Shown one piece after another: positions 1 through 64,000 of a DNA stretch of 64,000 bases; position 1 is the first letter of the stretch, and the number at the start of each line of letters is the position of its first letter. The DNA lies in NCBI GenBank assembly GCA_016187335.1, contig JACPJW010000001.1, positions 832,001 to 896,000 on the forward strand. The letters are read 5' to 3'. The notes beneath the pieces were generated by a model. The model had not been told where the DNA came from, searched no databases, and was given only the letters and a program-made list of their open reading frames with translations. Both the position numbers and the translations under genes were made by a program. The stretch is from Candidatus Aenigmatarchaeota archaeon. GTDB taxonomy: Archaea > Aenigmatarchaeota > Aenigmatarchaeia > GW2011-AR5.

Positions 1-1773
1 ATCATAATGGACTGCCGTGTGCGTTATCGTTGCGGGAACTTCCGTTTTCACTTTCCATACAACCTGGAAATCTTTGCCGGCTGTGGCGCTCTCGGGAGCT
101 TCCAGTTCAACTTCCGGTGTTGCCCGCTTTTCCCGGATTTTCTTTACTTCCTCTACAATCTTTGCGCGCCTTTCGGCAATCTTCTGTATTCTTTCCGACA
201 CCTCTCCGCGCTTCCTGCATAAATCCCCGAGCACGCGCGCATGCTGGGATATGTCACGCATTTCCACGGCGATTTTAGCCGCCTTTGTCTGGTTGCCCTC
301 CGCCTTTGCTTTCTGCAGCTCTTCGTGAAGCAACTTTGCCTTGTTCACAAGCGCTTCAACGTCATCCTTTCCGACGCACTTGTCAATCTGGGCAAGCAGT
401 TTGTCAGCTTCGTTGACTTTCTCGACGCTTTCAGCTTCGGTTTCGCTGCTTTGCTCTTCCTCTTCTTTTATTTTTTCAGAAATTTTTTCGTCCATCTTCA
501 GGAGTTTTTTCAGCAGGTGCAGATCTTTCCTCACTGTTGAAAGGGAATGGTGCATGAGCCTGTTGGCGTCCTCAAGCTGCCCTGCGTTTATCTTGTCGCG
601 GACTTCCAGCAAGGTCGTTTTTGCAGCATCAATGTCATGCCTTGTTGTTGATATCAGGACGATTGCATCAGCAGTCTGCGCAGCCGATGAATTAATCTCC
701 TCTAATTCTATCTCCAGGCTGGACAACCTGTCCTCGGTCTTATTCAAAAGATCAAGCATCTTTTCTTTTATTTTATCCCTGTGAGCCTCTCGCCTTGCCT
801 TTTCTTCCTCAAGCTTTTCCTTCCACCTTGCCAGGTGCTCCTGGAAAGTTTTCATGGCGTTTTCGCTGCGTGAGCCGCTCGTCATTTTCACGGTGATGTT
901 GGCAGCGCTCAGCATGTCCGCTATCTCCTGCGCCAGGGCAGGATTCCCCACAACACGGACGTCGGTGATGTTCCTGCCGTTTATTAAATCAATCAGTTCC
1001 CGCGATTTATCGGCATTGCTCGCAATCCTCACGACGCTGTTTTCCGAAGGAACGCCGCCTGTTCCCAGGACATCGCGCCAGTTCGGCGCCGCGATTATCA
1101 CAATTTTCGCTTTTGCTGATTTGTTCAGGACCTCGTTTTCAGTTTCCGTTCTCGCCCTTATTTTAATTTCAAATCCAGCCAGCTGGCTTCTCCTTTCCGG
1201 ATTATCCTCGCCGAAAATTCTTACTTTCTTCACGCCTAGGTCGCCCAGCAGTTCCAGCACCTCAGCGGGCAGCTTTCCCTTTGGAGTAAGCAGGAGAACG
1301 CATTTTTCCTGCGAGGCGTCCGTGACGGCGTCGCTCTGCAGTTCCGTGTCAGCATCGCTGTCCTTCGTGTCGTCGGCGAGCACCGTGCAGTTCGCGCCTT
1401 CCTGCCAGAAATATCTTGCTGCTTCAACGGCCGTTCCCGTTCTTTCGGTGCCCCACAATCTTACCGTTGCATAACCCCATTCCTGTATTTTCTTTTCCGC
1501 TTCCGGCTTTATGACAGCCGGTCCGCCTACAAGGATTACTGTTTTCACGCTAAGGCTGGCATCAGCAAGCTGGGTGCGCAGCTCTTCGGTTGCTTCGCCG
1601 TTTACAGCGACAAGAACAGGCACGCCGGATTTTTCCGCGGCGGTTTTGGCGATGAGAAAGTCAGCTGAAGTAATGTCAGAAACAACTATTGCTTTGTCAA
1701 TGTTTTGCGCGAACGCAACGGCAGAGAAAAGCATTACAAGCGCAAAAACGCTCAGGACGGACCTTCCATTCAT
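1..1773 (-). CDS. Secreted/surface protein with cell-wall-binding-repeat-2-like N-terminal region, long charged coiled coil and start of an Ig-like domain; runs off the window
   Basis: Hand translation from ATG 1773 (absent from ORF track): MNGRSVLSVFALVMLFSAVAFA signal peptide; VILVGGPAVI and TVRLWGTERTGTAVEAA resemble CWB2 motifs; open to position 1. Confidence 0.75.
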   Translation of the reverse strand, partial: MNGRSVLSVFALVMLFSAVAFAQNIDKAIVVSDITSADFLIAKTAAEKSGVPVLVAVNGEATEELRTQLADASLSVKTVILVGGPAVIKPEAEKKIQEWGYATVRLWGTERTGTAVEAARYFWQEGANCTVLADDTKDSDADTELQSDAVTDASQEKCVLLLTPKGKLPAEVLELLGDLGVKKVRIFGEDNPERRSQLAGFEIKIRARTETENEVLNKSAKAKIVIIAAPNWRDVLGTGGVPSENSVVRIASNADKSRELIDLINGRNITDVRVVGNPALAQEIADMLSAANITVKMTSGSRSENAMKTFQEHLARWKEKLEEEKARREAHRDKIKEKMLDLLNKTEDRLSSLEIELEEINSSAAQTADAIVLISTTRHDIDAAKTTLLEVRDKINAGQLEDANRLMHHSLSTVRKDLHLLKKLLKMDEKISEKIKEEEEQSSETEAESVEKVNEADKLLAQIDKCVGKDDVEALVNKAKLLHEELQKAKAEGNQTKAAKIAVEMRDISQHARVLGDLCRKRGEVSERIQKIAERRAKIVEEVKKIREKRATPEVELEAPESATAGKDFQVVWKVKTEVPATITHTAVHYD

Positions 1774-1824
1774 GTTAACACTTATTGCGGTGATAGAAAT
1801 AAAAGCATGTTTGCGCACACAGGC

Positions 1825-2727
1825 TCATTTTCTTTTGTTCTTCATATAATCTTGAACAGCCTTCCTGGTCGTTACCCAGTTCCTGCCAAGCTTGACGGCA
1901 TCTATCCTGCCTTTCCTAGCCAGAAGACTAAGGTAATCCTGGCTGTATGGCGTATCTTTCGCGGCTTCTGTTAGAGAGATGTATTCCATACCCTTCCTGA
2001 ATGTGGATAAATATATGTCAAGGCTCCTGTTCACGCAATAGCCTATGAAGTTTACAAACGGCTTTACATCGCCCAGGTCAGCCTTTTTCAGGCAATCGTA
2101 GTATTTTTTCCTGTCAACCTTGAGGACTATCGTTATCGGGTATCTGTGCTTCATCAATACCAGATTCATGATAAGCCTTGCCACGCGGCCGTTTCCGTCT
2201 ACGAAAGGATGTATAGCAACGAATTTGTAATGAAGCACTGCTGCAAATTCTATATGATTCAGCTTTTCCGGGTTCGCCTGTGCGTATTCTATAAATTCTT
2301 TCATCAGTCTTGGAACTTTATCTGCCTGCGGCGGCGATTTAACGGCGCCCAGTATGCGGACGTTGATATCCCTGTAGCGGCCTCCTCTGTCATCTATTTT
2401 CTCCAGTACAACTCCGTTCAATTTTTTCACCAAATCCTCGGTTATAGACCCCTTTAGCATGTCTTCGATGAAGTCTATGGCTTCCTTGTGATTGATTGCC
2501 TCGAAATGCTCCTTCAGGCTTTTGCCCTTTATCGTTATGCCATGCTCCAGAACCAGCTTTGTTTCTTTCAGCGTCAGCGAATTGCCTTCTATGGCATTGC
2601 TGTTATAAGTGAGTTCTATTTCGAACTGCTTTCTTAGTTCTTCGAGAACTTCCTTGGGTAAAGGCCTGTGTTTATCTAAATCTTTTTTCTTTGATTCTAT
2701 TCTCTGGAGCAGCTTCTTGTCCATCAT
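1825..2727 (-). CDS. Fic family protein with C-terminal HTH
   Basis: Catalytic HPFVDGNGRVAR; N-terminal SNAIEGN inhibitory-type motif; C-terminal ISLTEAAKDTPYSQDYLSLLARKGRIDA HTH. Confidence 0.95.
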   Translation of the reverse strand: MMDKKLLQRIESKKKDLDKHRPLPKEVLEELRKQFEIELTYNSNAIEGNSLTLKETKLVLEHGITIKGKSLKEHFEAINHKEAIDFIEDMLKGSITEDLVKKLNGVVLEKIDDRGGRYRDINVRILGAVKSPPQADKVPRLMKEFIEYAQANPEKLNHIEFAAVLHYKFVAIHPFVDGNGRVARLIMNLVLMKHRYPITIVLKVDRKKYYDCLKKADLGDVKPFVNFIGYCVNRSLDIYLSTFRKGMEYISLTEAAKDTPYSQDYLSLLARKGRIDAVKLGRNWVTTRKAVQDYMKNKRK

Positions 2728-2759
2728 AGCTAACTATAATGCATAGAAGAATTTAAATG

Positions 2760-2826
2760 TATCGGATAGCTCTATTTTTGATATGTCCGATACTATCGGA
2801 TATAGTATTTTTCAACATATCCGATA
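2760..2826. promoter_or_regulatory. Four TATCGGATA-type repeats upstream of fic, putative operator
   Basis: TATCGGATA 2760-2768 and 2794-2802, inverted copies 2784-2792 (1 mismatch) and 2818-2826; TCCGATA-C-TATCGGA perfect inverted repeat. Confidence 0.5.
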
Positions 2827-2845
2827 ATTGTGCATTACAATATTT

Positions 2846-3301
2846 TCAGCACCCCGCCTTCTTCGCCCAGTCAGCGGAGCCGAACTCGCTCTCGTCGCAG
2901 AATATCTTGTACAGCACGCCGTATTTGCCTTCAAGAATGGCGTCGTTTACGTTCGTGCCGTTGCAATAAACAACGGCAAGCATCCTGCCGTAGTCGTCGT
3001 AGTATTGAAGGTCATCCTGGTCGATAATTGCATTTTTATTGAGGCATAATGATTTTGTAAATTCTGTGGCTTCCTCATAGCCTTTTTCATTTTTCTCCGG
3101 CGTGTCCACCAAAACTAAGCGGATGCGCGTTTCCCCGGCGGCAATCGTGTCGCCGTCTATGACTCTTGTAACCTGCTCAGAAAAGCACTGCGCCCTGCCC
3201 GTGCATTCAGCGAAAGCCGGCCTGGGCTTCAGGAAGAACACGGCAAGAAAAGCTATGGCGGTGATTATCAGGGCAAGAGCAAGGGCGTGTGTGCGGTTCA
3301 T
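2846..3301 (-). CDS. Thermonuclease (SNase) family protein, signal-anchored
   Basis: RVIDGDTI, IRLVLVDTPE, DDYGRMLAVV motifs; hydrophobic N-terminus. Confidence 0.92.
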   Translation of the reverse strand: MNRTHALALALIITAIAFLAVFFLKPRPAFAECTGRAQCFSEQVTRVIDGDTIAAGETRIRLVLVDTPEKNEKGYEEATEFTKSLCLNKNAIIDQDDLQYYDDYGRMLAVVYCNGTNVNDAILEGKYGVLYKIFCDESEFGSADWAKKAGC

Positions 3302-3343
3302 GAAATTATTTTATCAAGAAACAAATTAATATTCACCAATTTT

Positions 3344-4330
3344 TCATTGTCGTTCTAAGAAAAATCTTTCTACAGTCTTCATATATTGGAGAAATCTCTC
3401 GATGTCGCCTGCGCTCATTGATACTCGAGGAAATTTTTCACCATCCATTATTAATTTAAATGTGTCCCATAAAGGAGAATCCTCCCAAAGATATTTGGGT
3501 GGAAATCCTTTTTGATGTGCTTGAAGACTAACATTCCAGAGTCCTCCTAAAGCCGCTCTCAGATAAACTTCTCTCAAAAATTCATCGTCTGTTACCTCTA
3601 TTGTAATTCTCACTCTTTTTAAGAAATCAGCCTGATTTTCAAGACCACCCCTGTACACAAATGGTCTTGAAACCTTGCCACCAGCTTCCACAAAAACATC
3701 CCAATCTCTGGAAACGTAGAAATCCAGTACATCGCTCTCCCTAAGCATTTCAGTAGTAAATAAATAGGACATTAAATCTAGTGTAGGCATGTATTTTCCG
3801 TCTTTGAAAGCCCTTTCTTCGTATACGGTACGTCTAAACCAATCAGGATTTAACCATCCTCTTTCAAGTAAAAGCCCCCTGTTTCTTTCTACTCCACTTA
3901 TTTTGTCTCTATGCAATGCGCAAGTATCCCTTTGTTCCTCTCTTACAACACTACCCTTGTAAACAGTTCCTACTGTAAATCGCGGTCTGTGGTTGAATGT
4001 TCCGAAAACATAAGTGTTTCCATGACTGCCGGATGCCGACGACCTTCTTACAGCATCTAAAAATAATCGGTACGCTTCTCCGTGGTTTGGAATCCCTGAT
4101 ATCGAATTAAAAACATCGCCTTCATGCAGCGTTTCGTCGTATCTGCCACCCAAGCCTATGATGTGGTTACCAGCTACTTTAACTTTGCATACTTGATGAG
4201 TTTCGATACCAGTTACATAACGACTAGGAGATATTTCAACACTTACTGGTGTAGCAGCCATTCTATCGCTAAGCATAAGTGTCAAGTCTTTTTCCCTGCA
4301 ATATGCAACCGAGCCGAATATTTGTGTCAT
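3344..4330 (-). CDS. Hypothetical protein, possible Ntn-hydrolase-like N-terminus
   Basis: 328-aa ORF, AT-richer; begins MTQIFGSV..LSDRMA..KVKVAGNHIIGLGG. Confidence 0.6.
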   Translation of the reverse strand: MTQIFGSVAYCREKDLTLMLSDRMAATPVSVEISPSRYVTGIETHQVCKVKVAGNHIIGLGGRYDETLHEGDVFNSISGIPNHGEAYRLFLDAVRRSSASGSHGNTYVFGTFNHRPRFTVGTVYKGSVVREEQRDTCALHRDKISGVERNRGLLLERGWLNPDWFRRTVYEERAFKDGKYMPTLDLMSYLFTTEMLRESDVLDFYVSRDWDVFVEAGGKVSRPFVYRGGLENQADFLKRVRITIEVTDDEFLREVYLRAALGGLWNVSLQAHQKGFPPKYLWEDSPLWDTFKLIMDGEKFPRVSMSAGDIERFLQYMKTVERFFLERQ

Positions 4331-4419
4331 TTTATTGCCTTATAATTATTAACTACTTTAAAATAATGACATATTTTAACTTTATAAGCTTATTTTAGAA
4401 ACAAATTTCCGCTTTAGTT

Positions 4420-5154
4420 TTACTTCTCCACGACCATGTGCCTCGCGGCGTCGCCGACGTTGCGGACCTCGACGACACTGATGCCCGCAATCCCGGTGAT
4501 GTTAGCGCTCTGCTGCTTGTACGTGACCTCGCAGTAATTGATGAAGCCCACGTTCCTGCATTCCCTCTGCCGCTTCAATTCCGTTGAGGTTGCCTGCCCT
4601 TTCGGGACAAGGAACATCGTAGCTCCGGCATCTTTTGCGGCCCTTGCTTTTTCAACTATGGCACCGACCCTGCCTATGCTTCCGTCCGGCTCTATTGTCC
4701 CCGTCATGAAGACGCTGCTGTTCAGCGTCTTGCTCTGCAAGGCAGCGATAACGGAAACAGCCATTGCCGCGCCTGCGGATGTCCCTTCAACTGCCGTGGC
4801 ATTGACCTCTATTGCATAGTTTATGTCTAAATTGCTGGTATCAATGCCGGTGTAGTTCCTTGCGACGTCCGCGGCGATTTTTGCCGACTGCTGGGTATCC
4901 AGGTAGGAAAGAACATTGCTCACGTCCACGGAAACGCCGCCCTTGCCGGGCTTCACCGTTGTCTTCAGTATCCCCACAACGCCGTTGCCTTTTGTATCTA
5001 CAGCCGGCAGGTATGTAACAACCTCCCTTTCGCCGTTCACAAAGCGGGCAAGGACTTTCGTTTCCGGCTTCTGCAGCGAGGATACGTAGATCCCCCCGAG
5101 GAATCCCGCCATCAGCGTGAACAGGATTATGAATGCAATGTCGCTTTTCTTCAT
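4420..5154 (-). CDS. Membrane-anchored Lon-type (S16) serine protease domain protein
   Basis: EGTSAGAAM (Ser), MTGTIEPDGSIGRVGAIVEKARAA (Lys); N-terminal TM; no ATPase domain; start placed at ATG 5154. Confidence 0.85.
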   Translation of the reverse strand: MKKSDIAFIILFTLMAGFLGGIYVSSLQKPETKVLARFVNGEREVVTYLPAVDTKGNGVVGILKTTVKPGKGGVSVDVSNVLSYLDTQQSAKIAADVARNYTGIDTSNLDINYAIEVNATAVEGTSAGAAMAVSVIAALQSKTLNSSVFMTGTIEPDGSIGRVGAIVEKARAAKDAGATMFLVPKGQATSTELKRQRECRNVGFINYCEVTYKQQSANITGIAGISVVEVRNVGDAARHMVVEK

Positions 5155-5221
5155 GGAAATCACTTCAGAGTGGAAAGGAATTGTTCTGTTCTTGAATGGC
5201 AATTCGCTTCCGTTTTGATTT

Positions 5222-5237
5222 TTTTGATGAAACTTTT
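5222..5237 (-). repeat. Partial copy (right arm) of GAAACT..AGTTTCATCAAAA element
   Basis: Minus strand reads AAAAGTTTCATCAAAA; left arm not intact. Confidence 0.5.
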
Positions 5238-5315
5238 TTCAGGGAAGAAACGCCTATTTTTCTATGCGGTAGCATCATTAATACAAGCGTTTCTGACATA
5301 TGCCATAAAAAGTTT

Positions 5316-5837
5316 CTAGCAGATTTTCTGGCCCTTCTCTTCCAGAATGCTGCCTTTTATGTACAAGGGAATTCCGTAGCGGCCCGCAAGCGCTATTGAA
5401 TCACTGGGCCTTGCGTCCAGCGCCAGCACGGAATTGCCGCGCCGGAAATAGATGGTTGCCTTGTAGATTTCCTCCTCAAACCTGTCTATGTTTATGCGCA
5501 AAACATGCACGTCGTAGTTGTCCAGAGCCTCCCTGAAAATGTCATGTGTGAGGGGCCTTTGCGAGGACGTGTTTGCCAGGCCGGTTGCTATTGAATAGGC
5601 CTGGTCCGGCGTCACTTCAAACTGTATCAGCCTGCATCCGTTCTTCAGGGATACGGTGTTGCCCTGTATGCTTGTTTCGGCTTCAATGAATCCCGGGCTT
5701 GCTGTGATGGCGCTTATGCTTGCCTGGTCGATTGCCTCCTCTACCGGGGCTATTCTGTACCTGGAGCCTATGCCGATGCCTATGAAAAAGGCCGCAGCAA
5801 CAAGGATTACCACCAGGACAAAGGAAAACCGCGTCAT
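5316..5837 (-). CDS. Bifunctional nuclease (DUF151) family protein with N-terminal TM
   Basis: RPLTHDIF, YKATIYF, LDARPSDSIALA motifs. Confidence 0.88.
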   Translation of the reverse strand: MTRFSFVLVVILVAAAFFIGIGIGSRYRIAPVEEAIDQASISAITASPGFIEAETSIQGNTVSLKNGCRLIQFEVTPDQAYSIATGLANTSSQRPLTHDIFREALDNYDVHVLRINIDRFEEEIYKATIYFRRGNSVLALDARPSDSIALAGRYGIPLYIKGSILEEKGQKIC

Positions 5838-5975
5838 AACCAGTAATAAAAGGCGGGGAATAAATTTAAGAGGTTAAAATGTCCCGATTAGCCAACTAAA
5901 TTGAATAAAAACGGGTTCTTCAACCAAAAACCGCGGCTTAACTAACCAAGAAAAAGGTTCCCGACTGCATTGAGC

Positions 5976-6086
5976 CTACGCGTATAAAAACGTCCTTTCG
6001 TCTTCAATCACCACGCCGCAGACCCTGCAGTAGGTCCATTCCCCGTCTTCTGCAAATTTGTCAGAGCCGCATTCCCTGCATTCCAT
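5976..6086 (-). CDS. 36-aa TFIIB-type zinc-ribbon microprotein
   Basis: MECRECGSDKFAEDGEWTYCRVCGVVIEDERTFLYA; GGTG upstream; not in ORF track. Confidence 0.7.
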   Translation of the reverse strand: MECRECGSDKFAEDGEWTYCRVCGVVIEDERTFLYA

Positions 6087-6206
6087 GAAAGACACCTTTT
6101 GTGATTAAACTGAAACCATGAAGGAATCGCAACAGTTGAACTAATGAAAACTTTGCTGAATCCCCACAATCCCACGTGCAACCTTTTCACCATTCTTCTT
6201 TGACGG

Positions 6207-6338
6207 CTAAAATTCCACATATGCTATCAGCGAGCACGACAGGCATACGAACTCGCTTTCATCCACGTATATGCGCGTTGAAGAGCATCGCGGGCACTGG
6301 TTTGCAAACAGCAGTTCCCTTGACGTTATTTTGTACAT
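6207..6338 (-). CDS. 43-aa zinc-ribbon microprotein
   Basis: MYKITSRELLFANQCPRCSSTRIYVDESEFVCLSCSLIAYVEF; GGTGA RBS; not in ORF track. Confidence 0.65.
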   Translation of the reverse strand: MYKITSRELLFANQCPRCSSTRIYVDESEFVCLSCSLIAYVEF

Positions 6339-6618
6339 TTTTTCACCAGCCGAACCTTGTATTGTTTCCGTAATTTCTCCGTGTTCTCTGTAGTTTAATA
6401 CTAATTTTCGCTATATATACTCTTGTCTGTTACTGAAGTATGTAACAGAAAGTGTTGCCGTATACATGAAAAAATCCGCCAGAATCAGGCTTGAATTTCC
6501 ATAATTCCAGAATATTTTTCCTTTATAACAAATTTCTGTAACCAGCGTGGGAAACAAATGGGAACAAACAGTTTAAGAACCTTTCGCAACAAGAATTTTC
6601 AGGGTTCCTGGGTATTGG

Positions 6619-6651
6619 GCAACTTTTTAGAAAAAAGTTGCATCAAAAGAG
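6619..6651 (+). repeat. REP-like hairpin, variant copy
   Basis: GCAACTTTTT-AG-AAAAAAGTTGC-ATCAAAAGAG; compensatory change versus GAAACT/AGTTTC copies. Confidence 0.7.
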
Positions 6652-6660
6652 GGGTCTGAT

Positions 6661-7962
6661 GTGGACATTTCTTCTAAACTGAAGGATTTCGGGCTGACGG
6701 ACTACGAATCCAGGGTGTATACGGCCCTGCTCGGGCTGAAGCAGGCGAAGGTTTCAGATATAGCAAAAAATTGCAGCGTGCCGAGAAACAAGATATATTC
6801 CGTGGCGGAAAGCCTGCACAAGAAGGGCTTCGTTGAAATCGTTCCGGAAAAGGTGGCAAAATTCCGCGCAGTGCCTTTTGAAGAGGCGACGCAGGCATTC
6901 ATCAAAGAGCAGGAAGGCAGGCTGAAAAATCTGGAAGAAAACGCGAAAAAAATTTCCGCATTCCTGTCCTCGTTCGCGCCGGAAAAGAAGGAAGAAGACA
7001 GCAGCGGCGAGTTCCTGGTTTACAAGACCAAGAAGATGATTTACAAGAAGCTGAATGACATCATTCTGCAGGCCCAGTCAAGGATTTTCATCGCGGCCTC
7101 GTGGGAGGATGTCAACCGCGTCATGCCCGCGCTCAAGGCGGTTTCAAAAAAAGTGGACGTTAAAATCCTGTGCAATCTTACCGGGGACAACCTGGAAATG
7201 TGCATGAAAAGCTGCTGTCCCATTTCAGAGACACGCCACTATGAGAAGAACCTGCCTGAAAAGATAGTGGTTGTCGATGACAAGGAGGCACTGGTTTTCC
7301 AGGCTAACTCTCCTGTAGCTTTGTACAGCAAGGACCCCCAGTTCGTCGCATTCATGAAAAGATTCATGAACATGATCCTGGAAGACTCGGTAAGCGTAGA
7401 AGAAAGGGTAGCGGAAATAGAGACAGGAGTGCCGCGCGAAGAGGTAAAAATATTCCGCGGCGTTGAAAATATTTATGACGTCGCAAGAAAAGCCTCGTCT
7501 TCTGCAAAGAATCATATAATGAGGATAGCGACCGAAGGGACTTTCAACGACACCATGAAGCACGGCATTGTTGAGCTTGAGAAAAGACTGTCGGCGAAAG
7601 GCGTGAAAATAAGGTATATACTTCCGATAACCGAAGGCAGCCTCATGATGGTGAAGGAAGCCATGAAATTCGCCGAAGTGCGCCACATGGACTTCATTCC
7701 GATGCAGCTCAAGATCGTGGACGACGCCTACTGTTCGATGAGGCAGTGGGAAAGCATCGAGAAAGAGCCGGTGAACATAGTTTCAACATCCCCCGACTTT
7801 ATCGTGACCATGAAGCACTATTTCGAAAAGGTATGGTCCGACAGCATTCCTGCGGAAAAGCGCATCGCTGGCCTGCTCCTGAAGCAGCATGTGAAGAAAG
7901 AAACCGTAAAGAGCGGCATTTTCCCGGGCATGACGCCGGAAAAGCCCGATGTGAAGGAATAA
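6661..7962 (+). CDS. TrmB family transcriptional regulator with two effector-binding domains
   Basis: LKDFGLTDYESRVYTALL..VPRNKIYSV HTH followed by two similar domains (KIVVVDDKE / LKIVDDAY). Confidence 0.9.
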   Translation: MDISSKLKDFGLTDYESRVYTALLGLKQAKVSDIAKNCSVPRNKIYSVAESLHKKGFVEIVPEKVAKFRAVPFEEATQAFIKEQEGRLKNLEENAKKISAFLSSFAPEKKEEDSSGEFLVYKTKKMIYKKLNDIILQAQSRIFIAASWEDVNRVMPALKAVSKKVDVKILCNLTGDNLEMCMKSCCPISETRHYEKNLPEKIVVVDDKEALVFQANSPVALYSKDPQFVAFMKRFMNMILEDSVSVEERVAEIETGVPREEVKIFRGVENIYDVARKASSSAKNHIMRIATEGTFNDTMKHGIVELEKRLSAKGVKIRYILPITEGSLMMVKEAMKFAEVRHMDFIPMQLKIVDDAYCSMRQWESIEKEPVNIVSTSPDFIVTMKHYFEKVWSDSIPAEKRIAGLLLKQHVKKETVKSGIFPGMTPEKPDVKE

Positions 7963-7984
7963 ATCCGCAATGTTTCTTTATCTA

Positions 7985-8095
7985 AGATGAACATTGAAAA
8001 CTTCTGACTTTAGTCAGAAGATGAAACTCAATGTTCATCTGGATCCCATCTTCTCACAAACCACCGACTTTAGTCGGTGGTATACAAAGAAGATG
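7985..8095. mobile_element. Pair of nested hairpins with GACT-TT-AGTC apex, IS200/IS605 end-like remnant
   Basis: 13-bp stem 7985-7997/8028-8040 around CTTCTGACT-TT-AGTCAGAAG; ACCACCGACT-TT-AGTCGGTGGT 8060-8081 inside an 8-bp outer stem; no transposase. Confidence 0.5.
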
Positions 8096-8322
8096 TGATA
8101 CATATGCGTGAAAGACGAGGTAAATACAGAAAACTTCGTGCCCCGGAACAGATGGAACTTTTCCTGGAATTTCCGGAAAGACCGCTCTGGGAAGAAGAAT
8201 GAAATCTGCAGGAAAGCCCGGAAGACGCCTTCAAAACTTTCAGAAAGTTATCAGAAACGCAGGACGGATTCGGGCTTGGCGCACATTAAAAACTTTCTTT
8301 CATTAATTCTATTGGTCATTCT

Positions 8323-9120
8323 ATGCCCTCCGTCGAAGAAGTCATCAAAGCCGAGCGCGACAAAAGGATGCTCCAGCAGAAGGAGCGCGTTGCCGAGAAC
8401 CTGAAAGGCGTCAAGCGCCGCATTGCAGTGATGTCCGGCAAGGGCGGCGTGGGCAAGACCACTGTGGCAGTGAATATAGCGGCGCTTTTGGCTGAGAAGC
8501 ACAAAGTAGGCCTTTTTGACATTGACATTGACTGCCCGAACGTCGGGAAATTTTTGGGCATAACGGAAAAGGTGAGCGTGGACGCCGGCAACAGGATAAA
8601 TCCCATAGAGAAGCACGGCATGAAGGTTTTGTCCATGGCTTTCCTGCAGGGCGACGAGAAGCAGTCAGTGATATGGCGCGGGCCCATCATAAGCAACGCT
8701 ATATTGCAGTTCATGGAAAAAACAAACTGGGGCGATCTGGATTATCTGTTCTGCGACATGCCCCCTGGGACTTCGGACGCTGCCCTTACAATGATTCAGC
8801 TGGTCGGCATAGACGCTGCCCTGATTGTCTCGACGCCGCAGACAGCAGCGATAACGGATGCAAGGAAAGCAATAGACATGTGCAGGCATATGGCTGTGCC
8901 TGTTCTTGGAATCGTCGAGAACATGTCCGGGTTTTTCGGCAGCAGGATCGAGCAGATCGCAAAGGAAGAAGGCATTCATTTTTTAGGGAGCATTGAGCTG
9001 AGAAAAGATATTGCCGAGCTTTCCGACCTTGGGCTGCTGCCCGTCAAGGAAAGCGCAGAGGCGCGCAGGATTTTCGAGGAAATTTTAAACAACTTTCCTG
9101 ATGAATACAAGGTGAAGTAA
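8323..9120 (+). CDS. mrp: Mrp/NBP35 (ApbC) family ATPase lacking the C-terminal CxxC
   Basis: MSGKGGVGKTT, VIWRGP, DMPPGTSD, VENMS motifs. Confidence 0.93.
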   Translation: MPSVEEVIKAERDKRMLQQKERVAENLKGVKRRIAVMSGKGGVGKTTVAVNIAALLAEKHKVGLFDIDIDCPNVGKFLGITEKVSVDAGNRINPIEKHGMKVLSMAFLQGDEKQSVIWRGPIISNAILQFMEKTNWGDLDYLFCDMPPGTSDAALTMIQLVGIDAALIVSTPQTAAITDARKAIDMCRHMAVPVLGIVENMSGFFGSRIEQIAKEEGIHFLGSIELRKDIAELSDLGLLPVKESAEARRIFEEILNNFPDEYKVK

Positions 9121-9652
9121 TATCAATTGGAGAACAGTAGAAAGGCCTGGTCAGTTCGGAAAGAAAAGAGAAGAAATTTTTCGCGATTATGAGTCAAGAT
9201 ACGGCAGTGGCAACTATCGCATAGTATGGCAATGGAGTGGAATTGTTGTTCCTTATGAAATCGCCTCTCACTTATACGAAGACGGATTTTACTGGGATTC
9301 CATAAGACGTGAAAAATTGTGGAGAAATCTTTTGTAGGAAGCGAGGAATGTCTACGATAATCAGGAAAGCGATGTTGAGTCAGGACTGATTTATCCTCCG
9401 TTTGAAGCAGCTACTCATTTACACGACATATCGATAAGGCGCGTCATTCTGAGAAGGGGCTGGAAATTCGAAGGTGACAAATTAGTCCAGATAAAAAGTC
9501 ATAGCGATTGGAAAGCTCTGAGCCCTGGGAGGGTTCGTTTCCATCTGCCGGAATTAATCGTAGACCCTCACTTGAAAGTGTGGTGGGATTATGATTCTAT
9601 CGAGGATTTTTACCAGAGTAATAAGCTTCTGCAGGTTAGGGTATCCCACTAA
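9119..9652 (+). pseudogene. Disrupted hypothetical gene (no clear start, in-frame TAG 9335-9337)
   Basis: One frame gives NINWRTVERPGQFG..LL*EARNVYD..THLHDISIRR..LSPGRVRFH..FYQSNKLL*, protein-like on both sides of the stop. Confidence 0.55.
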
Positions 9653-9729
9653 ATTCTCCTTAAAATCATTTTCCCATTCCAAATCTTTAATAACATCTTC
9701 TGGACATATTAAATCAGCTTGTGGTGGAT

Positions 9730-10164
9730 ATGAGGGTTTACACAATAGAAGAGGCCAGCCAGCTTGTGCCTTTCCTGGAAAGAACCTTTGAGGGCATCTT
9801 CGCGCTCAACACAAAGATAAAGATGGTCTCAAGGGACATAGACAACTTAATCAGCATATGGGGCAACGAAATATTCGAGAAAAGCAACGTCGACAACGAG
9901 TACTACAAGGAAAAAACAAAGCAAAGAGAGCAGCTGATCAGGGAAATGGCTTCTGAAGTGCAGAAGATACAGGACATGGGTTGCATCGTGAAGGACGTGG
10001 ACGTGGGCCTGGTCGACTTCCACTACGACAATTACGGAGAGCTGGTTTTTTTATGCTGGAAGTTCGGCGAGAAGGAAATTCTTTACTGGCATCCGATGTC
10101 GCAGGGCTACAGGAACAGGCGCAGCGTAGACGAGCTGCTGGCGATGAGGAAGAGGACACCATAA
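9730..10164 (+). CDS. DUF2203 family protein
   Basis: YTIEEASQLVP, VKDVDVGLVDF, FLCWKFGE..YWH motifs. Confidence 0.85.
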   Translation: MRVYTIEEASQLVPFLERTFEGIFALNTKIKMVSRDIDNLISIWGNEIFEKSNVDNEYYKEKTKQREQLIREMASEVQKIQDMGCIVKDVDVGLVDFHYDNYGELVFLCWKFGEKEILYWHPMSQGYRNRRSVDELLAMRKRTP

Positions 10165-10176
10165 TTCATAGATTTC

Positions 10177-10878
10177 TCATAAAATTCCGTCTGGTTCTCT
10201 CCAAACTCTGTATTCTCCCTGACTTATTATTCTTCTTAATGTCGTCTCTATGTCAACATGCGCAGCATGAAGACAACCTGTTATATCTTCCATCCTTTGA
10301 GATGGAAGATTGAGGTCAGCGTCTTCACCCATTACAAATATCTTTTCCCTGTCAAGATAAGGCATAATGCCAACAGGCCGGAAACCAGATTCCTCGCCAA
10401 GTTTTTCCCGCAGGACATATTCAACACGACCAAGTCTTCCAACCAGCCTGCATCCTTTATCTCCGACAACAAGGAAATGAGTAGGCAAGTCCATATCCCA
10501 TCCATGTCCTCCATGAAAATACACAGGCATGATCTCCCTTGGGTCAACATCTATTGCGTAGGCACGAAACACCTGCGGTCGCTCGCCATCTTCGAACTCA
10601 TCAAACTCCAGCAATATTCCTCCATGAAAAGAGGAAACGCCCGCTATCAGGTCATGCCCTTCGGTATCCGTTCCCGCAACAACTTTTCCATTATCATATC
10701 CGGTTTTATGAGCCAATGATGTGACTTTTCCCAAGTCAGTTGTATAGATAACTCTTCCTTTTCCGAACTTTTCAGCCGCTTCAGCCTGATAAGAAGGAAC
10801 TGCAATCACAGCGTTTCCATGCCCAATGAATTCTTCTCCAAATTTTACAAAATTTGGTATACCTGTTGTTCCTGACAT
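10177..10878 (-). CDS. Hypothetical protein
   Basis: 233-aa ORF, AT-richer, no motif recognised. Confidence 0.65.
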   Translation of the reverse strand: MSGTTGIPNFVKFGEEFIGHGNAVIAVPSYQAEAAEKFGKGRVIYTTDLGKVTSLAHKTGYDNGKVVAGTDTEGHDLIAGVSSFHGGILLEFDEFEDGERPQVFRAYAIDVDPREIMPVYFHGGHGWDMDLPTHFLVVGDKGCRLVGRLGRVEYVLREKLGEESGFRPVGIMPYLDREKIFVMGEDADLNLPSQRMEDITGCLHAAHVDIETTLRRIISQGEYRVWREPDGIL

Positions 10879-10995
10879 ATCTGAATATCCAACAATAAAT
10901 CATTTAAAAATTAAGCCAGCATTCTTCCGTGATTCTTCCGTGATTGGTTTTTCGCCGCCGAGAAATTTATAAGCTCTCCAGCAGTTAGAGATTCA

Positions 10996-11277
10996 ATGGC
11001 AATAATCGCGCTTCCCCGCACAGAAGTATCGGAACGGCCCGAAAGAAATGGATGGCTCTCATATATCACACCGCCGCAGGGATTCTGGGGAGCTTTCGAC
11101 GAAATCGTGTCCTTCTTTACTCTTGCCCAAAAATTCCATCGCGAATACGGAAGCGGCCTTGACAGCCGGAGGGAAAAAGTTTATCATTACGCGTCATTGG
11201 CGCTTCTTGAAGCAGCCGCGGACGGGCCGAAGGTTGCATTACTTTATGCATACGTAACGCAGCATTTTATGCGCTGA
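10996..11277 (+). CDS. Hypothetical protein
   Basis: 93-aa ORF downstream of TTTATAAG TATA-like box. Confidence 0.55.
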   Translation: MAIIALPRTEVSERPERNGWLSYITPPQGFWGAFDEIVSFFTLAQKFHREYGSGLDSRREKVYHYASLALLEAAADGPKVALLYAYVTQHFMR

Positions 11278-11382
11278 ACCATAAGTCCTTCATACATTAC
11301 CTATAACGCATAAGCCATGCATTCTTTTTCTTTCTCCGCGCTTTCCCGGAACCTTTTTATCCTTTCGTTGCGGTTTACTATG

Positions 11383-11414
11383 TATGTCCGCAGATATGTC
11401 TGTTGACCGACATA
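11383..11414. promoter_or_regulatory. Candidate PadR operator
   Basis: TATGTC-N8-GACATA inverted repeat 11395-11414 plus a second TATGTC at 11383, at the 5' end of padR. Confidence 0.35.
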
Positions 11415-11797
11415 GTGTGGCTGAGGAATACATAAAATGGCCGGCTGCTTCGCAGCCCGCATCGGAAATAGAGCTGGGCATCCTGCAGATGCAGATTCTT
11501 TGGCTGCTTTCGCGCAAGAGCACCCACGGCTACGAGCTGATGAAATCGCTCAGCATCCTCAAGGGCACTTCAATAACCCAGGGAACCCTGTATCCCACGC
11601 TGAAGCGGCTGGAGGAGCTGGGCCTGATAAAGGGCGCTGAAGCGGACAGGAAGGTTGTTTACCACATAACGGCGAAAGGCAGGAAAACAATAAACGACTC
11701 CTGCCTGGAATTCGTGAAAACGTTCTACGGCATCTTCCATGATTTCGCGTGCCAGTCCTGCTCGTTTTACGAGCACCACAAGGGCGAGAAGAAGTAA
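11384..11797 (+). CDS. PadR family regulator with C-terminal CxxC, heads suf operon
   Basis: THGYELMKSL, QGTLYPTLKRLEELGLI, YHITAKG; tail FHDFACQSCSFYEHH; exact start uncertain. Confidence 0.9.
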   Translation: MSADMSVDRHSVAEEYIKWPAASQPASEIELGILQMQILWLLSRKSTHGYELMKSLSILKGTSITQGTLYPTLKRLEELGLIKGAEADRKVVYHITAKGRKTINDSCLEFVKTFYGIFHDFACQSCSFYEHHKGEKK

Positions 11798-11820
11798 CAT
11801 GCTGAATTTTTGGTGAAAAT

Positions 11821-12597
11821 ATGAGCGAACAAAAAACGCTGCAGAAGCACGTCCTGGAAATAAGGAACCTTTACGCATCCGTTGACGGCAAGGAGATACT
11901 GAAAGGGCTGGATTTGACCGTCAGGAGCGGGGAAGTCCACGCCCTGATGGGACCCAACGGCTCGGGCAAAAGCACGCTGGCATATGTTTTGCTGGGCCAC
12001 CCCAAATATTCGGTAAGCGGCGGCGAGATTCTTTTTGACAATGAAAATATCCTGGAGATGAGCCCCAATGAACGCGCAAAGCGCGGCTTGTTTTTAGCGT
12101 TTCAGTATCCTGTTCCCGTGCCGGGTGTCGGGCTTTTCAATTTCCTGAGAACCGCTTACAACGCTGTCAGCGGGAATGAGATGCCGCCTATGGAGTTCAA
12201 AAAACTGCTGGACGAGAAAATGCGCCTGCTGGGACTGGATGCTTCCTTTTCGGCGAGGCATCTCAACGACGGCTTTTCCGGCGGCGAAAAAAAGCGCTGC
12301 GAGATTTTGCAGATGGCTCTGCTCAACCCGAAGATAGCTGTCCTTGACGAAACCGATTCCGGGCTGGACATAGACGCCCTGAGGATAGTCGCGGAGGGAA
12401 TAAACAGCATGTCGTCCCGGGAAAACGGCGTGTTATTGATAACCCACTACAACAGGATCCTGAAATACATAAAGCCGGACCATGTGCACATAATGAAAAA
12501 CGGCAGGATTGTGAAAAGCGGCGGCGAAAAGCTTGCGCAGCAGCTGGAAGAGAAAGGATATGACTGGATAAAAGATGAGGAGATAGATGATGAGTAA
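11821..12597 (+). CDS. sufC: Fe-S assembly ATPase SufC
   Basis: [42 protein letters not shown]. Confidence 0.97.
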
Positions 12598-12790
12598 AGA
12601 CCAGATAAAACCGAATTTTGGAAATCAGAGAGTTCATGATTCATTCAGCATTGCGTTAGAATATTGGTCAAGAGATGGCAATGGCCCCTTTTCATTGGCG
12701 CTCCGTATACCCAGAGGTTATATGGAAAGAAGATTATGGGAACTGCCATATGATCAACTAGAAGCTAGGGAAGGGAACGACCATGACTGA
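12587..12790 (+). CDS. Small hypothetical protein between sufC and sufB
   Basis: 67 aa, overlaps sufC stop and sufB start. Confidence 0.5.
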
Positions 12791-14243
12791 ATTATCTCTG
12801 CGCGACAGCTATGAAGAGAAATACGGCTTCAGAACCCCTGGCAAGCCGTCTTTTGAGACAGAGAAAGGGCTTTCTGAAAGCGTCGTGAAAACAATTTCTG
12901 ATGTAAAGAATGAACCTGACTGGCTCAGGAAATTCCGCCTCAAAGCCTTGCATCATTTTTTGAAAAGGCAGATGCCAAAGTGGGGCGCCGACCTTTCCGC
13001 CATCAATTTTGATGATATTGTCTACTACATCAATCCTTCTGACAGGAAGCAGGCGACATCATGGGAAGAGGTTTCGCCGGAGATAAAGAAAACATTTGAA
13101 CGGCTCGGAATACCCGAGGCGGAACGAAAATTCCTCGCAGGTGTCGGCGCGCAGTTCGAGTCAGAAAATGTCTACCACAGCCTGCAGGAGCAATTAGCCA
13201 AGAAAGGGGTTGTTTTCGTTGACCCTGACACGGGACTGAATCCCACGGAAGAAAGGATAAAGAATTTGCGCCTGAACAAAGCTGCAATTGAGCACGCTAA
13301 CCAGATGTTCAGGAAATGGTTCGGCAAGGTTGTCCCGATAGAAGACAACAAGTTTGCCTCCCTGAACAGCGCTGTTTTTTCCGGCGGTTCTTTCATCTAT
13401 ATTCCGAAAGGCGTTGAAGTAACGCAGCCGCTTCAGGCATATTTCCGGATAAACAGGGAAAGCATGGGGCAGTTCGAGCGCACATTGATAATCGCAGACG
13501 AAGGCAGCAAATTACATTATGTTGAGGGCTGCACCGCGGCGATGTACGCTAATGACAAGCAGTCACTGCACACGGCTGTTGTCGAGATTGTCGCCCTGCC
13601 CGGCTCGCAGGTGAGGTATACCACGCTGCAGAACTGGTCCAACAATGTTTACAACCTTGTAACAAAAAGAGCTTACGCATACGATGGCGCGGCCGTTGAG
13701 TGGTTAGACGCGAATATCGGCAGCAGGGTGACAATGAAATTTCCGTCCGTGTTTATGTTAGGGCCCGGCGCGAAAGCGGACATTCTTTCTGTAGCATACG
13801 CCGGCAAAGGGCAGCACCAGGATTCCGGCGGCAAGGCATTGCATTTCGCTCCTAACACGACGTCGAAAATAATTTCAAAATCCGTGAGCAAGGACGGCGG
13901 CCATGCAACATATCGCGGCCTGCTGCACATAGCAAAGGGCGCGACAAACGCAAAATCGACAGTAAGATGCGATGCCCTGCTTCTGGATGAGCAGTCCCGC
14001 ACGGACACTTATCCCTACAACGAAATCAACGAGGACACGGCGACAGTGACTCACGAAGCGTCTGTCGGCAAGATAGGCGAGGATTTAGTATTCTATCTTA
14101 TGTCCCGCGGGCTCACGGAGCAGGAAGCGCTCAGCATGGTCGTGAACGGCTTCCTGCAGATATTCACCAAGGAGCTGCCGATGGAGTATGCAATAGAATT
14201 CAACCGCCTGATCCAGCTGGAAATGTCGGGGGCTGTGGGATAA
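12783..14243 (+). CDS. sufB: Fe-S assembly scaffold SufB
   Basis: GQFERTLII, YVEGCTA, HEASVGKI, ELPMEYAIE. Confidence 0.97.
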   Translation: MTELSLRDSYEEKYGFRTPGKPSFETEKGLSESVVKTISDVKNEPDWLRKFRLKALHHFLKRQMPKWGADLSAINFDDIVYYINPSDRKQATSWEEVSPEIKKTFERLGIPEAERKFLAGVGAQFESENVYHSLQEQLAKKGVVFVDPDTGLNPTEERIKNLRLNKAAIEHANQMFRKWFGKVVPIEDNKFASLNSAVFSGGSFIYIPKGVEVTQPLQAYFRINRESMGQFERTLIIADEGSKLHYVEGCTAAMYANDKQSLHTAVVEIVALPGSQVRYTTLQNWSNNVYNLVTKRAYAYDGAAVEWLDANIGSRVTMKFPSVFMLGPGAKADILSVAYAGKGQHQDSGGKALHFAPNTTSKIISKSVSKDGGHATYRGLLHIAKGATNAKSTVRCDALLLDEQSRTDTYPYNEINEDTATVTHEASVGKIGEDLVFYLMSRGLTEQEALSMVVNGFLQIFTKELPMEYAIEFNRLIQLEMSGAVG

Positions 14244-14292
14244 ACTTTGCTGCTCCAAAGTTTAATCAAAAGAGATTTGTGGCGATGATTAT

Positions 14293-15627
14293 ATGGCATT
14301 AAGTCTTACAGAAGAAAGCGTGGATGAGCTTGCAAAAACCGGGCCCGGGTGGCTTGCAAAGCACAGGCTTGGTTCCTTCGCTAAATTCAACGGCATGCCT
14401 CTGGAAAGTTCAGAGCTTTTCAAAAAGCATGTGAATATCGACCTGGACATCGGCGAGTTCGCCCTGAAGAAGAACGGGTTCCCTGCAGAACTGGGCTTTA
14501 TCCTCGGCAGCGGCGTAACTTTCATTCAGCCTTCAGGCATGCTCATGAACAACGATCTCCCTTCCGGCGTTGTCCTGACGGACATGATGAAAGCAGTGAG
14601 AAATCACGAGGGCATCGTAAGAAAATATTTCAGCGAGCCAGAAACGAAGCTGGAAGCGCTCAACGAATCTTTCTTCGGCAGCGGATATTTCCTTTACGTT
14701 CCCGACAACACGGTGATCGACAAGCCTATCAGGATATTGACAACCCCGGGCCTGGGCGGCTCGGCTCTTTTCACGAAGAACGTTGCTGTTCTCGGAAAAA
14801 ACTGCTCCGCCAGGATTGTGGAGGAGTTTTACTCGCCTGAAATGGAAAGGTCGCTCGCAAGCTCGGTGACATCAATACATGCCGGCGAAGGTTCTCATGC
14901 AAGCATGGGGTGCATCCAGAGCCTGGGAAGCGGCGTATTGTTCACGCTCAAAAGAAAAGTTATTCTTGAAAAGGATGCGCACCTTACAAGCTCTTCGGGC
15001 TTCTTCGGCGGCGCTGCAACCCTGTCAAGGTTCGACAGCGTCATGAAAGACGGAGCAAGCTCAGAAGACTACGAAGTCGTTTTCGGCTCGTCAGCGCAGC
15101 GGTACGATATAACGTCCAACATAATACACAGGGGTATGAATACGAACGGAAAAGTCGTCATCAAAGGCGTATTTGACGGCGCTTCTTCCGGCATATTCAA
15201 GGGAATGATAGATATAAGCAGAGATGCAAAGTACGCCAATGCCTATTTGTCGGAGCATTCAATGCTGCTGGGCAAGGAAGCGAAGGCGGATGCGATACCG
15301 GGCCTGGAAATCAGCAACAACGAGGTGAAGGCGACCCACTCCGCTTCCGTGGCGCAGATAAACGAGGATGAGATGTTTTATTTGATGGCGCGCGGCCTCG
15401 GCAGCGAGCAGGCAAAAAAGCTCATAGTGCTGGGCTTTTTTGACCCTCTCTTCAGGCAGGTGCCTTCCGGGCACGTGAAGCTGCTACTGAGGGGGCTCCT
15501 GGAAATAAAATGGGAAAGAAAGGAGCTTTTTGAAATCAGGGAAGTGATGGAAAGGATTTTGCACGAGAGCGCCGCGGAGGAAACATCGTCAAAGGACATT
15601 TTTGAAAGGCACTATAAGTACCGATAA
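14293..15627 (+). CDS. sufD: Fe-S assembly protein SufD
   Basis: IPGLEISNNEVKATHSASV, FYLMARGL; second SufBD paralog. Confidence 0.9.
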   Translation: MALSLTEESVDELAKTGPGWLAKHRLGSFAKFNGMPLESSELFKKHVNIDLDIGEFALKKNGFPAELGFILGSGVTFIQPSGMLMNNDLPSGVVLTDMMKAVRNHEGIVRKYFSEPETKLEALNESFFGSGYFLYVPDNTVIDKPIRILTTPGLGGSALFTKNVAVLGKNCSARIVEEFYSPEMERSLASSVTSIHAGEGSHASMGCIQSLGSGVLFTLKRKVILEKDAHLTSSSGFFGGAATLSRFDSVMKDGASSEDYEVVFGSSAQRYDITSNIIHRGMNTNGKVVIKGVFDGASSGIFKGMIDISRDAKYANAYLSEHSMLLGKEAKADAIPGLEISNNEVKATHSASVAQINEDEMFYLMARGLGSEQAKKLIVLGFFDPLFRQVPSGHVKLLLRGLLEIKWERKELFEIREVMERILHESAAEETSSKDIFERHYKYR

Positions 15628-15628
15628 G

Positions 15629-15671
15629 CCCTTTTTCTTAAAAGAAAAAGCGTTTGTGGAAAAAGAACATA
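15629..15671 (+). repeat. Dispersed ~44-bp post-stop element, copy 1
   Basis: CCCTTTTTCTTAAAAGAAAAAGCGTTTGTGGAAAAAGAACATA, near-identical to 52285-52329. Confidence 0.65.
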
Positions 15672-15721
15672 TAAAAGTTGAAATGAATGGAAATTCGCTT
15701 CCGGCTTGATAAATTTGTAAT

Positions 15722-16957
15722 GTGATAAAAATGGACAAACTCGTTTCAAAACTGAACATGAAAAAAATCCGGAAGGACTTTCCTATTCTTGGCAGGAAAA
15801 TAAGCGGCAAAAAACTGGTTTACCTTGACAACGCCGCAACGACGCAGAAGCCCAAAGCGGTAATAGACGCCCTGGATGAATACTACGAACAGCGCAATTC
15901 AAACGTGCACCGCGGCGTCCACACGCTGGCTGAGGAGGCAACAGAAGCCTATGAAGAGTCAAGAAAGAAATTAGCCAGGTTCATAAACGCTGACCGGCGC
16001 GAAATCATCTTCACGCGCGGAACCACGGAAGCGATAAATCTTGTTAAGTTTTCTTTAGGCTTCGAAAAAGGCGATGAAATAGTCACAACGGTGATGGAGC
16101 ATCACAGCAACATCGTGCCCTGGCTCATGCTGAAGAAGAAAGGCATTGCCGTAAAGTTTGTGGACGTAAACGAAGACGGTCTCCTTGAAGAAGAACAATA
16201 CGACGACCTGATAACGGAAAAAACAAAGCTCGTCACGGTTGCGCATGTTTCCAACGTTCTGGGAACGATAAATGACGTTAAAAAAATCGCCGGCATTGCC
16301 CATGACAGCGGTGCCTTGTGCCTCGTCGACGCGGCGCAGAGCGTTCCGCACATGCCCGTTGACGTTAAACAGCTTCAATGCGATTTTCTCGCCTTGTCGG
16401 GGCACAAGATGCTCGGCCCTACTGGAAGCGGGGCGCTTTACGGAAAAAAGCAGCTGCTGGAAGAAATGGAACCGTTCCAGGGCGGCGGCGAGATGATAAA
16501 AACAGTGAGCACGGAAAAAGCCACGTGGAACGACCTGCCGTGGAAGTTCGAGGCCGGAACGCCGAACATCGCCGACAGCATTGTTCTTGGCGCTGCTGTG
16601 GATTATCTGCAAAAGGCGGGAATGAAAAACATACGCGAGCATGAAAAAGACCTGACGAAGTATGCCCTGAGCAGGTTGAGCGAAGTGAAAGGCCTGACAA
16701 TCTATGGACCTGAAGCAGGCGACCGCGGCGGCGTTGTATCATTCAATTTAGGCGATATCCATGCCCACGACCTTGCGTCCGTGCTGAACGACGACGGCAT
16801 AGCAGTGCGAAGCGGCCACCACTGCGCCATGCCTTTGCATACAAGGTTAGGAATTGTTGCTACAGCGCGCGCGAGTTTTTACCTTTACAACACACCGGCG
16901 GAAATAGACAAGCTTGTTGCTTCGCTGAAAAGGGCAAGGAAGGTTTTCAGATTATGA
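15722..16957 (+). CDS. sufS: Cysteine desulfurase SufS (group II)
   Basis: YLDNAATTQKP, SGHKMLGPTG, VRSGHHCAMPL. Confidence 0.97.
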   Translation: MIKMDKLVSKLNMKKIRKDFPILGRKISGKKLVYLDNAATTQKPKAVIDALDEYYEQRNSNVHRGVHTLAEEATEAYEESRKKLARFINADRREIIFTRGTTEAINLVKFSLGFEKGDEIVTTVMEHHSNIVPWLMLKKKGIAVKFVDVNEDGLLEEEQYDDLITEKTKLVTVAHVSNVLGTINDVKKIAGIAHDSGALCLVDAAQSVPHMPVDVKQLQCDFLALSGHKMLGPTGSGALYGKKQLLEEMEPFQGGGEMIKTVSTEKATWNDLPWKFEAGTPNIADSIVLGAAVDYLQKAGMKNIREHEKDLTKYALSRLSEVKGLTIYGPEAGDRGGVVSFNLGDIHAHDLASVLNDDGIAVRSGHHCAMPLHTRLGIVATARASFYLYNTPAEIDKLVASLKRARKVFRL

Positions 16958-17583
16958 GTCTTCGATTGATTGAAAGATCCCCAACTGAAGTAGCTGGCTA
17001 TTATGACACAAGATACACTGAAGGCTCGGATCACTGGACCTTGGGACACGATCCAATGACAAGGGAAGATATAGCTCTAATCCGGGAGCACCTGAGAACA
17101 GGTAATGCTCTTGACGTAGGATGTGGTAAAGGAAGATACGCCCGACTCCTCGCTAGATCGTACAGAACTGTCGGTATAGACATTTCCGAGGTCGCCCTGA
17201 GAAAGGCTAGAGAGAGAGCAAATGGAACACCAAACATGTTTCTTCTAAGAGCTGACGCGACTCAGCTTCCGTTTTCGAACGAAACTTTTGACCTTGTGTT
17301 TGACAGGGGATGCCTGCATCACATGCATCCGGAAGATCATGCCGCGTATGCCGGAGAGGTCCAAAGGATTCTAAAAAGAGGCGGACTTTATAGACTTTTT
17401 GCGTTTACGGAAAACTACGCTCCTCAAGGACATTTTTCGACGAACACTGTCCACGGTCATTACAATTATTTTTTCAGCAGCCATTACATTGAAAGACTGT
17501 TTGGCGGTTTTGAAGTAATAAGCAGTCGGAAGAACTCGGTACATACGGTATGGCATTTGTTGATGAGGAGGCCTGCAATATGA
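16954..17583 (+). CDS. Class I SAM-dependent methyltransferase
   Basis: ALDVGCGKG motif I, LRADATQLPF, FDLVFDRGCLHH; ATGA overlaps at both ends. Confidence 0.9.
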   Translation: MSLRLIERSPTEVAGYYDTRYTEGSDHWTLGHDPMTREDIALIREHLRTGNALDVGCGKGRYARLLARSYRTVGIDISEVALRKARERANGTPNMFLLRADATQLPFSNETFDLVFDRGCLHHMHPEDHAAYAGEVQRILKRGGLYRLFAFTENYAPQGHFSTNTVHGHYNYFFSSHYIERLFGGFEVISSRKNSVHTVWHLLMRRPAI

Positions 17584-17981
17584 CCGCTGACGAACTTTAC
17601 CAGGAAATAATACTGGACCACTATCGCCATCCGCACAATTACGGTATTTTAGAGGATAAAAATGCGGAAGCATCAGACGTCAATCCGCTCTGCGGCGATG
17701 CCGTATCCATGACGCTGAAAATAAACGGCAACGCTGTGAAGGACATAAGGTTCAGCGGAGCTGGCTGCGCTATATCACAGGCAGCCGCTTCCATGCTCAC
17801 AGATGCGGTAAAAAGCAAGACTATTGAAGAAGTGAAGAACCTCAGCAGGGACGACGTCACAAATATGCTCGGCGGCATGCAGCTCGGCCATGTTCGGATA
17901 AAATGCGCCATGCTTCCGCTGAAGGTGCTGAAGATGGCTGTATACAGCTATTACGGAAAGAAATTTGAAGAAGAATTGTGA
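17580..17981 (+). CDS. sufU: SufU/IscU family protein
   Basis: LYQEIILDHY, NPLCGD, GCAISQAAAS, RIKCAML. Confidence 0.95.
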   Translation: MTADELYQEIILDHYRHPHNYGILEDKNAEASDVNPLCGDAVSMTLKINGNAVKDIRFSGAGCAISQAAASMLTDAVKSKTIEEVKNLSRDDVTNMLGGMQLGHVRIKCAMLPLKVLKMAVYSYYGKKFEEEL

Positions 17982-17990
17982 GGTGGAAAA

Positions 17991-18260
17991 ATGAAGAGTA
18001 AGGAAATGAGGAGGACTTTTTACAAAAAAGTTCTATCAAAAAATAATAATATGGGAAATGAGATTCAAAAGAGAGAAACCGCGGGTTTCTACTCTTTGAA
18101 AGGGTCTGCAGGTTACTTCATCATCCTGAGCATCGTAGGAATTCTTGTCGGCATATGGATGCTCTTGCAGGGATTCGGCGGCAAGCCCATCACACCGGGA
18201 ATCGCAATTATACTGGGCGTTTTCGTGGTGATAAAGGAAATCCTGGACATCTTCCATTGA
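17991..18260 (+). CDS. Small two-TM membrane protein
   Basis: GAGGTG RBS; two hydrophobic segments. Confidence 0.6.
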   Translation: MKSKEMRRTFYKKVLSKNNNMGNEIQKRETAGFYSLKGSAGYFIILSIVGILVGIWMLLQGFGGKPITPGIAIILGVFVVIKEILDIFH

Positions 18261-18289
18261 AACTTTTCGGAAAAGTTTCATCAAAAGAG
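18259..18289 (+). repeat. REP-like hairpin element
   Basis: GAAACTTTTC-G-GAAAAGTTTC-ATCAAAAGAG overlapping upstream stop codon. Confidence 0.75.
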
Positions 18290-18296
18290 TGATAAC

Positions 18297-18410
18297 ATGT
18301 CGTTCAAGTTCAGCAAGGTAAGAAACATCCCGAAGCGGTTCAAAGTCCTGATTGTTGTAGGCGCTTTGGTTATAGTCCTCATAATTATGAGGCTGCTGGG
18401 GTTAATCTGA
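18297..18410 (+). CDS. 37-aa single-TM microprotein
   Basis: MSFKFSKVRNIPKRFKVLIVVGALVIVLIIMRLLGLI; GAGTGAT RBS; not in ORF track. Confidence 0.5.
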   Translation: MSFKFSKVRNIPKRFKVLIVVGALVIVLIIMRLLGLI

Positions 18411-18459
18411 GGTGTAAGAATGAAATGCCCTCTAAAGAGAGCATTTCTTTCAAACATTT

Positions 18460-19401
18460 TTGGTGTTCGAAATGGCGTTAATTGAAAGCGTGTTCAGCTC
18501 GTCGGGACCTTTCATCATTACGTTCCGCGAGGCTCTTGAAGCAACGTTGATTGTGGGCATCATCGCCGCTTATCTGGACAAAACCGGCAGAGCGCCGCTG
18601 AAAAAATACCTGTGGCTCGGCAGCGGCGCCGCTTTGCTTTTGAGCGTTGTCCTCGGCTTGATGCTCGCGGCAATCTACGGCGGCTTGAGCGGCCCTGCTG
18701 AAAAGCTTTTTGAGGGAACTGCTTCCGTTACAGCAACAGCCGTGCTCACCTACATGATTTTCTGGATGGCAAAGCATTCTCACAAAATCAAAGAAGAACT
18801 GCAGAACAAGGTTAACATAGCCGTGACAAGGGGCGATATGCTCGGCATTGCCATGCTGTCTTTCGTGGTTATCATACGCGAAGGAATAGAAACCGTGCTG
18901 TTCCTTGTAGCTTTGGCAACGATAGACGCAACGGCAACCATGCTCGGCTTGGTCCTGGGAATAGCAAGCGTCCTGGTAATTTCTTATTTGATGTTCCGCG
19001 GATTTTACCGCCTTAATATCAAGAAATTCTTCCAGTACACGAGCATCCTGCTGCTGGTATTCGCCGCAGGCCTGCTGGGCTACGGCATCCATGAATACAT
19101 TGAAGCAGCCGAGGCTTACGGCATTGACGCGGGTTTCCTTGGGAGCCAGGCATTCAACATAAATCCTGCTGACACAGCCCACCCGCTTCACGAAAAAGGC
19201 GCTATAGGTTCGATACTCAAGACGCTTTTCGGCTACGACGGGAACCCCGAGTGGCTGCGCGTTTTCACTTATCTTGGGTATTGGATTATAATCGGCGCGT
19301 TCCTGCTTCGCACTTACAAGCCCGGACACCCGTTCCTGCGCTATATCGGCATGCAGAACGGCACGAGCGCAAGCGGGAAAACGATTGTTAAGAAAAGGTA
19401 G
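18460..19401 (+). CDS. FTR1/EfeU family iron permease
   Basis: Two REXXE motifs (FREALEA, IREGIET); multiple TMs. Confidence 0.93.
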   Translation: MVFEMALIESVFSSSGPFIITFREALEATLIVGIIAAYLDKTGRAPLKKYLWLGSGAALLLSVVLGLMLAAIYGGLSGPAEKLFEGTASVTATAVLTYMIFWMAKHSHKIKEELQNKVNIAVTRGDMLGIAMLSFVVIIREGIETVLFLVALATIDATATMLGLVLGIASVLVISYLMFRGFYRLNIKKFFQYTSILLLVFAAGLLGYGIHEYIEAAEAYGIDAGFLGSQAFNINPADTAHPLHEKGAIGSILKTLFGYDGNPEWLRVFTYLGYWIIIGAFLLRTYKPGHPFLRYIGMQNGTSASGKTIVKKR

Positions 19402-19445
19402 CAGGTTAAAGAAAAGCTTAAATGATTCTGAATTATTGACTACGC

Positions 19446-19955
19446 ATGCCGAGAAAACCGACTGTTGTTGAATCTAAGGTCAGGAAGATCATAGATAATC
19501 TAAAGAGACTGGGAACAAAATCAAGAGATTATCGCGGACTGCTTGCGGATGCACAAGAACCTCTGGTAAAAATTCTAGATGCTGAAGAAAGGAAAAGGGA
19601 AGAAAAAGTTCAATGGGAAAGATGGCATTATCAGGGGTTCCCGGGCGGTTCTGGCCGTCGTTACGGCTATGGACGCCAGCTTGCAGAGGTTTACGCCAGG
19701 CATTTTGGAAGAGAAGGATTTACTCCGGTAGACGCGGTTGAATTTTTGGCAACGGAAAGGGACGAATTTGGCTTCTTACCTACCGGAAGTTTTAACGCCC
19801 TGATGCGCAGCGGTGGATATGTACACAGTCTTTTTGGAAGAGGTATACTGGAAAGAAAGCCTGATCCAAAACGTTTCGGAAGCATCTACAGGTTTACGGA
19901 AGAAGCCTGGGAGCATTTATTCCCTGAGCCCGCTGCGCCTTCGCAATCTTATTAA
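19446..19955 (+). CDS. Hypothetical protein, possible C-terminal winged helix
   Basis: 169 aa; SLFGRGILERKPDPKRFGSIYRFTEEA resembles a wing. Confidence 0.6.
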   Translation: MPRKPTVVESKVRKIIDNLKRLGTKSRDYRGLLADAQEPLVKILDAEERKREEKVQWERWHYQGFPGGSGRRYGYGRQLAEVYARHFGREGFTPVDAVEFLATERDEFGFLPTGSFNALMRSGGYVHSLFGRGILERKPDPKRFGSIYRFTEEAWEHLFPEPAAPSQSY

Positions 19956-19975
19956 TCTTCTCAGCAATTTCAATC

Positions 19976-20815
19976 ATGTTTCAGCCAAAAAAGCTATTTT
20001 TCGGCACAGCAGGCAGGCCGGTGAGCACCGAAGGCGACACGATAGCAGGAATAAAGCAGGTAAGAAAACTGAACCTGGATGCAATGGAGCTGGAGTTTGT
20101 CCACAGCGTGAACATCAGCAAAGAAAAGGCACCTGCTGTCAGGGAAACGGCAAAGAAAAGTAACGTCCTGCTTACATGTCACGGTCAATATTATATAAAC
20201 TTGGCTTCCCCTGACAAAAAGAAAGAGAAAGAAAGTGTGGAACGCATCCTCAAGGCGGCAAGGATTGCTTCTTTATGCGGCGCATGGTCATTGTGCTTCC
20301 ATGCTGCTTTCTACCAAGGAAAACCGAAGGAAGAAGTCTACAATACCGTCAGGAAGCATCTGCAAGGCATTGTTAAAACGCTGAGGAATGAGGGGCATGA
20401 TTTGTGGCTGCGCCCCGAAACGACAGGCAGGGTGACGCAGTTCGGCGAGCTTGACGAGCTGCTGCGCCTGAGCAGCGACGTTGAACAGGTCTTGCCATGC
20501 GTTGACTTCTCGCACCTGCATGCAAGAAGCAACGGTGCCTTCAATTCATACGAGGAATTTTCCGGGGTGCTTGCAAAAATAGAAAAGGAACTTGGCAAAG
20601 CAGGAATAAAGAACATGCACATCCACGTCTCCGGCATCGCTTATGGCGAAAAAGGTGAGAAGCATCATTTAAACCTGAAGGAAAGCGACCTTCGCTGGAA
20701 AGAGATTATGCGCGCGCTGAAAGATTTCGGCGCGCACGGCGTTGTCATCTCCGAGAGCCCGAACATAGAGGATGACGCCCTGCTGATGAAAGAAGGGTAC
20801 AATAAATTGAATTAA
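19976..20815 (+). CDS. Endonuclease IV / AP endonuclease 2 family TIM-barrel protein
   Basis: HGQYYINLAS, FHAAFY, RPETTG, CVDFSHLHAR, HIHVSGI..EKHH, ISESP. Confidence 0.92.
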   Translation: MFQPKKLFFGTAGRPVSTEGDTIAGIKQVRKLNLDAMELEFVHSVNISKEKAPAVRETAKKSNVLLTCHGQYYINLASPDKKKEKESVERILKAARIASLCGAWSLCFHAAFYQGKPKEEVYNTVRKHLQGIVKTLRNEGHDLWLRPETTGRVTQFGELDELLRLSSDVEQVLPCVDFSHLHARSNGAFNSYEEFSGVLAKIEKELGKAGIKNMHIHVSGIAYGEKGEKHHLNLKESDLRWKEIMRALKDFGAHGVVISESPNIEDDALLMKEGYNKLN

Positions 20816-20843
20816 AGCATAAATATCTTCTTGTCGTAATTCT

Positions 20844-21155
20844 ATGAGTGATTTTGTGTTTGTCCGCGTGGCTTCTGTCAATGACGTGCCGGAAGGCGAA
20901 GGAAGGGTCGTGAGTGTAAACGGGACGCCTGTTGCCCTGTTCAATGTCGGCGGGGAATTCCACGCAATAAGCAACGTGTGTGCCCACAAAGGAGGGCCTT
21001 TGGGCGAGGGCGAGCTGGACGGCAGCGTGGTTACATGCCCCTGGCACGGCTGGCAGTACGACGTGACCACGGGCAGGAATATAATGATGCCCAGCATCGC
21101 TGTCAAAAAATTCCCTGTCAAGGTTGAAGGCGAAGACGTTCTGGTGGATGTCTAG
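20844..21155 (+). CDS. Rieske [2Fe-2S] ferredoxin (NirD-like)
   Basis: CAHKGGPL and CPWHG. Confidence 0.95.
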   Translation: MSDFVFVRVASVNDVPEGEGRVVSVNGTPVALFNVGGEFHAISNVCAHKGGPLGEGELDGSVVTCPWHGWQYDVTTGRNIMMPSIAVKKFPVKVEGEDVLVDV

Positions 21156-21235
21156 GATATTCTTAAAACCGGCAGAAAATTATAAATGCAATGAGAGCCT
21201 ATTAGGGGTAAACGATAACTCTTCCGTGAATAATT

Positions 21236-21562
21236 ATGACCGAAGCAAAACAATGGGAAATGGTCGTGGTTGACCAGGACATATGCATAGGATGCAATGC
21301 GTGCGTCGCTGCGTGCCCTTACCAGGCGCTGGAGATGGACCAGGAGAACAAGGCGGCGCTCATTTTTGACAAGTGCAAGGATTCTTTTGACTGCATACCC
21401 GTCTGCCCCGTAACCTGCATCTGGAAGAGCGGCGAAGCGCCCGAGGAAAGCAAGGAAAAGGAAGGCTGGGTCCATTTCTCAAAGCCGCGCGAGCAGCTCA
21501 CCGAGGAAGAGAAGAAGCTTTACGACGAGTGGAAGGCAAAATACGGCATCAGGCACAGCTGA
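21236..21562 (+). CDS. Dicluster ferredoxin
   Basis: CIGCNACVAACP and CKDSFDCIPVCP. Confidence 0.9.
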   Translation: MTEAKQWEMVVVDQDICIGCNACVAACPYQALEMDQENKAALIFDKCKDSFDCIPVCPVTCIWKSGEAPEESKEKEGWVHFSKPREQLTEEEKKLYDEWKAKYGIRHS

Positions 21563-21572
21563 CTTTTTCTGA

Positions 21573-22013
21573 TCAAACAACAAAGGCAGGCAGAAAATAA
21601 AGAAGAAAAGCATGCCTCAGCGGGAGAATTACGTGCTTTCTGGAACTGAAGCTCCACAGAGTAAGGATGTTGTTCAGCGCAAACAGGTAGAACCACGGCG
21701 TGAAGAACACGGAGAAAATAATGCCTTCGGAGAGCCTGTCCGAAGCCACGTCAACAATGTATCCTTCTTCCGTGGGCATGTAATGCTTTTTTGCGATCAG
21801 TCCGTCAAGAAGGTCCAGTGCAAGGACAAGAAAAAGAATTGCAAAGGAAGCCGGAGGATTGTAGCGAAAAACCAGGACGAACAGCAGGCTCATCAGTATT
21901 GACAAGCCGGAAACTGCGTTTGGATTGGCGTTTGGCAGAGGCATCTTTAACAGGGCACTTTCTATTTTTCCCCTTGCTCTTTCAACCGGTTTTATTTTAC
22001 TATGCTTAGCCAT
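21573..22013 (-). CDS. CDP-alcohol phosphatidyltransferase family protein
   Basis: DLLDGLIAK..GYIVDVASD motif, TMs. Confidence 0.85.
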   Translation of the reverse strand: MAKHSKIKPVERARGKIESALLKMPLPNANPNAVSGLSILMSLLFVLVFRYNPPASFAILFLVLALDLLDGLIAKKHYMPTEEGYIVDVASDRLSEGIIFSVFFTPWFYLFALNNILTLWSFSSRKHVILPLRHAFLLYFLPAFVV

Positions 22014-22444
22014 ACTACCGCACCTAAAATCAGCGTTGACGCTATTTCAAAATGCATCCTGTATTTGTCGGGAAGCATCCCCAAGGAAATCTCCTTTTTT
22101 GAGAAAGGATAGAAGGGCCTGCTTTTGCCCACCAGAAAATCGGCGGCGTAGTGGACAATAGCCGAAAGCGCTATGACCTTTGCCAGCGTGGCACCGGAGA
22201 AAAAAGCAAGCAGAGACGCGGCTGCCGAAAAGAGCGTTAATCCGTACAGTTCATGGAACCTTGACCTGGATTCGGAACCGAATTTCTTCCGCAGGACTTT
22301 TCTCCTTGTTTTTATTACATACGGGATGTGGTCAAGGTCAAGGATAACGGAAAACAGAAGGATGTAAACGGCGTAGTTGTAGGCATTGCCTAAGGCGCCT
22401 TCAACAACAAGGTAGCTGAGAAAAAAATGAAGCAGCGTGTTCAT
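21992..22444 (-). CDS. Membrane metal-dependent hydrolase (YdjM-like)
   Basis: LLH, LDLDH, SRFHE, VHYAAD motifs. Confidence 0.75.
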   Translation of the reverse strand: MNTLLHFFLSYLVVEGALGNAYNYAVYILLFSVILDLDHIPYVIKTRRKVLRKKFGSESRSRFHELYGLTLFSAAASLLAFFSGATLAKVIALSAIVHYAADFLVGKSRPFYPFSKKEISLGMLPDKYRMHFEIASTLILGAVVWLSIVK

Positions 22445-22507
22445 GATTTTTATTTATCCTTTCTTTTTATAAAGTATCTGAAAATTAAAATATAAACGGT
22501 ATTTTTC

Positions 22508-24013
22508 ATGAAAATCTACAACACGCTGACAAGGCGGAAAGAAGATCTCGTGCCGCTGCAGGACAATACTGTGCGAATATACACGTGCGGCCCGACGGTT
22601 TACGATTACGCGCACATCGGCAACCTGCGCACGTACGTTTTCGAGGATGCCCTTGTCCGTGTTTTGGAATGGCTGGGATTCACCACACTGCGCGTGATGA
22701 ACATAACCGACGTCGGGCACCTGACCAGCGACGCCGACACTGGCGAGGACAAGATAGAAGTGGGCGCGCGCCGCGAAGGCAGGAGCGCGTGGGAAATTGC
22801 TGCTTTCTATACCGAAGCATTCCTCAGTGACATGAAAAAGCTGAGGATAAAGGAAGCCGATGTATTGTGCAAGGCAACCGACCACGTAAGCGAGATGATT
22901 CAGATTATACAGGAGCTGGAAAGGCGCGGATTCACTTACAAAATCTCCGACGGGATTTATTTTGACACCTCAAGGCTGAAGGATTACGGGAATATGGCGC
23001 TGGTTGATTTGGAGCAGTTAAAGGCGGGGGCGCGCGTCGAGATGGTTCCGGGCAAAAAGAATGCAACGGACTTCGCGCTGTGGAAATTAACGCCGAAACA
23101 GACCGACGCCGAAGGCGTCATGCGCCCTGTCAAAAGGCAAATGGAATGGGACTCGCCATGGGGCCGCGGCTTCCCCGGCTGGCACATCGAGTGCAGCGCC
23201 ATGTCAATGAAATATATCACGGACGCTTTTCTCAGCGGCGTATTCAAGCCTGAAAAATTCCAGACGATTGACGTTCACGGCGGAGGCGTTGACCACATAA
23301 ACGTTCATCACACCAACGAGATAGCGCAGAGCGAGGGGGCGACAGGCAAAAAATTCGTGAATTACTGGGTCCATGGGGAGTTCCTGCTGGTGGAAGGGCA
23401 GAAGATGGCAAAATCCCTCGGGAACCTTTATACTGTAGCTGATTTGGAAAAGAAAGGCTACAGCCCGCTGGCGTTCCGCCTGCTCTGCCTGATGTCCCAT
23501 TACCGCAACCAGATGAACTTCACCTTCAACGCATTGGACGACGCAGAAAAAAATTTGGAAACAGTGAACGATTTTTTCTGCAGGGTGGAAGATTACCTGA
23601 AATGGAGCGCCGTGCCCGAACTGAAAGAAGCGCCTTTGCTCGTGGAGGAATTCAGGGAAAAAATAAGGCTCAAGCTTGCGGACGACCTTAACACGCCGGA
23701 AGCTCTGGCGGTTTTCTTTGATTTCATGAGCGAAATAAACAAGCTGCTTGACAGGAACGTTCTTGGCAGGGAATCGCTCGGGCTTGTAAGGGATTTTGTT
23801 CTTGAATTAGATGATGTTTTCTGTTTCCTTCAGCCCAAGGGAGAGCTTACTGACGTTGAGCAGGACCTTCTGGAAAAAAGAGAAGCCGCGCGCGCCGCGA
23901 AGGACTACGAGAAATCAGACCACTACCGCGCCCGCTTGCGCAGCATGGGCGTTGTTCTGGAAGACACGCCGTATGGAACGAGATGGAGAAGAACGAAGTT
24001 TAAGGAAGAATAG
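22508..24013 (+). CDS. cysS: Cysteinyl-tRNA synthetase
   Basis: CGPTVY, HIGN, PGWHIECS, KMAKS. Confidence 0.98.
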   Translation: MKIYNTLTRRKEDLVPLQDNTVRIYTCGPTVYDYAHIGNLRTYVFEDALVRVLEWLGFTTLRVMNITDVGHLTSDADTGEDKIEVGARREGRSAWEIAAFYTEAFLSDMKKLRIKEADVLCKATDHVSEMIQIIQELERRGFTYKISDGIYFDTSRLKDYGNMALVDLEQLKAGARVEMVPGKKNATDFALWKLTPKQTDAEGVMRPVKRQMEWDSPWGRGFPGWHIECSAMSMKYITDAFLSGVFKPEKFQTIDVHGGGVDHINVHHTNEIAQSEGATGKKFVNYWVHGEFLLVEGQKMAKSLGNLYTVADLEKKGYSPLAFRLLCLMSHYRNQMNFTFNALDDAEKNLETVNDFFCRVEDYLKWSAVPELKEAPLLVEEFREKIRLKLADDLNTPEALAVFFDFMSEINKLLDRNVLGRESLGLVRDFVLELDDVFCFLQPKGELTDVEQDLLEKREAARAAKDYEKSDHYRARLRSMGVVLEDTPYGTRWRRTKFKEE

Positions 24014-24045
24014 AAGATTTAAATAAATTAGTATACTTAGTATAC

Positions 24046-24303
24046 TTGGTGTTAAAAGTGGAAAAAACTATAAAAGTGGATGAACGCACTTACAAGCTTC
24101 TTAACGAGCTTGTCGGAGAGATAAGGGCTGAAGAAAAGAGGCCTGTTTCTATAAACGAGGCCCTTTCGCGGGTGCTGAAAGAAAAGAAAAAGCGTAATTT
24201 AATGGATTTCGCCGGGTCATGGTCGATGAGCGACAACGAAGCGAAAAAAATGAAGTCTGGGTTAAGAAAAGTGTGGTCTAAATGGAAGCCAAGGTCGTTC
24301 TAG
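24046..24303 (+). CDS. VapB-like antitoxin
   Basis: KTIKVDERTYKLL, LMDFAGSW; overlaps PIN gene. Confidence 0.75.
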   Translation: MVLKVEKTIKVDERTYKLLNELVGEIRAEEKRPVSINEALSRVLKEKKKRNLMDFAGSWSMSDNEAKKMKSGLRKVWSKWKPRSF

Positions 24304-24677
24304 ACACATCAATCCTGATAGATTTCATCAGAAACAGGGACGGCGCTGTTTCTCTTGTAAAAAGGCTTTCAGAAAAGTATGATATCTGCACAACAGACAT
24401 AAATGTATTTGAACTCTATTACGGCGCTTACCTGAGCAAAGAAACAAGCAAAAACATGGCTGCGGTGAAAGGAATTATTAATACCATACTTGTTTTCAGC
24501 ACTTCACCGGAGAGCGTGGAGATATCGGCAAAAATACTGGCAGAATTGGACAGGAAAGGCCAAAAGATTGAAATCAAGGATATACTTGTGGCTGGCATTT
24601 GCATGGTAAATTCTTGCATTGTAGCAACGCATAACAAGCAGCACTTTGAACGGATGGGCGTAAAATTAATAGAATAA
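24282..24677 (+). CDS. vapC: VapC PIN-domain toxin
   Basis: VLDTSILID, ELYYG, DILVAG, ATHNKQHF. Confidence 0.93.
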   Translation: MEAKVVLDTSILIDFIRNRDGAVSLVKRLSEKYDICTTDINVFELYYGAYLSKETSKNMAAVKGIINTILVFSTSPESVEISAKILAELDRKGQKIEIKDILVAGICMVNSCIVATHNKQHFERMGVKLIE

Positions 24678-24699
24678 GGAATTCATGGGGGAATAATTC

Positions 24700-25002
24700 A
24701 TGCGCTCGCGCAGCAAGCCGGAATACCAGCTGAAGATAGCAAGGGAGCGGATACAGATACTGTTTGATGAAGCTGAGCATGCCGAAGACCCGAAGCTCGC
24801 GAAGCGGTACATCGAGCTGGCGCGAAAAATCGGCATGCGCTACAACGTCAGGATACCAAGGGACCTGAAAAGGAAATACTGCAGGCACTGCGGGGCATTT
24901 TTAAGGTACGGCGCCAACGCAAGACACAGCGTCAGGAAAGGCGTAGTAACTATTAAATGCTTTTCCTGTCAAAGTGAAATGCACTATCCGTACGGGAAGT
25001 AA
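24700..25002 (+). CDS. rnp4: RNase P protein component 4 (Rpp21)
   Basis: IARERIQILF, CRHC..CFSC zinc finger. Confidence 0.95.
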   Translation: MRSRSKPEYQLKIARERIQILFDEAEHAEDPKLAKRYIELARKIGMRYNVRIPRDLKRKYCRHCGAFLRYGANARHSVRKGVVTIKCFSCQSEMHYPYGK

Positions 25003-25017
25003 AGTGGAAAGATTGAT

Positions 25018-25428
25018 ATGGTTTCAGCAAGAGACGCAGAACCGCAAAGGCTCATCGAAAGTACAGCGGAAGAGCTGAAAAAAACCTTGAAAAGACCTGG
25101 CTGGGCCGATTACGTAAAGACCGGTGTATCGCGGGAGCGCCCGCCCGAGGACGCTGACTGGTGGTATATGCGCGCCGCATCCGTGCTGAGAAAGGTTTAT
25201 GTTGACGGCCCTGTTGGCGTGTCGCGGCTGCGCAGCTTTTACGGCGGCCTGCACAGGAGGGGGCACAAGCCTGCGCATTTCGCCAAGGGCGGCGGGAAGG
25301 TTGTGCGTGTCATCCTGCAGGACCTGGAAAAAGCCGGCTTTGTGAAGCAGGCCGAGAAGAGGAAAGGGCGTATAATCACCCCGGCCGGCCAGAAGTTCCT
25401 GAACGGTGTCGCGAAAAACACTAAATGA
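25018..25428 (+). CDS. rps19e: 30S ribosomal protein S19e
   Basis: WADYVKTG..ERPP..WWYMRAASVLRK. Confidence 0.97.
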   Translation: MVSARDAEPQRLIESTAEELKKTLKRPGWADYVKTGVSRERPPEDADWWYMRAASVLRKVYVDGPVGVSRLRSFYGGLHRRGHKPAHFAKGGGKVVRVILQDLEKAGFVKQAEKRKGRIITPAGQKFLNGVAKNTK

Positions 25429-25492
25429 TTGCTGTAACTCCTTCTGCAATAATTTTATTTGTTCTGAAATCCAAAAGGTAAGCATCCGAGTG

Positions 25493-25729
25493 ATGCCTTT
25501 GATAAGACACAATCCATATCCGGCACAAAATATCCCTGACATTCCGTATGTAGAAGGTTTCTGTCAAGAAAGGCATTTGCTTTATACGAGAAATTTTCCA
25601 CATGCACGTTCATATATGGGTGACAGGACCGCCGTAGAAAAAGTTCTTTTTCACAGGAGCTTGAGAAAATATTGTCACAAGCCGGATATTTCTCGATGGG
25701 AAAAACATTGGAGTTTCCGATGGATATAG
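25493..25729 (+). CDS. Possible small hypothetical protein
   Basis: 78 aa from GAGTG-ATG, fills an AT-richer gap; no motif. Confidence 0.25.
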   Translation: MPLIRHNPYPAQNIPDIPYVEGFCQERHLLYTRNFPHARSYMGDRTAVEKVLFHRSLRKYCHKPDISRWEKHWSFRWI

Positions 25730-25762
25730 ACCTTTTTAAAACCTTTGCGGCCATCTTTTGAT

Positions 25763-26098
25763 ATGCCCACGGAAGAAGAACTGAAAAGGAAGATATTGCA
25801 GCAGCGCATGCTTGAGCAGCAACAGCATGCGCTTCAGGAGCATATGCAGGCACAGGCGCAGCAGCAGCAAATGGAAGAAGTCCTGCGCGTCATAAAGATG
25901 CAGGTCCTGGAGCCGAAGGCCCGCGAGCGCCTGGCAAACCTGAAGCTGGTCAAGCCGGAGCTGGCAACGCAGCTTGAGCTTTATCTGGCCCAGCTTTACC
26001 AGTCCGGCCAGATACGCGGAAAAATCAATGATGAGCAGATGGTCTCAATCTTAAAAAAGATTTCCGAGAAGAAAGAATACAGGATAAAGAGGAAATAG
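25763..26098 (+). CDS. PDCD5-like DNA-binding protein
   Basis: LEPKARERLANLKLVKPE; conserved position between rps19e and rpl39e. Confidence 0.93.
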   Translation: MPTEEELKRKILQQRMLEQQQHALQEHMQAQAQQQQMEEVLRVIKMQVLEPKARERLANLKLVKPELATQLELYLAQLYQSGQIRGKINDEQMVSILKKISEKKEYRIKRK

Positions 26099-26151
26099 CC
26101 TGGATTTAAAGATGCGCTAACAATTCTGTTACGCTTTTGAAAGTGATATTC

Positions 26152-26316
26152 ATGGGCTCAAAAAAAACATTGTGGCAGAAAATAAAGCTGATAGCGTCCA
26201 GAAGAAGCAACGCGCCGCGCTGGGCGGACATAAAGAAGTTCGGGCTGAAAAGAGCCAGAGGCCGCCGCATCGCTGCGGTTACCAAGCACTGGCGCCGCGG
26301 CAGGAACAAGATATAG
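26152..26316 (+). CDS. rpl39e: 50S ribosomal protein L39e
   Basis: MGSKKTLWQKIKL..APRWADIKK..KHWRRGRNKI; conserved gene order; not in ORF track. Confidence 0.88.
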   Translation: MGSKKTLWQKIKLIASRRSNAPRWADIKKFGLKRARGRRIAAVTKHWRRGRNKI

Positions 26317-26413
26317 AAAACCGGAAGCAAAAGTTCGGCTTATGTTCCAACGGCAACTGACGTTTTGAAATTAGGAAACTAGAAGCTTTTCCGTCCTGAC
26401 AAGAGTGGTTCTC

Positions 26414-26803
26414 ATGCCTGAAGAAAAAATCTACACGATACCGATTCGCGCAGAAAAGAAAACGCGCGTAAAGAGAAGCGCGCACGCTGTAAGGATTGTC
26501 CGCGCCTTTTTGAAAAAGCACTCTAAAGCTGACGAAATAAAGCTTGGCAGAAAGCTCAACGAAGCTGTATGGAGCAGGGGTGCAAAGAAGCCGCCTTCTT
26601 CCGTGCGCGTCAAAGCAGTGAAAGACGCCGGCGTCGTGCGCGCAGAGCTGCTCGGCTTCGATTACGAGGAATTCCGCGCGAAACCCAAGGAAGAAAAGAA
26701 GGGCATGAAGGAGCGGCTGATGGAACGCCTGGGCCCGAAGGCGCAGCAGAAGCAGGAACTGGAAGAAAAGATAGAGGGGAAAGCTGAGGAAAAGAATGAA
26801 TAA
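26414..26803 (+). CDS. rpl31e: 50S ribosomal protein L31e
   Basis: EKIYTIP, LNEAVWSRGAKKPP. Confidence 0.95.
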   Translation: MPEEKIYTIPIRAEKKTRVKRSAHAVRIVRAFLKKHSKADEIKLGRKLNEAVWSRGAKKPPSSVRVKAVKDAGVVRAELLGFDYEEFRAKPKEEKKGMKERLMERLGPKAQQKQELEEKIEGKAEEKNE

Positions 26804-26852
26804 GTTACTATAAAGTAGTGACTTTAAGTACTTTTATTCTAAACTTGTTATC

Positions 26853-27950
26853 ATGGCATCACAGTTTGTAGAAAGAAAAGATTATTTAGTCGGAAAATTG
26901 CTGGATGGCAACAGAGTTTTATATGAATTTTTTGAAGTGGTGATTTCTAGAAAAAGTACTGACCCGTTTCAAGTAGCTGAAAATCTTATACGTCATTATA
27001 ATCTTACTCCAAATCAACAGAAATATTTGCGCAGAATTGCTGACAGAACACAAAGAGCAAAAAGAGTTATTTCTTATCTTGAAAAAAGATTTGGAATTAA
27101 CAGAGAGGGATATTTCGATAATCCAGAAGAAGTTTATAGATTTATGCATAGTGGCAAAGAACCACCAAAGCCGGTTTTGAATGCAAAACCTTATTCTATA
27201 GCTGTTGGGTTTGAACATGTTGAATGGGTTTATCAAAATATATTAGGTTATGCCGGACGAGGAAGTGTGGATATTGATTCTTTGGACTCAGATGAAAATC
27301 TTAGAAGAACTTTCAAAAGAGCAATTAAAGGCGATGATAGAAGTTTTGAAATGTTATCATTTTCTTATCGCACGCCAGAACAAAGACATAGAATTTTAGA
27401 ACAAGAATTTCTAGATTATTTAGGAACAGATGAAAGTGCAGATGTCAAGGCACTAAAACATGGTGTTCGTCGTACTGTATTACATGAGATAAGACATGTT
27501 ATAAATAGAATAATTTCACCAGAAAATTATTATTCAGAAGAAATAAGTGCTCGTTTATACGAAAGAGGTGGTGACCTTTTGAGTGTTTATACCGGATTTG
27601 ACCAAGAAATTGAAAAGGCTAAAAAAATGGCAGAAAAACTTATAAATGAACATGAAATGAGATTGAAAAGACTGATTGAGCAAGGAGCACCACCTATTAT
27701 TGTTGAAAGATCAAATAAGCGACTTCCCGAATTAAGAGAAAGGGGAAAGAAAGATGTAGAAGATATAACCAGTTGGGAAGATCTTACAAGGCAGATTTTA
27801 GGAAGTCTTAGATGGAATAGTACTTATAGAAGAGAACTTTCATACTTTTTCACTACAACGCCCCAAGAAAAAACAAGACACAGACTGGAACTAATAAGAG
27901 ATTATTTACCTAGAAGGATAAAACGAAAAGGCAAAAGTATTAAACATTAA
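26853..27950 (+). CDS. AT-rich hypothetical protein with HExxH motif
   Basis: VLHEIRHV followed by EEISA; 365 aa. Confidence 0.7.
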   Translation: MASQFVERKDYLVGKLLDGNRVLYEFFEVVISRKSTDPFQVAENLIRHYNLTPNQQKYLRRIADRTQRAKRVISYLEKRFGINREGYFDNPEEVYRFMHSGKEPPKPVLNAKPYSIAVGFEHVEWVYQNILGYAGRGSVDIDSLDSDENLRRTFKRAIKGDDRSFEMLSFSYRTPEQRHRILEQEFLDYLGTDESADVKALKHGVRRTVLHEIRHVINRIISPENYYSEEISARLYERGGDLLSVYTGFDQEIEKAKKMAEKLINEHEMRLKRLIEQGAPPIIVERSNKRLPELRERGKKDVEDITSWEDLTRQILGSLRWNSTYRRELSYFFTTTPQEKTRHRLELIRDYLPRRIKRKGKSIKH

Positions 27951-28009
27951 TTTTTCTATATCAAGTCCTAGGAGAATTCTTTTATAAGCCTTTAATAAAA
28001 ATAATACTC

Positions 28010-28465
28010 ATGCTCGCGAAAGCGACGGTTTCGCCGGGAGTTCACAGAGGATCAGGCCTCATAAAGAAATATGCGCCACGCCTCAGGAGTATCATAGGGT
28101 TCAAGCCTTTCCCGGGAACCATGAACCTGAAAATAGAAAGAAAGATCAGCTTCAGGCTGTACGCCACGCAGACAATCGGTCATCTCCTTCTGAGCGGCCA
28201 CAGCTACGTGGAGGCATACCTTGCGCCCGCGCGGCTGCATATCCGCGGAGAAAGCTACGACTGCTGGGGTTTCTGGCCTTTCGTGCAGGACAGGACAACG
28301 CAGCGGAACGAAGTGGAAATAATAGCCCGTGACAATCTTCACGAAAAATTCAAGCTCGAGGACGGTGACGAAGTTACATTGGAGCTGCTTGAGCACCCCG
28401 GCAGGCCGAAGAAGGATGGCATCCTGAAAGGGCTTTTCAGGAACGAGACGAGAATTTCAAGGTAA
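28010..28465 (+). CDS. CTP-dependent riboflavin kinase-like protein
   Basis: GFKPFPGTMNL, EVEIIA..L..KFKLEDGDEV. Confidence 0.8.
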   Translation: MLAKATVSPGVHRGSGLIKKYAPRLRSIIGFKPFPGTMNLKIERKISFRLYATQTIGHLLLSGHSYVEAYLAPARLHIRGESYDCWGFWPFVQDRTTQRNEVEIIARDNLHEKFKLEDGDEVTLELLEHPGRPKKDGILKGLFRNETRISR

Positions 28466-28572
28466 AAATCAAAACGGAATGTAATTTACCATTCATTTCC
28501 TGGCATAAACTTTGCTTTCTTCTTTTGAATTTTTCAGACTTAAAAAACTGACTGTTCATTATCTTTCTGAAC

Positions 28573-29226
28573 ATGTTCCTGAAAACGTCTGTGAGGGGGG
28601 ACCCCAACATAGGGCTGTACGGCTTTGCAACCGACAAGTACGCTTTTTTCGGTGCAAATCCGGAAAAGAAGGTAAAGGAAATTTTAGGCGTGAAAATCGT
28701 GACCTCGACGACAATGCACACGGATTTCGCCGGGATGTTCGCTGCAGGAAATTCTTCGGGCATTGTCGTGCCTGGAATCCTTGAAGAATACGAGCTGCCC
28801 CGTCTTCGCAGGCATTTCAGGGATGTACTTGTCCTTGAAACAAATTACACGGCACTGGGAAACCTGATTCTCATGAACGACGCCGGCATTGTCCTCTCCC
28901 CGCTGCTGAGGAAGCACAAAGCCGCTGTAGAAAGGTTTTTCGGCCTGAACGCCGAGACAGCAACAATAGCGGGAATAAATCTTGTCGGTTCCGTGGCGAT
29001 AGCAACAAACAAAGGATGCCTTGCCCACCCGAAAATAAGGGAAAAGGAAGCCGCCATTGTCGAGAAAACGCTTGGTGTCCAGCTGAATGTCGGCACGGTG
29101 AATTTCGGCTCGCGCTTCGTGAAGGCGGGCGTCATTGCGAACAGTTCAGGCTTCCTTGCTTCCAAGAGCACCTCCGGCTCCGAGCTCGGCAGGATAAACG
29201 AGGCGCTGGGCTTTCTGAAAGCTTAA
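28573..29226 (+). CDS. eif6: Translation initiation factor 6
   Basis: GDPNIGLY, GTVNFGS, GSELGRINEAL. Confidence 0.96.
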   Translation: MFLKTSVRGDPNIGLYGFATDKYAFFGANPEKKVKEILGVKIVTSTTMHTDFAGMFAAGNSSGIVVPGILEEYELPRLRRHFRDVLVLETNYTALGNLILMNDAGIVLSPLLRKHKAAVERFFGLNAETATIAGINLVGSVAIATNKGCLAHPKIREKEAAIVEKTLGVQLNVGTVNFGSRFVKAGVIANSSGFLASKSTSGSELGRINEALGFLKA

Positions 29227-29251
29227 ATAAACTGGAGTTATTTTTCTGATA

Positions 29252-29728
29252 ATGGGAATGGCAAATTATATGAGAGTAACTCCACCGGCAAGTCCGGTAA
29301 TTATAAGAACAATTTTACAAGTTCTTCCAGAGCCTTCTTCAGTAGAAGTTCATTTATCAGGTAATTTAGATTATTCCTCTATTTCAAAACAGGTTGGGGA
29401 AATACTTCCAGGTGTAGAAATTTACAAGGGTCATGATTTTTATTTAAAGGATCCTGAAAAAGAAACTATTTTTGACATTTTCTTGCCATCCAGCGGGAGT
29501 GCTAACGCTGAACGTCATAGTGTAAGAGGAATCCAATTAATAAAAGCTACTTGGTACATACCAGACCTAATGGCTTATGATCTTAGACATCCTAGCAGTG
29601 CCCATATAGAGCTGACGCCTTATGAACTCAGCATAAGTTACAACAGCCCAATGCCCGACTACGTTTCCAAACTCGTACAAAAGATTAGGAGAGGAAAAGT
29701 TGCACTTAAATTTGAACTTAGTTCTTAA
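29252..29728 (+). CDS. AT-rich hypothetical protein
   Basis: 158-aa ORF. Confidence 0.6.
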   Translation: MGMANYMRVTPPASPVIIRTILQVLPEPSSVEVHLSGNLDYSSISKQVGEILPGVEIYKGHDFYLKDPEKETIFDIFLPSSGSANAERHSVRGIQLIKATWYIPDLMAYDLRHPSSAHIELTPYELSISYNSPMPDYVSKLVQKIRRGKVALKFELSS

Positions 29729-29737
29729 TTATCAAGA

Positions 29738-30013
29738 TTAAACTCTGAAAATCCTTTCAATGATTTCTTTCTTTCCTTTGTGCTTGTAATAAAAGCCAAG
29801 CGCCGCCCGGTAAAGCCTGTAATTCCCGTAGGGCATTATTTCCCATGAAAAGGTCTGGAATTTCTTGTGCCACAGAAGCCTGAAAATCAGGTAGTCTTTT
29901 TTTGATTTCCCGAACTTCTCGGCTTCCTCGACCTTTTCAAACATCCTTGAGTGAATCCTTCTTGTGTTCCTGGTTACCCAGACGACCTTTATGGTTCCTT
30001 TTTCTATTGCCAT
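29738..30013 (-). CDS. Hypothetical basic protein
   Basis: 91 aa from ATG 30013. Confidence 0.6.
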   Translation of the reverse strand: MAIEKGTIKVVWVTRNTRRIHSRMFEKVEEAEKFGKSKKDYLIFRLLWHKKFQTFSWEIMPYGNYRLYRAALGFYYKHKGKKEIIERIFRV

Positions 30014-30087
30014 ACTATCCTCGTGCATTATCTAACTGTAATATCTTAAAAAGAAAGAGGGTCAAGGGAGAAAGGCTTTTCTCCTTG

Positions 30088-30405
30088 TTACCAGTGGCTG
30101 ACTTTCTTGGACGATGACTTCATCTCAATGTCTTCCTCGACGTACCACAGCTCCTTGTGACGGTAAAGGAAAAAGCTTCCTACCATCAGGGAAGTTCCCG
30201 ACACTACAAGGACCATTCCTTCCAGCGAGAACAGGGGGATGTTGTAAAGGTAGGAGAAAACGATGAAATGCGCGTCAAAAAGGTAAATTCCTGTGGACAT
30301 GAAAATCCATATGTATTTGTATTTGTTGGAAAGCTGCGCGACGTACGAAAGGACAAAGGCCGATATAAGGTATTCAATAAAGGCCACTATAATCGCTGTT
30401 GCCAT
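30088..30405 (-). CDS. Hypothetical membrane protein (3 TM)
   Basis: Hydrophobic segments, charged tail. Confidence 0.6.
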   Translation of the reverse strand: MATAIIVAFIEYLISAFVLSYVAQLSNKYKYIWIFMSTGIYLFDAHFIVFSYLYNIPLFSLEGMVLVVSGTSLMVGSFFLYRHKELWYVEEDIEMKSSSKKVSHW

Positions 30406-30507
30406 TCTTACATCTTCCCGCTACAAAGACTATTTTCTCGGCCCTTATTTAAAGATTTATAAAAACTTTTACAGCAAAGCCGGAAATGCAGCATTCCGTC
30501 CGCTGAG

Positions 30508-30954
30508 GTGGATATCATGCCCAACGAAAAAGAGATACAGAAAAAATACATCCAGGCCCAGCTGCTCAAGCAGCAGATAAACGCCATGATAGAGCAGAAA
30601 AGCGCTATAGATGAAAAGCTCGGCGAAATGGCCGTTTCCCTGGACGCCATAAGCAAGCTGGAAGAAATAAGGAAAGGCGAGGAGATATGGTCTTCCGTGG
30701 GCGGCGGCGTGTTCGTGAGGAGCGACATAAAGGACACTGAAAGCATCCTTGTGAGCGTCGGTGCCGGGGTTGTTGCCAAAAAATCGCGGCAAAGGGCCTC
30801 GGAAATCCTGAAAGAAAGGATGGTCGAGCTGAAAAAGGCGGATTTGCAGATAATGGAAGAAGTGACCAGCTATGCGCACCAGATCGAGGAGCTGGAAGGG
30901 GAAATGGAATCCATGATGGAAGAGCAAGAAGGGAAAAAAAGCAGGAAGAAATGA
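30508..30954 (+). CDS. pfdA: Prefoldin subunit alpha
   Basis: Coiled coil plus SSVGGGVFV and LVSVGAGVVAKK hairpins; upstream of ftsY. Confidence 0.93.
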   Translation: MDIMPNEKEIQKKYIQAQLLKQQINAMIEQKSAIDEKLGEMAVSLDAISKLEEIRKGEEIWSSVGGGVFVRSDIKDTESILVSVGAGVVAKKSRQRASEILKERMVELKKADLQIMEEVTSYAHQIEELEGEMESMMEEQEGKKSRKK

Positions 30955-31027
30955 GGCGCCTTTGATTCTTGGCATTGAAACGTCGTTCTCGGATTTCTTT
31001 TATAAACATTCTCCTGATACTTAATTA

Positions 31028-31050
31028 AAATAAAATGGTCTGGACAGAAT
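31028..31050 (+). repeat. 23-bp dispersed repeat, copy 1
   Basis: AAATAAAATGGTCTGGACAGAAT, 22/23 identical to 42098-42120. Confidence 0.55.
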
Positions 31051-31078
31051 TGCTTTGCAATTCTGGGTAGTGATACTT

Positions 31079-32344
31079 ATGTTCGGCGCTTTGAAGAAAA
31101 AACTGCAGGAAGCAATAAGCAGGATTACGGGCAAGGAAAAGCCGGCTGAAGAGGAAAAGCCAAAGCCACAAGAAACGACGGTGGAACCGAAACAGCCTGA
31201 AGTTCCTTCGAAACTTCCTTCTGCCCAAGATCTTCTTGAAGAGAAAACAGAAGGGAGAGAAGAGAAACCAGGGCAGCCGGAAGAAATCAAAAAGGAAGAG
31301 GCGAAGCCTTTTGTCTTGGAAAAAGAAGAAAAGCCGCTGATAAAAGAAGTTGACGAAATTCTTGAAGAAGAGAAGCTTCCTGTTACGGAAAAAGAGGAAA
31401 AAGAACGGCTGGGCAGGAGAGAAGAGCTGAAACCGGAGCCTGTTCTGGAAGAAGAAAAGCCCGGATTTTTTTCCGGTCTGCTGAGGAAAGTCACGAAGAA
31501 GGTAACGGAAAAAACGCTTGGCGGCGAGGAAATTGACAAGTTCCTGAAAGATTTGCAGTTAGCGCTGCTTGAAAACGACGTTTCAATGGAAACAGCAGAA
31601 CGGATATGCGAAGAAGTGAAGCAGCAGCTGAGCGGCAAAAGCGTGAGGCGCGGCGATGTTGAAAAGGAAATAAAGTCAGCGTTGCGCAGCGCCATGCTCG
31701 ACGTGATGCAACAGCCTGAACTGGATTTGGAAAAAATGATAGAAGAAAAAGGCGGCAGCCCGCTGCTTGTGGTGTTCTTCGGCTTCAACGGCACCGGAAA
31801 AACTACAAGCATAGCAAAGCTTGCGCACAGGCTGAAGCAGTACAGGCCCGTGATTGCCGCAGGCGATACGTTCCGCGCGGCGAGCATCGAGCAGCTGGAG
31901 GAGCACGGCCGCAGGCTTGGCGTTGATGTTGTAAAGCACAAATACGGCGCTGACAGCGCTGCGGTGATTTTTGACGCCGTGAAGCATGCATCAGCAGTTG
32001 GCGGCAAAATAGTGCTGGCGGATACAGCCGGCCGCAGCCACAGCAACGTGAATTTGATGGACGAGCTGAAAAAAATAGTGCGGGTGAACAAGCCTGACCT
32101 GAAGGTCCTGATACTGGATTCCATAACCGGCAACGACATCTACGACCAGTCGGTGCTTTTTGAAAAAGCCGCGGGCGTTGACGCAATAATACTGACAAAA
32201 GCCGACGTCTACGAGAAAGGCGGGGCGGCGCTTTCAGCTACTCATACGCTGAAAAAGCCCGTGCTGTTCCTTGGCGTAGGGCAGGAATACGGTGATTTGA
32301 AGGAGTTCGAGCCCGAGGAGATCGTAAGGAATCTGCTGGAGTAG
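31079..32344 (+). CDS. ftsY: SRP receptor FtsY with acidic N-terminal region
   Basis: GFNGTGKTT, GDTFRAASIEQL, DTAGR, TKAD. Confidence 0.97.
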   Translation: MFGALKKKLQEAISRITGKEKPAEEEKPKPQETTVEPKQPEVPSKLPSAQDLLEEKTEGREEKPGQPEEIKKEEAKPFVLEKEEKPLIKEVDEILEEEKLPVTEKEEKERLGRREELKPEPVLEEEKPGFFSGLLRKVTKKVTEKTLGGEEIDKFLKDLQLALLENDVSMETAERICEEVKQQLSGKSVRRGDVEKEIKSALRSAMLDVMQQPELDLEKMIEEKGGSPLLVVFFGFNGTGKTTSIAKLAHRLKQYRPVIAAGDTFRAASIEQLEEHGRRLGVDVVKHKYGADSAAVIFDAVKHASAVGGKIVLADTAGRSHSNVNLMDELKKIVRVNKPDLKVLILDSITGNDIYDQSVLFEKAAGVDAIILTKADVYEKGGAALSATHTLKKPVLFLGVGQEYGDLKEFEPEEIVRNLLE

Positions 32345-32754
32345 AAATCGAAATGGAAATTTTTGAGTTCTAAACCAAATAACTTATAAACTGGTTAGTC
32401 GATTCTCGAAATCAGAGGGTCAGTTCTACCGATACAAACAATATCTGATTCACCAGCACCTACATATGATGATTTTCCTAACCGCCACTTGAAATTTTTT
32501 ACTGTATTTAGATTCACTTCAAAATCTGTGTTTCTAGGTCCTAGTCTTTTAATGTACAATTCCGATGTACCAAAGGGGTTTCTGTCCTTATTGCAGGGAA
32601 AGTATGAAAGAACCTTTTTCTGGGACGATCCGCTTGATCCTTAGTCATTTTGATGCACCTATGCAATTCTCTTTATTTGCTAATAAAATCCAACTTCTGG
32701 CCTCTCATGCACGCTTATCTTGAAAGAATATCGTGTGTTTTGATCGCTTCGCGT

Positions 32755-32901
32755 CTAGTTCCCGTTGTTCTCGCCCACGAGCTTGCGGACAGCGTCCCTG
32801 ACAGCTTCGCTGCGGTTCGGGTAGACGCCTTTCTTGACAAGAACGTCTATGTTCTTTATCTGCTTCTCCGTGAGCCTTATCTGGATTGTTTCCATGACCA
32901 T
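32755..32901 (-). CDS. Ribbon-helix-helix (CopG/Arc/MetJ) protein
   Basis: MVMETIQIRLTEKQIKNIDVLVKKGVYPNRSEAVRDAVRKL; GAGGTGA RBS; not in ORF track. Confidence 0.85.
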   Translation of the reverse strand: MVMETIQIRLTEKQIKNIDVLVKKGVYPNRSEAVRDAVRKLVGENNGN

Positions 32902-32913
32902 GATGATTTCACC

Positions 32914-33228
32914 TCATTTCAATTGAAGAGTTTTTGTCGTATCTTTACCAACATAAAAATCCGGTATTGAAGCCTCATTTTGCGGTTCTCCGTCTGGAAT
33001 ACCAAAAACGCGATAATACCCTTCTTTAACTTTAGTTGTGACAAAGGGATCTTCGTCAAAAGCGTCCACTTCTAATGGAAGGCCGACACGGACACCATTT
33101 ATCGTCATTATGCTAACTTTAACCGGATATCTGCCTTCACGGCTTCCTCTTCTTGCAATTACATTTTCAGGGTCCAATCTTATTCTCAGATTGTATTTCG
33201 GCATTTCACCCATCAGACCACCTTCCAA
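32914..33228 (-). CDS. AT-rich hypothetical protein
   Basis: ~100-aa ORF, start uncertain. Confidence 0.55.
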   Translation of the reverse strand: MEGGLMGEMPKYNLRIRLDPENVIARRGSREGRYPVKVSIMTINGVRVGLPLEVDAFDEDPFVTTKVKEGYYRVFGIPDGEPQNEASIPDFYVGKDTTKTLQLK

Positions 33229-33390
33229 ATGTGCGTGTAATGCATTACCTTCATAATGTAATTACTTTACAATAGTGATTATAGTAATCTTTAAATACCT
33301 TACTACGGGGCGGTGACTATAAGCAGGAAACTGCTGCTTTACAATGAATTTGTTTCCGAGGATTTAATCTTTTTGCTTCATCTTGTTGTT

Positions 33391-34695
33391 ATGCTTTCAG
33401 GATTGTCGCAGAAGCTCAGGGACGCCATAGACAGGTTCTCCAGGGGCGGCGCGAACAGGGAGGAAGTGGATGAGCTGGTGAGGGAAATCCAGCGCTCCCT
33501 GATATCCGCGGACGTTGATGTCCAGCTTGTCCTGCAGCTGAGCGAGTCCATAAAGAAGCAGTCCTTTGAAAAGATGCCCGCAGGCCTGACAAGAAGGGAG
33601 CATGTTGTCCGCGTTGTCTACGAGGAACTGGCGGAAATAATGGGCAGAGAGAAGTCGGCTATCGCCCTAAAACCGAAAAAAATACTGCTTGCGGGGCTTT
33701 ACGGCAGCGGAAAGACGACTACAGCCGCAAAGCTCGCGCGCTTTTACCAGAAAAAAGGGCTGAAAACAGCGCTGATATGCTGCGATACGGTAAGGCCCGC
33801 GGCTTATGAGCAGCTGAAGCAGCTGGCGGAAAAAATAGACGCGGAATTCTACGGCGAGAAGGGCGAGAAGGATTCTGCTGCTGTTTTAAGAAACGCGCTG
33901 AAAAAAGTCCGCGGCGACGTGATCATTGTAGACTCATCAGGAAGAAACGCCCTTGACGGTTCTTTGATAGAAGAGATAAAGGAAATTGATTCTTTGCTTA
34001 ATCCCGACGAGCGCATTTTAGTGATACCAGCCGACATCGGCCAGGCGGCTAATGAGCAGGCGACGGCGTTTTCTAATGCCCTTCACATCACGGACGTCAT
34101 TGTCACAAAACTGGACGCGACGGCGAAAGGCGGCGGAGCGCTTACGGCTTGTTATCAGACGAGGGCGAAAGTGATTTTTGTCACCGTAGGCGAGACGCCT
34201 GAGGACCTTGAGCAGTACGACCCGAAAAAATTCGTCGCGCGGCTGCTGGGTTTCCCGGATTTAGAGGCGCTGCTGGAAAAAGCCAAGACCGCAGTTGATG
34301 AAGAAAAGGCGAAAAAAGTTGTCAGCGGGGATTTTACAATAGAGGAATTCTACGAGCAGATAGAGTCTGTGCAAAAAATGGGCCCGCTGTCGCAGATAAT
34401 GGACATGATGGGCCTCGGCAAGATGAGCGGAAAGGTTCCGGGCGGCGTTGATGTCCACGAGGCGAAGATGAAGAAATGGGGGCACATCATAAAAAGCATG
34501 ACAAGAGAGGAGAAATCCAGCCCGGACATCATCAATCCTTCGCGCGTGAGCAGGATAGCCAGGGGCAGCGGAACAAGCGAATCAGAAGTCCGCGAGCTGC
34601 TGTCAAACTACGGAAAAATAAAGAAGATGATGAAGAAGATGTCGCCATCAAAATTAAAAAGAAGCGGGCTGTTCAGGAAGTTCGGGCTGAGATAG
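33391..34695 (+). CDS. srp54: Signal recognition particle protein SRP54
   Basis: GLYGSGKTTT, DSSGR, TKLD, Met-rich M domain with SRVSRIARGSG. Confidence 0.97.
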   Translation: MLSGLSQKLRDAIDRFSRGGANREEVDELVREIQRSLISADVDVQLVLQLSESIKKQSFEKMPAGLTRREHVVRVVYEELAEIMGREKSAIALKPKKILLAGLYGSGKTTTAAKLARFYQKKGLKTALICCDTVRPAAYEQLKQLAEKIDAEFYGEKGEKDSAAVLRNALKKVRGDVIIVDSSGRNALDGSLIEEIKEIDSLLNPDERILVIPADIGQAANEQATAFSNALHITDVIVTKLDATAKGGGALTACYQTRAKVIFVTVGETPEDLEQYDPKKFVARLLGFPDLEALLEKAKTAVDEEKAKKVVSGDFTIEEFYEQIESVQKMGPLSQIMDMMGLGKMSGKVPGGVDVHEAKMKKWGHIIKSMTREEKSSPDIINPSRVSRIARGSGTSESEVRELLSNYGKIKKMMKKMSPSKLKRSGLFRKFGLR

Positions 34696-34716
34696 CAATT
34701 CTGGAGTTTTTCATTA

Positions 34717-35364
34717 TCAGGATTGCGGCGAATAAGGCAGGAAAAGCACGGTTTCTCTCAGCGAAAACATTTTCGGATAATAATCGCTTCTGCCTTGCCT
34801 GTCCACGAGAACTCCTCTTATCCCTGCTTTTCCGGCGCCTTCAATGTCGTCGGCAATCCTGTCGCCGACCATCACCGCTTGTTCAGCAGTAACTCCTAAT
34901 CTTTCTAATGCCGTTCTGTAAATCCGCGGGTCCGGTTTCACCAGACCAATGTCGCAGGAAACAATAACGGCGTCAAAGCAATCGTATATGCCAAGGCCTT
35001 TGATCATGCTGTGGGCGCCAGCGTAGCCGTTTGACACTATGCCGAGCTTGTATCTTTTTTCTTTCAATTTATGAAGGACTTCCCTTGTTTCAGGAAACAA
35101 TCTTACCTTTCTTACGTTCTCTTCCCATATTGAGGCAAGCTTCTCCTCAACAGAAGCGTCGCTCACGCCAAACTCCCCGCAGACGTACGCAAAAGCGGCT
35201 TTGAAAGAAGGAAACTGCCTTGTCATCAGTGACGACTGGAATTTCGCCATGAATTCCTCGAAGCTTTTGTCGTAGCCAAGAAGTTCCCGCGCTTTTTGCA
35301 CAGGATTTCCCGCCTCGCTGTAAATAAGCGTGTCCCACAAGTCAAATATGACCGCGCGAATCAT
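34717..35364 (-). CDS. HAD superfamily hydrolase
   Basis: FDLWDTL, IVSNG, KPDPRIY, GDRIADDI. Confidence 0.93.
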   Translation of the reverse strand: MIRAVIFDLWDTLIYSEAGNPVQKARELLGYDKSFEEFMAKFQSSLMTRQFPSFKAAFAYVCGEFGVSDASVEEKLASIWEENVRKVRLFPETREVLHKLKEKRYKLGIVSNGYAGAHSMIKGLGIYDCFDAVIVSCDIGLVKPDPRIYRTALERLGVTAEQAVMVGDRIADDIEGAGKAGIRGVLVDRQGRSDYYPKMFSLRETVLFLPYSPQS

Positions 35365-35437
35365 GTTAACTCACATTTCTGGTTTCAGATTAGCTTAAAA
35401 AGTTATTGTTGTATATCATAAGTTGATAATATTTTCT

Positions 35438-35518
35438 CCGGGAAAGCTGTTGCAGACCGTCATCGGCTGCTTGATCCAGATTCCTGGCGGTCTCGTGGAA
35501 CGCCTGGCGTTCTCTTGG
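35438..35518 (+). ncRNA. Candidate structured RNA upstream of psmA
   Basis: Closing stem CCGGGA/TCTTGG enclosing three hairpins; GC-rich segment in AT-rich intergenic DNA. Confidence 0.3.
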
Positions 35519-35566
35519 CTTTTAGAAAAATGAAAAGAGGTTTTTGATATCGAAGTAACTCCCCCT

Positions 35567-36262
35567 ATGAAGCAGATGGGATATGACCGCGCCATCGTTG
35601 TATTTTCTCCAGAGGGCAGGATGTATCAGGTGGAGTACGCAAGGAAAGCTGTTGAAAAGGCAACAACCATAGTCGGCGTGACGTTTGTCAACGGCGTCGT
35701 GCTCGTGGCAACAAAAAGCCTGCAGAAGCTGCTCGTTCCCGAAAGCGTGGAGAAGATTTCAAAGATAGACGAGCACATAGGCGCAGGCTCTGCGGGCATT
35801 CTTGCTGACGCCCGTGTCCTTGTTGATTACGCGCGCGTGCGCTGCCAGGTCAACAGGATAAGCTTCGGCGAATCCATAGAAATCAACGCGCTTGTAAAGG
35901 ACATTTCCGACAGGAAGCAGAGGTTCACCCAATTAGGCGGCATCAGGCCTTACGGTGTATCGCTGCTTTTGGCAGGAGTGGACGGCGGGCCGCATCTGTA
36001 CGAAACAGACCCTTCCGGCACGATCAGGGAGTGGCGCGCGCATGCCATAGGCAGGGGCGCGAAGGAAGCGAAGAAAGTTCTCATAGAAGAATACAAGGAT
36101 GAAATAAGCAGGGAAGAAGCCCTTGCGCTTGCGCTGAAGGCGCTGAAAACCGGCGAAAAGAAGCTTGCAGCAAAGGCCGTGGAGATAGGAGTTGTCGAGG
36201 ACGGGAAATTCCGCTTGCTGGAGCGCAATGAGGTCCGCGAGGCGCTGAAGGGATTTGTGTGA
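35567..36262 (+). CDS. psmA: Proteasome subunit alpha
   Basis: YDRAIVVFSPEGRMYQVEYA, RPYGVSLL, YETDPSG. Confidence 0.98.
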   Translation: MKQMGYDRAIVVFSPEGRMYQVEYARKAVEKATTIVGVTFVNGVVLVATKSLQKLLVPESVEKISKIDEHIGAGSAGILADARVLVDYARVRCQVNRISFGESIEINALVKDISDRKQRFTQLGGIRPYGVSLLLAGVDGGPHLYETDPSGTIREWRAHAIGRGAKEAKKVLIEEYKDEISREEALALALKALKTGEKKLAAKAVEIGVVEDGKFRLLERNEVREALKGFV

Positions 36263-36264
36263 AG

Positions 36265-37104
36265 TTAATAGACTTTTCTTCTAGCAAGAGCAATGTATTT
36301 TTCAGAAGATTTTAAATTGCCTCCACCGAGGTAAAATTTGTCTCGAGCATCCCAAAGATGATTACTATCGCGATCTCCTAAAAATCTCCTAAAACCATCA
36401 AGAAGTCCATGTTCTTCGACAAATTGTCTCGGTCGCATTCTGTAAAGCGCGTCGCAAAATTCTTCAGCATGAGGAATTTCTAATGCATCAAGTCTTTGCC
36501 TTAACCTGTCAATACGCCTTTCTCTGTCTTTGCCGTCCATCCAATCGAATACTTCCGACCAGTAAGTCAAATCTGGCATGTGTTTGCGATAAAGAAAATG
36601 ATGCATTGCTGTAGAAATTCTTTCAGGTCTTGATAAGTGAGGATTTGAAAATTCTTCGTGGATGGGAAGCGCTTCAAGGAAGGAAGGTAAAATATTGTCA
36701 ATACCTACTATCATGTCAGAAGCTGCGTGCATGTATTCGTGAGTTAAGGCAGGTCTGCCAGATAAATACATTACAATTCCATAAAGACCAATACAAGATG
36801 CCGGAATTATAGAAATTTTCCCTATTGCTGTATAAGATAAAATTCCTAACGCTGTGGAAAGAGCAATACTTCCTGTAATTACACCAACATCATGACCAAA
36901 AATGTAAATGGTTTCAGTCTCGGGATCGTAATGCGTATAATAAGGTTTTCCTGTTTTTGGACCATAGACTGGACTGCCTATAAATTTTAGTTCAATGCCC
37001 GACAAATCAACATCATATTTCGTTTCGATATAACTTCGTGTCTGTTTAATTGCGGATTCGTTTATCATAGTTATTAAGAAGTGGTGACAAATGTTTAAAT
37101 GCAT
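36265..37104 (-). CDS. AT-rich hypothetical membrane protein with HExxH
   Basis: LTHEYMHA after two hydrophobic segments; later E and H residues; start may be ~37068. Confidence 0.65.
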   Translation of the reverse strand: MHLNICHHFLITMINESAIKQTRSYIETKYDVDLSGIELKFIGSPVYGPKTGKPYYTHYDPETETIYIFGHDVGVITGSIALSTALGILSYTAIGKISIIPASCIGLYGIVMYLSGRPALTHEYMHAASDMIVGIDNILPSFLEALPIHEEFSNPHLSRPERISTAMHHFLYRKHMPDLTYWSEVFDWMDGKDRERRIDRLRQRLDALEIPHAEEFCDALYRMRPRQFVEEHGLLDGFRRFLGDRDSNHLWDARDKFYLGGGNLKSSEKYIALARRKVY

Positions 37105-37217
37105 GAGCCCTGAGCTTTCAGGAACGCGTTAATTATGTGAAAATGAATTACGCATTACTCCTGAATTACGTTTTTCGCCATTTCAAATCTTAAAAGTGTT
37201 TTTGTGAATTGTATCTA

Positions 37218-38252
37218 ATGGGCAGCGTAAAGGACCTGGTAGTCCGTCAGCATCCGTCTCCGCAGGAAATGGGCTCGGGCGCGTTTGTTTTTTCTGACCG
37301 CTATTCTGTTTTTGACTGGGGAGAAATGCCTGATCATGTACCTAACAAAGGTTCTTCCCTGTGCTTGATGTCGGCATATTTCTTCGCGCAGCTTAATCAA
37401 AGCGGAATCCGGACGCATTATACCGGGCTTGATGGCAACCATGCAATGAATGTGCATCTTGTGAATGTTGTGAAGCCCGGCGTCCTTGCTGGCGGCTATG
37501 ATTATTCATCTTTTCGTTCAATGCAGGGTAATTTCGTAATTCCTTTTGAGATAATTTACAGGAACACCTTGCCGAAAGGAAGCTCTGTGTTCAAAAGGCT
37601 GAGAGAAGGTTCGCTTTCCCTCTTGTCAATGGGCTTGACGGAGCAGCCCGGAGAAGGCGACCCTCTGCCGCGAATGTTTCCGGATATAAGCACAAAATAC
37701 GAGGCATTCGACCGCTATCCGGATGAAAGAAAAGGCGAAAGCAGGGCAGCGTTCCTAAGAGACCTTGGCGGCCTGAGCGAAGAAGAAGCAGTGATGATAG
37801 ACTGCATTACAAAAGAAGCAAACAAAGTTATAACAGATGGTATCGGGCACGCTGGCCTGCGCAATGATGACGGGAAGCTTGAATTCGCTTTCACGCCTGA
37901 AAGAGATCTGATGGTTGTTGATGCCATAGGCACGCTTGATGAATGCAGGTTCACATATCCTGCTGGAGGCAGGCGGATAGAGGTGAGCAAGGAAATCCCG
38001 AGGCAGTGGTACCGTTACAGGCAGCCGGAATGGGTCGCAGAAGTGGAAGCTGCAAAAAGCACAGGAAATGCTGAGTGGCGGGCTCTTGTTACGCAGAAAC
38101 CTGAACCATTGCCGCCACGTTTATTGGAATTGCTGGGCATGGCTTACGCGTCGTCAGCAAACGCGGTTTTGGGAAAAGACGTCTTTGATTGCCCGCCGCT
38201 GGATACAGTTGTAAGGGAATACCAGAGGTTCAAGGAGATTGAGATGAAATGA
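37218..38252 (+). CDS. purC: SAICAR synthetase
   Basis: GSVKDL, FSDRYSVFDWG, PFEIIYRN, STKYE, DGKLEF, GTLDECRF. Confidence 0.93.
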   Translation: MGSVKDLVVRQHPSPQEMGSGAFVFSDRYSVFDWGEMPDHVPNKGSSLCLMSAYFFAQLNQSGIRTHYTGLDGNHAMNVHLVNVVKPGVLAGGYDYSSFRSMQGNFVIPFEIIYRNTLPKGSSVFKRLREGSLSLLSMGLTEQPGEGDPLPRMFPDISTKYEAFDRYPDERKGESRAAFLRDLGGLSEEEAVMIDCITKEANKVITDGIGHAGLRNDDGKLEFAFTPERDLMVVDAIGTLDECRFTYPAGGRRIEVSKEIPRQWYRYRQPEWVAEVEAAKSTGNAEWRALVTQKPEPLPPRLLELLGMAYASSANAVLGKDVFDCPPLDTVVREYQRFKEIEMK

Positions 38253-39670
38253 GCTCGGTTCTTGAAAAAAGATATGCTAGCAGGCGCATGCGAGAAATCT
38301 GGGATGATAACCAGAAATATCTCAGGTGGCGTGGCGTATGGGTTGCATCGGCCGAGGCATTGATGGAATTAGGAATCCTGGGAACTCAGGAACAGATTGA
38401 CGAGCTACGTGCTTATCGTAGCATAATTGATTATGACAAGGTTGCGGTGTACGAAAGGCAAACAAAACATGATGTTCTTGCCCACAGAAAAGCTTATGCA
38501 GACCTATGCCCTAATGGCGGAAAAATATTGCATGCGGGTCTGACAAGCGATAACGTCACAAGCCCTGCTGAATCAATGCAGATGCGGGATGCGCTTCATC
38601 TTCTTGTTTTGGAAGCGGCGCGAACCGTAGACCTGCTTGGCATGCAGGCAGAACGTTACCGGGACCTTCCTTGCGTCGGTTACACCCATTTTCAGGAAGC
38701 CCAGCCAACAACTATTGGAAAACGCATCGCATTATGGGGCCAAGGATTTTCAGATGCTCTTCACGACTTAGAAAAAAGGCTTGAATTAAGATGGGGTGGA
38801 ATGAGGGGAGCAACAGGAACGCAGGAAGCGCTTTTGCATCTTTTCAATGGAGACGTCAAGAAAATAGAAGAGTACGAAAGGCGCGTTGCAGAAAAGCTTG
38901 GTCTGGGCGAAACTTATATATTAACGGGCCAGACGCCGCCAAGGTCAGGCGACTACCAGATTCTTTCTGCTTTGGCTGAAATAGGAATGGCAGGACAAAA
39001 ATTTGGCACGGACATACGGCTTTTATGGAATACAAAGCAGGTCGGGGAGCCGTTTGAAGAGGGACAACTGGGTTCCAGCGCAATGGCTTACAAACAAAAT
39101 CCCAGCCGTTCAGAAAGGATTTGCGGGCTTGCAAGAAATTTGTATGCATACGCGGAAGCTGCGGCGCATATGGCCGGACAACAATGGCTTGAAAGAACTT
39201 TGGATGATTCTTCGCAGCGAAGGATTATAAACCCGGATGCGTTTCTGACTGCCGATGCTGTCCTGAACCTTGCCATGTATGTCGCAAAAGGTCTTCGTGT
39301 TTATCCCGCGCGTGTAAAGCGTGAATTAATTGAGCACCTTCCTTTTGTGGCAACTGAAAATATAATCACATCAGCTGTAAGGTCCGGCAGGGACAGAACA
39401 ACTGTTTATGACGCTGTGCAGAGACACAGCAGAAGTGTTATGGAACATCTTATGGAAGATCCTTATGCGCAAAACGACCTTCTAGAACGTATTGCCCGTG
39501 ACCCCGATGTAGGATTGGCGAAAGAACAAATAGACGGAATTGTTGGGGACGGCCGCCATTATGCAGGTCTTGCGCCGCAGCAAGTTGATAAGTTTCTCCG
39601 GGAAGTTGTCCAGCCTGTCCGTGAAAAATATCCGGAAGCATTGGTCATAGAGCCGGAAGTTGAAATCTGA
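38249..39670 (+). CDS. purB: Adenylosuccinate lyase
   Basis: TKHDV, GYTHFQ, GSSAMAYKQNP signature, WLERTLDDS. Confidence 0.95.
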   Translation: MSSVLEKRYASRRMREIWDDNQKYLRWRGVWVASAEALMELGILGTQEQIDELRAYRSIIDYDKVAVYERQTKHDVLAHRKAYADLCPNGGKILHAGLTSDNVTSPAESMQMRDALHLLVLEAARTVDLLGMQAERYRDLPCVGYTHFQEAQPTTIGKRIALWGQGFSDALHDLEKRLELRWGGMRGATGTQEALLHLFNGDVKKIEEYERRVAEKLGLGETYILTGQTPPRSGDYQILSALAEIGMAGQKFGTDIRLLWNTKQVGEPFEEGQLGSSAMAYKQNPSRSERICGLARNLYAYAEAAAHMAGQQWLERTLDDSSQRRIINPDAFLTADAVLNLAMYVAKGLRVYPARVKRELIEHLPFVATENIITSAVRSGRDRTTVYDAVQRHSRSVMEHLMEDPYAQNDLLERIARDPDVGLAKEQIDGIVGDGRHYAGLAPQQVDKFLREVVQPVREKYPEALVIEPEVEI

Positions 39671-39760
39671 TTTATAAGATTTGCGGGTATTGATTCTGCA
39701 TGGTGCTGCAGCATAACTGCGGAATAGCCGCGGTTTACAATCCAAACAGACTAGGCTGAA

Positions 39761-41224
39761 CTATTTCACGCCTTGAAATTCTTTTAGAAAATTTGGTGCT
39801 TCAATTTTCCCGTCAAAGCCTATCCCGAGGCATTTCATGCATATTTCCTCGCCAAGAACCTCTTGTAAACCTTCTATTGTCATGTAACCCCACGAGTCGG
39901 CACCTGTTAGTTGTCTCATATATTCATTTGCTACTTTTATATCATCCGAAGCAATCTGGCTTGCTATTAATTCCTCGGCTCCTCTGAAATCAATACCCCA
40001 GTGGCAGGCGTATTTTATCGGAGGGTCAGAAACTCTGATATGCACCTCTTTGGCGTTCATTTTTTTTAGCAACTCTATATTTCGTCCTATCGTTGTTCCC
40101 CTTACAACACTGTCTGTAAGATACCCGACTCTTTTACCACTAACAAATTCTTCCAAAAGAAGTCTGTTTCCAGCTATGAACTGTCTTTTCTGCAAGTTGT
40201 CTGTCATGAACCCTCTCTGAGACAGACTGACACCTCTGTCAGCCAGTTTTACAGGAAATCTTTCTTTGGGCATAGCTTTTATGTACAAAGTGCCTGCTTG
40301 TGCTGCAAATCCCATTGCTACATAGTCGCCTGACTCCGAATCAGGGACGATAACGTCAACGTCAGCAGGACAAATCTCATGTAATTTTTCGCCAAGCCTG
40401 TATCTAGCAACGGCTACCCGCAAATTTCCATTAGTTGTTGTGAAAGATGAATCGGGTCGTGCAAAATAAATGAATTCAAAGTGGCATAGCGATCTATTCG
40501 GATGACTTTCAATAGTATGAGTACGAATCCCGCCTTTATTTACAACTATTAACTGGGTGGGACCTATTTCTTCGATTTTTTGAATCGGGAAATCTGGACA
40601 CAAGCCGTTATGTATTGCAGGCTCTTCAGAAGCAAATACATATGTCGCGCCTGATTGTCCGAAGAAAAGAGGTCTGTAGTTTTTCGGGTCCTGAATAGCC
40701 AGCAAAGTATTCTGTTCAGGAAGCAAGGCGACAACAGCGTAAGCACTGTCCTCCAGTTCTTTCATAAGTTTCTTCGTCCCGTTTTCGATTCCGTGTTGAG
40801 AAATTTCCCGCAGCCACAGTGCACCCAGAGATTCAGTGTCAGTCGTTGTCGTGTGATGATAGCCATCTCTTTCCATGTATTGTCTGAGTACATCTGCATA
40901 AGGTACATTCCCGTTGTGCACAATATGAAGCGACATGCCTTTGTACCCGACTACAATAGGAGGAGCGTTTACCATGCCTGACCGCCCACCTTCTGTACCG
41001 TATCTTAATCCTGCCACGCCCATATGCCCGGAGAGTCTGCCAGATATGTTGGGAAAGAATTCATAAGGTGGGTCAAGGCTCTTTTCTATCGGCAAAGTGC
41101 CGTTTGAAATTCCTACACCCTGCGGGTGCAAGCCGCCACGATTTTGCAGCATCTGAGCCGCTGTTGAAATCAAAGGAATTACGTTTCTTCCATCAACAGA
41201 ATAAGCTCCCGTAATTCCGCACAT
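39761..41224 (-). CDS. purF: Amidophosphoribosyltransferase
   Basis: MCGITG Ntn Cys, HNGN, TDTE, CHFEFIYFARPDS, DSVVRGTT, CHWGID, CMKC. Confidence 0.93.
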   Translation of the reverse strand: MCGITGAYSVDGRNVIPLISTAAQMLQNRGGLHPQGVGISNGTLPIEKSLDPPYEFFPNISGRLSGHMGVAGLRYGTEGGRSGMVNAPPIVVGYKGMSLHIVHNGNVPYADVLRQYMERDGYHHTTTTDTESLGALWLREISQHGIENGTKKLMKELEDSAYAVVALLPEQNTLLAIQDPKNYRPLFFGQSGATYVFASEEPAIHNGLCPDFPIQKIEEIGPTQLIVVNKGGIRTHTIESHPNRSLCHFEFIYFARPDSSFTTTNGNLRVAVARYRLGEKLHEICPADVDVIVPDSESGDYVAMGFAAQAGTLYIKAMPKERFPVKLADRGVSLSQRGFMTDNLQKRQFIAGNRLLLEEFVSGKRVGYLTDSVVRGTTIGRNIELLKKMNAKEVHIRVSDPPIKYACHWGIDFRGAEELIASQIASDDIKVANEYMRQLTGADSWGYMTIEGLQEVLGEEICMKCLGIGFDGKIEAPNFLKEFQGVK

Positions 41225-41404
41225 AAACTATCTTAAACCAGTGAAATTTTAAAAAGTGATTCTGTTCTGCTGCGGACTGAATAATCTCCGATGTTTTTAA
41301 CCCCTTAAATCCTTTGCGATTCAGAATAATTCTTGGAATTACGAAAAGGCTCCCTATTACGCACGCTGTGCTTACAAACGGAGCCTCGGATTACCGGTGA
41401 AAAG

Positions 41405-42103
41405 ATGGTTACAGTCGACGAAGCCATAATTGCCAAGTACAGCAGGGAAGGAAAGCATTTTGAAATCCTTGTTGACCCTGACTTGGCTTATGACCTCAAG
41501 GAAGGCAGAACTGTTTCTCTTTCCAGAATGTTGGCTGTTAACACGGTGTTTACAGACGCGCGCAAGGCGGACAAGGCGTCGCCGTCGGACATCCAGAAGG
41601 CTTTCGGCACAGGCGACGCCGAGAAGATAGCTGAGTTCATCGTGAAGCACGGCGAAGTGCAGCTCACGACGGAATTCCGCAGGAAGAAAACGGAGGAGAA
41701 GAGGAAGCAGATAGCCGCCTTCATCTCGCGCAATGCAATAAATCCGCAGACCCGCGTGCCGCATCCGCCCGAAAGAATTCTTACAGCCATGGAGCAGGCA
41801 CGGGTCAGCATAGACCCGTTCAGGCCCGCGGAGCAGCAGGTGGATGACGCCGTAAAGGCGATAAAAAGCATCATCCCGATATCAATAGAAGAAATCGTGC
41901 TGGACATTGAAATACCGGCGAAATATTCGGCGCGCGCTTACGGGCTTTTGAAGGAACTGGGAACGCTGCAGAAGGACAACTGGCTCAGCGACGGCTCGCT
42001 TTTCGCCAAATTGCTCATCCCCGCGGGGCTCAAGGAGTCAGTATTCAGAAGGCTAGGCGCAGTCACGGAAGGCAATGTCAGTATTACGGAAGCGAAGAAA
42101 TAA
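41405..42103 (+). CDS. sdo1: Ribosome maturation protein SBDS/Sdo1
   Basis: FEILVDP, GEVQLTTEFRRK, INPQTRVPHPPERI. Confidence 0.96.
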   Translation: MVTVDEAIIAKYSREGKHFEILVDPDLAYDLKEGRTVSLSRMLAVNTVFTDARKADKASPSDIQKAFGTGDAEKIAEFIVKHGEVQLTTEFRRKKTEEKRKQIAAFISRNAINPQTRVPHPPERILTAMEQARVSIDPFRPAEQQVDDAVKAIKSIIPISIEEIVLDIEIPAKYSARAYGLLKELGTLQKDNWLSDGSLFAKLLIPAGLKESVFRRLGAVTEGNVSITEAKK

Positions 42104-42120
42104 AATGGTCTAGACAGAAT
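42098..42120 (+). repeat. 23-bp dispersed repeat, copy 2
   Basis: AAATAAAATGGTCTAGACAGAAT. Confidence 0.55.
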
Positions 42121-42144
42121 CCGAAGGAGTATGAGGTGTTGATT

Positions 42145-42867
42145 ATGGAAATGGAAACAACGGAGACAAAAAGGAAGCTTGTAGTTCCAGGCGACCTGCT
42201 GGGAGAAGGCCGCGCGGGGCGGGGCGCTTACGAAGACGGCGACAGGGTTTACTCGCAATACATCGGGCTTGCCGAGGAGCGCAACGGCGTTTTCGTCGTG
42301 ATTCCGCTGAGCGGCATTTACGACCCGAAGCGCGGCGACGGGGTAGTGGGCAAGATAGAGGACATAATTTTCTCGAAATGGATTGTTGACATAAACAGCC
42401 CGTACGAAGCTGTCCTGCCGATAAGCGAAGCAACGGACGAGTTCATAGACATGACAAAGACGGACCTGACGCATTTCTTTAATTACGGCGACCTGATTTT
42501 CGCGGAAATCAGCAGCGTGACAAAGACAAAAAACGTTCAGCTGTCAATGATGAACAGGAAATGCAGGAAGCTGAAAGGCGGGCGCATCATCAAGGTCACC
42601 CCCGCGAAAGTTCCTCGCATAATAGGGAAAGCCGGCTCGATGGTCGAGATGATAAAGAAGCTCACGGACACGCAGATTGTTGTCGGCCAGAACGGCATCG
42701 TCTGGGTAAAGGGGACGAACGAAGACGTTGCGGCTGAAGCGGTCCTGCTGATAGAAAAGAAATCGCACATTTCCGGGCTCACCGATTACATAAGCAGCAT
42801 GCTCCAGCAGCGCCTGGGCGAGAAAACGGAAACGAAGGGCGATAATGATGATTTTGGAGGACGATAA
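42145..42867 (+). CDS. rrp4: Exosome RNA-binding protein Rrp4
   Basis: VVPGD, S1 domain, KVPRIIGKAGSM, GQNG. Confidence 0.96.
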   Translation: MEMETTETKRKLVVPGDLLGEGRAGRGAYEDGDRVYSQYIGLAEERNGVFVVIPLSGIYDPKRGDGVVGKIEDIIFSKWIVDINSPYEAVLPISEATDEFIDMTKTDLTHFFNYGDLIFAEISSVTKTKNVQLSMMNRKCRKLKGGRIIKVTPAKVPRIIGKAGSMVEMIKKLTDTQIVVGQNGIVWVKGTNEDVAAEAVLLIEKKSHISGLTDYISSMLQQRLGEKTETKGDNDDFGGR

Positions 42868-42869
42868 TC

Positions 42870-43607
42870 ATGGGCGGAAAAACGAATCCCGACATAATAA
42901 AAAACGGCATCCGCATTGACGGCCGCAGGCTTGATGAGATGCGCCCCGTGGAAGCGCAGGTCGGCGTGCTGAAAAATGCCGACGGCTCCGCGCTTTTCAG
43001 GATGGGCAGCACAATAGCCGTGGCAGGCGTTTACGGCCCGAGAAAGGTGCACCCCAAGCACGAAGAGGAAGCGGAAAGGGCAATTTTACGCACGCGGTAC
43101 AACATGGCGGCTTTCTCCACTACGGAAAGAAGCAGGCCCGGACCGAGCAGGAGAAGCCAGGAAATATCAAAGGTCACAAGGGAAGCGCTCGCGCCCGTGA
43201 TATTTCTGGAGGAATTCCCGAAAACTGCGATAGACGTTTACATCGAGATACTGCAGGCGGACGCTTCAACGCGCATTGCCGGCATAAACGCCGCCTCGCT
43301 GGCGCTGGCTGACGCCGGAATCCCGATGGCAGACCTCGTTGCAGCGTGCAGCGCGGGAAAGGTCGCGGGCCATCTCGTGCTTGATGTCGCAGGAAAAGAG
43401 GATACGGAAGGCGAGCTGGATCTGCCCGTGGCGCTTTACAAGAGAAAAAACATCATAACGCTCCTGCAGATGGACGGGCTGGCGCCGAAAGAAGAAGTCA
43501 AGGAGCTGATTAAGCTGGCACTGAAGGGCTGCGAGATTGTTTATGAGAAGCAGAGGAGCGCCCTGAAGAAAGAATATTCTGTTGACGAAAAAGAGGCGGG
43601 GAAGTAA
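42870..43607 (+). CDS. rrp41: Exosome exonuclease Rrp41
   Basis: RIDGRR, ADGSA, SRRSQEIS, QADASTR. Confidence 0.97.
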   Translation: MGGKTNPDIIKNGIRIDGRRLDEMRPVEAQVGVLKNADGSALFRMGSTIAVAGVYGPRKVHPKHEEEAERAILRTRYNMAAFSTTERSRPGPSRRSQEISKVTREALAPVIFLEEFPKTAIDVYIEILQADASTRIAGINAASLALADAGIPMADLVAACSAGKVAGHLVLDVAGKEDTEGELDLPVALYKRKNIITLLQMDGLAPKEEVKELIKLALKGCEIVYEKQRSALKKEYSVDEKEAGK

Positions 43608-43620
43608 AGGAGGCTAAAAA

Positions 43621-44421
43621 ATGACACTGGAAATCGATGCTGACCTGGTTAAGGAAATCGTAGGAAACGAGAAAAGGCTGGATTACAGGAAGTTTGACCA
43701 GTACAGGGACATCGTGATTGAGACGGATTTCATAACATCGGCAGAAGGCTCAGCCAGAGTCAGGCTGGGCGACAGCGTTGTCGTTGCCGGGGTGAAGATG
43801 GACGTTGGCGAGCCTTTTCCTGACACTCCTGATGAAGGGGTAATGATGGTTGCCGCGGAATTCCTGCCGCTGGCTTCGCCGGAATTCGAGCCCGGCCCGC
43901 CTGGCGAGAATGCCATTGAATTGTCAAGGGTTGTTGACCGCGCCATCCGCGAATCAAAGTGCATCGACTTCAAGAAATTGTGCATAACGCCGGGCGAAAA
44001 GGTCTGGATGGTTTTCATTGACCTTGATATTCTGGATGACGACGGAAACCTGATAGACGCCGCAGGGCTCGCCGCGATGGCTGCCCTGCTCAATGCGAGA
44101 ATGCCTGCGCTGAAAGAAGACGGAAGGACTGATTACGACAATAAAACGGACAAAAAACTGCCCATGAGCGGCGTTGCTGTGTCAACGACGTTCGCGAAAA
44201 TTGCCGACCGCATCATTGCCGACCCTTCCTACCCTGAATGGCGTGCGCTTGACGCGCGCCTTACAGTAGGCACAGTCGACAAGGGCGGAAAAACCATGCT
44301 CAGCTCAATGCAGAAAGGCGGCAGCTACGGCTTTACCTTGGAAGAAATAGAATACATAGTCGGGAAAGCCGTGGAAAAGGGCGATGAGCTGAGAAGCAAG
44401 ATAAAAGAAGCGGTTTCTTAG
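43621..44421 (+). CDS. rrp42: Exosome subunit Rrp42
   Basis: SAEGSARV, IELSRVVDRAIRES, DDDGNLIDA. Confidence 0.97.
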   Translation: MTLEIDADLVKEIVGNEKRLDYRKFDQYRDIVIETDFITSAEGSARVRLGDSVVVAGVKMDVGEPFPDTPDEGVMMVAAEFLPLASPEFEPGPPGENAIELSRVVDRAIRESKCIDFKKLCITPGEKVWMVFIDLDILDDDGNLIDAAGLAAMAALLNARMPALKEDGRTDYDNKTDKKLPMSGVAVSTTFAKIADRIIADPSYPEWRALDARLTVGTVDKGGKTMLSSMQKGGSYGFTLEEIEYIVGKAVEKGDELRSKIKEAVS

Positions 44422-44492
44422 TCAGCTTTCTTTTTTATGGGTCCTGAATGTTCGTGTGATACCTATTCAGCAGACGGAGTTCATCAGCGCTT

Positions 44493-44849
44493 TTATTTTC
44501 TTCTGCGCCTGCGCACATAAACGATAGTTTCCCTGGGCACGATTTTCAGGGTTCCAAGACCTTCGCCAAAAGGAATTACTTCGTAAGGCATCTTCTTTTT
44601 CAGGGAACGTAGCTTTCTGGAGAAGTACTTTCCTGTTCTTCTGATGTCGGGCCCGATGCCGTCGATTGCTTCTTTTAAATATTCAACCCCTATCTCGCTT
44701 CCAAGCATCCCGGAATTTTCAATGTAGCTTCTTATGCTCGCGTAAAGATCTCCCACATGTCCTCTCAATTTTTCCTGCAGGTACGATAAAACTGTTTCTC
44801 TTGCACGTATCTCTTCCAGCAAACGCATGGCTTCTTCTTTCTGCGACAT
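44493..44849 (-). CDS. Hypothetical protein
   Basis: 118 aa from ATG 44849. Confidence 0.6.
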   Translation of the reverse strand: MSQKEEAMRLLEEIRARETVLSYLQEKLRGHVGDLYASIRSYIENSGMLGSEIGVEYLKEAIDGIGPDIRRTGKYFSRKLRSLKKKMPYEVIPFGEGLGTLKIVPRETIVYVRRRRRK

Positions 44850-44917
44850 GCAAACCAGAAAACGATAACATGAAAACTTTTTAAGATTAGAAATTACGCA
44901 TGTAATTACAAAGTAAT

Positions 44918-46048
44918 TCACTTCTTCTTCCATTCCCGCGCCATCTTGATGCGCCGCCACGTCGCCGGGTGCGTATGGAACAGGGCTTCAATTATTGGGT
45001 GCGGCCTGTGGTCGCCCAGGGAAAGGTCCGCGAGCCTCTTTTCCGTGGACACCTGCGCCTTCGCTTTCTGCACAGTGTTCAGGGCGAACAGGTCCGCCTC
45101 GGCTTCCCTTCGGCGTGAATAAGTGTTGGCAAGGGGCATGGCGATAAGCTCTGCTACGGAGAACAGCAGCATGAACAGGGGCAGCGCGGCAAGGTCGCCG
45201 AAATACGCTATGCCGAAATAATTCACCGAAGAATGCATTATTTTGTCAATGATGAACAAAACGGGGAAAATCTTTATAGCATCAACAGCAATGGAACGCC
45301 ATATGTCATGGTTCACGTAATGGCCGAGCTCGTGGCCGATGACCGTTTCTATCTCATCCTCGGTGAAATTGTTTGTCAGCGTGTCGAACAAGGCGATTTT
45401 CTTGGTGTTGCCGAAGCCCGTGAAGAATGCGTTGGGCTTCTTGCTTTTTTCTGATTCCTTTACGACAATCACGTCCTTTATCTCGCTGACGCCAAGCATC
45501 CTGCACAAAGCAAGCAGTTTTTTCTTGTGCCTCTGGTTCCTGTAAGGCCCGAACTTGTAGAAGAACGGGACGAGCACGACGGGATAAATATAGTTGAGAA
45601 ATACTGAGAACAGGGTATAGAGCACCCCGGCAACCAGCCACCAGCTGCTTACCGACCATAAATAAAAGAAAGCCGTCAGCGTTATTATCCCGATAATGTA
45701 CCCGATAAGCTGCCTTTTCATGTAGTCTTTGAACCAGCCGCGAATAGTGTAATTGGACAGCCCGTACTTGTGCTCAAAGACATAGCCGGCGTAAAAGCTG
45801 AGCGGCAGCTTTGCGAGGTTCATTATGGTCATCAGAAAGAAGGCATAAAGCGGGACAACCAGCAGCGTGGGCAGCGGCGACAATGCCTCCTTCAGGAAAA
45901 CGTTCGCCTGGAAAAGCAGTATAAGCAGCAATGTTAGCAGCTCAATTATTATGCCGTTGGCTATTCCCATCAGCAGCCTTTGCCTTGAGTAAAGCTTTGC
46001 CATATTGCGCTTTTTCGGGTCGAATTCGTAGGGATATTTGATGGGCAT
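44918..46048 (-). CDS. M48 family membrane zinc protease (Ste24-like)
   Basis: PNAFFTG, GHELGH, EAEAD, HTHPA; many TMs. Confidence 0.93.
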   Translation of the reverse strand: MPIKYPYEFDPKKRNMAKLYSRQRLLMGIANGIIIELLTLLLILLFQANVFLKEALSPLPTLLVVPLYAFFLMTIMNLAKLPLSFYAGYVFEHKYGLSNYTIRGWFKDYMKRQLIGYIIGIITLTAFFYLWSVSSWWLVAGVLYTLFSVFLNYIYPVVLVPFFYKFGPYRNQRHKKKLLALCRMLGVSEIKDVIVVKESEKSKKPNAFFTGFGNTKKIALFDTLTNNFTEDEIETVIGHELGHYVNHDIWRSIAVDAIKIFPVLFIIDKIMHSSVNYFGIAYFGDLAALPLFMLLFSVAELIAMPLANTYSRRREAEADLFALNTVQKAKAQVSTEKRLADLSLGDHRPHPIIEALFHTHPATWRRIKMAREWKKK

Positions 46049-46216
46049 ATTGATACCTCATTAGGATTTTAAAGTCTTGTTGCAGGATAAATAGGTTATA
46101 GCGATACAAGGAGAACATCCGGTTCTCCTGTATGTGAAACCAGGAAATCTTGTTATATCTTCTGGTTTCACTATAAATGGCGCAAAGCATTTTTAAGGTT
46201 TTTCGCGTATGCTTAG

Positions 46217-47173
46217 GTGGTTCTCGTGAACGATCTTGCTGAACATATTCTCGGGCGGGGGGCCAGAAAGGTCATGCTGCAGATGCCGGAAGGGCTGAAA
46301 TCAAGGGCTGCAGCGATAGCCGGGATGCTGGAGAAAGAGGGCATTGAAACTTTGATTTCCGCCGAGGCATGCTACGGCGCCTGCGACCTGCGCGACCATG
46401 AGGCGAAAGCGGCTGGGTGCGACCTGCTTGTCCACATAGGACACAGCAAGTTCTACGTGGATTCCGCTACGGAAGTGCCTGTTTTGTATTATCCATACCA
46501 CGTGCCGTATCGATTTGACGGAATCGACTTCTCGCCGATTCCCGAGAAAAGGATAGGCCTTGTCACCACGATACAGCACCTGCCCCTGCTGAAGGACGTA
46601 AAGCAGCTGCTGGAGAAGCAGGGCAGAGAAGCCGTCGTAGGCGGCCAGATTCTGGGCTGCTGGTTCGTGAATGCTGAAAAAATTGAGGAGAAGGTAGACG
46701 CCTTCCTCTTCGTCGGCTCGGGAAAGTTCCACCCTCTCGGCATGGAAACGAAAAAACCGGTGTATACATACGATCTGGAAACGCACGAGCTTGAGAAGAT
46801 TGACCTGGTGACTGCAAAAAAGCGGAAATACGCGATGATTTACATGTGCAAGGACGCGAAGACCTTCGGCGTCATCGTCTCGTCAAAAACGGGCCAGCAC
46901 GAGCTGCAGGGAAGGGCGGAAAAAATTGTCAGCTACCTGAAAGAAAAGGATAAAAGGGCTTTCATCATAGTTATGGATGAGATAACGGACAATAAATTGC
47001 TGGCATTAAGATTGGACGCTTACGTCAACACCGCATGCCCGCGGCTGATGGACGACCATTTCACCAAGCCGCTCATAAACGCCGAGGACGTCCCGAAAAT
47101 CTTTGACGAGGATTTTATTGATTTTGAAGGAGCGATGAACCGGGAAAGAATTGAAGCGGAAAAGGAAATTTAG
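46217..47173 (+). CDS. dph2: Diphthamide biosynthesis enzyme Dph2
   Basis: LQMPEGLK, CYGACD, QILGC, NTACPR. Confidence 0.95.
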   Translation: MVLVNDLAEHILGRGARKVMLQMPEGLKSRAAAIAGMLEKEGIETLISAEACYGACDLRDHEAKAAGCDLLVHIGHSKFYVDSATEVPVLYYPYHVPYRFDGIDFSPIPEKRIGLVTTIQHLPLLKDVKQLLEKQGREAVVGGQILGCWFVNAEKIEEKVDAFLFVGSGKFHPLGMETKKPVYTYDLETHELEKIDLVTAKKRKYAMIYMCKDAKTFGVIVSSKTGQHELQGRAEKIVSYLKEKDKRAFIIVMDEITDNKLLALRLDAYVNTACPRLMDDHFTKPLINAEDVPKIFDEDFIDFEGAMNRERIEAEKEI

Positions 47174-47182
47174 GTGTCTTAT

Positions 47183-47452
47183 ATGAAAATCGAAGTCCTT
47201 GAAGATGAAGATGAAAGGCTGAAAATAGAAGTCCACGACAACCTGACGCTGCTGAACCTGCTCAACGAGAACCTGTGGAAGCAGCGGGGGCTTGATTACG
47301 CCGCCTATGCCCAGGACCATCCGTACATTTCCAAGCCCGTTCTTGTCGTGAAAAGCAGGAATCCCAAGAAAGCCCTGCTGGACGCCGCTGACCGGATTGT
47401 TGAGGACGCCAGGGATTTGAGGAAGCAGCTGGAGCGGGAACTGAAGGACTGA
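47183..47452 (+). CDS. rpoL: RNA polymerase subunit L (Rpo11)
   Basis: TLLNLLNENL, AAYAQDHP. Confidence 0.88.
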   Translation: MKIEVLEDEDERLKIEVHDNLTLLNLLNENLWKQRGLDYAAYAQDHPYISKPVLVVKSRNPKKALLDAADRIVEDARDLRKQLERELKD

Positions 47453-47493
47453 ACAAAAACAGCATTAATTCTTTTCTTCTCACTTTATTATCC

Positions 47494-48066
47494 ATGTTCA
47501 AGCCCGAGGTCCGCATTATAGCCTGGGACGACTGCTCCTTCAAATACAGGACGAAGAAGGTCCGTCTTGTAGGCGTTGTCTACCGCGGCGGCTCGTTCCC
47601 TGACGGATTATTGTCTTCGAGCATTAAGAAGGACGGACTTGACGCTACGGAAAAAATCTCCGCAGCAATAAACAGCTCAAGGCATTACGACCAGCTGTCC
47701 TTAATCATGACAGACGGCATAACCTTTGCGGGCTTCAACGTAGTGGACATAAAACAGCTGGCGAAGCAGACGAAGATGCCTGTTATAGCAGTAATAAGAA
47801 AAAAGCCGGACATGCAGCAGTTTTTGCAGGCTCTGGGAAAGTTTGGCAGTCTTAAAAAAAGAAAAAATGCCGTCAGGAACGCGGGGAAAATCTACAAGTA
47901 TAAAAGCAGGTTCGGCGATATCTTTTACCAAAAGCGCGGGCTGGGCAGCAGGGACGCAAAGGAAATTTTGAAGATAACGTGTATCAGGTCCAATATCCCG
48001 GAGCCGATACGCGTCGCCCATCTTATTGCAACAGGGCTTTCCGGAGAATCAAGAGGAAGAGCGTAA
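47494..48066 (+). CDS. DUF99 family (endonuclease V-like) protein
   Basis: WDD, DGLDAT, DGITFAGFNVVD, IPEPIRVAHLIA. Confidence 0.9.
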   Translation: MFKPEVRIIAWDDCSFKYRTKKVRLVGVVYRGGSFPDGLLSSSIKKDGLDATEKISAAINSSRHYDQLSLIMTDGITFAGFNVVDIKQLAKQTKMPVIAVIRKKPDMQQFLQALGKFGSLKKRKNAVRNAGKIYKYKSRFGDIFYQKRGLGSRDAKEILKITCIRSNIPEPIRVAHLIATGLSGESRGRA

Positions 48067-48593
48067 TGCCGAAAAAGAAAAACTGGCTTCACGATTTGGG
48101 TGAAATACTCGTAGCTTTCGTCGCGGCGTTTGTTTTTTACCAGCTTCTGGCGTTCGCCACGGGCACGCCTATGCCCATAGTTTCCGTTGTCTCGCAGTCA
48201 ATGTACCATAGCAGCCCTTCCCCGTATGCTTCGTTCGACCAATGGTGGAACGAGAAGTCTTCTTTCTATATTTCCAGCGGCATCTCAAAGCAGGAATTCA
48301 AGGCATTTCCTAACCCCAACGGCATGTCGCGCGGCGATTTGCTGCTTGTGATAAAGGAAAAGCCCCGCGTCGGCGACATAGTCATTTTCCAGACAACAAC
48401 AGCACCGTACACGATTGTCCACAGGGTTTTGAGAATCAATACTGACGGCACTTTGGAAACGAAAGGCGACGCCAACAGCGGCCAGAACAGCTACGAGCAC
48501 AGCATCCCTGAAGAAAAAATCGTCGGCAAGGTAATCTTTGCCGTGCCGCTGCTGGGCTATCCGCGCCTCGCGCTGCATGCCGTGGGGATATGA
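48066..48593 (+). CDS. Signal peptidase I (Sec11 type)
   Basis: VVSQSM, GDIVIF, IVHRV, TKGDAN. Confidence 0.92.
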   Translation: MPKKKNWLHDLGEILVAFVAAFVFYQLLAFATGTPMPIVSVVSQSMYHSSPSPYASFDQWWNEKSSFYISSGISKQEFKAFPNPNGMSRGDLLLVIKEKPRVGDIVIFQTTTAPYTIVHRVLRINTDGTLETKGDANSGQNSYEHSIPEEKIVGKVIFAVPLLGYPRLALHAVGI

Positions 48594-48628
48594 ATTACGA
48601 ACTTTGACTAAGAAATTTAAGGCTTGTT

Positions 48629-48985
48629 CTATTTATGTATCCCATGTCTTCTCTTGTAACAGTTGCGCTGAATTATCCAGTCTGAAAATTGTAGGGAAGA
48701 CACCTTGATTTTCTTGTATTTGGGCATGACCTCTATGTGGCACACGCTTGTGCGCCCTGCGGTTCTCAGACGGCTTGCATCAACTTTCTCGGATTTGAGC
48801 TCCTTCAGAATGTTCATCCCGTCTTCGTCTTCCCCACAAGTTCCTATAATCCCTGTCCGCAGGCCGAACCGTGCCAGAGTTATTATAGTGCTCGTGTTGG
48901 ACCCGCCGTGAAATTTCTTCCTGCCTTCAGGCGTATAAAGTATGTCCACAAACGGATTGTCGACTCCTACCACATCAAGACGCAT
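48629..48985 (-). pseudogene. Truncated PfkB-family carbohydrate kinase (N-terminal part only)
   Basis: GGS..TLARFG, GTCGEDEDG; ends at ~118 aa without the DTxGAGD motif. Confidence 0.65.
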
Positions 48986-49050
48986 AGAAAAAAATGTCGG
49001 TAAAGGTTTAATTCCTTTTATTTTCCGAATCTCTGCCAAAAAGGCTTCTT

Positions 49051-49530
49051 CTATGGATTTTTTGCTCCTTGATCCTGTGGCCCTTTTGTTTCTTCGTTCT
49101 CTCTGTTAGCAGCCATGTCGGCAAGGTTGCGCGTATCGTGTTCCACAGCGAACAAAACTTCTATTAAACCTAGAGTGTCCATGCGTTCTCTTTGCTTCAG
49201 GGGTTCAACATCTCGCCTAAAGGTTGTCGCTGTGTATACGGCATCGTCAACAATTACAAGCTTTCTGCCCCTGACATCGTTTAATCTATATTCCGGAATG
49301 CCTTCTCCTTTCCTGATTTCTACGTATGTCACATCTGACCCTTCTTGTGTTAAGTATGCGTAAAGTTTCAGGGCAAAAAACTTCCCGCCGTCTCCTATAG
49401 GAGCTACGCATGCGGGATAACCACCAATCCTGGAAAGTATTTTTGGTCCTAACTTGACTACAAAATAGTTGACCCTCGGGTCGTCGATTGCCACTATAGT
49501 AGGTTTGCAGTCAACAGTCATAACGGTCAC
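49051..49530 (-). CDS. Type I phosphoribosyltransferase-fold protein
   Basis: LVIVDDAVYTATT PRPP loop. Confidence 0.8.
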   Translation of the reverse strand: MTVMTVDCKPTIVAIDDPRVNYFVVKLGPKILSRIGGYPACVAPIGDGGKFFALKLYAYLTQEGSDVTYVEIRKGEGIPEYRLNDVRGRKLVIVDDAVYTATTFRRDVEPLKQRERMDTLGLIEVLFAVEHDTRNLADMAANRENEETKGPQDQGAKNP

Positions 49531-50462
49531 TCCAAAAATTCCACGGAATCTATTATTCCATCGCTGTCTTTGTCAAAGCCTCTAACAACCTTTGCCATAA
49601 TTTTTTTATCTTTATCGTTGCCTTTCATTATTTCTTCCATGTGTCTTGTGAAAGCTAAAACGGCTGTTTCGAGTCCTGCCGACCTCTTGCCCGCTAAAAT
49701 CAATATTTCATTTTTTTTATTGAACGGATTTCTTGTTCTGATTATAACTGCATCGTGATCGTAGTCGTAAGAGTTGCCGCTGATTTTTGACGTTATTGAC
49801 CATTCCCTGTTCTTGTCAAAATATACAGGCAAAGTTCCATTAAGCTTGTCTGTAATAGCATTTATCTTCGGATTGCCTATTATGATAAGATTTTCTTCCA
49901 AATCCTTCTCCTTTACTTCTGTATCAAGCTTGTAATTCATGGAGTTAAGGTGTGTCAGAAACGATCCGAGGAACAGCGCAAGGTCAACTGCATGGACTCC
50001 GTCCCTTGCCGTTGCTGCATATCTGCCGTGCGGTCGGGGGCTGCCTAAAATGATTCTGGCGTTCAGCTTCCCGCCTTTGATGAACGGCTTCAGGAACTCT
50101 TCTATTTCAGGGTCCCTGGGTACATCCTTGCTGACAGTCCTGTACCCCTCCTCGTGCAGTTTCGCTGCTATAACCGGGGAAACCAGCTCGTAAATCTTCG
50201 CCGTCATGCCGGAGCGGTTTTCCTCGATGAGAAGTCTTATCAATCCGGCGTTGCGCAGTCTTTTCAGGTGGTAGTAGACATTCTGCTCGTGCTCCTTCAG
50301 CTTCCTGGCAAGGTCCATGGCGCACTGCGGCTGCTTCCCAAGCTCGCGCACGATTTTCATGGGCAGGCCGTTGCTGAAGACATTCAGGCTCTCAGGCTTC
50401 ACGAGCACTGTGTTGTAAACGCGCTGGTTCTCTCTATCTTTCTCAACAAGGACTGTTCCCAT
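49527..50462 (-). CDS. ArsR-like wHTH regulator fused to C-terminal alpha/beta (S-layer-C-like) domain
   Basis: CAMDLARKL..EQNVYYHLKRLRNAGLI; NLIIIGNPKINAIT; LILAG. Confidence 0.85.
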   Translation of the reverse strand: MGTVLVEKDRENQRVYNTVLVKPESLNVFSNGLPMKIVRELGKQPQCAMDLARKLKEHEQNVYYHLKRLRNAGLIRLLIEENRSGMTAKIYELVSPVIAAKLHEEGYRTVSKDVPRDPEIEEFLKPFIKGGKLNARIILGSPRPHGRYAATARDGVHAVDLALFLGSFLTHLNSMNYKLDTEVKEKDLEENLIIIGNPKINAITDKLNGTLPVYFDKNREWSITSKISGNSYDYDHDAVIIRTRNPFNKKNEILILAGKRSAGLETAVLAFTRHMEEIMKGNDKDKKIMAKVVRGFDKDSDGIIDSVEFLE

Positions 50463-50481
50463 TTCAGCTCAACTTCAGGGT

Positions 50482-50508
50482 ATATAGCTATATCCGCTAG
50501 ACTAGTCT
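50482..50508. promoter_or_regulatory. Two palindromes directly upstream of the wHTH gene
   Basis: ATATAGCTATAT 50482-50493 and AGACTAGTCT 50499-50508. Confidence 0.3.
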
Positions 50509-50782
50509 TCTTCAGAAAGCAGTTTCCATGCCGAAGAATTATTTTAATTAGCCATGAAAAGCTTTTAAAGATTCTGTTAAGGTTACAAACTTTTTCATAG
50601 ATACCTATTTAAGTATCATGCCTGATTTGCAAGAAAATTCATAAGTTTTCTAAGGAAAGTCTTGACCGGAGCTTATATCGGTTCTTTGTCTCTGTTATTA
50701 TGCCCATGACTTAGGTGGGATAACAGTGGGCTGTAGAAAATGGAAAAATTACGCGAATTAACATGATTTGCTGGTGTTTGCT

Positions 50783-50926
50783 GTGGATCACATAAAATGC
50801 TGCGGCAGGGAAATGAAGCTGAAGATAGAGACGCTGCGGTTCAGCGAATTCGGCTGCGAAAAATGCGGCGACATTGTTTACATCAAAAAGATTTCCAGCT
50901 CAAAGCCGCAGCTGCTGGACGATTGA
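50783..50926 (+). CDS. 47-aa Cys-motif microprotein
   Basis: MDHIKCCGREM..FGCEKCGDIVYI; GGTG RBS, GTG start; not in ORF track. Confidence 0.65.
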   Translation: MDHIKCCGREMKLKIETLRFSEFGCEKCGDIVYIKKISSSKPQLLDD

Positions 50927-50935
50927 GGTGCTGGC

Positions 50936-51301
50936 ATGAACATAGCCAAGACAAGGATTGACTCAAAGGGGCGCATTTCAATACCCTACCATATGCGCAC
51001 TTCCCTGAATCTGGACAGCTCTTCTGAAATGAAAATAGCCGCGAACGAAAAGGAGATAGTCCTGACGCCTTCCATGGACGGCGTAAGGGTGAGGATAAGG
51101 TTCAGGGATTTCCCTGCCCTGCTTAGGGTTATAAAAATGATTTCCGGATTCAAGGTATACATAGGGGACGACAGGATAACAAATTTTGACCGCAGGAACG
51201 TTGAGTGGTCGGCAGTCCTTGAAGGGGACAGCAGAATTCTGAAAAACCTGGTAAAGAAAATAAAGAAATACGGAAGCGTCAAAAGCGTTGTTTTAAACTG
51301 A
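50936..51301 (+). CDS. AbrB/SpoVT + ACT-like domain protein
   Basis: IDSKGRISIP..R..L; C-terminal ACT-like region. Confidence 0.8.
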   Translation: MNIAKTRIDSKGRISIPYHMRTSLNLDSSSEMKIAANEKEIVLTPSMDGVRVRIRFRDFPALLRVIKMISGFKVYIGDDRITNFDRRNVEWSAVLEGDSRILKNLVKKIKKYGSVKSVVLN

Positions 51302-51313
51302 GAATGATGCCTT

Positions 51314-51703
51314 CTAGTTATTCTTGATTTCAGCGCTTTTCACCGCGCTGAGCGATTTCAGCTGCCTTTCAAGCTTTTTGGAGTCGCTGCATTTTGATAC
51401 GTCTATGATCGCCGTCCATTCCGCCGTTTTGCCTTTCACGACAGTCTTGCTCATGCTTATCAGTATGTCAACCTTGTGCTTCGCGACCGTTTCAATAACC
51501 TTTGCGAGCGACCCCGGCGTGTCGTTAAGCAGAACGCTGACGTTGGCCGTTGAGGAATTCAGCGGGAATATCCTTAGTTCCTTTTTCCCGTTGTTGCTTA
51601 CAATCAGCTCCGTTCCTTCCTTGAGGCCCAAATAATCCCTGATGTGGAAAGGAACTATAATCCTGCCTTTTGAATCTACCCTGACAACGTTGAAATTTTT
51701 CAT
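51314..51703 (-). CDS. AbrB/SpoVT + ACT domain protein
   Basis: VDSKGRIIVP..RDYLGLKEG; LNDTPGSLAKV ACT motif. Confidence 0.88.
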   Translation of the reverse strand: MKNFNVVRVDSKGRIIVPFHIRDYLGLKEGTELIVSNNGKKELRIFPLNSSTANVSVLLNDTPGSLAKVIETVAKHKVDILISMSKTVVKGKTAEWTAIIDVSKCSDSKKLERQLKSLSAVKSAEIKNN

Positions 51704-51893
51704 AAGCAATCACGAATTATCAAGATGGAAAGATGGGCCGGGCTTGAAAATAGATTTTTAGAAAAATTATATTCCATTTTTGCTTCCCTTGACCACAAAC
51801 GTCCCACCTAACTTATATAAAGATATTTTTAAAAGGATTGTGCTTAGTGAATATCGTTTATTTTGCTATGCGAAAAAAATCCGCGTGATTCTT

Positions 51894-52283
51894 ATGGCAG
51901 GGAAAAAAAGAGCGAAAAAGGAGAAGAAGACAGCCAAGCAGGCGCCGCCAAAAGCTCCTTCCGTGGAATTCTGCAAGAAATGCGGCGCGATTCTTGTTCC
52001 GCAGAAAAAAAGAACAAACGTTGTCATGAAATGCCGCCATTGCGGCTACGAGCTGAAAAAAAATATCAGGAACCTGAAGATAGTTGAGGAGAAAAAGAAA
52101 CCCGCCGGTATAATTGTCTTGGAAAAAGACGACACGCCCCTGCCGATGACAGTAAGGGAATGCCCGAAATGCGAAAACCAGAAGGCATGGTACTGGATGC
52201 AGCAGACGCGCGCCGCTGATGAGCCGCCGACCCAGTTCTTCCGCTGCACCAGATGCAAGCATGTCTGGCGCGAGTACAAGTAG
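51894..52283 (+). CDS. tfs: Transcription factor S (TFS)
   Basis: FCKKCG, CRHC, CPKC, QQTRAADEPPTQFFRCTRC. Confidence 0.95.
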   Translation: MAGKKRAKKEKKTAKQAPPKAPSVEFCKKCGAILVPQKKRTNVVMKCRHCGYELKKNIRNLKIVEEKKKPAGIIVLEKDDTPLPMTVRECPKCENQKAWYWMQQTRAADEPPTQFFRCTRCKHVWREYK

Positions 52284-52284
52284 A

Positions 52285-52329
52285 CCCTTTTTCTTTGAAA
52301 GAAAAACCGTCTACGGAAAAAGAACATAT
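52285..52329 (+). repeat. Dispersed ~44-bp post-stop element, copy 2
   Basis: CCCTTTTTCTTTGAAAGAAAAACCGTCTACGGAAAAAGAACATAT. Confidence 0.65.
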
Positions 52330-52373
52330 TAGTTTTCAATAAAAAGAAAAGCTACATTTTCCAAAAGAAAATA

Positions 52374-52784
52374 TTACTTTCTAAAGGCCTTAGCGCAGCT
52401 GGGGCAGCAGAAATATTTTGTCGCGCCTTTCACTTTCTCGCTGTGGCCGCCGCTGTATATCTCGCAGCCGCAGTGGGCGCACGTCTTGAGCCTGTTTTGC
52501 ACGGCAAGTTCAACCATAGAACCGAATTTTTCTATCATTGCTTTTGAAAATCTTTCGCCGCTTTTCGTCAGAACGTAAACCTTCTTGTCTCTGGTTCCGA
52601 CCTTTCGTATTTTCACATAACCAAGATTCTGCAGCTTTTTCAGGAAAGGGTATATCTGTCCGGGCGAGGCGTTCCTGCCCAGCTTCTCCTTTATCGTTTT
52701 GATTATCTCGTAGCCGTGCACCTGCTTTTGCAGAAGCAGCAGTGCGTACAGCTTCACCAAGTTGTCTACCCTGACTTCTTTCAT
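52374..52784 (-). CDS. PadR wHTH fused to C-terminal TRASH/YHS-like metal-binding domain
   Basis: HGYEII, PGQIYPFL, KKVYVLTKSG; CAHCGCEI..YFCCPSC. Confidence 0.9.
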   Translation of the reverse strand: MKEVRVDNLVKLYALLLLQKQVHGYEIIKTIKEKLGRNASPGQIYPFLKKLQNLGYVKIRKVGTRDKKVYVLTKSGERFSKAMIEKFGSMVELAVQNRLKTCAHCGCEIYSGGHSEKVKGATKYFCCPSCAKAFRK

Positions 52785-52821
52785 GAACTATTCTTATGGA
52801 AGAATCTTTAAATATATTACT

Positions 52822-52849
52822 TATCATGATATATCAGATTATGATATAT
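52822..52849. promoter_or_regulatory. Candidate operator in divergent promoter
   Basis: ATATATCA-N5-TGATATAT (52829-52849) plus overlapping palindromes TATCATGATA and TGATATATCA. Confidence 0.5.
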
Positions 52850-52861
52850 GGAGGCGGTTAA

Positions 52862-53185
52862 ATGGCAAAAAAGAAGGAATGGAACGCGGCTTTGATTTTT
52901 GGCGCCGGTATGCTGGCTATGCTAATGCTTCTGACAGCATGGAATTACGCAACTGCACCGCGCTATCCCAACGCTTACATGATGCCTATGGCGAGGATGA
53001 TGATGGGAAGCGCAAGAAGCGTTGATTGCGGCTCCCTGACGGAAAACGACCTGGAAATAATAGGTGACAGCATGATGGGTCAGATGATCGGCGACGAACA
53101 GCTGCATGAGCAGATGGACGCACAAATGCGCGATGAAAGGGTAATGCATATACTCATGGCAAAGATGATGACCGGTTGTCGATAA
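52862..53185 (+). CDS. Met-rich single-TM protein, putative Cu(I)/Ag(I) binder
   Basis: 19 Met in 107 aa, two Cys, LHEQMD and MHILM. Confidence 0.75.
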   Translation: MAKKKEWNAALIFGAGMLAMLMLLTAWNYATAPRYPNAYMMPMARMMMGSARSVDCGSLTENDLEIIGDSMMGQMIGDEQLHEQMDAQMRDERVMHILMAKMMTGCR

Positions 53186-53200
53186 TGGAGGTATGATATC

Positions 53201-53437
53201 ATGGCACTGAACGAAAAAGCCTTTGCGTTCGCGTCAGCGGCAGTAACCGCTTTGACCGACGTGGCGGGCTATGTGTGGCACGGCCTGCTTCAGCAGCCGA
53301 GCATGATGAACACGCTGTATCCGGGATTCTGGAGCGACTGGACACTGATGGCTCTAGGTTTGATCGGAACAGTTGTTGGCGCCTACATATTGGGCTACGT
53401 GTTCGCATGGGCTTACAACAAGCAGAGCAAGAAGTAA
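53201..53437 (+). CDS. Small 2-TM membrane protein
   Basis: GGAGG RBS; two hydrophobic helices. Confidence 0.75.
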   Translation: MALNEKAFAFASAAVTALTDVAGYVWHGLLQQPSMMNTLYPGFWSDWTLMALGLIGTVVGAYILGYVFAWAYNKQSKK

Positions 53438-53449
53438 ATCAATAAAGAA

Positions 53450-53662
53450 GTGATGAAAAGAATGGTGAAACAAAATCTGGACAGACTTGACAGGGTCCTG
53501 CGCTTTGCGCTCGCCTTCTGGTGGCTCGGGCCTCTTGCCCCGCAATACAGCGCCGTGTGGGCAAACTGGATTATAGCTGCTATAGGCTGGATCGCGCTCA
53601 TAGAGAGCTTCATCGGCTGGTGCTGGCTGCATGACATGCTTGGCATAAAAAAGGGTAGGTGA
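53450..53662 (+). CDS. DUF2892 (YgaP-like) membrane protein
   Basis: QNLDRLDRVLR..IGWCWL. Confidence 0.85.
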   Translation: MMKRMVKQNLDRLDRVLRFALAFWWLGPLAPQYSAVWANWIIAAIGWIALIESFIGWCWLHDMLGIKKGR

Positions 53663-53666
53663 TTTC

Positions 53667-53705
53667 ATGGCAAAGAAGAAGGAAAGGAAGCACGGCTGCT
53701 GCTGA
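53667..53705 (+). CDS. 12-aa peptide MAKKKERKHGCC
   Basis: AGGTGAT RBS 3 nt before ATG; followed by T-rich tract. Confidence 0.45.
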   Translation: MAKKKERKHGCC

Positions 53706-53733
53706 GTTTTTTGTTTTTTATCTTCTTTTTAAT
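53706..53733 (+). terminator. T-rich archaeal-type terminator
   Basis: GTTTTTTGTTTTTTATCTTCTTTTT. Confidence 0.5.
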
Positions 53734-53753
53734 TGATTCGGCGGGATGATTTT

Positions 53754-53981
53754 ATGAAAGAAAAATGCCTGGTATGCGGCATGGAAAAAATTTATTCAAA
53801 CCAGCATAAATGCAAGAGAAGCAAGCTTCTCTGTAAGATGTGCGGCATGGCGGTAAACTATGAAAGCGCCGAATATTTTATGAATTTTGTTTTCTGCTCC
53901 AAGAGGTGCAGGATTCTGTTTGAAAATCTGCTTGAAAAAACAAACGTTAAGGATTTATTTGAGAGAGAAATTGTAATTTAG
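53754..53981 (+). CDS. Small TRASH/YHS-type metal-binding protein, putative Cu chaperone
   Basis: CLVCGM, CKMCGM, FCSKRC; directly upstream of copA. Confidence 0.75.
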
Positions 53982-53989
53982 GGGTAACC

Positions 53990-56098
53990 ATGGCAAAAGA
54001 CGTAATATGCGGCATGTACGTTGACGAGAAGACGCCGTTCAGGGCGGAGCAGGACGGCGTAAAGTATTACTTCTGCAGCCAGAAGTGCCTTGACACGTTT
54101 TTGCAGCCGCAGGTTGAGATGAGAAAGCTGAAATACCTGACGGTGTTCGCTTTGACTTTCGGCTTCCTTACCGCGTTCTTTGAATATTTCTACCCTGTGT
54201 CGCCTTTCGGCCTGCCTAACTACGTTCTATTGTTTCTGTTAGCCACGCCGGTCCAGTTCGTAGCCGGCTGGCGCTTCTACCAGGGCGCGCGCGACGCTGT
54301 AAAGGCAAAGCAGGCGAACATGGACCTTCTCATTGCCATAGGCACGAGCGCCGCGTGGATTTACTCAACGCTGTACACATTCCAGGGCATTTTGTGGCCA
54401 AGGTTCCTGCCGTCAGTGTCAGCAGGAACGGAGGTTTATTTCACGGAATCCGGGCTCATTATTGGCTTCATCCTTCTCGGAAAATACATGGAGCACATCG
54501 TTAAAGGAAGGGCGTCGCGGGCAATAAGCCGCCTGATTGACTTGCAGCCCAGGATGGCAACAGTTGTCAGAAAGGGAAAGGAAATTCAGGTGCCCGTAGA
54601 GCAGGTGAAAGTCGGAGATGTTATCATCGTAAAGCCCGGCGAGAAAATACCCGTTGACGGGCTGGTTGTTGACGGCTATTCTTCCGTTGACCAGTCAATG
54701 ATAACCGGAGAAAGCATTCCTGTGGAAAAAAAGAAAGGCGACGAGGTAATCGGTGCGACCATAAACAAAACGGGCTTGCTGAAAGTAAAAGCGACTAAGG
54801 TGGGAAGCGACACAACGCTGTCGCAGATAGTCAAGATGGTCCAGGAAGCGATTGTCTCAAGGACGCCGATGCAGCGCCTGGCCGACGTTGTTTCGTCTTA
54901 TTTCGTGCCTGCTGTGGTGCTCATAGCCGTATCTTCCTTCCTGTTCTGGTATTACATAGCTGGCCTGGAGTTCTCTTTGGCATTCACGATGCTCATCGCC
55001 GTGCTGATTATCGCATGCCCTTGCGCCCTGGGCATTGCCACGCCCGCTGCAATAATGATAGGCGCGGGCAAGGGCGCGCAATACGGTATCCTGATAAAAA
55101 GCGGCGAGTATCTCGAAAAGGCGAGAAAGATTAACGTTATTGTTTTTGACAAGACGGGAACGCTGACAAGGGGTGAACCGTCAGTAACAGACGTGATGCC
55201 AATAAGCGGCAGCGACAAGGATGTTCTCCGGTACGCAGCGATAGCTGAGAAAGGCTCGGAGCATCCGCTTGGTGAAGCGATCGTCCGCGCTGCGCAGGAA
55301 AAAAGAATAAAAATACCTTCTGCAGGCAGATTCCGCGCAATTCCTGGTCACGGCGTGGAAGCTTCCTATCAGGGAAAGAAAATCCTGCTGGGGAACAGGA
55401 AATTAATGGGAAAGAGCAAGATAAAGATTGGGAGCGAGGAAAAAATTCAGCAGCTTGAAAATGAGGGAAAAACCGTCATGCTTCTGGCAGTCAATAAAAA
55501 ACTTCTCGGCATGATTGCTGTCGCCGACACGCTGAAGGAAGAATCAGCGGAAACCGTGGAGAAGCTTCATAGTATGAACATTGAGACTGTCATGATAACC
55601 GGCGACAACCCCAGGACAGCTGATGCCATAGCATCAAAGTTAGGAATAAAGCGCGTGCTTGCGGAAGTGCTGCCGCAGGACAAGGCAAAAGAAATAAAAA
55701 AGCTGCAAAAAGAAGGTAAGATAGTTGCTATGGTCGGCGACGGCATAAACGACGCGCCCGCGCTTGCGCAGGCTGATGTCGGCATCGCCGTAGGCGCGGG
55801 AACGGACGTTGCAAAGGAAACCGGCGGCATAATATTGATCAAGAACGACCTCCGCGACGTTGTGTTCAGCATTGAATTGAGCAGGAAAACCGTGAGGAAG
55901 ATAAAGGAGAATCTTTTCTGGGCGTTCTTCTATAACATCGCCCTCATCCCGGTTGCCGCCGGTGCCCTGTATCCTTTCGGGATACTGCTTAATCCTGTTT
56001 ACGCCGCGATAGCGATGGCGCTCAGCTCCGTCACGGTCGTCGGCAACTCCATGCTGCTGAACCTGTACAATCCGAAAAAAGGTGATGCGCATCAATGA
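53990..56098 (+). CDS. copA: P1B-1 Cu(I)-exporting ATPase with N-terminal YHS domain
   Basis: [39 protein letters not shown] and MALSS. Confidence 0.97.
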
Positions 56099-57236
56099 GA
56101 AAAAAGTGGCTTCATTTATCATAGCCATACTCATACTGTCAATTTTGGCGATAATCATATTGTCCGTGTCAATGGCATGGTTCTTTTTCAAGTCGCCGCC
56201 AAAGACCGGCGGGATTTCCGAGAATGTCCTGAAATCTTCAATGAAAGGGATGATGGGCTACGCATCGCCTGATGACATTCCAATTAGGACTCCGCATGAC
56301 AGGACACCGTTAAGCTTTAATGAGAAAGACGGCGTCAAAGAATTCCGTCTTTCTGCGGAGCCTATAAGATGGGAATACGCGAACGGCTATTACGTGACAG
56401 CATGGGGGTTCAACGGCCAGGTGCCGGGACCGGAGATACGCGTTTCAGAAGGCGACAGGGTGAGAATAATTTTCACGAATAACCTTCCAAAGGCAACAGC
56501 AGTCCACTGGCACGGCGTAAACGTCCCTAACGGCATGGATGGCGTTCCCGGCGTTACGCAGGAAGCTGTAAAGCCCAATGAAACTTTCGTTTACGAATTC
56601 ACAGCAGAACCAAAAGGCACAAGATACTACCATGCCCACGGCTCGTCGCACATGGACGAGGCCCAGCAGCTTGACATGGGATTGTACGGCGCATTCATAA
56701 TAGAGCCAAGCAACTTTTCAGAAAAGTTGCATCAAAACGGTAAATACGACAAGGAATTTACGCTGCTGCTTGACGAATGGGAAATCATGCCCGATGGAAC
56801 AAACGCTGCCATGCTGCCAGGAATGCATTCAATGGACCATAACGTTTTTACCATAAACGGAAGAGCTTTTCCCGACACGGAGCCGCTCAATGTCGCGGAA
56901 GGAGATAAGGTTCTTGTGAGAATAATAAACGCCGGCTCGTCAACGGCACATCCCATGCACTTGCACGGGCATTCCTTCAAAATTGTTGCCGTTGACGGGA
57001 ATCCCGTGCAGGCGGGGGCGCAGATTGTGAGGGACACCCTGCCTGTGAGCCCGGGAGAGCGATATGATATAGAAATCACGGCCGGCAATCCCGGAACATG
57101 GATATTCCACTGCCACGAGCTTCATCATGCGGACGGCGGGATGATAATACCTTTTATGTATGAAGGGTATGATAACATAAGCAGGCCGCCATCCCAAAAA
57201 GTGCCGGGCTTGGGGCACGAAATGCACGGAGGATAA
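56082..57236 (+). CDS. Two-domain multicopper oxidase, membrane-anchored
   Basis: [30 protein letters not shown]. Confidence 0.93.
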
Positions 57237-57237
57237 A

Positions 57238-57735
57238 ATGTTAAGCAACATTTCATTGAGCAGGAAAAACATCGGCGCGATAATCATAGTCATATCGCTT
57301 TTCATCTTCGTGCTTTCATACCTCTACATGGACACCGTGAAAAAGCTGGATGCGCAGCTCCACAAGGACTGCGACCTGCCTGACGAGATATGCCCGTTCA
57401 AGAAGAACATACCGCCCGAAGCTGCGGCGGGCTTCGCCGTTTCAGCCGTTACAGGCTTGTTCGGCGCTTTCGTTTATTTTTCCTCTCCCAAAAACGAAAA
57501 GGAAGTCGCGGAAAAATTAAGCAGGAGCAAAGAAATTCTCTCAAGGCTTGACATCGACGAAAAGAAAATCTACGGCATGATAGCAGAAAGCGGCTCAGTG
57601 TTCCAGAGCGAGCTTGTTGAGAAGAGCGGCATGAGCAAGGTGAAGATAACGCGATTATTGGATAGATTAGAGTCAAAAGGCGTCGTGGAAAGGAAGAGAA
57701 GGGGCATGACGAACATAGTCATGGTGAAGCAGTAA
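57238..57735 (+). CDS. 2-TM protein with HxxCxxxxxxCP loop and C-terminal wHTH
   Basis: LHKDCDLPDEICPF; QSELVEKSGMSKVKITRLLDRLESKG. Confidence 0.85.
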   Translation: MLSNISLSRKNIGAIIIVISLFIFVLSYLYMDTVKKLDAQLHKDCDLPDEICPFKKNIPPEAAAGFAVSAVTGLFGAFVYFSSPKNEKEVAEKLSRSKEILSRLDIDEKKIYGMIAESGSVFQSELVEKSGMSKVKITRLLDRLESKGVVERKRRGMTNIVMVKQ

Positions 57736-57859
57736 AACGAAGAATTTCTCTTTCATCTAATTCTATTTTAATTGCAGAACAAAATGGAAGTTCAAATAGC
57801 TCGGTAAGTTGCCAGAACCAAGCATTACCATCAACTTTATTATGCCGATATTCACATAA

Positions 57860-59170
57860 ATGATTATCATGAAAAACAAAAAAGGCCATTACAAGCTGAA
57901 GCGCTCGCTGGGATTGCTTGAGTTGTCTTTGTACGGCATCGGGATAATCCTCGGCGCCGGGATTTACGCCCTGATAGGCGTTGGCGCAGGGATTGCCGGA
58001 AATGCGTTGTGGATTTCCTTTGTCGTAGCGGCGATGATAGCGGCTTTTACGGGGCTGAGCTACGCGGAACTGTCTTCTATATATCCTAAGGAAGCCGCGG
58101 AATACAATTACACGAAAAATGCGTTCAATAGAAAATACCTGTCGTTCAGCGTAGGCTGGCTCATGGTCGTCGCAAGCGTCGTCGCGGCTGTTACCGTGGC
58201 TTTCGGCTTCGCAGGTTATTTCACGCACATGTTCGGCGGCAACGTAACAATTGTCGCTGCCGCTCTGGTCCTGGTTCTTTCGGCCATAAATTACATCGGG
58301 ATAAAGGAGTCATCCGCCTTTAACATAGTTTCCACTATTATTGAAAGCGCAGGCCTGCTGATTGTGATTTTTGTAGGGCTGCTCTTTTTCGGCTCAAACG
58401 GAGTCAGTGTCGACCTGTTCGAGACCCCGGGCAGTGCGGGCATTCCTGCAATCCTTTCCGCGACGGCGCTGATATTCTTCGCTTACCTGGGCTTCGAGGA
58501 CATTGTCAACGTTTCCGAAGAGACGAAAAACGCAAAAAAGATTGTCCCGAAAGCGCTTTTGATAGCGATAGTCGTGTCCACGGTGCTTTACATTCTGGTG
58601 GCCCTCTCCGCCGTGAATATCTTGGGATGGGAAAGGCTTGCCGCGAGCAAGGCGCCGCTCACGGAGGCGGTTTCTTCGGTAATTCCTAACAGCGATTTCA
58701 TGTTTTCGCTCATTGCGCTTTTTGCAACGGCGAACACGGCGCTGATACTGCTCATTGTCGGCTCGCGCATACTTTACGGCATGTCTTCGGACCGCTCCAT
58801 GCCCGAAATGTTCTCCGTCATAGGCAAGAGGGGAACGCCTTATTTCTCCGTCGCGGCTGTCGCGCTTGCCTCGATGGCTGTAACCTCTGTCGGAAACATC
58901 AAGGCTGTTGCGTCGATAACCGACATCACGCTGTTCATCATCTATTTCGCCGTCAACGCGTCGCTGATTGCGCTGCGATATAAACAGCCCAATGCGAAAA
59001 GAACTTTCAGGACTCCCCTGAACATCGGAAAATTCCCGGTCCTCGCTTTCCTCGGCCTGCTTTCCTCGCTCTTCATGCTGTTTTATTTTGAGAAGGACCT
59101 CATCGTCATCGAAATCGCCCTCATCCTTGCGGGCTTCGTTCTTTACAAGGCTTTCGGCAAGAAACAGTGA
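57860..59170 (+). CDS. APC family amino acid permease
   Basis: GIILGAGIY, YAELSS, FAYLGFEDI, SRILYGMS. Confidence 0.93.
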   Translation: MIIMKNKKGHYKLKRSLGLLELSLYGIGIILGAGIYALIGVGAGIAGNALWISFVVAAMIAAFTGLSYAELSSIYPKEAAEYNYTKNAFNRKYLSFSVGWLMVVASVVAAVTVAFGFAGYFTHMFGGNVTIVAAALVLVLSAINYIGIKESSAFNIVSTIIESAGLLIVIFVGLLFFGSNGVSVDLFETPGSAGIPAILSATALIFFAYLGFEDIVNVSEETKNAKKIVPKALLIAIVVSTVLYILVALSAVNILGWERLAASKAPLTEAVSSVIPNSDFMFSLIALFATANTALILLIVGSRILYGMSSDRSMPEMFSVIGKRGTPYFSVAAVALASMAVTSVGNIKAVASITDITLFIIYFAVNASLIALRYKQPNAKRTFRTPLNIGKFPVLAFLGLLSSLFMLFYFEKDLIVIEIALILAGFVLYKAFGKKQ

Positions 59171-59191
59171 AACTTTTTCCAGAAATTCCTC
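59169..59191 (+). repeat. Degenerate copy of REP-like element
   Basis: GAAACTTTTTCCAGAAATTCCTC overlapping permease stop codon. Confidence 0.4.
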
Positions 59192-59347
59192 AGAATCTGA
59201 GCTTGTTCACGACGCCGTCCAGTGCCTTGGCAAATTTCTTGTGCAAAATAATTTCAGAAACCTCGTTGGCGAAGTCGCCGAATCTGTGCTTTCTGACCTT
59301 GTTTTTCACGAATCCTATTGGCATGAAAGTGATTTCTTCCGTAGCGT

Positions 59348-59782
59348 TCACCCCGCGCCGCTGATTTTCTTTCGGGGCATCAGGTAGAGTGAAACAAGCC
59401 TGTCAGCAAGCTTGTCCTCGTATTTCATCAGGTCTGTTGCAGTTACCATGCCTATGCACCTGTTGTCCTTGCATACTGGCAGCCGCTTGATGTTGTGCTT
59501 CAGCATAAGTCTTGCAGCTTCTTCCAGCGTCGTTTCCGGCGTTATCGTGATGACTTTTTTTGTCATTATGTTTTTTATCAGCGTGTCCGGGCTTTTCCCT
59601 GCTGCAAACGCCTTTAAAATATCCCGCTCCGTGATGATGCCGCTCAGCTCAAAGCTGTCAACAACAATCAGGGAGCCGATGCCGTACTTGCTCATGACCT
59701 CGGCGGCAAACCTTATTGTTTCGCCTGGCTCGATTATTTTCAGCTTCGTGCTCATGATTTCCTTGACTTTCATCGGTTTCAA
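59348..59782 (-). CDS. CBS-pair protein
   Basis: GSLIVVD..GIITERD; RLPV..GMVTATD. Confidence 0.93.
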   Translation of the reverse strand: MKPMKVKEIMSTKLKIIEPGETIRFAAEVMSKYGIGSLIVVDSFELSGIITERDILKAFAAGKSPDTLIKNIMTKKVITITPETTLEEAARLMLKHNIKRLPVCKDNRCIGMVTATDLMKYEDKLADRLVSLYLMPRKKISGAG

Positions 59783-59831
59783 TTCCTCCGCTGATGACTT
59801 AACATTATAGTTCCTTGCTTATAAATAGCTA

Positions 59832-59847
59832 GATGAAACTAGTTTCA
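59832..59847 (-). repeat. Loop-less copy of REP-like element
   Basis: Minus strand TGAAACT-AGTTTCATC. Confidence 0.45.
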
Positions 59848-59885
59848 CCTTATCCGATATATGGTGTTTCATTTATTCTAAATGC

Positions 59886-60620
59886 ATGAACGAAAAGGAA
59901 AACGGCAACAAAGAAAAGCGCGGGGAAGTCGTAAACCTGAGCATCCCGCTGGAAACAATAACCATCGTCCTGGCAGTTGCCCTGGTCATCGTGGTTGTCT
60001 ACAACCAGCTGGCAATCAACGAGCTCGGCTACCTTGCGGCTGCGGTCGGCGCGTCGCCGGAAAACCAGAACGCCGCTCAAAGCGCTGTATTAAGCAGCAT
60101 TGACGTGACTCCGAAAGGCGTTCCGGCGGTGTACGGAGCGGAACTCGGAATAAGCTACGATGACGTGAGCGCAGGCAATCCCCAGAAAGCCGATGCAACG
60201 ATACAAAAATTAGCGGCATATGACACAAGCATAGAGCTTGATGCGCAGCAGCTTGAGCGGTACGTGAAAATTGCAGGCCAGATATCCTGCGAGTACTGCT
60301 GCGGGGCCGACTCAATTATCTTCACGAAGGATTCAGGACAGTACAAGAAGGGCGACGCGGCATGCGGCTGCGCGCACAGCTACGCGATGAGGGGCTTGGC
60401 GAAATACCTGATAACGCAGCACGGTGACGAATTCACGGACGACCAGATACTCGAGGAACTGGGCAAGTGGAAGACGCTGTTCTTCCCTGACATCCTGGCA
60501 CAGAAAGCTGCAGTGCTCCAGGATAAAGGAATAGAGCTTAACTACGTGAACCTTGCCTCCAACAAGTACAGGAACATAGAAGCGGGAACTGACGGAGGCG
60601 GAATGGTAGGAGGTTGCTGA
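59886..60620 (+). CDS. Single-TM Cys-rich protein ending in MVGGC
   Basis: CEYCC, CGCAHS, terminal GGGMVGGC. Confidence 0.85.
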   Translation: MNEKENGNKEKRGEVVNLSIPLETITIVLAVALVIVVVYNQLAINELGYLAAAVGASPENQNAAQSAVLSSIDVTPKGVPAVYGAELGISYDDVSAGNPQKADATIQKLAAYDTSIELDAQQLERYVKIAGQISCEYCCGADSIIFTKDSGQYKKGDAACGCAHSYAMRGLAKYLITQHGDEFTDDQILEELGKWKTLFFPDILAQKAAVLQDKGIELNYVNLASNKYRNIEAGTDGGGMVGGC

Positions 60621-60624
60621 ATTT

Positions 60625-60658
60625 GAAACTTTGCTTCTCCAAAGTTTCATCAAAAGAG
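60625..60658 (+). repeat. REP-like hairpin element
   Basis: GAAACTTTG-CTTCTC-CAAAGTTTC-ATCAAAAGAG. Confidence 0.75.
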
Positions 60659-60673
60659 ACTAGTGGTGAATAA

Positions 60674-60865
60674 ATGAACGTAAATATCTTGTTTGCAGTA
60701 TTCATGGCTGTCCTGCTTGTGCTGTCCGTGTTCCAGACGATGCAGATAACAAGCATAAAGAGCGAGCTGAAAACAAAAATATCTGCCTCGCCGTCTGCCG
60801 CATCAAGCAGTCAAAGCCAGGGAAGCACGGGCTCCAGCAGCTCCGGAATGGTCGGTGGGTGCTGA
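60674..60865 (+). CDS. Small TM + Ser-rich linker protein ending in MVGGC
   Basis: 63 aa; terminal SSGMVGGC. Confidence 0.8.
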   Translation: MNVNILFAVFMAVLLVLSVFQTMQITSIKSELKTKISASPSAASSSQSQGSTGSSSSGMVGGC

Positions 60866-61377
60866 TGATAGCCTTCTTTGCTTTTTTTATTATTTTTTTG
60901 CTTTCGCTGGCGCAGAAATCTTTCGCCCACTGCCCGCTGTGCGTGGCTGCAACGGGCTCTGTGGTGGCTGCATCAAGGGTAATGGGAGTTGACGATGCCA
61001 TAACCGGAACGTTCGCGGGAGCTTTCATAATATCGACAGCATTGTGGACGGACAAAATGCTTTCAAAAAGAAAAGTCCATCTGCCTTTGCAGCCATACCT
61101 GCTGTCGGCGCTATTCATTACAATGACATTCGCAGGGTTTTACCTTTTCGGATTCGTCGGGACCGAGCCGGGATTCCTTAGCATAATGGGGATCGAGAGG
61201 CTCTCTTTTGGCATCATTGCCGGAAGCTTAATAGTCCTGATTTCGTATGAAGCTCACAACTTTTTGAGAAAATCGAACAGCGGCAGGAATCACATACCTT
61301 TCCAGGGAATTCTTGTGCCGATAATTGCTCTGGTCATTTTTGACGTGCTGATGTACGTAGCAGGTGTGTTCGGATGA
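60865..61377 (+). CDS. Membrane protein with signal peptide followed by HCPLC
   Basis: SFA/HCPLC then about 4 TMs; overlaps upstream stop. Confidence 0.8.
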   Translation: MIAFFAFFIIFLLSLAQKSFAHCPLCVAATGSVVAASRVMGVDDAITGTFAGAFIISTALWTDKMLSKRKVHLPLQPYLLSALFITMTFAGFYLFGFVGTEPGFLSIMGIERLSFGIIAGSLIVLISYEAHNFLRKSNSGRNHIPFQGILVPIIALVIFDVLMYVAGVFG

Positions 61378-61799
61378 AGCCGCAGAAAAATAATAAGGGA
61401 AATGAGGTTAGAAGGAGAAAAACCGTAGGTTTTTCCTCCTCTAAAGGCGATGTAACGAAGGCGCAGGACCTCGCGCTCGCAGTCACGAACCTGATAAGCC
61501 TTGAGGAGCACCTTGCCTTCACGGCAATGAAGACAGGAAACAGCGACTTTCACGAGATGGCTAAAGCAGTGAGAAAGATAAGAATCATGTGCCTGCGCAA
61601 CCTGATAGGCGAGCCTGCGGGCGAGTTATGGTGCTCGTCAAAGCACGCGCTGTCGGCCATGATGCGTTTGTTTGAGGTCGCGAGCAAGGAAGAAGGCAAA
61701 AAATGCGAGGAATACATGAAAGCTGCGTTCGATCTGTACCAGCTGTTCTGGCTTTTCAAGGAGATAGGAAATGATGGAACTAAAACTAAAAAGGCTTAA
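61374..61799 (+). CDS. Helical hypothetical protein with His/Cys motifs
   Basis: NLISLEEH, LWCSSKH; ATGA overlap. Confidence 0.8.
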   Translation: MKPQKNNKGNEVRRRKTVGFSSSKGDVTKAQDLALAVTNLISLEEHLAFTAMKTGNSDFHEMAKAVRKIRIMCLRNLIGEPAGELWCSSKHALSAMMRLFEVASKEEGKKCEEYMKAAFDLYQLFWLFKEIGNDGTKTKKA

Positions 61800-61868
61800 A
61801 GCAAAATTAAGCAAAGCGGTAAAAAACGCGCTGCAGTGCTGCTACGAGGAGTGAACAAACTTTTCAAA

Positions 61869-62267
61869 ATGGTGATAAAATTCATGAAGAAGATATACCT
61901 TGCACTTGCTGTATTTCTGGTCGCCGCGCTTGTCGCAGGAGTTGTCATAGCATTTCCCAATAAAAATGCGGTTCCGGCGTATGCAACAAGGCATCCCCTG
62001 ATAAAGGAAGCCTACATGTTTTCAGTGGACAGCCCCGAAGCACTTGACGGCGTGAACTGCTACTGCGGCTGCATGCACCACCCTCATGACGGGCGCATTC
62101 ATGCCCGCGGGCTGCTTGACTGCTTCAGGACAGCAGACGGCGGCTTTGACCGGCACGCGAGTGAGTGCGACATGTGCATCAAGGATGCACTAGAGGTCAA
62201 GCAGATGACCCAGCAGGGAAAATCACGCGATGAAATAAGAAGCTACATAGACGGAAAATACGCCTGA
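61869..62267 (+). CDS. PCYCGC-motif protein
   Basis: NCYCGCMHH, LLDCF, HASECDMC; N-terminal anchor. Confidence 0.85.
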   Translation: MVIKFMKKIYLALAVFLVAALVAGVVIAFPNKNAVPAYATRHPLIKEAYMFSVDSPEALDGVNCYCGCMHHPHDGRIHARGLLDCFRTADGGFDRHASECDMCIKDALEVKQMTQQGKSRDEIRSYIDGKYA

Positions 62268-62269
62268 AA

Positions 62270-62346
62270 GAAACTTTTCCAAAAAGTTTCATCATTTGCG
62301 AAGAAACAAAGTTTCTTCGAAATCCCGAAGAACTTCGCTCTTCGAG
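62270..62346 (+). repeat. REP-like hairpin plus two further hairpins
   Basis: GAAACTTTT-CCA-AAAAGTTTCATC; CGAAGAAAC-AAA-GTTTCTTCG; CGAAGA..TCTTCG. Confidence 0.65.
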
Positions 62347-62417
62347 GAAAATGGTAGACCTTCTTAGAGGTCTTCAATCAAAAATAAGAATCCAAGGTTT
62401 GCTTTCCATCTTGATAG

Positions 62418-62885
62418 ATGATTGTTATGAAAAAAACGGGGAAAAAGAACGGCAAAAGTATCTTTGGTTGGCTGGGTTCAGCTTCAGGAAGCGGCGCGAT
62501 AGCGGGCGCCCACAACGTATGCCATGCCCTGTGCCAGGGCTTGGTTCTTTTCTTGGCGCTGTTCGGGATAGCCGTCTCGTCAACCGCCCTCATGTTTCTG
62601 GAGGACTACGCGGTGTATTTCTGGTCAATGGGACTGTTTTTCCTTTTAATCTCGGCGTATTTTTTTGCTGTCAGGAAACAGGGCTCGCAAAAGCTGCTGC
62701 TCGCGAACTCGGGAATACTTTTGGCAGGAATACCTTTCAGGCAGTTCGAGGCATTTTCGGCGGCTTTTCTTGCCGCGGGCGGGGCGATGATAGCTTTCAG
62801 TGTTTTCCTTTATTTGAACGAAAGAAATTTTCTTGTATTTGGAAATAGGAACAATGGAGGGCGTAAGAATGGCAAAAGTGGCTAA
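62418..62885 (+). CDS. Membrane protein with HxxCHxxC motif
   Basis: AHNVCHALCQ followed by about 4 TMs. Confidence 0.75.
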   Translation: MIVMKKTGKKNGKSIFGWLGSASGSGAIAGAHNVCHALCQGLVLFLALFGIAVSSTALMFLEDYAVYFWSMGLFFLLISAYFFAVRKQGSQKLLLANSGILLAGIPFRQFEAFSAAFLAAGGAMIAFSVFLYLNERNFLVFGNRNNGGRKNGKSG

Positions 62886-63111
62886 GGAAAAAATATTCAC
62901 GTATGTATTGGCAGGAGCGATAGCAGTGCTCGTCGCAGTTCTTTTATGGTCGCTGCTCCAGCCGGCGCCTGATTACTACGGCGCCAGCTATGAGCGCGCG
63001 AAGCAGAGCAAGCTGTCAGACAAATGCGCGACGCCGTCTGGCTACACCGATGCGCAGTGGCGCGAGCATATGGGCCACCACCCGGACCAGTACGCGGAAT
63101 GCTTTAAGTAA
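62869..63111 (+). CDS. Single-TM protein with Cys/His/Met C-terminal motif
   Basis: CATPSGYTDAQWREHMGHHPDQYAECF. Confidence 0.8.
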   Translation: MAKVAKEKIFTYVLAGAIAVLVAVLLWSLLQPAPDYYGASYERAKQSKLSDKCATPSGYTDAQWREHMGHHPDQYAECFK

Positions 63112-63146
63112 ATTTTTGAATAATTTGAACTGCGGAAAGGATAGGA

Positions 63147-63764
63147 ATGAAAATGAAAAAAGCCGCATATATTGCCGCAGGGCTTATTCTTGTTGCTATA
63201 ATCTACCTTGCATTCTTCACCAAGCCTTCCTATGAGCCGGGAGAGATGGAAGAGCACATCAGGGGAAACCACAACGCTCCCATTGTCATCGTGGAGTTCA
63301 GCGACTTCCAGTGCCCTTACTGCAGGGCCGTGCAGCCGGCGCTCAACCAGCTGCTAACGGAATACCCCGATGATGTCAAGCTGATTTACCGGCATTTCCC
63401 GCTGCCTTCGCACCAGTACGCCATGAAAGCCGCGGAAGCCTCGGAATGCGCAGCCAACCAGGGAAAGTTCTGGGAATATCACGACATGCTTTTCCAGAAT
63501 CAGGAGCGGCTTGACGTAAATTCGCTGAAAAGTTACGCAAAGCAACTTGGATTAAACACGACCTCTTTCAATGCGTGCCTTGACAGCGGAGCAATGCAGC
63601 AACGCATAGAAATAATCGTAAAGAACGGCGCGGAGAAAGGCGTTACAGGGACGCCGACATTCCTGATAAACGACAAAATGCTGTCAGGCAACCAGCCCTA
63701 CAGCGTGTTCAAAACATCTGTGGACGAAGAGCTGAAAAAATTAAATGAAACCCGGCGAGTCTAA
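63147..63764 (+). CDS. DsbA family thiol-disulfide oxidoreductase
   Basis: EFSDFQCPYC, YRHFPL, GVTGTPTF; N-terminal anchor. Confidence 0.95.
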   Translation: MKMKKAAYIAAGLILVAIIYLAFFTKPSYEPGEMEEHIRGNHNAPIVIVEFSDFQCPYCRAVQPALNQLLTEYPDDVKLIYRHFPLPSHQYAMKAAEASECAANQGKFWEYHDMLFQNQERLDVNSLKSYAKQLGLNTTSFNACLDSGAMQQRIEIIVKNGAEKGVTGTPTFLINDKMLSGNQPYSVFKTSVDEELKKLNETRRV

Positions 63765-64000
63765 TGATTTGCATCGCGGCTTTGATAGTCCTCGGCATTC
63801 TCGGCATTTTTTCCGCATATCATCGGAAGCTCGCCAGAGAAGCCTTTGACTGCGTGCTGAACAGGATAAAGCTGCGCGAGTGCGAGGCGGGCTTTGACCG
63901 CAGGATGAAGATGGCTGTTTTCAATAAGCTTTCATGGTCGCCGCGCCTTGCACGGCTCTGGTATGACCACTTTGAGCTTGTTTCGTGGGCTTTCGTGATT
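63764..64000 (+). CDS. Cys-containing membrane protein, truncated by window end
   Basis: MICIAALIVLGILGIFS..AFDCV..LREC; start overlaps dsbA stop. Confidence 0.75.
   Translation, partial: MICIAALIVLGILGIFSAYHRKLAREAFDCVLNRIKLRECEAGFDRRMKMAVFNKLSWSPRLARLWYDHFELVSWAFVI

Follow-up and report, generated by a model that had tools for sequence, protein, structure and literature searches.

A copper-linked cluster of cysteine-bearing envelope proteins in a DPANN archaeon: candidate parts of an Scs-like thiol system

The copper core and its neighbors

The window, the whole 64,000-nt stretch of DNA analyzed, is JACPJW010000001.1:832,001-896,000 (forward strand; assembly GCA_016187335.1) of Candidatus Aenigmatarchaeota archaeon, and gene coordinates below are positions within it. 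The host is a tiny DPANN archaeon from groundwater. The original prediction was of about 20 genes, mostly co-oriented and many coupled, and the layout agreed: 52374-64105 holds 19 ORFs plus a 12-codon micro-ORF (53667-53705), with 17 of the 19 ORFs on the + strand. Spacings are +15 nt for g02/g03, +12 nt for g03/g04, +8 nt for g05/copA, -17 for copA/MCO, +1 for MCO/g08, -7 nt for g12/g13, -4 for g13/g14 and -1 for dsbA/g19, and g16 and g17 overlap; such overlaps and short gaps fit translational coupling. The expectation that the cluster continues past the window end failed, since g19, the last gene, stops 105 nt outside the window and is followed by a convergent DEAD-box helicase gene. The 5' genes are:

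g01, 52374..52784, -: PadR winged-helix regulator oriented divergently to the operon, TRASH Cys motif at its C-terminus
g02, 52862..53185, +: membrane-anchored Met-rich protein (MMPMARMMMG, MMGQM, MAKMMTGC)
g03, 53201..53437, +: 78-aa membrane protein, conserved WHG..QPS..LYPGFW, without Cys
g04, 53450..53662, +: YgaP-like TM domain (DUF2892) with conserved GWC; Pfam PF11127, 1e-10
micro-ORF MAKKKERKHGCC, 53667..53705, +: 12 codons, RBS-like GGTAGGTGAT upstream
g05, 53733..53981, +: 82 aa, cytoplasmic; TRASH/YHS-like Cys pattern made up of two CxxCGM motifs and one FCSxxC
g06 (CopA), 53990..56098, +: ATPase of type P1B-1, an exporter of Cu(I)/Ag(I); YHS/TRASH domain at the N-terminus
g07 (MCO), 56082..57236, +: membrane-anchored two-domain multicopper oxidase, C-terminal HEMHGG tail
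g08, 57238..57735, +: TM, outside loop (LH.D..C-x6-CP), TM, cytoplasmic wHTH
g09, 57860..59170, +: APC-family amino-acid permease; Pfam AA_permease_2, 6e-50
g10, 59348..59782, -: CBS-pair protein; Pfam CBS, 1e-35

Pfam confirmed the anchors, i.e., CopA, the multicopper oxidase, the PadR-TRASH regulator, the PCYCGC protein and DsbA. CopA matched E1-E2 ATPase (4e-60) and YHS (1e-10), and carries the P1B-1 Cu(I) signature, with CPC in TM6, N-x6-YN-x4-P in TM7, M-x2-SS-x5-N in TM8, and DKTGT. The g07 protein matched Cu-oxidase_3 (5e-43) and Cu-oxidase_2 (3e-33), and two multicopper oxidase motifs could be read in its sequence; g07 is rare among related loci, being found in a few only. The regulator g01 matched PadR (4e-15) and TRASH_HVO_1752_C (2e-8), is divergent from g03/copA in relatives too, and is likely a cytoplasmic Cu sensor. 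TRASH proteins, in the plural, had been claimed; g01 is one, but g05 has a TRASH-like Cys pattern with no Pfam TRASH match, its sole Pfam signal being a weak one to the YacG zinc ribbon.

The cop locus of Sulfolobus (CopR/CopT/CopA) similarly has a TRASH-bearing regulator divergent from a Cu(I) ATPase, and small TRASH/YHS-like Cys proteins upstream of copA. The DNA-binding domain of Sulfolobus CopR is an Lrp/AsnC-like HTH, whereas here it is PadR, and the present locus adds an envelope module of ten genes and a further regulator, a wHTH protein bound to the membrane. That second regulator, g08, matched DUF7343 (7e-10) and MarR (5e-8); the His and two Cys of its loop are kept in an alignment of 18 relatives, and in most loci it lies between copA and g11. 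Its architecture suggests a membrane-bound one-component regulator.

The smaller 5' genes also recur. The g02 protein has a single N-terminal hydrophobic helix, and its relatives adjoin g01 in Woesearchaeota loci. No Pfam match was found for g03, and copA was present in 9 of 10 g03 loci. In many Woesearchaeota loci the g04 family is directly upstream of copA, and in at least six related loci copA is preceded by basic peptides with a ...GCC end like that of the micro-ORF. The stretch also contains the permease and the CBS protein: a g09-type permease adjoins in nine related loci, and g10, which is kept only in the same-genus locus, is probably not part of the system.

The downstream membrane and surface proteins

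The remaining genes are:

g11, 59886..60620, +: N-terminal anchor, CcmH-like helical domain, flexible tail ending MVGGC-COOH
g12, 60674..60865, +: TM anchor, Ser-rich linker and MVGGC-COOH; a stand-alone "cysteine arm"
g13, 60859..61377, +: signal/anchor helix and four TM helices, with A-x-C-P-x-C on the outer face
g14, 61374..61799, +: helical and cytoplasmic, invariant at 23 positions (NLIS.EEH, GE.WC.SKH)
g15, 61836..62267, +: membrane-anchored PCYCGC-family protein; NCYCGCMHHPH, ECDMC; Pfam PF13798, 3e-13
g16, 62418..62885, +: four-helix membrane protein, invariant C-H-x2-C in the first helix
g17, 62833..63111, +: TM anchor and small outside domain, invariant C...H..HHP..Y..C
g18, 63147..63764, +: membrane-anchored DsbA-like oxidoreductase, active site CPYC
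g19, 63764..64000 (the part in the window; full ORF L003:11765-12106), +: 113-aa two-TM protein

The g11 family (no fewer than 2073 clusters, each labelled "hypothetical") has an invariant CC...CxCxH, here SCEYCC...ACGCAH, carried on an inserted hairpin. These four invariant Cys and the His exceed the need of a redox CxxC and have the look of a metal site, which counts against a thiol reading. No match to g11 was found in Pfam or NCBIfam. The AF2 model had a pLDDT of 93, and in an exhaustive search of 48,161 PDB chains its top match was CcmH (2hl7_A; 76/82 residues), with Z 6.0 vs 3.9 for the next. One family member reached Pfam CcmH at 8e-4, under the Pfam CcmH threshold; Pfam CcmH had no match in this genome; and local hhalign placed CEYC over the CPKC that follows helix 1 of CcmH, at a probability < 5%. 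The g11 domain probably has a CcmH-like thiol-oxidoreductase fold, its best structural match, modest at Z 6. In the reductive branch of cytochrome c maturation System I, CcdA or DsbD reduces CcmG, which reduces CcmH. Unlike System I, g11 adds the hairpin and a Cys tail, and the genome, 91% complete, yielded no cytochrome c assembly gene, so that the CcmH-like domain would not serve cytochrome c. In some proteins the g11 domain is fused to FKBP prolyl isomerases, and these fusions point to a possible role in protein folding.

The [MQ]VGGC terminus is kept in 26 small relatives from several DPANN phyla. Of 7156 ORFs in the genome, 3 end in GGC, all as MVGGC and all in these modules, and the ...VGGC-COOH tail is a conserved tag. 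The other module, module B, is a paralogous set in the same genome, in which a 3xTrx-cupredoxin protein accompanies a g11 domain, an MVGGC arm and paralogues of the Met-rich g02 and of g16. Its pairing of a Trx-repeat protein with a g11 domain, with a true CcdA gene a few kb upstream, again recalls System I. Outside the cluster the genome has two ordinary CcdA genes; a new reductant route is therefore not required, which is a point against a thiol reading.

No match to g13 was found in Pfam or PDB, nor to g14 in Pfam, NCBIfam or PDB. Alignments showed that the g13 cytoplasmic loops are conserved (K..K..Q; N..FPFQ). The Cys/His/Met motifs originally picked out are all present and are kept in relatives, save for "HCPLC", whose His is not kept; the g13 core is A-x-C-P-x-C. 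As g13 has no Cys within or inside the membrane, a route for electron passage is not evident, again an argument against a thiol reading. The g14 gene comes next after g13 in 72 of 84 unique copies, and the g14 family numbers at least 586 loci in DPANN and CPR species genomes. Among the genomes sampled, only 13-15% carry the pair in each group (CPR, about 15%). In CPR it has housekeeping neighbors and no copper genes nearby, including copA, so the pair is not copper-specific, a point, like its low frequency, against a copper-linked reading; CPR g14 forms end in ...DCCIE. Upstream of the pair, 11 of 24 CPR loci have a Trx/Grx-like CPHC lipoprotein in the slot that g11-like proteins take in 20 DPANN cases, i.e., two unrelated thiol-oxidoreductase folds share a position.

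The g15 protein is the single PCYCGC copy in the genome. The most widespread of the set is g16 (no fewer than 258 clusters, each labelled "hypothetical"), considered as a MerC member but failing Pfam membership. The g17 motif was seen in an alignment of 22 relatives, and g17 follows g16 in most loci; its true start is probably the later ATG near 62869.

The DsbA-like g18 matched Pfam Thioredoxin_4 (8e-34) and DSBA (1e-26). Among solved structures, ScsC entries 6nen, 6mhh, 4xvw and 4gxz scored 6e-15 to 3e-13, and classical DsbA ~1e-7, so that by sequence g18 groups with the solved ScsC "copper resistance" proteins as an apparent ScsC-like subgroup. Its neighbor g19 has a Cys pair in a basic cytoplasmic loop and one Cys at the outside C-terminus, all at conserved positions, and in two relatives (L021:4540-5469, L022:6838-7761) is fused N-terminally to DsbA; g19 is a candidate membrane partner of g18. 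DsbA-DsbB and DsbA-VKOR systems, including VKOR-Trx fusions, likewise have a DsbA-like protein with a dedicated small membrane protein, fused in some genomes. In contrast, g19 has two helices rather than four or five, one Cys pair is cytoplasmic, and no match was found to DsbB, VKOR, Pfam or NCBIfam. Because the 91%-complete genome gave no DsbB match and nothing above the VKOR family cut-off, g18 is left without a partner of known type.

The cluster is linked to copA across DPANN phyla

The original prediction was staked on conservation of the motifs and on co-occurrence of the families with copper genes, and both were found. Real, conserved families stand behind the unknowns; their Cys/His motifs are invariant across DPANN phyla, and they had no match in Pfam, NCBIfam or PDB sequences. 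Of 54 unique DPANN loci found via g11 or g16, 27 had copA within ~10 kb, against the ~2% that chance would give any one gene of a 1-Mb genome, the loci being from related genomes and not independent. In a separate, g14-derived locus set the archaeal members were likewise copA-linked. A frequent co-directional run in archaeal loci is PadR(-)/Met-rich/.../g13-g14-g16-YgaP-copA, and copA linkage persists through gene-order rearrangement. The genes have a patchy, accessory distribution in CPR and DPANN, with high conservation between the groups. Across DPANN phyla, surface and membrane proteins with invariant motifs are physically tied to a Cu(I)-type CopA and a PadR-TRASH regulator, with a multicopper oxidase added in the present cluster.

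Function of the cysteine-bearing proteins

We give about an even chance to the reading that DPANN archaea have here an accessory thiol system of the envelope, linked to copper, with Scs-like logic and parts from undescribed families. Scs (suppressor of copper sensitivity) of Salmonella, Proteus and Caulobacter consists of DsbD-like ScsB, DsbA-like ScsC (CPYC) and Trx-like ScsD, and is found beside CopA, CueO and CueP. Both systems would link thiol oxidoreductases of the envelope with copper tolerance, and g18 shares the CPYC of ScsC and its place near CopA and a multicopper oxidase. Scs differs in that the archaeal cluster lacks an ScsB/DsbD-type partner, the two CcdA genes being elsewhere; in that about eight proteins here (g11-g14, g16, g17, g19 and g03) are of no described family; and in that a Cys-tail tag is not known in Scs. 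We found no published description of the present system. A network for Cu capture, relay or storage and thiol repair, beyond known cop/cus/pco systems, had been proposed. The CcmH-like fold of g11 and the ScsC-like DsbA support its thiol-redox part, but storage gained no support, and novelty holds for the parts, the principle being already known from Scs.

A possible but doubtful alternative is that the cysteines are metal ligands rather than redox centers, forming a soft-metal thiolate relay. The Cys arms, g11, g15 and g17 would catch Cu(I) outside, g13 (CPxC) and g16 (CHxxC) would carry it across the membrane, and g14, the ...GCC micro-peptide and g05 would pass it to the CopA YHS domain for export, or the route would run outward. 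The model is the Mer relay, in which MerP passes metal to MerT, MerC or MerF and these to MerA, which has a C-terminal Cys pair; here too surface, membrane and cytoplasmic proteins each have a Cys pair, and flexible termini bear Cys. The CPR ...DCCIE and micro-ORF ...GCC ends are reminiscent of the MerA pair. The metal-site look of CC...CxCxH, the typical envelope copper ligands of Met-rich g02 and His-rich g17, the placing of CPxC and CHxxC in or at membrane helices, as is CopA's CPC, and a patchy spread with strong CPR-DPANN conservation, typical of resistance genes, all fit. By language-model features g16 is closest to MerC (0.84), and hhalign with R100 MerC gave E 0.002 over 90 columns, but at a probability of 14%, and a fold search with the g16 model found nothing. 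Further, MerA is absent and the pump is a copper exporter, the tail Met is often swapped for Gln, which is no Cu(I) ligand, the CPR trio has no copper gene nearby, and the benefit of importing copper merely for re-export is not obvious. The best fold match of g11 and g18 are both redox enzymes.

It is unlikely that the proteins form a general extracytoplasmic folding or maturation system of ultra-small cells, in which g13-g14 and a surface oxidoreductase (g11 in DPANN, the CPHC protein in CPR) would make or edit surface-protein disulfides without quinone-dependent DsbB or VKOR, and copA proximity in DPANN would reflect only the clustering of envelope accessory genes. The copper-free CPR pairs, the DsbB and VKOR results, the FKBP fusions and the anchoring of DsbA by g19 favor such a system. 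A gene pair in 13-15% of genomes is, however, not core folding machinery, the DPANN genes often lie in one direction between the PadR-TRASH regulator and copA with a linkage that outlasts reordering, and module B has cupredoxin and Met-rich proteins. Very improbable is a sulfur-carrier arm, with ...GGC-COOH carrying sulfane sulfur (persulfide) outside, perhaps trapping copper as sulfide. The C-terminal GGCGG swinging arm of SoxY similarly offers a Cys on a flexible Gly-rich peptide to partner proteins, g04 corresponds to the TM domain of YgaP, a membrane rhodanese, and an Atlas cluster of rhodanese-domain proteins from CPR matched the g11 model at TM 0.57. But the Cys here is the last residue, the arm is on a membrane tether or a CcmH-like domain, g12 has no SoxY-like domain, rhodanese and Sox genes were not seen in the cluster, a search for longer g11 forms found no rhodanese fusion, and the idea is based on a three-residue resemblance.

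In the copper-linked thiol system, about ten Cys-bearing membrane and surface proteins most likely protect or service the cell surface under copper stress. CopA would export Cu(I), and the multicopper oxidase would turn Cu(I) into Cu(II). The surface proteins g11 (with its VGGC-COOH arm), g12, g15 and g18/g19 would keep exposed cysteines reduced or properly paired, and their thiolates would probably also bind Cu(I) for a short time. Surface chemistry would be coupled to the cytoplasm by g13, with CPxC at the outer face, and its cytoplasmic partner g14; g16, with CHxxC within a helix, would be a second such link, and g08 would read the outside through its H..C-x6-CP loop. Two members of this set, g13 and g14, are common to DPANN archaea and the ultra-small CPR bacteria.

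Layout of the cluster and its copper genes

The genome that holds the window is 1.01 Mb in two contigs and is 91% complete (the window is C2:832001-896000), and its closest public relatives are groundwater MAGs labelled Aenigmatarchaeota. The window DNA was detected in groundwater metagenomes, in DNA runs only, with no RNA run listed for the stretch. At 52374-64105 lie 19 ORFs (g01 to g19) and a 12-codon micro-ORF, with 17 on the plus strand and many overlaps or gaps of <20 nt between ORFs, which bears out the original prediction of about 20 mostly co-oriented, coupled genes. Its expectation that the cluster extends past the window failed: g19 stops 105 nt beyond the window end and is followed by a convergent DEAD-box helicase gene.

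Of the anchors recognised in that prediction, CopA, a multicopper oxidase, a TRASH protein, DsbA and a PCYCGC protein are Pfam-supported. CopA (g06) has the E1-E2 ATPase and HAD domains (Pfam 4e-60 and 2e-42), an N-terminal YHS domain and, in translation, the residues that define P1B-1 Cu(I)/Ag(I) ATPases: DKTGT, CPC in TM6, N-x6-YN-x4-P in TM7 and, in TM8, M-x2-SS-x5-N (M-x2-SS-x5-[NS] in the class). The product of g07 is a two-domain multicopper oxidase (Pfam Cu-oxidase_3 and Cu-oxidase_2); its translation contains the copper-ligand motifs expected of two cupredoxin domains, HxH...HxH...HxxHxH...HCHxxxHxxxxM. A PadR regulator with a putative TRASH sensor is encoded by g01, with Pfam matches to PadR (4e-15) and TRASH_HVO_1752_C (2e-8) and a C-terminal TRASH-type Cys motif. 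The g15 protein belongs to PCYCGC (PF13798; E 3e-13; score 50 bits, cut-off 25) and has the CYCGC motif required for that assignment; the only paper found to mention PCYCGC leaves the family without an assigned function (PMC13068155). Further Pfam assignments are a YgaP-like TM protein, a membrane-bound wHTH protein (DUF7343/MarR), an APC permease and a CBS protein, while Pfam and NCBIfam searches gave no match for nine proteins, g02, g03, g11, g12, g13, g14, g16, g17 and g19. In a hydropathy scan g02, g07, g11, g12, g15, g17 and g18 each had a single N-terminal anchor helix, and their domains are therefore taken to face outward; g03, g04, g08, g13, g16 and g19 scored as membrane proteins, and g01, g05 and g14 as soluble. 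Four smaller features of the region are as follows (L003 is a fetched locus that covers the window end).

52785-52861: 77-bp spacer separating g02 from the PadR-TRASH gene, with AT-rich palindromic words ATCATGAT and TATGATATAT
53667-53705: 12-codon ORF MAKKKERKHGCC, with RBS-like GGTAGGTGAT upstream and a T-rich tract downstream
57860-59170: APC amino-acid permease gene within the cluster, adjoining it in nine related loci
L003:13620-14621 (-): 333-aa ORF with a thioredoxin-like WTYSC..C motif, ~1.6 kb past the window end, just beyond the helicase gene

The palindromic words could be an operator. The 12-codon ORF may specify either a leader peptide or a minimal peptide that binds Cu(I) in the cytoplasm; in at least six related loci copA is likewise preceded by sequences for basic peptides with a ...GCC end (MAKKKKESGCC, MAKRKKKQGCC, MGKRKKRASCC and others). 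As a guess at the substrate of the permease, cysteine or cystine would suit the context. The 333-aa ORF could, from its motif, encode another envelope redox protein.

Conservation and linkage to copA

The protein g11, which has a CC...CxCxH domain and a VGGC tail, was used to search 40 related genomes, and the 20-kb surroundings of the matches were fetched. The recurring order in these loci was PadR-TRASH (minus strand), g03, copA, g08, g11, (g12), g13, g14, (g15), g16, g17, (dsbA, g19). A profile scan of 185,579 species genomes with g16, a membrane protein, gave 48 loci, from Aenigm-, Nano-, Woese-, Micr- and Iainarchaeota. After duplicate removal copA lay within ~10 kb in 27/54 loci, a count drawn from related genomes whose loci are not independent, while ~2% is expected for a gene placed at random when a genome of 1 Mb carries a single copA. 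The linkage persists although gene order varies between loci. In a third set of loci, found with the soluble protein g14, the archaeal members again sit inside copA clusters; those of Woesearchaeota often form one co-directional run from a PadR-TRASH regulator through g13-g14-g16-YgaP to copA.

The motifs listed in the original prediction proved invariant in their families. These are C-H-x2-C in g16 (44 sequences), CC...CxCxH in g11 (33 sequences), H..C-x6-CP in the loop of g08, C...H..HHP..Y..C in the surface protein g17, A-x-C-P-x-C in the membrane protein g13, and both NLIS.EEH and GE.WC.SKH in g14. Given the copA linkage and the invariant motifs, neither co-occurrence with copper genes nor motif conservation refutes the proposal of an undescribed copper/thiol envelope system.

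Fold, fusions and distribution of the thiol proteins

The model of the g11 domain is confident (pLDDT 93, pTM 0.90). Foldseek gave no match to it in the PDB at E<=0.001, and an atlas fold search gave only unnamed clusters. When the model was aligned exhaustively with 48,161 representative chains, the CcmH periplasmic domain 2hl7_A, a three-helix bundle with CxxC between helix 1 and helix 2, came first (Z 6.0, rmsd 2.9 A, 76/82 residues), the next row scoring 3.9. Three weak, independent signs agree with a CcmH-like fold: a Pfam CcmH match at 8e-4 in 1/33 family members, the presence of a CcmH cluster among the neighbours of the Atlas's own model, and a local hhalign alignment that places the g11 CEYC on the CPKC of E. 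coli CcmH, directly after helix 1, with a probability of 4.6%. The g11 protein itself does not reach the CcmH (PF03918) gathering score, no PF03918 match was found in the genome at E<=10, and no cytochrome c assembly gene (PF01578) was found in the 91%-complete genome; a CcmH works with the cytochrome c maturation proteins CcmF/CcmE. Because the Pfam score is below threshold and the assembly gene was not found, we call g11 CcmH-like in predicted fold but no CcmH. A resemblance between g11 and the PCYCGC protein g15 was confined to an aligned CGCxH (BLAST E 0.06, hhalign 3.6%), which leaves homology unsupported.

Clustered at 90% identity, the g11 family falls into 2073 or more clusters, each of them named 'hypothetical'. 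Long members of the family carry a C-terminal [MQ]VGGC-COOH, in most cases after LPx; a g11 domain without this tail is followed by a small protein made up of an anchor, a Ser/Gly linker and an [MQ]VGGC tail. Only 3/7156 ORFs of the genome have a GGC C-terminus, and 3/3 are MVGGC and lie within these modules. Tail and domain are therefore taken to act jointly, either in cis or in trans. A search for longer g11 fusions gave seven proteins, three with FKBP, but did not recover a rhodanese-g11 fusion suggested by the Atlas. In the metagenomic proteins P0244-P0246 the g11 domain is fused to an FKBP-type prolyl isomerase.

The product of g18 is a DsbA (Pfam Thioredoxin_4 8e-34, DSBA 1e-26) with a CPYC site and an N-terminal anchor, in keeping with DsbA/ScsC proteins, which lie outside the cytoplasm and have a CPxC active site and a helical insert in their thioredoxin fold. 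By sequence it is nearer to ScsC proteins than to classical DsbA: the solved ScsC 'copper resistance' proteins 6nen, 6mhh, 4xvw and 4gxz matched at 6e-15 to 3e-13, versus ~1e-7 for classical DsbA. No ScsB (DsbD-like) partner lies beside g18; the genome's only two DsbD_TM matches, C2:644537 and C2:667178, are both distant from the cluster. The neighbour of g18, g19, has two helices and two Cys pairs, the first in a basic loop and the second at the outer C-terminus. In two related archaea g19 is fused N-terminally to DsbA (307-309 aa; L021:4540-5469 (-) and L022:6838-7761 (-)), and in other relatives (loci L042 and L053) it has a Cys-rich C-terminal extension. DsbB and VKOR, which are quinone-dependent, span the membrane with four or five helices and carry a CxxC as well as a Cys pair in a loop; neither g19 nor g13 matches either family. 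In the genome DsbB (PF02600) had no match and VKOR (PF07884) only a sub-threshold, stop-interrupted one outside the cluster.

A g14 profile found at least 586 loci in DPANN archaea and many CPR/Patescibacteria lineages, with identities of 42-50%, and g13 was followed by g14 in 72/84 unique cases. The g13-g14 pair is accessory, occurring in 27/201 sampled genomes of the window's phylum and 37/251 sampled Patescibacteria. In DPANN, g11-like proteins occupy the slot upstream of the pair in 20 cases. In CPR a small Trx/Grx-like CPHC lipoprotein gene lies immediately upstream of g13 in 11/24 loci, often overlapping it; no copper genes are nearby, the remaining neighbours vary, and the g14 proteins have the C-terminal sequence ...DCCIE. 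One CPR cassette, with no copper genes nearby, runs as follows.

L106:9146-10576: CPHC lipoprotein, g13-like CPVC membrane protein and g14-like ...DCCIE protein

The same cassette is present in CPR loci L109, L115, L124, L141, L145, L150, L155 and L157-L159. The ~45% identity between archaeal and bacterial g13-g14, together with the patchy distribution of the pair, suggests, from sequence comparison, gene exchange between CPR and DPANN ultra-small organisms. PDB sequence-profile searches with g13 and g14 gave no meaningful match, and the predicted g13-g14 complex scored 0.00, no verdict either way. Likeness of g13 to g16, or to the N-terminal membrane domain of a protein of a second gene set, was rejected, since the local CPxC motif alone aligns. 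That second set, module B, is paralogous and lies in the same genome outside the window.

Components of module B, L032:7753-16799 (= G000:C2:672252-681298)
BlaI/BlaR-type regulators; HxlR
CPVC membrane protein fused to a g11 domain
Met-rich protein; 73-aa MVGGC arm
Protein combining three Trx repeats with a cupredoxin
NTF2-like protein; CDVCGM protein; C2H2-finger membrane protein
g16 paralogue

Module B recurs across DPANN, often adjoining copA as well. A genuine CcdA gene is located a few kb upstream of the module; a putative CcdA inside the module (L032:14597-15439) had no Pfam match and is not among the genome's two DsbD_TM matches.

Interpretation of the cluster

Of the readings compared, a copper-linked envelope thiol system has the best support; it would follow the logic of Scs, bringing together copper export and surface thiol oxidoreductases, and is built from undescribed families. 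The copA linkage, the conserved motifs, the g11 fold, the g18 subgroup and the fusions come from the comparisons themselves, while all that concerns the cargo of the cysteines is inferred. A Mer-like metal relay, the chief rival, would account for the surplus Cys/His ligands and the membrane-embedded Cys pairs. The relay has no family link. With MerC, g16 shares the four TM helices and the Cys pair of TM1. MerC (PF03203) scores above the Pfam gathering threshold were lacking: no match was found in 14 g16 members at E<=5, and PF03203 did not match g16 in the genome. The hhalign probability was 14% to R100 MerC and 6% to MerT, profile relatives of g16 were all 'hypothetical', and a mediocre g16 model (pLDDT 75) had no consistent fold neighbours, MerC included. 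Permissive-threshold Pfam searches with the g13, g16 and g11 families gave only noise, save the one CcmH match. A Mer-like relay also gives no reason to move copper inward. A folding system independent of copper is a further rival; it agrees with the CPR loci but is at odds with the patchy distribution and with the operon structure in DPANN. A minor possibility, suggested by resemblance only, is that the VGGC tail might carry sulfur as an arm in the manner of SoxY.

We also put forward, tentatively and as rather unlikely, an undescribed transmembrane thiol device common to CPR and DPANN. In it g13, with its CPxC at the outer face, and cytoplasmic g14 would couple the thiol chemistry of the cytoplasm, in quinone-poor ultra-small cells, to surface oxidoreductases that can stand in for one another; in DPANN, membrane-tethered ...VGGC-COOH arms would in addition shuttle electrons, copper or sulfur between the new CcmH-like CC...CxCxH domain and its partners. 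Such a device would be a surface-tethered stand-in for a soluble low-molecular-weight thiol.

Literature searches on PCYCGC, MVGGC/QVGGC, DPANN copper/CopA and Aenigmarchaeota copper found no description of the system. A large part of microbial diversity belongs to DPANN archaea and CPR bacteria, whose envelope biology is, to our knowledge, mostly unknown. Copper export and surface thiol chemistry now give a testable context to at least seven conserved families for which Pfam, NCBIfam and solved structures offer no relative. If correct, the copper-linked reading would show how surface cysteines are protected from copper in cells for which no DsbB, VKOR or soluble thiol buffer of the periplasm is known. 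It would further add two novelties, a metal- or redox-active domain that sets CC...CxCxH on a CcmH-like scaffold and a type of C-terminal cysteine arm.

Follow-up and report, generated by a model that had tools for sequence, protein, structure and literature searches.

Why should two neighbouring genes of very different length encode proteins that stop at the same peptide? The question is raised by two ORFs in the window, i.e. the whole stretch of 64,000 nucleotides from a Candidatus Aenigmatarchaeota archaeon analysed here, whose products of 244 and 63 amino acids have GMVGGC-stop as a common C-terminus. Both ORFs and both ends were confirmed from the sequence as initially annotated (Table 1).

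Two tailed proteins with a homologous membrane anchor

The larger product (CEYCC protein) consists of an N-in TM anchor and an extracytoplasmic helical domain, which a short Gly linker joins to the MVGGC end. A homologue search returned 2103 relatives, and alignment of the family revealed invariant C135-E-Y-C138-C139-G and C160-G-C162-A-H164-S motifs, which here lie in the segments ...ISCEYCCG...ACGCAHS... ahead of the end ...GTDGGGMVGGC-TGA. Its AF2 model is all-helical, with a pLDDT of 88. The smaller product (mini-protein, or mini) ends in ...SSSSGMVGGC-TGA; a GGTGA Shine-Dalgarno-like site lies 5 nt 5' of its start, and its stop codon overlaps the GTG start of the following gene, which encodes a membrane protein with an AHCPLC motif. 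In the alignment of the minis MVGGC is invariant and Q21 near-invariant.

The two proteins had been described in the initial annotation as unrelated, which proved wrong. They have in common an N-terminal anchor formed by a TM helix and a juxtamembrane Q/N-x-x-Q-I-x-x-L motif, and profile-to-profile alignment of the anchors gave a probability of 93% and an E-value of 3e-7. The anchors are thus homologous, and the mini corresponds to the large protein minus its core. The earlier portrayal of the mini as little more than anchor, tether and tag is supported by this profile comparison together with the mini alignment. As for the flexible linker ascribed to both proteins, the description fits the Ser-rich stretch of the mini, whereas the linker of the CEYCC protein is short, with pLDDT values of 74-83 in the AF2 model, and not fully disordered.

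Searches of Pfam, NCBIfam and PDB sequences gave no match for the CEYCC, mini and AHCPLC proteins or for the 141-aa protein encoded further downstream, and Foldseek searches of the PDB with the CEYCC and AHCPLC models returned nothing at an E-value of 0.001 or better.

Table 1. Positions of the tailed proteins, the presumed operator and the surrounding genes in the window.
Feature	Position	Strand	Characteristics
P1B-1 type Cu(I)-exporting ATPase	53990..56098	+	N-terminal YHS domain; Pfam E1-E2_ATPase, Hydrolase, YHS
Multicopper oxidase	56082..57236	+	N-terminal TM anchor; Pfam Cu-oxidase_3/_2
Membrane-bound winged-helix regulator	57238..57735	+	Pfam DUF7343/MarR/TrmB
Presumed operator	59834..59847		TGAAACTAGTTTCA, a perfect palindrome 39 nt 5' of the CEYCC start
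CEYCC protein, 244 aa	59886..60620	+	From ORF calls, homologue alignment and AF2 model
CEYCC-protein tail codons	60603..60617	+	ATG GTA GGA GGT TGC (M-V-G-G-C), then TGA
Mini-protein, 63 aa	60674..60865	+	TM anchor, juxtamembrane Q-x-x-Q-I, Ser-rich linker, MVGGC end
Mini-protein tail codons	60848..60862	+	ATG GTC GGT GGG TGC (M-V-G-G-C), then TGA
AHCPLC membrane protein, 172 aa	60859..61377	+	Signal-peptide-like N-terminus, further TM helices, PFQG motif
Cytoplasmic helical protein, 141 aa	61374..61799	+	LEEH and GELWCSSKH motifs; no Pfam match
PCYCGC / CYCXC-family anchored protein	61836..62267	+	PF13798, E 2.9e-13
Membrane protein with VCHALC motif	62418..62885	+	Its cluster found in 52 of 80 loci
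92-aa anchored protein	62833..63111	+	C...EHMGHHPDQY..C
Anchored DsbA-like thioredoxin-fold protein (CPYC)	63147..63764	+	Pfam Thioredoxin_4/DSBA

Conservation and variation of the tail

Only three of the 18,863 stop-to-stop ORFs in the 1.01-Mb genome end in MVGGC, the third being located in a paralogous locus (C2:675494-675736). When the MVGGC-stop pattern was searched at the DNA level, the 104 matches listed, one of which ends in TGG instead of a stop codon, fell into 62 of the 371 genomes of the phylum, compared with a single match for the reversed control pattern. In 58 of the 61 genomes where the tail pattern is genuine, the CEYCC domain is present too. The tail is thus not a product of chance. 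Among the best 120 homologues of the CEYCC protein, 113 keep the MVGGC end. A word-based homologue search with the 63-aa mini performed poorly, probably owing to its low complexity, and returned one candidate, so the minis were surveyed through 80 related DPANN loci. A tailed mini lies directly 3' of the CEYCC gene in 75 of these, and 152 of their 159 GGC-ended ORFs end in MVGGC. To date, we have found no description of the tail or the cassette in the literature on the MVGGC tail, PCYCGC, or copper and cysteine in DPANN.

The codon usage of the tails was also informative. The two tails in the window differ in three of the four degenerate codons, from which selection on the peptide rather than recent DNA duplication had been proposed. 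Across the loci, 157 tails are encoded by 78 distinct 15-mers, every synonymous codon is in use, and 61 of 64 tail pairs within a locus differ at one codon or more, which supports the selection part of the proposal. The part on duplication is weakened: variant tails come in pairs, MAGAC with MAGAC and QVGGC with QVGGC, and the pairs in two loci (MAGAC/MAGAC in L050, QVGGC/QVGGC in L037) are identical in DNA, while another QVGGC/QVGGC pair (L039) shows two synonymous differences. Some short-tract copying between the two tails of a locus thus does occur.

In distant relatives, including one CPR bacterium, the tail loosens to (L/M)Px[MQW]VG[GSADE]C. The terminal Cys is retained in distant representatives while the other positions drift (QVGGC, WVGDC, MVGSC and similar), so that it is not freely substituted and is the least replaceable position of the tail. 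The Met, by comparison, is exchanged for Gln, Trp, Phe or Ile in distant relatives and hence is not an obligatory ligand; the strict Met/Cys Cu site envisaged at first is not required. The stop codons after the tail vary across the 80 loci (TAA 89, TGA 41, TAG 29), which rules out selenocysteine read-through of TGA, i.e. a TrxR-like GCUG end with a Cys-Sec pair.

A conserved cassette with a presumed operator in a copper and thiol neighbourhood

The operon order is conserved: a presumed palindromic operator, the CEYCC protein, the mini, the AHCPLC membrane protein and the cytoplasmic Cys/His protein. The palindrome TGAAACTAGTTTCA is unique in the window at 0 mismatches, and GAAACNNGTTTC was matched 61 times in the 80 loci, almost always immediately ahead of the CEYCC gene, against about one match expected. 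Between the CEYCC and mini genes a hairpin (60624-60649) was considered and dismissed, as its predicted fold lacks significance (z -1.14) and its spacing is not conserved elsewhere; this hairpin has half-sites in common with the operator.

The AHCPLC gene directly follows the mini gene in 60 of the 80 loci. In its family alignment only H-C-P-L-C and PFQG are conserved, and C25 and C28 are the only Cys residues kept; the A-H-C-P-L-C-T motif is invariant and located at a helix start. The AF2 model (pLDDT 89) has no clear fold match. The gene of the 141-aa protein follows in 47 of 80 loci, and most relatives of this protein carry a DCCKE C-terminus that the copy in the window lacks. A winged-helix regulator gene is present in 64 of 80 loci and in most cases immediately precedes the CEYCC gene; here the regulator is composed of a TM segment, an outside loop HKDCDLPDEICPF, a second TM segment and a TrmB/MarR-like HTH, and it is presumably the sensor-regulator of the cassette.

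The surroundings form a copper/thiol island, to which genes for a Cu(I) ATPase, a multicopper oxidase, a PCYCGC protein and DsbA belong. The ATPase carries the P1B-1 signature (CPC at 343, DKTGT at 387, FFYN at 648, MALSS at 676), and a CopA relative is present in 37 of the 80 loci. CopG/DUF411 is encoded in 24 of them and 41 have a DsbD_2-cupredoxin protein; genes for DsbA, Trx-repeat proteins and DsbD_2/CcdA are also often found nearby. Against NF041379 the PCYCGC protein scored 66.7 bits, below the cut-off. The VCHALC membrane protein has a VCHNLC paralogue in the second locus of the genome. The 92-aa protein is kin to tailed minis of the MMARMHPDQ type without having the tail itself, and its type is fused to the VCHxLC membrane protein in three loci (L004, L013 and L021).

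The tail is portable

At least four types of small protein carry the tail. Several tailed minis also contain Met/His motifs (..MYEHHGTLPAR.., ..MMARMHPDQ.., ..DPMAGHH..), which are typical of copper sites. A tail-less CEYCC gene is accompanied by a tailed mini in eight loci, compared with only one locus in which the CEYCC protein alone has the tail, and in the second locus of this genome a tail-less CDYCC domain adjoins a mini ending in LPSMVGGC. Moreover, the parts occur as fusions. A 457-aa protein (L001) joins a membrane domain with CPVC to a CEYCC-type domain (hhalign 99.7%), a CPR protein (P0261) has a membrane domain with CPVC, a CEFCC domain and the MVGGC end all in a single chain, and fusions to a secreted FKBP prolyl isomerase occur as well. 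The fusions, along with tail-less CEYCC genes beside tailed minis, suggest that the arm serves both the Cys5His core and the membrane CPxC site, in cis or in trans.

A proposed cysteine arm for Cu(I) or for thiol exchange

The reading we favour, plausible if somewhat short of probable, is that MVGGC-COOH, a conserved and portable tail, is a cysteine arm with a Cu(I) thiolate swinging-arm function. It would belong to a three-part extracytoplasmic module that occurs in the ultra-small DPANN archaea and in at least one CPR bacterium, comprising a thiol at the extreme C-terminus of a flexible tail that is membrane-tethered by the shared N-terminal anchor, a helical Cys5His domain (CxYCC...CGCAH), and a membrane protein whose CPxC site lies on the outside, here the AHCPLC protein. 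The arm may be located on the Cys5His protein itself, on a mini made of anchor, linker and arm only, or on both. The terminal thiolate would pick up Cu(I) at the membrane surface, supplied either by the CopA-type exporter next to it or by the His/Met capture motifs that immediately precede the tail in many minis, and swing it to the Cys5His cluster, the membrane CPxC site or both, after which the metal might be sequestered, oxidized by the multicopper oxidase or CopG, or loaded into a cupredoxin. The cassette would be switched by the membrane-bound HTH sensor acting on the conserved palindrome. Tail conservation and portability, gene linkage, the fusions, the copper context and the operator palindrome are seen directly in the sequences; that copper is carried, which way it moves and that the parts of the module touch one another are what we infer. 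The module is supported by the co-occurrence of tail and CEYCC domain across genomes, by the matching variant tails within loci and by the overlap of the mini stop with the AHCPLC start. Five clustered Cys residues plus a His (CxxCC, CxC) are nearer to polynuclear Cu(I)-thiolate sites than to a plain dithiol oxidoreductase.

Several observations run counter to the copper arm. The conserved V-G-G and, in distant relatives, the upstream LP suggest docking in a partner groove, not simple chelation; one Cys per arm would bind Cu(I) only weakly if neither a second arm nor a partner completed the site; and thiol-redox genes are as abundant in the neighbourhood as copper genes. The FKBP fusions point to protein folding or maturation, and the only fold resemblance of the modelled core is to CcmH, a thiol-disulfide oxidoreductase.

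These points lead to the main rival, which we rate as unlikely but by no means negligible: the tail would be a thiol-disulfide relay arm, its terminal Cys shuttling redox equivalents, through transient mixed disulfides, between the membrane CPxC protein, the CcmH-like CxxC of the CEYCC protein and client proteins outside. Such shuttling might, for example, hold cuproprotein Cys ligands in the reduced state or undo disulfides that copper has induced. The frequent DsbA, Trx-repeat and DsbD_2/CcdA neighbours and the FKBP fusions among relatives speak for such a relay, as does CPLC, which the AF2 model places at a helix N-terminus, a position shared with redox CxxC proteins. Structurally, the core matches best to the periplasmic domain of CcmH (2hl7_A; VIA-align Z 6.0, rmsd 3.0, 76/82 residues, spanning model residues 112-228; next rows at Z 4.2 or less), but a Z below 8 may reflect a common helical arrangement. 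A cluster of the same family (PF03918) was also found in an Atlas structure search with a different model, at a TM-score of 0.44. The CcmH similarity is insignificant by Pfam and by profile comparison: PF03918 matched none of 40 CEYCC family members at E up to 10, nor anything in the genome (90.8% complete), and hhalign of the CEYCC alignment with the N-domain of E. coli CcmH, although setting ISCEYCCG on LRCPKCQN, gave a probability of 0.7% and an E-value of 0.076. The five Cys residues and the His of the core and the His/Met motifs of the minis go beyond the requirements of a dithiol relay, linkage is closest to CopA and a copper-type regulon, and a lone Cys is unable to cycle by itself.

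A broader possibility, tentative and in our view rather unlikely, is a trans-envelope relay of a new kind, peculiar to ultra-small archaea and CPR bacteria, that would link the arm, the Cys5His domain, the CPxC protein and the cytoplasmic Cys/His protein. The tethered peptide arm would then be a covalent or coordinate carrier, an envelope counterpart of the ACP, lipoyl and SoxY arms, and copper or reducing power would move between cell surface and cytoplasm via the small CPxC membrane protein under the control of the cassette's own membrane-bound sensor-regulator.

Possible sulfur transfer or modification of the terminal cysteine

Could the arm carry sulfur instead? The Gly-Gly-Cys arm is similar to the GGCGG arm of SoxY, and an Atlas structure search returned a 386-aa rhodanese-domain cluster of CPR bacteria (TM-score 0.57 over residues 33-243). 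On the SoxY model the terminal Cys would bring a persulfide or other sulfur adduct into partner active sites, so that copper might be precipitated or detoxified as sulfide, or sulfane sulfur passed to another acceptor. There is no rhodanese or Sox gene in the cassette of the window, none appeared among the frequent neighbour clusters scanned, and the CPR homologue examined has no rhodanese domain. The proteins are also no SoxY by their features, the tail being MVGGC with Cys last, the model all-helical and the cassette free of Sox family matches. We therefore regard covalent sulfur transfer as very improbable.

Scarcely more probable is a modification or sorting signal, with an enzyme, possibly the AHCPLC protein, lipidating, methylating, cross-linking or otherwise processing the terminal Cys, which would create a second anchor or a covalent envelope link. 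V-G-G-C and the upstream LP are conserved beyond the needs of chelation, and V-G-G-C loosely resembles the lipobox, [LVI][ASTVI][GAS]C at the end of the N-terminal signal peptide (PMC12462473). However, a lipobox works at that N-terminal site, and MVGGC lies at the extreme C-terminus after a polar linker, with Gly at position -2; an identity with the lipobox was rejected accordingly. In addition, the tailed proteins are already TM-anchored and no residues after the Cys are left to cleave off.

As for the enzyme, the adjacent AHCPLC protein is small and conserved, and in the structural comparison the N-terminal TM part of ICMT came first (5vg9_A, VIA-align Z 7.4). The match covers only chain residues 2-122, the non-catalytic N-terminal helices, and not the C-terminal SAM-binding catalytic half that defines ICMT; it is not clear of the next rows (Z 6.6, 6.4); together with the ZnT/SLC30 rows (Z 4.7-6.6) it is not distinct from background. 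Conservation in the protein is limited to H-C-P-L-C and PFQG. Nor does it show an evident likeness to the archaeal lipoprotein enzymes AliA/AliB, which are Lgt-like with conserved arginines, when set against their description in PMC12462473 alone.

Implications and comparison with known systems

Hundreds of tiny DPANN/CPR genomes retain this cassette of families for which we found neither a Pfam model nor a literature description, with a presumed operator and a membrane-bound regulator of its own. As a device, a flexible, membrane-tethered arm with its Cys strictly at the C-terminus is simple and portable, and if it carries Cu(I) or electrons, it would be a new way for cells that lack a periplasm to keep copper and thiols balanced in the envelope. 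In that case it would also supply a clear sequence rule (anchor, linker, ...VGGC-COOH) with which to annotate thousands of 'hypothetical' small proteins, which are often missed by gene callers. The cassette is compact enough for a direct test by expression in a model archaeon or bacterium.

Among known systems, CcmH/NrfF (PF03918; PDB 2HL7), a thiol oxidoreductase of cytochrome c maturation with a three-helix periplasmic fold and its CxxC behind helix 1, may resemble the CEYCC core, which is likewise small, helical and extracytoplasmic. The core differs from it by three extra Cys residues, a His, the terminal arm and other partners, the cassette neighbours being copper and thiol genes, not ccm genes. 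The thiol-relay reading is akin to the DsbD-ScsC, TlpA-Sco and CcmG-CcmH systems. Scs (ScsB-ScsC) and TlpA-Sco/PcuC, which handle Cu(I) and keep cysteines reduced in the envelope, likewise mix DsbD/CcdA-like membrane, thioredoxin-fold and copper proteins, but the CEYCC, mini, AHCPLC and 141-aa proteins lie outside these families, which have no terminal-Cys arm. DsbB/VKOR are four-helix membrane proteins with CxxC and a second loop Cys pair; the AHCPLC protein has only two conserved Cys residues (C25, C28) and no Pfam match, so it was not assigned to them.

PCYCGC/CYCXC proteins, one of which is encoded in the same operon, share with the CEYCC protein the anchor, the extracytoplasmic location and a CxCxC-type cluster followed by a His, and unlike it they have no terminal arm. 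The CEYCC protein is not a member, as the family models (PF13798, NF041379) gave no match and its profile aligned with the PCYCGC protein of the window at E 0.016 over just 21 columns (hhalign). In CopZ/Atx1-P1B HMA and CusF-CopA, as here, the same short motif occurs on a small carrier and a larger partner by a Cu(I) ATPase, which suggests ligand-exchange transfer. A CopZ-type chaperone (MxCxxC, ferredoxin-like) was not found in the cassette, whose proteins gave no HMA match and whose ATPase has YHS instead; in contrast to CopZ/Atx1, the MVGGC proteins have a single terminal Cys, are located outside the cell and are membrane-tethered without an HMA domain. SoxY, finally, also presents a Cys at or near the C-terminus after Gly-Gly, on a flexible arm offering its thiol to several extracytoplasmic sites. 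SoxY itself is a soluble beta-sandwich with a GGCGG end that pairs with SoxZ and carries sulfur adducts in Sox thiosulfate oxidation, whereas the MVGGC arm ends exactly at the Cys and is found on membrane-tethered helical or linker-only proteins in a copper context.

Two neighbouring proteins share a rare C-terminal tail

The source genome (1.01 Mb, G+C 47%), in which the window spans C2:832001-896000 and has its nearest relatives in Aenigmarchaeota and other DPANN archaea, encodes two adjacent proteins with the same C-terminal ending, the CEYCC protein and a small protein termed the mini. Both ORFs read as claimed in the initial annotation, with three synonymous sites distinguishing the tail codons of the CEYCC protein from those of the mini. 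A search of the whole genome found the MVGGC ending in only three stop-to-stop ORFs, the third of which ends in ...NLPSMVGGC and belongs to L001, a paralogous second locus. The tail recurs in the phylum, where the DNA pattern for MVGGC followed by a stop was found in 62 of 371 genomes, typically as pairs of matches on the same strand 200–700 nt apart; 104 matches were listed, one of which ends in TGG instead of a stop, compared with 1 for the reversed control. The shared MVGGC tail is therefore real and far beyond chance.

Coordinates of the features discussed (window positions; positions within a related locus carry its L-number)
Feature	Position	Description
CEYCC protein, 244 aa	59886..60620	basic N-terminus, one TM helix, outside domain with ISCEYCCG and ACGCAHS, C-terminus ...EAGTDGGGMVGGC
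Mini, 63 aa	60674..60865	TM helix, Ser-rich linker, C-terminus ...SSSSGMVGGC
Regulator	57238-57735	membrane-bound HTH
Palindrome	59834-59847	perfect, 14 bp, TGAAACTAGTTTCA; 39 nt upstream of CEYCC start
Inverted repeat	60624-60649	TGAAACTTTG-CTTCTC-CAAAGTTTCA; between CEYCC stop and mini start
AHCPLC protein	60859-61377	membrane protein
141-aa-type protein	61374-61799	cytoplasmic
VCHALC protein	62418-62885	membrane protein
EHMGHHPDQY protein	62833-63111	
Second locus, L001	L001:5559-11939	G000:C2:668000-684000; paralogous copper/thiol locus, same genome
Third MVGGC ORF	L001:7516..7737	
C2H2-finger anchored proteins	L001:12613-13299, L036:7662-8396, L064:12588-13049	
Weak CEYCC-like ORFs	L036:5736-6317, L055:10867-11478	3' of tailed minis

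For the CEYCC protein, 2103 homologues were found at E <= 0.001; the best 120 of these end in MVGGC (113), MIGGC (2), QVGGC (1) or MVGGG (1), or stop before the tail (3). In 80 related loci from GTDB species genomes, 152 of the 159 GGC-ended ORFs carry MVGGC. Selenocysteine read-through of TGA after the tail Cys could be ruled out, as the stop codon varies across these loci (TAA 89, TGA 41, TAG 29). The 157 tails comprise 78 distinct 15-mers, with all synonymous codons in use, and at least one codon differs in 61 of 64 within-locus pairs, so that selection on the peptide, which the initial annotation proposed over recent DNA duplication, is the main force maintaining the tail. A little codon bias or short-tract copying acts besides; the two tails of a locus have 1.72 of 4 degenerate codons in common versus 1.33 of 4 for shuffled pairs.

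An exhaustive profile search gave 310 representative clusters, and the tails in the more distant ones include ..LPxQVGGC, ..MPNMVGSC, ..WVG(D/E)C, ..MAGGC and ..QQGGC. Cys is the last residue in nearly all complete distant sequences, a few having 1–4 residues beyond it; a distant member labelled Candidatus Magasanikbacteria (CPR) at NCBI, P0261, ends in ..APDMVGGC. Because the distant tails drift while Cys stays at the end, the terminal Cys is the invariant element, Gly at position -2 nearly so, and Met replaceable. Of the Met/Cys tag first envisaged, the Cys thus stands, as it is not freely substituted, whereas the Met gives way to other residues (QVGGC, WVG(D/E)C). The weak CEYCC-like ORFs in loci L036 and L055 end in ..AGSCSA and ..AGSCNV, respectively; here Cys is the third residue from the C-terminus, and the ending may be an arm that has degenerated or an alternative form of it.

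The mini resembles a CEYCC protein without its core

Five types of tail-bearing protein occur near the CEYCC gene in the 80 loci: the CEYCC protein itself; plain Ser/Ala-linker minis, including that of the window; minis with ..GWTxxEKMxYE(H/M)HG(T/I)(L/I)PAR..; minis with ..GETYxEMMARMHPDQ.. or ..DPMAGHH..; and minis ending in ..NLPxMVGGC. Comparison of the mini profile with that of the CEYCC family gave an alignment spanning the TM helix and the juxtamembrane motif Q/N-x-x-Q-I-x-x-L (probability 93%, E 3e-7), so that the two neighbours, initially called unrelated, have a homologous anchor. The description of the mini as little more than anchor, tether and tag proved apt, and judged from this alignment it is a CEYCC protein minus the core.

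A conserved cassette in a copper/thiol neighbourhood

The cassette consists, in order, of the membrane-bound HTH regulator (64 of the 80 loci), the CEYCC protein (80), one or two tailed minis (75), the AHCPLC membrane protein (60) and the 141-aa-type cytoplasmic protein (47). Downstream of it there is often a VCHxLC membrane protein, together with an ..EHMxHHPDxY.. protein and an ATPase of CopA type; some loci have another head, a divergent BlaI/CopY-like and BlaR-like pair. A DsbD_2(CcdA-like)-cupredoxin protein is found nearby in 41/80 loci and CopG/DUF411 in 24/80, and Trx-repeat and DsbA-like proteins are also frequent neighbours. The island in the window starts with a Cu(I) ATPase (CPC, YN and MALSS motifs; YHS domain), a multicopper oxidase and the regulator, and continues with the cassette, a PCYCGC protein, a DsbA-like protein and a small membrane protein at the window edge. 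The mini stop codon overlaps the GTG start codon of the AHCPLC gene.

The palindrome is probably the operator of the regulator; its core, GAAACNNGTTTC, has 61 matches in the 80 loci versus ~1 expected, nearly always a short way 5' of the CEYCC gene. The inverted repeat has the same outer half-sites as this putative operator, but 14 nt apart, a spacing not conserved in other loci, and its RNA fold of -10.9 kcal/mol has a z of only -1.14. The regulator has a cytoplasmic winged helix and two TM helices around an outside loop that contains Cys, His and Met (HKDCDLPDEICPF in the window, C..F(H/Q)...LDM..CP(A/V)H in relatives), and has the appearance of a one-component sensor for metal or redox state in the membrane.

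Other members of these islands deserve mention. The VCHALC and EHMGHHPDQY proteins, whose ORFs overlap by 53 nt in the window and form a single ORF in loci L004, L013 and L021, are probably one functional unit. Most relatives of the 141-aa-type protein (loci L007-L080) end in ...(V/I)DCCKE(W), a second conserved C-terminal cysteine motif, intracellular and missing in the window copy and in the relatives closest to it. An odd yet recurrent architecture in these islands is that of membrane-anchored proteins in which a cytoplasmic zinc finger of C2H2 type (..C.EC.K.F......L.QH....H..) forms the N-terminus and precedes a TM helix and an outside domain, the latter DsbA-like by Pfam in L036.

Several features make copper the best-supported cargo of the arm: the cassette is linked to CopG, cupredoxins, a multicopper oxidase and a Cu(I) exporter; in many minis Met/His motifs immediately precede the arm; Cys, His and Met abound in the regulator loop and in the core domain; and the combination of CxxCC, CxC and His is reminiscent of polynuclear Cu(I)-thiolate sites. 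We tentatively read the tail as a swinging arm whose thiolate carries Cu(I) between partner sites, a reading with somewhat less than an even chance. These sites would be the exit of CopA or the capture motifs, the Cys5His cluster of the core (CxYCC...CGCAH) and the membrane CPxC site.

Structure models and the thiol alternative

The CEYCC model (pLDDT 88; tail residues 231-244 at 74-83) is all-helical. Foldseek gave no match in the PDB, and the only VIA-align row above Z 5 was 2hl7_A, the periplasmic domain of CcmH (Z 6.0, rmsd 3.0, 76/82 residues, model residues 112-228). An ESM-Atlas search with a different model gave a cluster of the CcmH/NrfF family PF03918 (TM 0.44) and a CPR rhodanese-domain cluster (TM 0.57). 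Sequence and profile tests do not place the CEYCC family in either CcmH or PCYCGC, and PF03918 has no match anywhere in the genome. The weakly CcmH-like fold, the CxxC motifs at helix N-termini, the DsbA/Trx/CcdA neighbours and fusions to FKBP speak for a thiol-disulfide relay; this main rival to the copper arm we consider rather unlikely. Compared with either, a modification or sorting signal is improbable, and a persulfide carrier of SoxY type still more so.

Six helices make up the AHCPLC model (pLDDT 89), and helix 2 opens with H24-C25-P-L-C28; the matches from fold searches (ICMT N-terminal helices, ZnT transporters) were all unspecific and of middling score. In nearly all members, a signal-peptide-like segment ending in A-x-A directly precedes the invariant H-C-P-L-C-T, so the His may become the mature N-terminus if signal peptidase cuts there, and a protein starting with His-Cys would have a possible amino-terminal metal site.

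Tail, core and membrane site as one proposed module

The CEYCC gene ends before the tail in 8 of the 80 loci, with a tailed mini adjoining in 8/8, and only 1 locus has the tail on the CEYCC protein alone. In L001, a membrane domain with AICPVCQG and a tail-less CDYCC...CGCAH domain (hhalign 99.7% to the CEYCC alignment) are fused in one 457-aa protein, which is followed by a Met-rich protein (..MMGSDMMSGNMMRSMMMG) and an LPSMVGGC mini; the CPVC segment of the fusion shows weak similarity to the AHCPLC segment (E 0.0025, 22 aligned columns). Also in this locus are a protein with three Trx repeats and a cupredoxin at its C-terminus, a VCHNLC membrane protein and an opposite-strand CcdA-like protein. 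P0261 is a single chain of CPVC membrane domain, CEFCC...CGCAH domain and MVGGC. Variant tails match within loci: MAGAC is on both proteins of L050 (DNA identical), and QVGGC on both of L037 (DNA identical) and of L039 (two synonymous differences). The CEYCC domain is present in 58/61 genomes with a true tail pattern and occurs in 19 genomes without the exact ATG-type pattern, probably explained by variant tails, although these counts include related genomes and are not independent samples. Trans tails, fusions, matching variants and tail/domain co-occurrence point to a putative three-part module of terminal-Cys arm, Cys5His domain and membrane CPxC site, in which the arm would serve in cis or trans. 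Longer relatives of the CEYCC protein, P0277-P0285 and P0208, are secreted FKBP-type prolyl isomerases fused to the CEYCC domain, all ending in ..LQEMPNMVGGC.

The CEYCC, mini, AHCPLC and 141-aa families are covered by no Pfam or NCBIfam model, and full-text literature searches found no description of the motif. The system would be a relay for metal or thiols in the envelope that uses an arm as carrier and is built from undescribed families. Copper arm and thiol relay may be combined in reality, similar to the Scs and TlpA-Sco systems.
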